From Candidatus Odinarchaeota archaeon (GTDB taxonomy: Archaea; Asgardarchaeota; Odinarchaeia; Odinarchaeales; Odinarchaeaceae): a stretch of 14,107 nucleotides of DNA. A program made the translations under genes and the position numbers. Each line of letters begins with the position of its first letter. Within the stretch, counting starts at the first letter, position 1. A model generated the notes under the pieces. The model did not search any database. It saw only the letters and a program-made list of their open reading frames with translations, and had not been told where the DNA came from. Where the stretch lies: contig JAWBON010000002.1 of NCBI GenBank assembly GCA_038826135.1, positions 30,268 through 44,374 of the forward strand. Direction: 5' to 3'. Positions 1 to 14,107 of this stretch are shown piece after piece.

Positions 1-238
1 CTGTTGGAAGCTTCACTTCAACTTTTAATTCTTTAAGACCCTCTTTCCCTGCTAGTTGATTTAATAACTTGTAATGTATTTTGGCGTGTGTTTTCTCCTG
101 TTCCGCTGTTTTAATAAAAGCGTTTTCAGCCTCCGCGTATCCTTCTTTTCCAGCTATTTCCGCGAATAACATGTATTTGCTCCCCGCTACGCTCTCACCG
201 ATGAATGATTTAGCTAAATTTTTTAACGTTTCACTCAT
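1..238 (-). CDS. rbr: Rubrerythrin, N-terminal part (runs off the left edge of the window)
   Basis: Manual minus-strand translation from ATG at 238: MSETLKNLAKSFIGESVAGSKYMLFAEIAGKEGYAEAENAFIKTAEQEKTHAKIHYKLLNQLAGKEGLKELKVEVKLPT. Matches the rubrerythrin N-terminus (T-L-x-N-L, F-x-G-E-S, A-x-K-E-G-Y, T-A-E-x-E-x-x-H-A with diiron ligands E and ExxH). GAGG SD upstream. Absent from the ORF track because it is truncated. Confidence 0.88.
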   Translation of the reverse strand, partial: MSETLKNLAKSFIGESVAGSKYMLFAEIAGKEGYAEAENAFIKTAEQEKTHAKIHYKLLNQLAGKEGLKELKVEVKLPT

Positions 239-240
239 AA

Positions 241-315
241 ACGATCCTCGTAAGATTTTTAAGTTAATTTTATAAATTTAGGACGAATATTTAAGTATTA
301 TGTTACGAATATCGA
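241..315. promoter_or_regulatory. Divergent rbr/lrp promoter region with TATA-like elements and candidate Lrp-family operator boxes
   Basis: Palindromic TTTATAAA at 269-276; TTAAATA on the minus strand within 288-295; ACGA-tcc-TCGT at 241-251, GGACGA-ata-TTTA at 281-293, ACGA-ata-TCGA at 305-315. Confidence 0.5.
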
Positions 316-722
316 ACCTGAAAATAATATCCATACTCAAAAAAAATTCTAGAACACCCTTTGTTAAGATAGCTAAGGCGCTAAGTGTAAGCGAAGCTGC
401 TGTACGAAAATCTGTTAGAAAACTATTATCCACAGGTGTTATTAGAAAATTCACTATAGAGGTTGACTATAAGAAGATAGGTTTAACCGTTGAAGCTATA
501 ATAGGCATAGACACAACACCGGAATCGTATCTTCATAACATAGAAAATCTTAAAGCCTTCGAAGAAATTGAAAGCCTATACACGTCAACCGGCGATCATA
601 TGATAATCGCCAGATGCTTATTCGAAGACTCTGCAAAACTAGCCTCCTTCCTCAAGAAGGTTGAAACATTAAGCGGGGTTATTAAGGTATGCCCAGCAAT
701 AATACTGGAGAAAATTAAGTAG
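300..722 (+). CDS. lrpA: Lrp/AsnC family transcriptional regulator (LrpA-like)
   Basis: N-terminal HTH (ILKKNSRTPFVKIAKALSVSEAAVRKSVRKLLSTGVIRKFTI) and C-terminal RAM domain with TGDHMI and VxKVCPAIILEKIK, closely resembling Pyrococcus-type LrpA as recalled. Confidence 0.92.
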   Translation: MLRISNLKIISILKKNSRTPFVKIAKALSVSEAAVRKSVRKLLSTGVIRKFTIEVDYKKIGLTVEAIIGIDTTPESYLHNIENLKAFEEIESLYTSTGDHMIIARCLFEDSAKLASFLKKVETLSGVIKVCPAIILEKIK

Positions 723-738
723 GAAACGGTGCGCTGCT

Positions 739-1923
739 ATGAAAGTTAATCGGAGAGCAATAACCCCTTTTATAAGCATAATTCTTCTTATAAGTTTTAT
801 AGGCGGTTTAGTCATCAACATGCAGTATATTTCATGGGAGCTATTCGCTATTTCAACATTCGGAGTTTCAATGTCGGTTCTGGGTATAATCACAAGTTTA
901 GGCGAGCTCGGTTACAGTCTAATTCACCCTTTAACAGGTAAACTCTCCGATATAAGAGGCCGTAAAATTATTCTAGCTTTAAGCTCGATATTTTTTATTA
1001 TAGGCGCCTCCATGCTAGCTATAGTATTTAATTTTATATTTTTAATACCGGCTGTTATAATATTTAGAATAGGGTCAGCTATTTTCGATCCAGGTTTCTA
1101 CGCTGCTGTTGATGAAAGTGTTTTAGCTGAGAGAAGAGGCAGAGGATTCGGATTAAACTTCTCTATGAGAGTGGGTGGCGGTGTCTTAGCCGGTATTTTA
1201 GCCGGTTTAATAGGATTAAACCTCGGTTATCCGATATTATTTATCGTAATCGCTGGGATATCAGCCATATTATTACTGGTAGTTATCTTATTCAAACCAG
1301 CAAATAATCAATCAACTGATACAGTAAGCACTGTGAACTCTGTTTCAAAAGCGAAAATAGACGGGGATAACCGGATAAGGCTTAGAATATACGTAATCGG
1401 TGCGATGGATGCTTTCTCCTGGTCTATTTTCTATCCTATTTTCACAGGTATGCTAAATATTCATCTCCACCTTAACCTACTACAAATAGGTTTCGCAAAC
1501 AGTTTACAACTCTTATTAATGATGATTATTTTACCGTTATTCGGATTATTCTCTGATAGATACGGTAGGAAAAAATTTTTTATATTATCAGAGGGATTAG
1601 GCGTGTTCACAATCCTAGGATTTCTTTTTTCAACAAATTATACGAGTATTCTCCTTCTACAACTACCTATGGCCGCTGTTGGAGCCACATACGTGGTAAG
1701 CTTCTACCCTCTTTTAATGGATAACACTCCGTATACGCGGAGAGCTGAGATAGTAGGGTGGGCTACAGCTATAAGAGGTCTTACAGCCTTTCCAGCGCCT
1801 TTTATAGGAGGGTTAATATTCGATATTTTAGGGTATGAAGCAACTTTATTAACATCAACTATTCTAGTCGTGTTAACGCTTTCACTAATATTCTCACTCT
1901 TACCAGGTCGAGCTGTTAATTAA
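739..1923 (+). CDS. MFS transporter, substrate unknown
   Basis: 394 aa with about 12 hydrophobic segments and MFS motif A twice (GKLSDIRGRK, GLFSDRYGRK); GGTGC SD at 728-732. Confidence 0.92.
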   Translation: MKVNRRAITPFISIILLISFIGGLVINMQYISWELFAISTFGVSMSVLGIITSLGELGYSLIHPLTGKLSDIRGRKIILALSSIFFIIGASMLAIVFNFIFLIPAVIIFRIGSAIFDPGFYAAVDESVLAERRGRGFGLNFSMRVGGGVLAGILAGLIGLNLGYPILFIVIAGISAILLLVVILFKPANNQSTDTVSTVNSVSKAKIDGDNRIRLRIYVIGAMDAFSWSIFYPIFTGMLNIHLHLNLLQIGFANSLQLLLMMIILPLFGLFSDRYGRKKFFILSEGLGVFTILGFLFSTNYTSILLLQLPMAAVGATYVVSFYPLLMDNTPYTRRAEIVGWATAIRGLTAFPAPFIGGLIFDILGYEATLLTSTILVVLTLSLIFSLLPGRAVN

Positions 1924-1988
1924 TAACGTTTAAATATGGTTCAGTGTACTTTTTTGAATGCGATTCCGAGAATTAACGGGGTAATAAT

Positions 1989-2486
1989 ATGCCTGCTGCT
2001 AAAAATGTTGAAGCTGAGCTTGCACTGTCTAAAAACGTTAAGCACGTGGTCAGACTTGTGAAAACAGATCTCGACGGCACTAAAAAAGTAGCTTTCGCAC
2101 TACTTAAGATTCCAGGTATAAATATAAGGTTTGCGAACTCTATTCTGAGAGCCGCGCAAATAGACCCGAGTCTCAGACTAGGCGAGTTAAACGAATCCCA
2201 GATTCAGAAAATTGAGGAGATCCTTCAAAACCCTGTAAAACATAATATCCCATACTGGATGGTTAACAGAGTGAAAGACCCTCAGTCTGGTAAGCATATT
2301 CACATCTGCGGTTCAGATCTATTCTTAAAATTTAAAGAAGACATCGACACTATGAGGAGGATAAAATCCTGGAAGGGAATACGCCACGCGTTAAATCTTA
2401 AGGTAAGAGGCCAGCACACTAGAACCACTACAAGAGGCGGGGCTACAGTCGGAGTTAGCAGGAAGAAAGTAAAATCCGGAAGTTAA
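1989..2486 (+). CDS. rps13: 30S ribosomal protein S13 (uS13), archaeal type
   Basis: HVVRLVKTDLDGTKKVAFALLKIPGIN, IPYWMVNRVKDPQSG, WKGIRHALNLKVRGQHTRT, TVGVSRKK. Confidence 0.97.
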   Translation: MPAAKNVEAELALSKNVKHVVRLVKTDLDGTKKVAFALLKIPGINIRFANSILRAAQIDPSLRLGELNESQIQKIEEILQNPVKHNIPYWMVNRVKDPQSGKHIHICGSDLFLKFKEDIDTMRRIKSWKGIRHALNLKVRGQHTRTTTRGGATVGVSRKKVKSGS

Positions 2487-2496
2487 GGTGATGTTT

Positions 2497-3009
2497 TTGG
2501 GTGATCCTAGAAGACTGCATAAAAAATATTCGAAACCAGGTCATCCATGGCAAAAAGAAAGATTACAGGAAGAACTACCTTATATAGGTAAATACGGTTT
2601 GCGTAATAAAAAAGAGTTATGGAAGCTTAAAACACAGATCGGGCGATTCAGACAATTAGCTAGAACATTTCTCGGCGTTAAAACAGAGACAAGCGCCCGG
2701 CAGGAAGCAGTGCTGATTAAGAAACTAAACAGATTAGGGCTTATCCCTGAAAACGGTACTTTAGATGACGTGTTAAGTTTAACTGTTGAAGACCTTATGG
2801 AGAGGAGGCTTCAAACAATTGTTTTTAGGAAAGGTCTCGCTAATACTATATACCAGGCAAGGCAGCTTATAACACACGGGCATATAGCGATTAACAGTAA
2901 AGTTATAAAAAATCCCGGTTATATTGTTTCAATAACCGAGGAGCCTGGTATAAGTTACGCTTTAAACAGTCCTGTTAAAATTAAAGGCGATGCGAAAGCA
3001 TCAGCTTGA
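2497..3009 (+). CDS. rps4: 30S ribosomal protein S4 (uS4), archaeal type
   Basis: GDP..KKYSKPGHPW, YGLRNKKELWK, ERRLQTIVFRKGLANTIYQARQLITHGHIAI (S4 domain). TTG at 2497 preferred as start (gives canonical MGDP, GGTGA SD 5 nt upstream); ORF track starts at 2488. Confidence 0.96.
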   Translation: MGDPRRLHKKYSKPGHPWQKERLQEELPYIGKYGLRNKKELWKLKTQIGRFRQLARTFLGVKTETSARQEAVLIKKLNRLGLIPENGTLDDVLSLTVEDLMERRLQTIVFRKGLANTIYQARQLITHGHIAINSKVIKNPGYIVSITEEPGISYALNSPVKIKGDAKASA

Positions 3010-3032
3010 CATTTACTTAAAGGTGTTTAATG

Positions 3033-3539
3033 ATGAGTGAAGGTAAAGAAAACGTTAAAACAACTGGTGGGAAAACTCAGAAAACCCCCAGTAAAAATGT
3101 TAAAAAAGTTCAAAGTCAAACCAAAGCTGAGCCAGCTGAATCTAAAGCCCGGGAAAAACAGCTTTGGGGTATAGCTCACATATATAGTAGTTTCAACGAC
3201 ACAATAGTTCACATCACTGATTTAAGCGGCGCTGAAACAATAGCACGTTACAGCGGTGGTATGATAGTTAAAGCTGACAGAGAGGAGTCAAGCCCCTACG
3301 CTGCCATGCAAGCTGCTTTTAAAGCAGCTCAAGCTGCTAAAGATAAAGGAGTTATAGGAATCCATATTAAGGTAAGAGCTCCAGGAGGACGCAGCGCGGT
3401 AACACCAGGTCCGGGAGCGCAATCCGCTATAAGAGCTTTAGCGAGAGCTGGATTGAGGATAGGCCGAATAGAAGAGGATACACCTATCCCACATGATGGT
3501 ACACGTGTGAAAGGTGGGCGTAGAGGACGCAGGGTTTAA
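3033..3539 (+). CDS. rps11: 30S ribosomal protein S11 (uS11) with a long Lys-rich N-terminal extension
   Basis: [74 protein letters not shown]. Start at ATG 3033 or 3030; AGGTG SD at 3021-3025. Confidence 0.97.
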
Positions 3540-3567
3540 CCGTTTAAGCTGATTTTACAGCGTAATC

Positions 3568-3591
3568 GCCTGTTTTATTAATAGGCTTTTT
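3568..3591 (+). terminator. Hairpin plus T-tract after rps11, putative terminator
   Basis: GCCTGTT-ttatt-AATAGGC (7-bp stem, one G-U pair) at 3568-3586 followed by TTTTT at 3587-3591, 28 nt after the rps11 stop. Confidence 0.5.
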
Positions 3592-3607
3592 AAATAAAGA
3601 TTGTAGA

Positions 3608-4468
3608 GTGAATATGAAGAATTTGATTTTAAAACCAATACCCGGGCGGCCGGCGCTCCTGCTGGCTGGTAAAGAGCGTAGACTACTCTGCATAGCTGAT
3701 CTTCATCTAGGTATAGAGACTACGTTCATAGAGAGAGGTATTAACGTAACACCTCAAAGCGAATGGCTGGCAGAAAATATTCTCTCGATAGCTGAGAAAG
3801 TTAACGCGACAGAGCTGCTTATTGTAGGTGATCTTAAACATAATATTCCGATTAATACAGTTCTTGAAGCGATTCATATCCCCGAGTTCTTAAACGCGTT
3901 AGCTAGTAATCTTAAGGTTACCGTGATTCCTGGTAATCATGATACTGGTTTAAAGAAGATAATTCCTGGTAACATACACTTAGAGCGCTCAACCGGTATG
4001 ATAGTTAACTTAGAGGGTGTTAAAGTGGGGTTTGTACACGGGCATTCTAAACCATGCGCTCAAATTTTTAATACGGATATTTTAATAACAGCTCACACGC
4101 ATCCAGCTATTAGACTGATAGACCGATTATATAAAACATTTATAGAACCTGTCTGGGTTACAACCAAGCTTATTACAGCTAACTTAAAAAATTTAGTAGA
4201 TGACCTCCTGCTTCAAGATAATATAGTGAACACTAAAACCATTATAATGCCCGCTTTTAATCCTTTAATAACAGGCTCACCTGTGAACACGGGTAAAAAC
4301 AATCCTTTCTTAGGCCCTCTTCAGAAACCTCAATTCATAGATGTAAAAAACGCTGAAATACATATGCTAGATGGAACATACCTAGGTACATTAAAAGACT
4401 TGCCGGAGTTTAACGATTTCAAATTCAATTTTTCACTGAAGAATACTGCACGCATATCTGACTTCTAA
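3608..4468 (+). CDS. Calcineurin-like metallophosphoesterase (archaeal SbcD/Mre11-related, COG1407-like)
   Basis: All five motifs present: ADLHLG, GDLKH, GNHD, HGH, AHTHP, plus the family C-terminal IIMPAFNPL. Alternative start ATG 3614. Confidence 0.88.
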   Translation: MNMKNLILKPIPGRPALLLAGKERRLLCIADLHLGIETTFIERGINVTPQSEWLAENILSIAEKVNATELLIVGDLKHNIPINTVLEAIHIPEFLNALASNLKVTVIPGNHDTGLKKIIPGNIHLERSTGMIVNLEGVKVGFVHGHSKPCAQIFNTDILITAHTHPAIRLIDRLYKTFIEPVWVTTKLITANLKNLVDDLLLQDNIVNTKTIIMPAFNPLITGSPVNTGKNNPFLGPLQKPQFIDVKNAEIHMLDGTYLGTLKDLPEFNDFKFNFSLKNTARISDF

Positions 4469-4488
4469 TTTTACTGAACTGAATAAAA

Positions 4489-5733
4489 CTATTTTTTAAG
4501 AGCTTGGACAAGCAGTGGAAGAAACGCACCTACGTCGCTTACAACACCTATCGCCTGCTGTGTTCCGCGATCCATAAGCTTAGCTACAACCGCGGGGTTA
4601 ACATCCACGCATATTGTTTTAACCCATGAAGGTAGCATGTTACCAACAGCTATTGAATGAAGTGTGGTGGCTAACATTACAACAAGGTCAACATCTCTCA
4701 ACGTTTCCCTCATCTTATCCTGGGCTTCAATCGTGTTAGTTATAACTTCCGGCAGCGGGCCGTCATCTCTTATTGAACCGGCTAGTACAAAAGGTACACC
4801 TTTATTTATCAACTCGTACATGACGCCGTCTTTAACTAATCCTTTTTCAACAGCTCTTTTTATGGAGCCTGCTTTTCTAATCTCGTTTATGGTTACTAAG
4901 TGATGTCTATGCCCTCCCTCCATCGGCTGTGTTGTTTTGAGATTCACTCCCAGAGATGTCCCGAAGATCCCTGCTTCTAAATCATGTACCGCTAAGGCGT
5001 TACCAGCTAAAAGAGCGTTTACATAACCCATTTTTATTAATTCCGCTAAACACTCTCTTCCACCTGAATGGATAACCGCCGGCCCGGCTACGAATACTAT
5101 CTTACCGCCTTTCCTTTTTACATTAAGCATTTCCTCTCCAATAGCTTCAGCGTAAACTTTCACCGGCCGCTCGCTTGACACACTCGAGGTCATAAACTCG
5201 AATACGCCTCTTTTACGGGGTCTTTCAGGCGGCTTAACTCTTATCCCTTTAGTCCCGATAACAAACAACTCTCCCTTCTTAACCTTTGATAAAGGAACAC
5301 AATACGCGGCCCCGTCTTTTATCATGATGCCTTTATCCATCTCTATGTTTTTAACCTCAAGCCACTCCCCCTTGTACCTTACATAAGTCTTATGATGGGT
5401 TGTAGAGTAAAATCCGTCGGGGAAAACATTATCTGCTGGGGCTGGAGATAACTCCGCGTCTTCGAAGTCAGGTGATCTTGCACCGAATTTTTGAATAACG
5501 TCTAAAATATGCTGGAGTTCATCATTAGATTTCGCGAAAACTCTTATTGAAGCGTAAGATATATCCTCTTTTGTTCGACCAACTTTTAAATCTATAATTT
5601 CTATTTCTCCATCTAAATCATAAATAGTACCTAAGACTTGTGAAAAAATATTTGAGTCTAATAGATGCCCTTGCAGATTAACAATAGTGTCAAAAGGGTA
5701 TTTTTCAACATCTACACGTCTAGGCTCACCCAT
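4489..5733 (-). CDS. LOR/SDH conserved-domain protein (TIGR00300/COG1915-like), probable ornithine cyclodeaminase of the ArgZ/AgrE C-terminal type
   Basis: GHLLDS, PADNVFPDGFYSTTHHKT, F.FMTSSVSSER, GPAVIHSGG, LLAGNALAVHDLE, LAGSIRDDGPLP, ATTLHSIAVGNMLP, VDVNPAVVAKLMDRG. Start set at ATG 5733 (GGTGG SD 5 nt upstream); ORF track starts at 5742. Confidence 0.85.
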   Translation of the reverse strand: MGEPRRVDVEKYPFDTIVNLQGHLLDSNIFSQVLGTIYDLDGEIEIIDLKVGRTKEDISYASIRVFAKSNDELQHILDVIQKFGARSPDFEDAELSPAPADNVFPDGFYSTTHHKTYVRYKGEWLEVKNIEMDKGIMIKDGAAYCVPLSKVKKGELFVIGTKGIRVKPPERPRKRGVFEFMTSSVSSERPVKVYAEAIGEEMLNVKRKGGKIVFVAGPAVIHSGGRECLAELIKMGYVNALLAGNALAVHDLEAGIFGTSLGVNLKTTQPMEGGHRHHLVTINEIRKAGSIKRAVEKGLVKDGVMYELINKGVPFVLAGSIRDDGPLPEVITNTIEAQDKMRETLRDVDLVVMLATTLHSIAVGNMLPSWVKTICVDVNPAVVAKLMDRGTQQAIGVVSDVGAFLPLLVQALKK

Positions 5734-5821
5734 ACACTCCACCTACGCGTTAAATATTAGATTTCATTTTAATCACTATATTCCACTATCATTAAGAGGA
5801 ATCTATTTTTATAACTTGAAT

Positions 5822-7204
5822 TTAAGAGACCATAACCATGTAAATATCGTTTACATTTGTACCAGTGGGGCCTGTTATTATTTCATCCCCTACTATGTTA
5901 AAGAATGTATTGGTATTAAAACTTGAAAGATATGAATCCGGGTTTAAGCCAAGTTCACCCGCTTTTCTCAAAGTATATGTGTCTGATATAGCGCCTGCAG
6001 CTTTACTGTTACCGTCTAAACCATCAGTTCCCACGCAGCAAACCGTGATATTCTCTAAACTATTAATTTTCGTAATCGCGCTTAAAGTAACAGTCTGGTT
6101 GCGACCGCCTAAACCAGGTTCACCCTTTAACGTCACAGTTGTCTCCCCACCGCAAACTATCAAAGCGGGTTTTTGAACAGGTTTATCTGTTTCCGCTATT
6201 TCTTTAGCTATATTTATAAGAAATACACCTAACTCTCTGGCCTCCCCCTCCATTGTTGAAGATAGTAGAAGCGGGTTATAACCTGTTTTTTCAGCCAGGG
6301 AAACTATGTTATTTAAAGCTATTCTATTACTGCCGATAATTATGTTTTTTACATTTTTAAACACAGGATCTGATTCTTTAAGCGTTTCCGGTCTCAACCC
6401 GTTAACACCTTCATTCAAATACTTTATTATCGAAGCTGGGAGTCTATCTCTAATACTGTATTTATCAATCACGCTCAGGCAGTCTTTAAAAGTGGTTTGA
6501 TCAGGGGCTGTAGGACCCGCGCCTATTGTATCTATCCTATCCCCTACAACATCGGATATAATAAGGCTTATTATTTTTTTAGGATAGGCTCTCTTAGCCA
6601 GCCACCCGCCTGCTATACGCGATAAATGTTTCTTAATAGCATTCATCTCAATAATATTCGCTCCGGAGGATAGTAGAGTTTTATGAGTATCCTGAAGATC
6701 TTTTAATGCTATCCCTTCAGCTGGGTAAGTGATCAGCGCTGAACCGCCGCCTGTGATTAAACAGAGAATTAAATCTCGGTCATCTGCTTCATTGATTAGA
6801 TTAAAAATTCTCTCAGCAGCGTGAATACATCTATCATCCGGTATAGGATGAGAGCTCTCCAAGATTTTTATCTTTTTAGTTTTAAAATAGCCGGATGTCC
6901 CTGATAAAACTGCAACTATCCCCGCCTCTATGTGCTCCCCGATCTTCTCCTCTACGGCTTCAGCAAGATACCCGCTGCCTTTACCAGCGCCAACCACGTA
7001 TATCCTGCGCGCTTCACTTTTATTTATTCTAAACCCTGCGATGTTAATGTATTTACCATCAACGCTTATCTTATTCATAATAAGGCTTCTGGGGTGAACT
7101 GAATTTAACGCGCTTTCAACAATGTCTAACATCATCCTCCTTGCACGTCTCTGCTTGTCTGTGAGAGCGTTATTCACCAAGGTCTCCTTATTTTTAACGA
7201 TCAT
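5822..7204 (-). CDS. gck: Glycerate 2-kinase, MOFRL/class II family
   Basis: VVGAGKGS, CLITGGGSAL, ISDVVGD, GGETTV, GGRNQ, GTDGLDG, TGPTGTNVND; GAGGT SD upstream. Confidence 0.88.
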   Translation of the reverse strand: MIVKNKETLVNNALTDKQRRARRMMLDIVESALNSVHPRSLIMNKISVDGKYINIAGFRINKSEARRIYVVGAGKGSGYLAEAVEEKIGEHIEAGIVAVLSGTSGYFKTKKIKILESSHPIPDDRCIHAAERIFNLINEADDRDLILCLITGGGSALITYPAEGIALKDLQDTHKTLLSSGANIIEMNAIKKHLSRIAGGWLAKRAYPKKIISLIISDVVGDRIDTIGAGPTAPDQTTFKDCLSVIDKYSIRDRLPASIIKYLNEGVNGLRPETLKESDPVFKNVKNIIIGSNRIALNNIVSLAEKTGYNPLLLSSTMEGEARELGVFLINIAKEIAETDKPVQKPALIVCGGETTVTLKGEPGLGGRNQTVTLSAITKINSLENITVCCVGTDGLDGNSKAAGAISDTYTLRKAGELGLNPDSYLSSFNTNTFFNIVGDEIITGPTGTNVNDIYMVMVS

Positions 7205-7236
7205 TTTTAAACCTCATTTTACATTCACAGCGTTAA

Positions 7237-7283
7237 CTGGTTTTAAACATTTAACGCATTTTATAAGCGTGTTTTGAAACCAG
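7237..7283. repeat. Imperfect inverted repeat enclosing the probable glycerate kinase TATA box
   Basis: CTGGTTTTAAAC (7237-7248) pairs with GTTTTGAAACCAG (7271-7283; one G-T pair, one bulge); inner ACGC/GCGT (7254-7257/7267-7270) flanks ATTTTATAA (TTATAAAAT on the minus strand). Confidence 0.4.
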
Positions 7284-7632
7284 TCTGATCACCATCCGCG
7301 TGATCTCAAATCTAACACTACCAATACCTGGGTTAAAATAATACCCGGTTTTCGAGCAGAGGCTCATCCTTCACAACTCTATTAAATCTAAACGTGTTTT
7401 AAAACTATAAGCTTTAATTAATCTAAGCCTTTCCTTATCGAATAATATTTTTTAAAGGTGTGTTAATAGGCAATGTAGCCAGATTATTTAAAACATATTT
7501 AAATCAGCATCTTGTTTTTAACTCTAATTTTTCCTTCTCCCACCTATTTATACATGTTTAAATCCATTATCTTTTTAAAATAAACCCTCAAATATCCATA
7601 TTAGTTTATCTCGATTACGAGTCAACCGTACA

Positions 7633-7647
7633 GTTATTAACAATAAC
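7633..7647. promoter_or_regulatory. 6-3-6 palindrome upstream of the ACT-hom operon, candidate operator
   Basis: GTTATT-aac-AATAAC, perfect 6-bp arms, ending 26 nt before the TTG start at 7674. Confidence 0.3.
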
Positions 7648-7673
7648 ATATTACTATATGGCTGGTGTTTTAA

Positions 7674-8168
7674 TTGAGGGGTATGATAATAGTTGAGTTA
7701 TCTGATAGACCTGGGCAGTTAGCTCGTATAATAACTCCTTTAGCTGAATGCGGATGTAATATTCTGAACGTACATCATGTAAGAGAGCTTGATAAAGAGG
7801 ATGTAGCAAGAGTTGAAATCACCTTTGAAACTGATAATAAACTGAATGTGGATGAAGTAGTTGACTCGCTTAGAAAAAACGGTTTAACAATTATAAGTTA
7901 CAGCCCGAATATTCAAACTTTCAGGGAGACTATAATCCTGATAGGACATGTTTTCACAACAGATATCACTGATACAATAATACAGATAGCTAACAGTGGA
8001 ATACAGGTGGCCAGCGTTGACGCCCGCATCACTTTAATAGAGGAGGTTTCATCGGTGAAAATGGTTCTACAAAGCAGTTCTGAAGATAAACTGAGCAGAG
8101 GCATTGAACTTTTAAAACAGATATGTAAAAAGAAGAACCTGTATATGATAAGGAGCGTTAGAGAATGA
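7674..8168 (+). CDS. ACT-domain protein, predicted allosteric subunit of homoserine dehydrogenase (COG2061-like)
   Basis: ACT motif VELSDRPGQLARIITPLAECGCNILNVHH, second ACT-like half IILIGHVFTTDITDTI; ATGA overlap with hom; GGTGT SD 5 nt before TTG. Confidence 0.88.
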   Translation: MRGMIIVELSDRPGQLARIITPLAECGCNILNVHHVRELDKEDVARVEITFETDNKLNVDEVVDSLRKNGLTIISYSPNIQTFRETIILIGHVFTTDITDTIIQIANSGIQVASVDARITLIEEVSSVKMVLQSSSEDKLSRGIELLKQICKKKNLYMIRSVRE

Positions 8169-9163
8169 GGATAGTTATTATAGGTTTCGGGACGGTTGCT
8201 AAAGCGCTTATAAAAGTGTTGGCTGATAAGGCACCGCTTATCGAATATGAACACGGGGTTAAAGTCGATGTAATAGCCGTGTTTAAGCGAGACGGTGCTT
8301 TCATAAATAATAAAGGTTTAGATTTAAAACGTGTTATCACATTAAAAAAATATGTTGAAGACCGTGATTGGGTTAGCTCCGCTGATTTTAAGAAGGTTAT
8401 AGATGATTTAAAATGTGAATGCCTTGTGGAACTCACTCCCACTAATGTTGAGACTAGTGAGCCGGGTTACTCTCATATAAGAACCGCTTTAGAGCATGGA
8501 ATGAACGTTGTTACAGCTAATAAAGGGCCTTTAGCATTATACTATCCTGAATTAATGGAGTTAGCCCGTCAAGTTAACAGGAAAATACTGTTTGAAGCGA
8601 CAGTTGCTGGGGCTATCCCTGTTTTCAATCTTGTGAGAAACACGTTGAGAGCTAACAGAATACTATCTGTGAAAGGTATTTTGAACGGTACAACCAATTA
8701 CATACTGTCACGTATGACTAGTGAGAAACTACCGTTTAAAACAGTTTTAAAAGAGGCGCAGAAACTCGGCTTTGCGGAAGCTGATCCAACCTATGATATA
8801 GACGGGATTGACGCAGCTGCTAAACTAGTCATCTTATCTAACGCTCTACTAAAACAGAAGTGCCGGTTTAAAGATGTTAACAGGCAGGGTATAAGAGATA
8901 TAACACCTGAGGCTATTGAACTAGCCCGTAAAGACGGATTCTTAATTAAACATTTAGCTACAAACGAGGATGGTGTACTAGAAGTAGCCCCCCGTCTTGT
9001 TGAAGTCGGATCTCCCTTCGCTGTAAGCGGGTCTTTAAATGTTGTAAAACTTCAAACAGATCTTGCTAAAGACTTAACGTTGATCGGAAGGGGTGCAGGC
9101 GGTGTTGAAACAGCAAGCTCTGTGTTAAATGATATTCTTGAACTTTCCTTACTGTGTAGATAG
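8165..9163 (+). CDS. hom: Homoserine dehydrogenase, without a fused ACT domain
   Basis: GFGTVA Rossmann motif, VVTANKGP, FEATVAGAIPV, GILNGTTNYIL, LGFAEADPTYDIDGIDAAAK, GRGAGGVETAS. Confidence 0.96.
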   Translation: MRIVIIGFGTVAKALIKVLADKAPLIEYEHGVKVDVIAVFKRDGAFINNKGLDLKRVITLKKYVEDRDWVSSADFKKVIDDLKCECLVELTPTNVETSEPGYSHIRTALEHGMNVVTANKGPLALYYPELMELARQVNRKILFEATVAGAIPVFNLVRNTLRANRILSVKGILNGTTNYILSRMTSEKLPFKTVLKEAQKLGFAEADPTYDIDGIDAAAKLVILSNALLKQKCRFKDVNRQGIRDITPEAIELARKDGFLIKHLATNEDGVLEVAPRLVEVGSPFAVSGSLNVVKLQTDLAKDLTLIGRGAGGVETASSVLNDILELSLLCR

Positions 9164-9221
9164 TGTTTATTTAGGCTTATGACCAAATTAGATTATAATC
9201 AATAATTATTAGGTGTGCGCC

Positions 9222-10904
9222 ATGTCTGTGTCAAAGTATGTTTTTAAAATAATACTTGTGGGTGACGGGAGGGTTGGTAAAACATCTCTACTCTTACGGT
9301 TTACAGAGAACAAGTTTAGGGCTGAATACAAGAAAACTTTAGGGACAGATTTCGCTGTTAAAAACGTGAAGGTTAACGGCGAGGAGGTTAAACTTCAAAT
9401 ATGGGATTTAGGAGGTCAAGAACTGTTCCGTGATCTTCGTAAAGCATTTTATCCAGGCGCTAAAGCAGCTCTGATCGTCTATGATGTTACTAACAGGCGG
9501 TCTTTTGAAAGCGTTCCCGCCTGGCACGCGGATATAGTTTCAGCTCTTAAAAAAATACCTATAATCGTTGTCGGTAACAAGATTGATTTACCGAGAGACG
9601 TCTCATATCAAGATGCGAAGAGTTTATGTGACCGCCTTTCAGTGGAATATATTGAAACAAGCGCTAAACTAGATCAGAATGTTGCAGACGCTTTTCTAAA
9701 AATAGCTTCAAACGCCGTGATCTCAGCGAAAGGTCTTTCACAGAAAGCAGCACCCCCTGAACCTGTTGTCAAGATACCTGCAATAGTTGAAAAACCTATT
9801 TTAACCACACCTAAAATATTCGAATCACCTAAACATGTTTCAAGCGGTGTGAATAGTTTCTATGAATGGTTTGATAGAAACAACGATTATCTTAACTCTA
9901 TAGCAGAGGATTTGCTTACACTGGATATCTCTAAGGAAAAAGAGCTAATCCCGAATATGGAAGGTGAACTTTTTAAGTTAATAGGGGCTCACGGAATTAA
10001 CTCGTCATTGGAAGCTAATAATACTTGTCTGAGACTATACTCCGATTCTAAAAATCCAGTGTTAAGTATAATACTTGATTTAAATCTTAACAGCATCGAT
10101 TATTTTAAAAAATGTTTAATCAGCTTACTGTTAGCCGCCGTGGCTTTAAAAAAATATAATATAAATAGTAACGTGAATTTCTACATAGTATTCGGGGATT
10201 ATTCAAAAGAGGATGAAGATTATAAGGAGTATTTCAGAGAGGTTGCGAAAAAATCAGATTATACAATAATGATTGTTGAAAGAGAATTTGACTCAATAGG
10301 GATAATACCGAAAAAAACACTCTCATACACTGTAAGTTTCCAAGGGGATAAAAGCTACAGCAGCCCATATATCTTAAATAACGCTCTTTTAAAATATGTA
10401 GCCAAACTTTTTAAACAGGTTGAAGAACCGTTAGAAAAAGTCAATTTATCGAATTCGAAAATTAATATAACGTCAATAAACGGTTTCAACACTGAAACAT
10501 CATCATCCTCTATAGGTCTTGATTTTTCAGTAAACTATGCTGAAAACACTGAAAAGATTAAGCAAATGTTAAACGATGTTAAGCAAACTCTTGTCGAGGA
10601 TGGAAACCTGAAGATTGTAATAGAGGAAAATACGGATAAACTTTCACCTATGATAACTCATGAAGCGCCTTTACTACTTGTTTTAAGAGATATTATTTAC
10701 TATAATCTAGAGAGAATTGTTAGAATAACATACGAGGAGCCTTACGGTAGTATCGCAAATCTCTCCTCACTACCTAAACCCTTCGTTCTATTAGGTTTCA
10801 CTAAAATACCGCTTACTAATATTAAAACACAGGTTTTTAATGATATTATAATCCCGGCTAAAATCATCTCAGGCACTTTGATTGATTTAACAGGTAGTGG
10901 GTAA
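9222..10904 (+). CDS. Rab-like small GTPase fused via a Pro-rich linker to a degenerate M20 peptidase-like domain
   Basis: G1 GDGRVGKTS, G2 YKKTLGTDF, G3 WDLGGQE, G4 NKID, G5 ETSAK in about 9222-9722; linker 9723-9848; C-terminal ~350 aa follows the ArgE/DapE element order by manual alignment. Start ATG 9222 (GGTGT SD 5 nt upstream); ORF track uses GTG 9213. GTPase call is very secure, M20-like call about 0.65. Confidence 0.9.
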   Translation: MSVSKYVFKIILVGDGRVGKTSLLLRFTENKFRAEYKKTLGTDFAVKNVKVNGEEVKLQIWDLGGQELFRDLRKAFYPGAKAALIVYDVTNRRSFESVPAWHADIVSALKKIPIIVVGNKIDLPRDVSYQDAKSLCDRLSVEYIETSAKLDQNVADAFLKIASNAVISAKGLSQKAAPPEPVVKIPAIVEKPILTTPKIFESPKHVSSGVNSFYEWFDRNNDYLNSIAEDLLTLDISKEKELIPNMEGELFKLIGAHGINSSLEANNTCLRLYSDSKNPVLSIILDLNLNSIDYFKKCLISLLLAAVALKKYNINSNVNFYIVFGDYSKEDEDYKEYFREVAKKSDYTIMIVEREFDSIGIIPKKTLSYTVSFQGDKSYSSPYILNNALLKYVAKLFKQVEEPLEKVNLSNSKINITSINGFNTETSSSSIGLDFSVNYAENTEKIKQMLNDVKQTLVEDGNLKIVIEENTDKLSPMITHEAPLLLVLRDIIYYNLERIVRITYEEPYGSIANLSSLPKPFVLLGFTKIPLTNIKTQVFNDIIIPAKIISGTLIDLTGSG

Positions 10905-10923
10905 ACTTATTCATGTGATAGTT

Positions 10924-12519
10924 ATGGAAACTATAACCCCAGCTAAGATGAGAGAGTTAGAGCTTAACAGCGCATATATTGGTTTAAACCCTCTAATATT
11001 AATGGAGAACGCTGGCAGAGGTGCTTACGAAGAGATTAAAAAAAGATACAACCCGGATAATCATAAATTCATCGTATTCTGCGGGACTGGTAATAACGGT
11101 GGAGACGGATTCGTCATCTCCCGTCAACTGTCCTCTCATAACATAGTTGACGTGGTTCTTTTAGGTCACCCTGATAAAATATCACGGCCAGAAGCTAAAA
11201 TAAACTGGGATATTATTGAACGATTATATCAGAGAATTAGAACTCACATAGTGCTGTTCAAAGAAGATTTAAATAAAATAACACAGCTGGTTAAAGAAGC
11301 TGATGTGATAATAGACGCTATTTTAGGGACGGGTATAAAAGGCTCTCTCAGGGAACCTTTGAAAACCGCTATAAGAATGATAAATGAGTCTGAGGCTAAA
11401 AAAATATCAATAGACATCCCCTCAGGTATGGATCCGGAGTCGGGTGAAACAGCAGGTATTTCAGTGAAACCGGATTTAACTATAACATTTCACAAGGCGA
11501 AAAAAGGATTTATCGGTAATGAAAAAGTTTTAGGGGAGCTTGTAATAACGCCGATAAGTATACCTGCAGAGGTTGAACAGGTAATAGGTCCAGGTGACGT
11601 TATAACAGTTTTGAAGAAAAAAAATATTGAAAGCCGCAAAGGGGATTTCGGTAAACTGCTAGTGATCGGTGGAAGCGATAAATACCATGGTGCTCCAATA
11701 TTCTCTGCAATGGCTGCTATAAGAGCGGGGGTGGATCTTGTAATAATAGTCGCACCGGAAGCTATAGCAAATACAATTAGATCTTATACACCTAATTTTA
11801 TCGTTAGAGGATATCCGGGTAAATATTTAACAGCCGAGTCGTTGAAACACTTCCCTGATCTAATAAACTGGGCTGACGCCGTGGTTTTAGGGCCGGGTCT
11901 AGGGGTTGAAGCTGAAACTAAAGAAGCTGTTAGTAAACTATTCAAATTAATAAAGGATGCTAATAAACCCTTAGTCGTCGACGCTGACGCGATCAAAGTT
12001 TTAGCTGAAAACCACGCTATCCTAGCCGGTTCACCTACAGTTACAACACCTCATAGAGGAGAGTTTAAGCTGTTAACAGGTATAGAGATTAAAGACAGCG
12101 TAGACATAGTGAATATGATAGAGAAAATATTATCTAAGATCAGTGAATTTAATATAACGTTCATAGTAAAAGGGGCTGTTGATTTAGTGGCTAATAAAGA
12201 TTCTTTCAAACTCGATCTTTTAGGTAACCCGGGTATGACTGTCGGCGGAATCGGGGATGTCTTAACCGGTGTACTGGGCTGCTTACTATCCCAAGGTGTG
12301 AAGCCCTTCCAAGCAGCGTGTGCAGCTATATTTATAACAGGCCTTTCAGGCAATCTTATAGCTGGTAAGAAAGGCTATCATTTCACAGCCTCTGAAATGA
12401 TAGAGTACATACCTTCAGCTATAGAGGAAGTATTATCTTTTGAAAACAGTTTAAACATTACACCACCGGATAAAAAGATTTATGAGGCTCTTAAGTTTAG
12501 AAAAACTGAAATACTTTAA
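10924..12519 (+). CDS. nnr: Bifunctional NAD(P)H-hydrate epimerase/dehydratase (NnrE-NnrD fusion, YjeF)
   Basis: LMENAG, GTGNNGGDG, IDAILGTG, SIDIPSG (epimerase); KGDFGKLLVIGGS, GPGLG, VVDADA, TPHRGEF, GNPGMTVGGIGDVLTG (dehydratase). ATG 10924 has a GTGA SD 5 nt upstream; ORF track uses GTG 10897. Confidence 0.95.
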   Translation: METITPAKMRELELNSAYIGLNPLILMENAGRGAYEEIKKRYNPDNHKFIVFCGTGNNGGDGFVISRQLSSHNIVDVVLLGHPDKISRPEAKINWDIIERLYQRIRTHIVLFKEDLNKITQLVKEADVIIDAILGTGIKGSLREPLKTAIRMINESEAKKISIDIPSGMDPESGETAGISVKPDLTITFHKAKKGFIGNEKVLGELVITPISIPAEVEQVIGPGDVITVLKKKNIESRKGDFGKLLVIGGSDKYHGAPIFSAMAAIRAGVDLVIIVAPEAIANTIRSYTPNFIVRGYPGKYLTAESLKHFPDLINWADAVVLGPGLGVEAETKEAVSKLFKLIKDANKPLVVDADAIKVLAENHAILAGSPTVTTPHRGEFKLLTGIEIKDSVDIVNMIEKILSKISEFNITFIVKGAVDLVANKDSFKLDLLGNPGMTVGGIGDVLTGVLGCLLSQGVKPFQAACAAIFITGLSGNLIAGKKGYHFTASEMIEYIPSAIEEVLSFENSLNITPPDKKIYEALKFRKTEIL

Positions 12520-12570
12520 TATTTATTTAGTAGAATAAAGTAATATTCTATAAAAACAAGCGTGATGGGG

Positions 12571-13431
12571 ATGCAATTATTCGATGTGAATGATAACGGT
12601 GATCTTACCGAGATAAGCGATAGCCTCACTATAAGAGAGCATCTTAAAAGCGGCTCGGTTTTCATCATAGTCGACGATGATAAAAAGAAAATATGGATAT
12701 GGAAAGGCACTGAGGCGCCTGTACGGAAGAAATTTATAAGCGCTAGAGCCGCATCACAACTACGAGAGGAGCGTGGATTAAATTACAAGGTCTATAGTGA
12801 GGATGAAGGTGAAGAATCTGATAGTTTTCTTAAGTCTATAGGGGAGACTCCTAAACATGTTGAAGCTAAAAAACCCCCTGTAACAGAGAAGAAAACTGTT
12901 GAAAAAACGCACGCGGTTTCCAAACCGGTTGGTGAGGAGCTTAAAAGAAGTGTGGAAAGCACGCTCATAGAAAAAGAAGTAAAGGAAACAGTTGAGCCAC
13001 GACACACCCCTGTTGTTAAAAATGTAACAGAATCAGCTGAAACCACGTCTATACTTGAAAAACTTGAAACAGTTCCATTACCTAGGGGGTTTGAAAGAGA
13101 GCTTGTTATAGTCGGTAACAATATTTACACTGTTTCTGAGCATACAGTTCACTTCCTAGGTCAAAAACAGATTAAGAAAAGACTTGAAAAAGCCCCTCTT
13201 GGAACAGTGCCGGAGGGTGTTTTCCTAGCTGAGGATTACACCCCTCGAGTAATAGTGAATAACGGTGCTGTTATGGCTATTGAATTCTTAAAGAAAATGG
13301 AAGCGGTTGAGGTTCCAACAGAGGAGGTTTCATCCATAAGAGACGAGTTAAAATATAATTTAAGCGATTTAGTTGACTTCTTTAAAATCGAAATAAAAGG
13401 CAATGAATCAGATGAGAACGATGAGGGTTGA
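12571..13431 (+). CDS. Single gelsolin-domain protein with charged linker, C-terminal globular domain and acidic tail (Asgard 1DGelX-like architecture)
   Basis: LKSGSVFIIVDDDKKKIWIWKGTEAPVRKKFISARAASQL..KVYSEDEGEESDSFLKSIG fits the gelsolin repeat pattern (L.s..vFilD....iw.W.G.......A...a..l......e.eG.E...F). Then an E/K/T/V/P-rich linker and a beta-rich ~85-aa domain. ATG 12571 has a GTGA SD 5 nt upstream; ORF track uses 12562. Confidence 0.82.
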   Translation: MQLFDVNDNGDLTEISDSLTIREHLKSGSVFIIVDDDKKKIWIWKGTEAPVRKKFISARAASQLREERGLNYKVYSEDEGEESDSFLKSIGETPKHVEAKKPPVTEKKTVEKTHAVSKPVGEELKRSVESTLIEKEVKETVEPRHTPVVKNVTESAETTSILEKLETVPLPRGFERELVIVGNNIYTVSEHTVHFLGQKQIKKRLEKAPLGTVPEGVFLAEDYTPRVIVNNGAVMAIEFLKKMEAVEVPTEEVSSIRDELKYNLSDLVDFFKIEIKGNESDENDEG

Positions 13432-13434
13432 GAA

Positions 13435-13830
13435 ATGGCGGATGGTGTGAGTAAAGAACAGGCTGAAGCTTTAGCTAAGCATTTGAGCGATATCGCTATG
13501 AAATCGGATCTTGAAGCTTTAGCGGTGGTGACAAGAGAGGGTGTTAGATTAGCATTTAAAGTAGTGGGCTCTAAAAAAATTGAGCCGGATTTGATGTCCG
13601 CTATATCCGCTGCTATGCTTCATGTCGGTGAAAGCGCTGTGGAGAAAATGGGGTTGAAAGAGCTTTGGGAGGTTATAATTACAGGGGAAGAGGGTTATAT
13701 AGTTTTATCAGGGGCTGGCAGGCTTGTTTTAATAGGTTCAGGTTCAAGCTTGAAAACATTAACTAATACAGTCTCAGTTTTCAGAACATACTCTAGGAGG
13801 ATAGCGGATCTTTTCCCGTTAAAAGATTGA
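13435..13830 (+). CDS. Roadblock/LC7 (MglB/LAMTOR-like) domain protein
   Basis: 131 aa; ALAVVTREGVRLA, DLMSAISAAMLHVGESAVEKMGLKELWEVIITGEEGYIVLSGAG match the roadblock pattern; 3 nt after the gelsolin stop. Confidence 0.88.
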   Translation: MADGVSKEQAEALAKHLSDIAMKSDLEALAVVTREGVRLAFKVVGSKKIEPDLMSAISAAMLHVGESAVEKMGLKELWEVIITGEEGYIVLSGAGRLVLIGSGSSLKTLTNTVSVFRTYSRRIADLFPLKD

Positions 13831-14107
13831 TTTAAAATTTTTAATCAACTCTTTAATTTTAACCATAACCTCTTTACATTTAGAAGCGTCTTTACCCTCA
13901 ACTGTTATTCTTATAAGAGGCTCTGTACCTGAAGGTCTTATCAGGGCTCTCCCCCATTCAGCGATAACGTTTAAGCCGTCTAGGGTGTTAACGTTTATCA
14001 CACCATTCATCTTCAAGATCTCTCTACCAGCTTTCTCCATAACATGTTCCTTCTTTTCATCTGGGCAATCCACTGTCTCTCTTATAACAGGGTATATAGT
14101 TATCCCC
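13819..14107 (-). CDS. Alpha-D-phosphohexomutase (PMM/PGM/GlmM family), C-terminal domain; 5' part lies outside the window
   Basis: Frame open to the window edge: GITIYPVIRETVDCPDEKK...NTLDGLNV...WGRALIRPSGTEPLIRITVEG, the domain-4 signature (DG..., lxRPSGTEP.xR). Confidence 0.92.
   Translation of the reverse strand, partial: GITIYPVIRETVDCPDEKKEHVMEKAGREILKMNGVINVNTLDGLNVIAEWGRALIRPSGTEPLIRITVEGKDASKCKEVMVKIKELIKNFKSIF

Follow-up and report, generated by a model that had tools for sequence, protein, structure and literature searches.

What might a small GTPase gain from carrying, in the same polypeptide, a peptidase fold that has lost its active site? The question arises from a gene at positions 9222..10904 (+ strand) of the window, a 14,107-nucleotide stretch of a Candidatus Odinarchaeota archaeon contig (JAWBON010000002.1), for which an initial annotation had claimed a small GTPase fused to a catalytically dead M20 metallopeptidase fold. 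Structural, profile and orthologue evidence now bears this claim out. Asgard archaea possess many Rab-, Arf- and Rag-like GTPases, the controlled processes being almost unknown, and a partner domain residing in the same polypeptide as the GTPase provides a direct experimental handle.

The open reading frame opens at GTG 9213, giving a protein of 563 amino acids, and it is from this codon that residues are numbered throughout; translation from ATG 9222 (Met4) gives 560 amino acids, with the stop codon at 10902-10904. The ATG is supported as the start by the N-terminus of the orthologues (MSPSKY...), which aligns to Met4, and the ESM Atlas entry for the fusion protein begins at residue 4. By eye, GGTG is seen 6-9 nt upstream of the start, and an A/T-rich, TTATAA-like box at ~25 nt. 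The protein consists of three parts: a Rab-like small GTPase domain (9234..9728, + strand; residues 8-172), a proline-rich linker of ~40 amino acids (9729..9848, +; residues 173-212) and a 351-amino-acid C-terminal domain (9849..10901, +; residues 213-563), the last being a degenerate M20 (ArgE/DapE-type) domain, or pseudo-peptidase, as judged from its fold, homology, lost ligands and dN/dS. The peptides quoted in the initial annotation are all present in the translation of 9213-10904, and the span that it assigned to the M20-like part does encode residues 213-563. The linker is weakly conserved, with 45-72% identity within the genus vs 90-95% for the GTPase, and in alignment its length differs among lineages. 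Following the M20-like domain, the chain ends ...DLTGSG, with no terminal cysteine.

Judged by its sequence, the N-terminal part is an intact Rab-like small GTPase. Pfam Ras matches residues 12-167 (E 1.1e-53; 181.6 bits vs a threshold of 21.6) and NCBIfam TIGR00231 matches the same domain (E 5e-32), while Pfam Gtr1_RagA reaches 23.8 bits, over the G domain only and far under the Ras score. The motifs G1 (GDGRVGKT), T42, G3 (DLGGQ, with the catalytic Gln69), G4 (NKID) and G5 (SAK) are invariant in the orthologues. The closest solved relatives found by phmmer in the PDB are Rab14 (3e-40), a Rab from Thorarchaeota (9e-40; PDB 7EZB; Tran et al., 2024, PMC10933270) and Rab1A (up to 2e-39), the E-values against Rab14, Rab1 and the Thorarchaeota Rab lying within 1e-40 to 1e-37. 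With Rab GTPases the fused G domain has in common G1-G5, the switch II glutamine and RabF-like motifs. It differs from them in reading DLGGQ rather than DTAGQ in switch II and in placing Arg20 at the position of Ras Gly13; the C-terminal prenylation cysteines of eukaryotic Rabs are missing, and a 390-residue extension stands in their place.

The C-terminal domain is confirmed to have an M20 (ArgE/DapE-type) fold. This assignment lies beyond the reach of routine annotation, since residues 205-563 give no Pfam or NCBIfam match even at E up to 1 and nothing meaningful among PDB sequences by phmmer. TIGR01910 (ArgE/DapE deacylase; cut-off 217.6 bits) does not match the Odinarchaeum protein, and the domain scores under every curated M20 family threshold. 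The evidence for M20 comes instead from structure and from profiles. In the ESM Atlas, both the feature neighbours of the domain and the model provided there point to M20 clusters, with TM 0.55-0.61. An AF2 model from five family sequences alone is of low confidence (pLDDT 50.6) and was used solely for local-structure (3Di) matching, in which the Foldseek PDB top 50 are M20 chains only (E 2e-10). For a second, confident AF2 model the Foldseek PDB top 50 are likewise all M20, the geometry of this model leaning on true M20 proteins because its alignment included true M20 sequences. Structure comparison against M20 gives VIA Z 18.7-15 over ~300-330 residues, with the DapE catalytic domain 4H2K at Z 15.3 and an rmsd of 3.3 Å over 207 residues. 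At the level of profiles, hhalign aligns the family with LysK-type M20 at 79.6% probability (E 1.5e-5) and with the M20 domains of orthologous fusions at 97.5% (E 7e-12, 344 columns); against one single LysK sequence the match is weak (1.5%). Protein-database searches with the dead domain return Odinarchaeia relatives only (3 representatives, 6 clusters), and its connection to true M20 sequences emerged only from genome searches.

Like the M20 hydrolases (DapE, PDB 3IC1 and 7UOI; CPG2, 1CG2), the Odinarchaeum domain is built as a two-lobed structure, a catalytic alpha/beta part with an inserted lid, and its secondary-structure elements follow in the identical order, as had been claimed. The lysine of the D-x-K motif, the A-D-Y motif and the N-A motif of the lid helix are all kept. 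The lid, or “dimerisation” sub-domain (10296..10640, +; ~residues 362-476), does persist in the fold, as is evident from the strand and helix order of the AF2 model and from alignment to the M20_dimer region that Pfam finds in the orthologue P0131 (residues 429-504); it retains the ...LNNALLK... and SKINI motifs. What distinguishes the domain from the M20 hydrolases is its fusion to a GTPase and the lack of the His/Asp/Glu/Glu/His metal site and of the GRG loop.

This loss can be followed residue by residue in the alignment and site table. In the former first metal-ligand region (10077..10103, +), the metal-binding His is Asp289, the Asp of the HxD motif is Asn291 and the bridging Asp is Tyr297, with Lys299 of the D-x-K motif retained. 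The GRG loop, reported missing in the initial annotation, falls in a deletion of 23 residues between Asn291 and Tyr297. The former Glu-Glu and Glu(GEP) positions lie within 10209..10277 (+), where Val355 occupies the position of the Zn2 Glu. The Glu-Glu pair itself had been placed at Y330-S331, which the strand-anchored register supports; MAFFT, on the other hand, gives E333-D334, and hhalign against LysK-type M20 sets E333 at the first Glu with the second facing a gap. The general-base Glu position is then E333 (MAFFT, hhalign) or Y330 (strand-anchored), and is Lys in the P0009 lineage and Gly in a second Odinarchaeia family of the fusion. As the pair reads K-N in P0009 and G-L in that second family, it is not a conserved site. 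The former C-terminal metal His is Leu534 (10812..10814, +), preceded by what was G-P-G and is now only Gly528. The absence of the metal ligands is thus confirmed, with D289, Y297, D334 or S331, V355 and L534 in their stead.

The domain is nevertheless under constraint. Its dN/dS is 0.155-0.168 at dS 0.88-1.0, with 0.02-0.05 for the GTPase and 0.32-0.45 (at dS below 1) for the linker, and a value of about 0.16 shows that the dead domain is still functional. Within it, constraint is weakest on the lid (0.24-0.26), which is therefore not favored as the key retained surface; the remnants of the catalytic lobe show 0.09-0.19. The Odinarchaeum domain is a pseudoenzyme, as had been proposed: its catalytic residues are lost, its fold is kept and it evolves under purifying selection.

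Dead peptidase folds have been reused as binding modules or scaffolds in nicastrin, nicalin and the transferrin receptor, all of the M28 family. In these MH-clan proteins, as in the Odinarchaeum domain, a co-catalytic fold persists without its metal ligands and in a non-catalytic role. They are, however, eukaryotic membrane proteins with no GTPase fusion, whereas the Odinarchaeum domain is M20, and active relatives of its fusion survive.

We find here that the GTPase-M20 fusion extends beyond Odinarchaeum. The second Odinarchaeia family comprises syntenic orthologues of 612 amino acids in which only His-x-Asp is retained. Its members P0131 and P0132 score 66-71 bits on Pfam Peptidase_M20 (vs 24.6; E 5e-18) and 29-33 bits on M20_dimer (vs 21; E 5e-8); on TIGR01910 the family reaches 163 bits, under the 217.6 cut-off, yet TIGR01910 is its best family. 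In the Jordarchaeales fusions, four of the five ligands are kept and the Zn2 Glu is lost, while in the 575-amino-acid Freyarchaeia fusions every ligand is intact. Both exceed the TIGR01910 cut-off (243 and 291 bits, respectively), and both match DapE 7UOI motif by motif in alignment. These proteins of 575-581 amino acids (WXG40460.1, MEM2133287.1, MEM1724104.1), entered at NCBI as “ArgE/DapE family deacylase,” are composed, as in Odinarchaeia, of a Rab-like GTPase, a linker and a lid-bearing M20 domain, which shares 33-35% identity with its counterpart in the second Odinarchaeia family. Their linker is short and their M20 domain canonical, unlike in Odinarchaeum. In the M20 tree, they are the nearest relatives of the Odinarchaeia domains, which separate from the others with 100/100 support; the branch to the fully dead clade measures 2.2 substitutions per site. 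In the P0009 lineage and in Odinarchaeum, not one ligand is left, and the domain has evolved very fast.

Within one protein family, the fusions thus form a series of progressive decay that ends with the Odinarchaeum protein. The catalytically intact Freyarchaeia and Jordarchaeales versions, their ligands being judged by sequence, show that it is no one-off but stands at the decayed extreme of a family already present in databases. Because related archaea carry the enzyme half-decayed or intact, the fusion would represent a GTPase-linked enzyme turned into a non-catalytic module, and the natural series from active enzyme (Freyarchaeia) through half-decayed site (second Odinarchaeia family) to dead fold (Odinarchaeum) could reveal how an enzyme is converted to a regulatory module.

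A literature search for GTPase-M20 fusions in Asgard archaea or elsewhere, the Freyarchaeia and Jordarchaeales proteins included, found no description. The initial annotation's statement that no Ras-family/M20 fusion had been described therefore holds for published papers; it does not extend to public databases, which contain intact versions under the deacylase label. Existing names, either “GTP-binding protein” or “ArgE/DapE family deacylase,” each conceal half of the architecture. When the full-length fusion was compared with genome contigs, full-length matches were obtained in Freyarchaeia, Jordarchaeales and the second Odinarchaeia family only, in a search whose seeds were GTPase-based, such that distant fusions may exist elsewhere. 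The GTPase-domain tree does not establish that the fusion arose once: stand-alone Thorarchaeota Rabs cluster with the fused Odinarchaeia G domains, and three changes are needed. No M20 gene was found when sought beside those stand-alone Thorarchaeota GTPases.

The genes downstream of the fusion are conserved in Odinarchaeia. Nineteen nucleotides past the fusion stop begins the gene for the bifunctional NAD(P)H-hydrate repair enzyme Nnr (YjeF_N + Carb_kinase; 10924..12519, +; Pfam, synteny), which is found directly 3' of the fusion in every Odinarchaeia lineage. There follow a 289-amino-acid protein with a gelsolin-repeat match (12562..13431, +; Pfam Gelsolin E 2.4e-5), its position kept across Odinarchaeia, and, 3 nt further on, a 131-amino-acid Roadblock/LC7 protein (13435..13830, +; Pfam Robl_LC7 E 2.2e-5; PDB 7F8M 1.2e-5), whose position is kept in all Odinarchaeia lineages. 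The order fusion, Nnr, protein of ~290-317 amino acids, roadblock is kept in three of them. Upstream, one finds an ACT-homoserine dehydrogenase gene in Odinarchaeum and the P0009 lineage and AspDH-NadA-NadC in the second family. The former was considered as a conserved mark of an amino-acid sensor and was rejected, being absent in the second Odinarchaeia family, Jordarchaeales and Freyarchaeia. Beside the Freyarchaeia and Jordarchaeales fusions, a Pyr_redox_2 oxidoreductase and a NUDIX gene lie upstream, and the Nnr, gelsolin-like and roadblock genes are absent; the roadblock and gelsolin-like genes are hence not linked to the fusion per se. Roadblock proteins regulate small GTPases, as in MglB and Ragulator, and elsewhere the Roadblock/LC7 fold is a GAP or GEF scaffold for such GTPases. 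At most, we infer that the Odinarchaeum Roadblock/LC7 protein is a candidate regulator or partner of the fused GTPase.

What, then, does the dead domain do? We consider it probable that the M20 body of the Odinarchaeum protein is a non-catalytic effector or scaffold module of its GTPase, dimerising via the lid and/or binding partners in a GTP/GDP-dependent manner; a dimerising or partner-binding non-catalytic GTPase module is the most likely putative role. The ancestor would have been a GTPase-coupled deacylase or peptidase, whereas the present body would catalyze nothing and act as a built-in effector or scaffold. M20 enzymes are lid-mediated dimers, and dimerisation of this kind could hold two G domains together, in the manner of the C-terminal domains of Rag and Roco proteins. 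In addition, or alternatively, a binding surface may be exposed according to the GTP/GDP state, for which candidate partners would be the proteins encoded by the downstream genes conserved throughout the class, foremost the Roadblock/LC7 protein. By analogy only, Rag/Gtr and Roco GTPases likewise feature a small G domain fused to a domain that homodimerises in its parent family, and the roadblock genes close to the Odinarchaeia fusion add to the likeness. Their C-terminal domain is roadblock or COR, whereas that of the fusion is M20-like. A complex prediction with two copies of the C-terminal domain gave a median of 0.33, under the 0.42 mark, a value that speaks neither for dimerisation nor against it.

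The dead cleft might instead serve as a ligand sensor, binding an amino acid, N-acyl amino acid, dipeptide or NAD-related metabolite and relaying its occupancy to the G domain or to regulators, as in a Rag/Ragulator-like nutrient switch. The M20 cleft architecture is retained in the models, the best conserved remnants are those of the catalytic lobe, the gene follows ACT-homoserine dehydrogenase in Odinarchaeum and P0009, a roadblock gene lies within the cluster, and nicastrin and the transferrin receptor offer precedent for dead peptidase folds as binding modules. We nonetheless regard this reading as unlikely, in that the 23-residue active-site segment is deleted, the metal ligands that anchored substrate are all lost, the neighborhood with ACT-homoserine dehydrogenase is not kept in the second Odinarchaeia family, Freyarchaeia or Jordarchaeales, and not one ligand-binding residue has been identified. 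A retained amino-acid or peptide pocket, as envisaged in the initial annotation, is pure conjecture.

A broader reading, somewhat less likely again, would take the Rab-like GTPase-M20 fusions as an undescribed Odinarchaeia, Jordarchaeales and Freyarchaeia family with a hard-wired effector, operating in Freyarchaeia as a GTP-gated deacylase or peptidase and becoming stepwise in Odinarchaeia a non-catalytic sensor or scaffold that acts with roadblock and gelsolin-like proteins. Such a family might be a prokaryotic forerunner of the eukaryotic Rag/Rab logic that couples metabolite state to cytoskeleton or trafficking.

More doubtful still is the notion that the M20-like body docks on the switches of its own G domain as a GDI-, GAP- or GEF-like regulator, making the protein a self-contained timer. 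The two domains are covalently joined through a flexible linker, and the strongly conserved N-terminal helix of the M20-like domain, directly following that linker (YxWF..N...L....EDL), is invariant across lineages of 26% identity. The residue at the Ras Gly13 position, moreover, shifts in parallel with the decay of the peptidase, from Gly in Freyarchaeia and Jordarchaeales to Met in the second Odinarchaeia family, Ala in P0009 and Arg in Odinarchaeum (alignment). The docking interface is, however, hypothetical, and the 40-residue linker evolves nearly freely. To our knowledge, moreover, no M20 protein acts as a GTPase regulator.

That the domain is still an enzyme, a hydrolase working through a non-canonical site such as Asp289 with Glu333 or Glu356 and Mg, Mn or Ca, strikes us as very improbable. 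Asp289, at the old His position, is invariant in all five dead-clade sequences, and E333 takes the place of the catalytic Glu when aligned by MAFFT or hhalign; there is a small chance that Asp289 and nearby acidic residues form a non-canonical cation site. Against catalysis, across the dead clade the domain contains not one conserved His or Cys, Tyr has replaced the bridging Asp and Val the Zn2 Glu, and Leu or Phe is found where the C-terminal His once stood. Neither E333 nor E356 is conserved in P0009, the GRG segment has been lost, and the long branch to the dead clade is typical of release from catalytic constraint.

Finally, mis-assembly, a frameshift or a C-terminal part unrelated to M20 could be suspected from the lack of a direct Pfam, NCBIfam or PDB match for residues 205-563 and from the low confidence of the first AF2 model, but this is refuted as far as computation goes by an uninterrupted fusion ORF in 7/7 Odinarchaeia genomes searched, a closed 1.42-Mb chromosome among them, by contigs from runs of three studies that span 9279-9926, 9566-9866 and 9696-9943, and hence the junction, with no indels, by the profile homology of 97.5% and by syntenic orthologues that pass the Pfam M20 thresholds. 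Among sequencing runs, no RNA run was found to carry the gene, and two “metatranscriptomic” runs with short pieces of it are flagged as probably DNA. Given their thermophile origin, the tiny genomes from which they come and the universal retention of the gene, these proteins should be well suited to biochemical and structural work.

The fusion joins a Rab-like GTPase, through a proline-rich linker (residues 173-212), to a degenerate M20 domain of the ArgE/DapE type, and is read from one plus-strand open reading frame of 563 codons that the ORF listing and translation place at 9213-10904, opening with GTG. Because the start methionine of the orthologues aligns with the ATG at 9222, before which a GGTG and an A/T-rich, TATA-like box can be seen by eye, we take the gene to be 9222-10904, encoding 560 amino acids (residues are numbered here from GTG 9213). 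The initial annotation had assigned the peptidase-like part to 9849-10904, which corresponds precisely to residues 213-563 and the stop codon, and all of the peptides it quoted are found in the translation. The fusion is not an artefact of assembly or frameshift: independent assemblies, among them two closed chromosomes (CP091871.1 and CP147778.1), contain the same continuous ORF, and hot-spring metagenome contigs from three studies run across the GTPase-linker-M20 junction (9279-9926, 9566-9866 and 9696-9943), free of indels and joints.

That the N-terminal part is a small GTPase, as first proposed, is borne out by matches to Pfam Ras (residues 12-167, E 1.1e-53, 181.6 bits) and to TIGR00231 of NCBIfam, and by intact motifs: G1 (GDGRVGKT), G3 (DLGGQ), G4 (NKID), G5 (SAK) and the switch I threonine are invariant among orthologues. 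Among solved proteins, Rabs are the closest (Rab14 at 3e-40, Thorarchaeota Rab 7EZB at 9e-40, and Rab1A). The fusion has no C-terminal prenylation motif. In the tree, stand-alone 174-aa Rab-like GTPases of Thorarchaeota (loci L081, L089 and L105; one belongs to genome AB_25) form a group with the fused Odinarchaeia G domains at 96/95. Upstream of each are conserved genes of ~430 aa and 110-130 aa without a Pfam match, and no M20 gene was found near any of the three.

In the C-terminal part, residues 205-563 gave no match in Pfam, NCBIfam or the PDB (phmmer), and exhaustive protein searches returned six relatives, from Odinarchaeia only, every full-length one of which shares the GTPase-plus-tail architecture (the exception is a 278-aa fragment). 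Its feature neighbours in ESM-Atlas are M20 clusters, with that resource's own model reaching TM 0.55-0.61 over 297-323 residues against M20 models. An AF2 model built from five family sequences alone is poor (pLDDT 50.6), and its full-length Foldseek matches in the PDB, with E down to 2e-10, are exclusively M20 chains: DapE, CPG2, ArgE, PepT, LysK and carnosinase. By hhalign, the family profile matches 32 LysK-type M20 proteins (79.6% probability, E 1.5e-5) and the M20 domains of orthologous fusions (97.5%, E 7e-12, 344 columns). A 48-row alignment that includes those orthologous relatives raises the AF2 model to pLDDT 81 and pTM 0.78, again with M20 matches only (Foldseek E 1e-12; VIA-align Z 18.7-15; isolated DapE catalytic domain 4H2K, Z 15.3, rmsd 3.3 Å over 207 residues); since this alignment leans on true M20 sequences, we use the model for topology and not as independent proof. 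Profile and structural checks thus agree on the M20 fold that had been recognized by manual alignment.

The decisive link from the window domain to M20 is the existence of better-preserved orthologous fusions. The domain HMM matches all seven Odinarchaeia genomes searched, three of which belong to a second family, f2, where the match sits in 611-612-aa ORFs followed, as in the window, by the NAD(P)H-hydrate repair enzyme Nnr. In these proteins Pfam recognizes Ras, Peptidase_M20 (E 5e-18 to 1e-19) and M20_dimer (E 5e-8 to 1e-6), all above its curated cut-offs. Searched against 400 Asgard genomes, the f2 M20 part retrieves 575-590-aa fusions in two further families (33-35% identity, E 1e-55 to 1e-69), one stand-alone relative of 399 aa, and ordinary M20 genes of 380-430 aa at E no better than 1e-36. 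By exact-sequence look-up, these further fusions, which NCBI names "ArgE/DapE family deacylase", belong to Jordarchaeales and to Freyarchaeia, among the latter Ca. Freyarchaeum deiterrae with its closed chromosome. The architecture sought across Asgard is present in the Odin, Jord and Frey lineages, and an intermediate form is identified. Some records (loci L038-L040 and L034) carry deviating titles, probably through careless or mistaken naming by the submitters: genomes of the window's own class and order (G001-G003) are titled "Promethearchaeota archaeon" and "Candidatus Hodarchaeota archaeon isolate DZ1B.307", and a record containing the Jordarchaeales-type fusion sequence of L015 is titled "Thermoproteota archaeon isolate S9B3_HD70".

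Site residues were read from a 16-sequence alignment and from a site table that takes the genome's own LysK as reference. Freyarchaeia fusions, whose motifs agree with DapE 7UOI position by position, carry the first His (HxD), bridging Asp, Glu-Glu pair, GEP Glu and C-terminal His. Those of Jordarchaeales (L015, L021) differ by a Gly at the GEP Glu, and L021 has also exchanged the lid His for Tyr, so partial decay is not restricted to Odinarchaeia. Family f2 keeps the first His, the other positions reading Cys, Gly-Leu, Ser and Asn; in the P0009 lineage, which shares the dead clade with Odinarchaeum, the series is Asp, Glu, Lys-Asn, Ser and His. The window has D289, Y297, V355 and L534 at the first His, bridging Asp, GEP Glu and C-terminal His. 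The claim of a missing metal site holds, and the GRG loop is deleted with 23 alignment columns in both window and P0009; at the Glu-Glu pair the residues depend on register, MAFFT giving E333-D334 (only E333 being supported by hhalign against LysK) and a strand-anchored register Y330-S331. TIGR01910 scores follow the same gradient (cut-off 217.6 bits; Freyarchaeia 291, Jordarchaeales 243, f2 163, window no match). The M20 tree sets the Odinarchaeia sequences apart with 100/100 support, and the fully dead clade sits on a branch of 2.2 substitutions per site. The fusion thus derives from, or is at least close kin of, fusions predicted to be catalytically competent. In parallel, the P-loop residue equivalent to Ras Gly13 (residues 18-20, 9264-9272) shifts from Gly in the predicted active Freyarchaeia and Jordarchaeales forms to Met in f2, Ala in P0009 and Arg in Odinarchaeum, a covariation hinting that the GTPase cycle may have changed too.

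The dead domain is nonetheless maintained, although the G domain is more tightly constrained. For the three Odinarchaeum pairs at dS < 1, NG86 gives dN/dS of 0.02-0.05 for the GTPase, 0.32-0.45 for the linker and 0.155-0.168 for the M20-like domain overall (lid sub-domain 0.24-0.26, catalytic-lobe remnants 0.09-0.19); the f2 M20 domain gives 0.065 at dS 0.63. A single copy was found in all seven Odinarchaeia genomes, some of them of 1.3-1.4 Mb.

The protein thus combines an intact GTP switch with a flexibly tethered M20 body that lacks its metal site and is retained through purifying selection. Both the domain architecture and the pseudoenzyme are new, in two families that are themselves very well known. 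The initial annotation knew of no Ras-family/M20 fusion, and our literature searches likewise found no paper describing one. In its present form the M20 body would be a module of the GTPase without catalytic function. M20 enzymes are homodimers via the lid, and the simplest model is for this reason a constitutive dimer, which would pair two G domains and could offer a binding platform. Alternatively, the domain may present a putative ligand-sensing cleft, or the body may act as a putative intramolecular regulator of the G domain. Residual non-canonical catalysis is a further putative role; within the dead clade, not a single His or Cys position is fully conserved.

Downstream of the fusion, and encoded in the same direction, each of the three Odinarchaeia lineages has Nnr (YjeF_N + Carb_kinase; 10924-12519, the gap being 17-23 nt across lineages), a ~290-317-aa protein, a Roadblock/LC7 protein and PGM, with LeuRS further on, on the opposite strand. 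The second of these genes encodes in the window a 289-aa protein with a gelsolin-repeat match (Pfam E 2.4e-5), whose 317-aa f2 counterpart has no Pfam match, and the ~131-aa Roadblock protein (Pfam E 2.2e-5; PDB 7F8M, 1.2e-5) begins 3 nt after it, the two lying within 12562-13830. This pair holds its position downstream of fusion-Nnr in 3/3 lineages examined, and the roadblock protein would be a candidate GAP or GEF scaffold. Upstream, an ACT-homoserine dehydrogenase pair is common only to Odinarchaeum and the P0009 lineage, while f2 has AspDH-NadA-NadC (L108 1594-4248) and another GTPase: a 281-aa protein, encoded divergently just upstream of the fusion, that combines an Arf/Ras-like G domain with a ~125-aa N-terminal extension (L108 4732-5577, minus strand). 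The Freyarchaeia and Jordarchaeales surroundings differ, featuring a Pyr_redox_2 oxidoreductase and NUDIX, with LeuRS also close by in Freyarchaeia. NAD-related genes recurrently adjoin the fusion, which may be coincidence: beside Nnr and the f2 cluster, Jordarchaeales have NadC and NUDIX upstream (L026 4123-4989, 7478-7870), and Freyarchaeia have NUDIX there (L024 5001-5408). Upstream in the window, on the minus strand at 4489-7204, are an ArgZ-like/LOR-SDH protein (417 aa) and a DUF4147+MOFRL glycerate-kinase-like protein (460 aa), a pair also seen in Ca. Odinarchaeum yellowstonii, there with an extra 2-hydroxyacid dehydrogenase gene that is missing at the window site.

Follow-up and report, generated by a model that had tools for sequence, protein, structure and literature searches.

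Partnerships between roadblock proteins and small GTPases are known from the MglB-MglA and Ragulator-Rag systems, and roadblock folds also serve as plain dimerization and helix-binding modules, e.g., in dynein LC7. Actin-driven crawling has now been filmed in Asgard archaea, and GelX, whose family is near-universal in the phylum, is among the few actin regulators of these organisms with measured activity. The described Asgard 1DGelX/GelX proteins (PMC7444086; bioRxiv 10.1101/2025.11.30.690169; PMC13716822), found across Asgard lineages, join one gelsolin domain through a long disordered linker to domain X at the C-terminus. The 1DGelX of Thor severs, nucleates and bundles actin without calcium (Akil et al., 2020; PMC7444086), while actin binding at the gelsolin/cofilin site has been established solely for Thor, Loki and Heimdall relatives (PMC7444086, PMC9433394). 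Since Thor 1DGelX acts on actin alone in vitro (PMC7444086), the core actin activity does not depend on a roadblock protein, which counts against such a partner. In L. ossiferum, B35_GelX was recovered by co-immunoprecipitation with Lokiactin (bioRxiv 10.1101/2025.11.30.690169).

The locus described here occupies positions 9222-13830 of the window, i.e., of the whole 14,107-nt stretch of DNA that was analyzed (all features given below lie on the + strand). The host is an Odinarchaeon with a genome of 1.26 Mb (93% complete), which encodes actin (4.5e-106) and no fewer than 9 strong Ras-type GTPases; its roadblock matches number 8. Open reading frames and Pfam searches distinguished four co-oriented genes, encoding a GTPase-M20 fusion, Nnr, GelX and a roadblock protein. 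With start codons chosen by comparison with orthologues, the intergenic gaps counted off the sequence are 19, 51 and 3 nt in gene order. Within the genus, orthologues of all four genes are conserved in each of the three other genomes, and the sister family has them as well; the genes are therefore real and not chance frames. The roadblock gene overlaps at its 3' end with a convergent phosphoglucomutase (PGM) gene, so the unit cannot extend downstream.

Putative expression signals precede both the GTPase and the GelX gene. A TATA-like TTTATTTAG (9166..9174) is located 48 nt 5' of the GTPase ATG and is followed by an SD-like AGGTG (9211-9215). The AT-rich spacer before GelX (12520..12570), a candidate promoter region for GelX and the roadblock gene, is accompanied by a TATA-like TTTAATAT/TTTATTTAG (12515-12530). 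Its SD-like GTGAT (12562-12566) is kept in the 4 genomes of the genus, as is its AT-richness. The 9-mer TTTATTTAG occurs twice in the whole window, once in each of the two gaps, and this recurrence, spotted after the fact, may be taken as no more than a weak hint. An earlier reading of the letters alone (the sequence-only reading) had described four co-oriented, tightly packed genes with gaps of 19, about 50 and 3 nt, in agreement with our gene calls, and had allowed that the AT-rich gap 5' of the gelsolin gene might hold a promoter, an idea that fits the sequence without being proven by it.

The GelX gene (12571-13431; stop codon TGA at 13429-13431) encodes a protein of three parts. The N-terminal gelsolin-homology domain (aa 1-95; 12571..12855; AF2 pLDDT >90) matches PF00626 over aa 26-90 (24.5 bits against a cut-off of 21) and, by sequence, the PDB entries of Asgard 2DGel and ProGel at 4e-8 to 2e-6 (7whg at 4e-8; 7whf, 7c2h and 7c2f). 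The disordered Lys/Glu/Pro/Thr-rich linker (aa 96-150; 12856..13020; pLDDT <50) is not conserved in the alignment, and its length and sequence differ among lineages. Domain X (13021..13428) is modeled by AF2 as a helix, a five-stranded antiparallel sheet (aa ~156-242; pLDDT ~90) and a C-terminal helix (aa 256-271), which is conserved but modeled with low confidence; residues R176, G216, R226 and E238 are invariant. PDB searches with domain X gave no match, by sequence or by fold, and in the ESM Atlas its fold was matched solely in Asgard clusters. The AF2 models and a 36-member alignment display a single gelsolin domain, then a linker, then X at the C-terminus; each domain-X match sits in a protein with an N-terminal gelsolin domain (5 genomes), and a family member is present in a Thorarchaeota-labelled MAG. 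Judged by this architecture, Odin GelX is a member of the Asgard 1DGelX/GelX family.

The neighboring gene (13435..13830) encodes a roadblock/LC7 protein of 131 aa (PF03259, 24.5 bits against a cut-off of 23). The protein is of the longer roadblock type and has a C-terminal helix. Among solved structures, the ones closest to it in sequence are those of Asgard-type roadblock proteins (7f8m at 1.2e-5 and 9jue at 1.5e-5; 1e-11 and 3e-10, respectively, with a profile). An SD-like GAGGGT (13423..13428) lies within the end of the GelX gene, 7 nt 5' of the roadblock ATG, and the 3-nt gap suggests that translation of the two genes is coupled.

GelX and the roadblock gene form a real conserved unit. 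They are adjacent on the same strand, with gaps of ~0 to 240 nt, in 9 of the 20 coded Asgard families sampled (f1, f2, f6, f9, f10, f12, f15, f24 and f29); they are adjacent but convergent in f14, lie 6 kb apart in f4, and are unlinked in about half of the sampled families. The flanks of the pair vary. They are nnr and PGM in the Odin locus, whereas GCA_048938385.1 has genes for SerRS and an HD protein, a Logan contig has PUA/DUF5591 and gyrB, and the Thorarchaeota-labelled MAG has a beta-helix protein gene; Robl_LC7 is carried by independent gene calls at all these loci. Since the adjacency persists while both flanks change, it is not what neutral block synteny would be expected to leave at this depth. 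Other neighbors are much less conserved: nnr precedes the pair in 4 families, and the GTPase gene and PGM accompany it in the Odin order only. Up to 6 GelX-like paralogues occur per genome, and a roadblock neighbor is found only at the main orthologue. A search for a fused GelX-roadblock protein found none, which is a weak negative, and we found no publication that mentions this gene pair.

In a tree of 58 homologues, the roadblock protein belongs to an Asgard-wide orthogroup (clade support 99/99), whose members are usually encoded directly 3' of GelX. This clade holds 23 of the 25 roadblock rows from GelX loci (22 directly adjacent, one 6 kb away), and other roadblock paralogues from the same genomes fall outside it. 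Families f7 and f19 have GelX, and their nearest roadblock protein lies outside the clade.

The two genes are also absent together. Domain X was detected in 356 of 400 genomes of the phylum, including 88 of the 90 high-quality ones, and is missing from three families (f32, f17 and f31), in which none of the five tested genomes was positive with the profile. In these five genomes the best roadblock match is at paralogue level only (E 1e-13 to 3e-6), as against E 1e-27 or better in a comparison set of 15 other genomes. The three families are thus without the roadblock orthogroup, though actin is retained (~1e-110); the coded families are mutually related, so that these losses and retentions are not independent events.

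The first gene of the locus (9222..10904) encodes a Ras/Rab-like GTPase fused to an M20-peptidase-like domain. Its GTPase part (aa 1 to ~170) matches Pfam Ras over aa 12-167 (1.1e-53) and carries intact G1-G5 motifs (GDGRVGKT, TLGTDF, DLGGQ, GNKID and ETSAK), conserved in 8 orthologues, as in members of the Ras/Rab family. It continues into a C-terminal extension of ~390 aa, after which the protein ends with no prenylation Cys motif of the eukaryotic-Rab kind. The C-terminal parts of sister-family orthologues match Peptidase_M20 (6e-20) and M20_dimer in Pfam, and the protein-atlas features of this domain are all M20; the M20-like region of the Odin fusion itself has no Pfam match. In the alignment, the M20 motifs HLDV, GRGxVDxKG and ADEE are present in the f7 and f19 fusions and absent in the Odin genus, and the metal-binding and catalytic motifs (HxD, bridging Asp, EE and C-terminal His) have in part disappeared from f2, and in the Odin genus they are missing or deleted. 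An active M20 metallopeptidase (PF01546) was accordingly rejected, the likeness being one of fold family only. The second gene, nnr (10924..12519), encodes a bifunctional NAD(P)H-hydrate repair enzyme with both YjeF_N (3e-45) and Carb_kinase (4e-54), identifying it as Nnr (NAD(P)HX epimerase/dehydratase); lying 19 nt 3' of the GTPase gene, it is probably co-transcribed with it.

The explanation that we favor, with somewhat better than even confidence, is that the locus consists of two separate units, GTPase-M20 with nnr and GelX with the roadblock gene, and that GelX has the roadblock protein as a partner subunit. The second of these units would probably be transcribed from its own promoter in the 51-nt AT-rich gap, the roadblock gene probably being translationally coupled to GelX. 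A roadblock dimer would most likely bind domain X or the C-terminal helix of GelX, and, once bound, might create a bivalent complex, or tether or gate the action of GelX on actin filaments; physical binding, its stoichiometry and its effect on actin are what we infer for the pair. The GTPase-M20 and nnr unit, placed upstream in the Odin order only, would stand outside this module. Prediction of a GelX-roadblock complex gave a score of 0.50 (runs 0.51, 0.43 and 0.50), the best of 3 controls scoring 0.00; at least 79% of contacts are shared between the runs, with a partner pLDDT of at least 82, and no interface was returned. In the benchmark, 58 of 80 solved complexes reached the mark, as did 2 of 110 mismatched pairs, and passes at 0.60 or below comprised only 7 of the 80 solved complexes and both passing mismatches, counts that apply only roughly here because our own alignments were used. 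The score falls in a band where passes are often wrong and weakly supports a complex.

The sequence-only reading had proposed a GTPase-roadblock-gelsolin module, in which the four genes are one cluster, the roadblock protein serves the Rab-like fusion as GAP, GEF or scaffold, and GelX is the actin output. The genes are indeed co-oriented and tightly packed in both Odin-order families, the G1-G5 motifs of the GTPase are intact, and small GTPases are established roadblock partners. However, the synteny check across Asgard genomes confined the packing of the GTPase gene and nnr beside the pair to the Odin order (f1 and f2). The f7 and f19 fusion loci contain no GelX, roadblock or nnr gene within ~4-5 kb, and in the closed genome G040 the fusion, GelX and roadblock genes are found at 1.41, 1.92 and 2.37 Mb, 0.45-0.5 Mb apart. 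At 13 pair loci outside the order, no ORF with G1, G3 and G4 motifs was found within 6 kb. Between the GTPase gene and GelX lie a housekeeping gene and a gap that is likely to hold a promoter, and Asgard GTPases are generally not located in operons with roadblock genes (Tran et al., 2024; PMC10933270). Given that the fusion is a neighbor in the Odin order only and that the 13 other loci have no GTPase nearby, there is no genomic support for the roadblock protein as GAP/GEF of the fusion, and we regard such a four-gene module as very improbable. As a neighbor of the pair, the Rab-like GTPase is specific to one lineage, and the locus is not evidence for a GTPase-to-actin pathway, attractive as that over-reading was. 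What stands of the proposed module is its gelsolin-roadblock half, already judged well supported in that reading and now borne out by the conserved pair, its changing flanks and its joint absence in three families; the ranking of the GTPase link below this coupling has been sharpened by the synteny tests.

Two further explanations accept the pair and differ in what the roadblock protein does. It could be an MglB/LAMTOR-like platform linking GelX to a small GTPase encoded elsewhere, which would place actin severing under a GTP switch. The conservation and joint absence of the pair fit this as well as they fit the partner subunit, the roadblock protein belongs to the longer type and has Asgard-type relatives, and Asgard genomes, including the present one with its Ras-type set, hold many orphan small GTPases. 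Yet no GTPase recurs near the pair, no candidate emerged, and a roadblock fold may be a dimerization or helix-binding module of the dynein LC7 kind; we consider this platform unlikely. The main text of the L. ossiferum Lokiactin co-immunoprecipitation study lists gelsolins, a profilin and an Arf GTPase, the last in line with the platform, and no roadblock protein, which counts against the favored partner subunit (PMC13716822). Alternatively, the pair could be co-regulated, or its synteny inherited, without direct interaction, the roadblock protein having another job, e.g., with SRP54. The unlinked genes in about half of the families and the weak complex prediction agree with this, as does a roadblock subclade (support 98/96) that in four families adjoins SRP54 instead, in divergent orientation. 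Against it, the adjacency of GelX and the roadblock gene outlasts the change of both flanks, the other neighbors are far less conserved, and the two genes are missing jointly where actin is retained, which makes a pair without interaction quite improbable.

If the two-unit reading is true, the roadblock protein is a previously unreported partner of a known actin regulator, and one of the numerous roadblock families of Asgard archaea that are still orphans receives a likely role, as the conserved partner that is missing where GelX is missing. We give little credence to the broader idea that an ancient two-subunit GelX-roadblock regulator was present in the last common Asgard ancestor, with the roadblock protein docking a GTPase encoded elsewhere and putting severing under a GTP switch; were such docking true, the pair would be a prokaryotic forerunner of eukaryotic GTPase-to-actin signalling.

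Comparison with known systems places the pair apart from the GTPase-centered ones. Like MglA-MglB of Myxococcus and Thermus, it is a tight two-gene unit, and its small roadblock protein has an MglB-like length and a C-terminal helix, whereas its conserved partner is a gelsolin-X protein and not an MglA-type GTPase, and the nearby Odin GTPase is Rab/Ras-like, M20-fused and a neighbor in one order only. The gene order expected of an MglB-type GAP, next to its MglA-type GTPase across lineages, was not found at the 13 loci outside the Odin order (no GTPase-motif ORF within 6 kb). Ragulator (LAMTOR)-Rag likewise uses the roadblock fold as a scaffold in a eukaryote-like regulatory context, but with a set of heterodimer pairs instead of a single roadblock gene, and the Odin GTPase carries an M20-like part in place of a C-terminal roadblock domain; a Ragulator/Rag-like module was rejected on these grounds and on the GTPase match (Ras 1e-53 against Gtr1_RagA 3.3e-5). 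Eukaryotic Rho-family control of gelsolin/cofilin-type regulators resembles the layout of switch, adaptor and actin-severing protein drawn in the sequence-only reading, but here the pair has no conserved genomic tie to any GTPase. Eukaryotic gelsolins, which are under the control of calcium and PIP2, have at least three gelsolin domains, whereas Odin GelX has one. In dynein, an LC7/roadblock dimer clamps a helix of the intermediate chain, as also proposed for Odin-RBLC7 (PMC10933270), which lacks the C-terminal helix of the present roadblock protein; purely by analogy, the conserved C-terminal helix of GelX, modeled with low confidence, could be an LC7-type ligand of the roadblock protein. Finally, in the 1DGelX/GelX papers, X is described as a coiled coil or as being of unknown fold, whereas the model obtained here, a helix and a five-stranded sheet, matches no known fold; GelX is treated there as a stand-alone protein, whereas here it is accompanied by a conserved roadblock partner gene, unmentioned in those papers.

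The window (C2:30268-44374) comes from a genome that is 1.26 Mb in size (completeness, 93%) and belongs to an Odinarchaeum-type genus, whose near relatives are MAGs labelled Candidatus Odinarchaeota or Odinarchaeia and Ca. Odinarchaeum yellowstonii LCB_4. It encodes a eukaryote-like actin (4.5e-106) and at least nine strong Ras-family GTPases, and has eight roadblock matches. Four genes on the forward strand were delimited by ORF listing and Pfam, with start codons chosen by orthologue comparison: (i) a GTPase of the Ras family (9222-10904), extended at its C-terminus by about 390 aa, (ii) Nnr (10924-12519), (iii) a gelsolin-repeat protein, GelX (12571-13431), and (iv) a roadblock/LC7 protein (13435-13830). 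These genes are co-oriented and separated by gaps of 19, 51 and 3 nt, exactly as described in the sequence-only reading. Genes for an ACT-domain protein and homoserine dehydrogenase (Pfam) lie upstream, and the roadblock gene shares bases at its end with a convergent phosphoglucomutase (PGM) gene. The real feature of this locus is a conserved unit composed of GelX and the roadblock gene (the pair).

The gelsolin protein of the window is built like the proteins published under the names 1DGelX and GelX. Residues 1-95 form a gelsolin domain (pLDDT >90), to which the Asgard proteins 2DGel and ProGel, both of solved structure, are related. It is joined by a disordered linker of about 55 residues, whose sequence differs among lineages, to a conserved C-terminal domain (domain X). 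The model of domain X shows a helix followed by five long antiparallel strands and, with lower confidence, a C-terminal helix. The fold of domain X was without a match in the searches performed and is not claimed to be novel: the lowest E from Foldseek against the PDB was 0.11, the highest Z from VIA-align (wide) was 3.7, where PAS, GAF, Cache and LC7-like rows were scattered at the level of noise, and no match was returned by the domain profile against PDB sequences or by hhalign against the roadblock profile. In the ESM Atlas, the shape of domain X occurs in Asgard clusters only. A similar shape (TM 0.60) was also seen in a 52-member Asgard cluster of the same atlas (proteins of about 387 aa with Rho_N/SAP/HeH motifs), so domain X may also join nucleic-acid-binding heads.

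Of 400 genomes of the phylum, 356 gave a match to domain X, including 88 of the 90 high-quality ones. In the five genomes examined in detail every match is preceded by a gelsolin domain, and a genome holds as many as six of these paralogues. Loki-type genomes (G145, G150 and G173) have as many as six gelsolin+X paralogues, whose linkers are short; they include proteins in which two X domains stand in tandem, and an X ORF on its own (90-96 aa) located directly 3' of a Gel-X gene. A roadblock neighbour is absent throughout (loci L131-L134, L137 and L147).

Loci of up to 19 kb around GelX orthologues, taken from about 40 relatives and from extra genomes picked by family, were scanned with the proteins of the window. 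GelX is followed by an adjacent roadblock gene on the same strand, at distances from overlapping to about 240 nt, in nine coded Asgard families (f1, f2, f6, f9, f10, f12, f15, f24 and f29, of which f1 and f2 make up the Odin order). The two genes are adjacent and convergent in f14 and 6 kb apart in f4, and f26 and f27 have another, longer roadblock paralogue at a distance of 0.6-0.9 kb from GelX. The scan found no GelX-roadblock adjacency in f5, f7, f8, f13, f16, f19 and f22. Independent gene calls with precomputed Pfam annotation also placed the pair between unlike flanks, with SerRS and an HD protein in one case, PUA/DUF5591 and gyrase B in another, and a beta-helix protein in a MAG labelled Thorarchaeota; the adjacency is missing from a Lokiarchaeia-labelled and a Heimdallarchaeaceae-labelled MAG. 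An nnr gene lies upstream of GelX in f1, f2, f9 and f29 only. Its position directly or closely 5' of GelX in the two non-Odin families (L040 of genome G013, L041, L051, and L069 of G157) suggests that the order nnr-GelX-roadblock may be old, although Nnr itself is a housekeeping repair enzyme.

The linked roadblock genes form one orthogroup. A maximum-likelihood tree was built for 58 roadblock homologues taken from the compared genomes. Of the 25 rows situated at or close to a GelX locus, 23 (22 immediately next to it and one 6 kb off) fell into a single clade (support 99/99), and other roadblock paralogues of the same genomes were placed outside it. The clade also holds four further sequences and a subclade of four (98/96; f5, f13, f26 and f27) linked to SRP54. 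In these four families the roadblock orthologue is divergent to SRP54 and not beside GelX (L072, L073, L084 and L085). In eukaryotes, a roadblock/longin-like domain (SRX) binds the SRP receptor GTPase. Genomes with an unlinked pair still encode a high-scoring roadblock elsewhere, which in f7 and f19 lies just outside the 99/99 clade. A second Odin roadblock of 231 aa (G000:C26:5270-5632; L098:1216-1908) is related and also stands outside the GelX-linked clade; the protein, whose C-terminal extension of about 100 aa is without a Pfam match, is kept in the genus and the sister family. The extensions of longer roadblock paralogues (196-321 aa) likewise lack any Pfam domain.

Joint absence was assessed in five genomes (completeness 73-90%) of three families, f32, f17 and f31, in which domain X gave no match even by profile. 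The best roadblock in these genomes reaches paralogue level only (E from 1e-13 to 3e-6), and in 15 other genomes the best match has an E of 1e-27 or better. Actin is nevertheless kept in all five genomes at about 1e-110, so the double absence is explained neither by sequences having diverged in general nor by the actin system having been lost. It counts as at most three events rather than five, the families being interrelated and the genomes incomplete.

The GTPase shows a different pattern. Its G1-G5 motifs are intact, and its C-terminal extension has no Pfam match by its own sequence; orthologues of the extension in the sister family match Peptidase_M20 (6e-20 and 2.5e-18) and M20_dimer, and its protein-atlas features point to M20 families only. 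Such fusions of a Ras-like GTPase with an M20 domain constitute a family of their own, which spans no fewer than four of the coded Asgard families (f1, f2, f7 and f19; 9222-10904 in the window, L123:4192-5970, L124:4239-5999, L125:4063-5895 and L126:2910-4718), with GTPase motifs intact throughout. Intact metal and catalytic motifs of M20 type are found in the f7 and f19 fusions (587-611 aa), whereas f2 has lost part of them and in the Odin genus they are missing or deleted. A second, distant GTPase-like gene in the sister family f2 (285 aa, with GFGGVGKT, DFAG and NKQD; L034:7125-7979, L035:4735-5589 and L036:4473-5327) is located divergently 5' of the GTPase-M20 gene, at the place occupied in the Odin genus by the ACT and homoserine dehydrogenase genes.

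The sequence-only reading had proposed a GTPase-roadblock-gelsolin module, in which the roadblock protein serves as GAP, GEF or scaffold of the GTPase and gelsolin is the output. This interpretation is partly supported. The gelsolin-roadblock coupling was borne out by the conservation of the pair between differing flanks (nine same-strand families), by the single orthogroup and by the joint absence. The synteny check across Asgard genomes thus upheld the order GelX-roadblock, but the GTPase, like PGM, neighbours the pair in the Odin order (f1 and f2) only. In f7 and f19, nnr, GelX and roadblock are all absent within about 4-5 kb of the fusion, and 13 loci from beyond the Odin order contain no ORF that combines G1, G3 and G4 motifs within 6 kb of the pair, which identifies the GTPase as a lineage-specific neighbour. 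In a closed genome (G040) the fusion is situated at 1.41 Mb, the nearest roadblock at 1.92 Mb and GelX at 2.37 Mb. Tran et al. (2024, PMC10933270) state that, as a rule, Asgard GTPase genes do not share operons with roadblock genes. Regulation of the fusion by this roadblock finds no support in the sequences, and, barring biochemical evidence to the contrary, the GTPase should be left out of the proposed module. Another closed genome (G029; L057:9457-10799) encodes a shorter gelsolin-family protein (228 aa), convergent with a 180-aa Ras-like GTPase about 120 nt away, a neighbourhood that differs from that of the window.

We infer from sequence features two transcription units, [GTPase-M20 + nnr] and [GelX + roadblock]. 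The gaps of 19 and 3 nt leave no room for promoters. Each larger gap contains one copy of TTTATTTAG, a candidate shared TATA element (9166-9174 and 12522-12530, both on the forward strand), 48 nt before the GTPase ATG and 41 nt before the GelX ATG, respectively; these are the only two copies in the 14-kb window, and at least two copies arose somewhere in the window in 29 of 200 shuffles. In both larger gaps an SD-like motif, GGTG or GTGAT, also lies 5-7 nt ahead of the ATG, the GTGAT block and AT-rich character of the spacer 5' of GelX are kept in the genus, and GAGGGT lies 7 nt before the roadblock ATG. A scan for bacterial-type promoters and terminators, a type ill-suited to archaea, gave nothing above shuffled controls. 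Read-through from nnr into GelX may occur. When contigs from two runs were compared with the window, one of 151 nt covered 12437-12587, from the end of nnr into GelX; the runs, although labelled metatranscriptomic, are probably DNA, and the contig neither distinguishes RNA from DNA nor demonstrates a transcript.

Physical association of the two proteins was modelled with both supplied as alignments. The predicted complex scored 0.50 (runs 0.51, 0.43 and 0.50; best of three controls, 0.00), the runs sharing at least 79% of contacts, with a partner pLDDT of at least 82. Of 80 solved complexes, 58 reach the mark applied, as do 2 of 110 mismatched pairs; these counts are only approximate here owing to the custom alignments. 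At scores of 0.60 or lower only seven of the 80 solved complexes passed, and both passing mismatches fell there too. According to the prediction tool, a pass of this kind is wrong more often than not unless the pairing was already likely. Synteny and the phyletic pattern do make the pairing likely in advance, and the prediction lends weak support. Candidate contact sites for the roadblock are domain X and the conserved C-terminal helix of GelX, by analogy with LC7 and LAMTOR roadblock dimers, which bind helices. No fused GelX-roadblock was found among roadblock proteins in longer chains, and no member of the GelX family recovered by search (148-566 aa), including one of 389 aa, has a roadblock domain.

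GelX and roadblock would most likely constitute a two-subunit actin regulator with a previously unreported roadblock component. No mention of a roadblock partner for GelX turned up in the literature searched on Asgard gelsolin, roadblock, 1DGelX and GelX or in the key papers. Among proteins of the same architecture, Thor 1DGelX nucleates, severs and bundles actin, all calcium-free (PMC7444086), and B35_GelX of L. ossiferum, which groups with Thor 1DGelX, was found in Lokiactin co-immunoprecipitation (bioRxiv 10.1101/2025.11.30.690169; PMC13716822).
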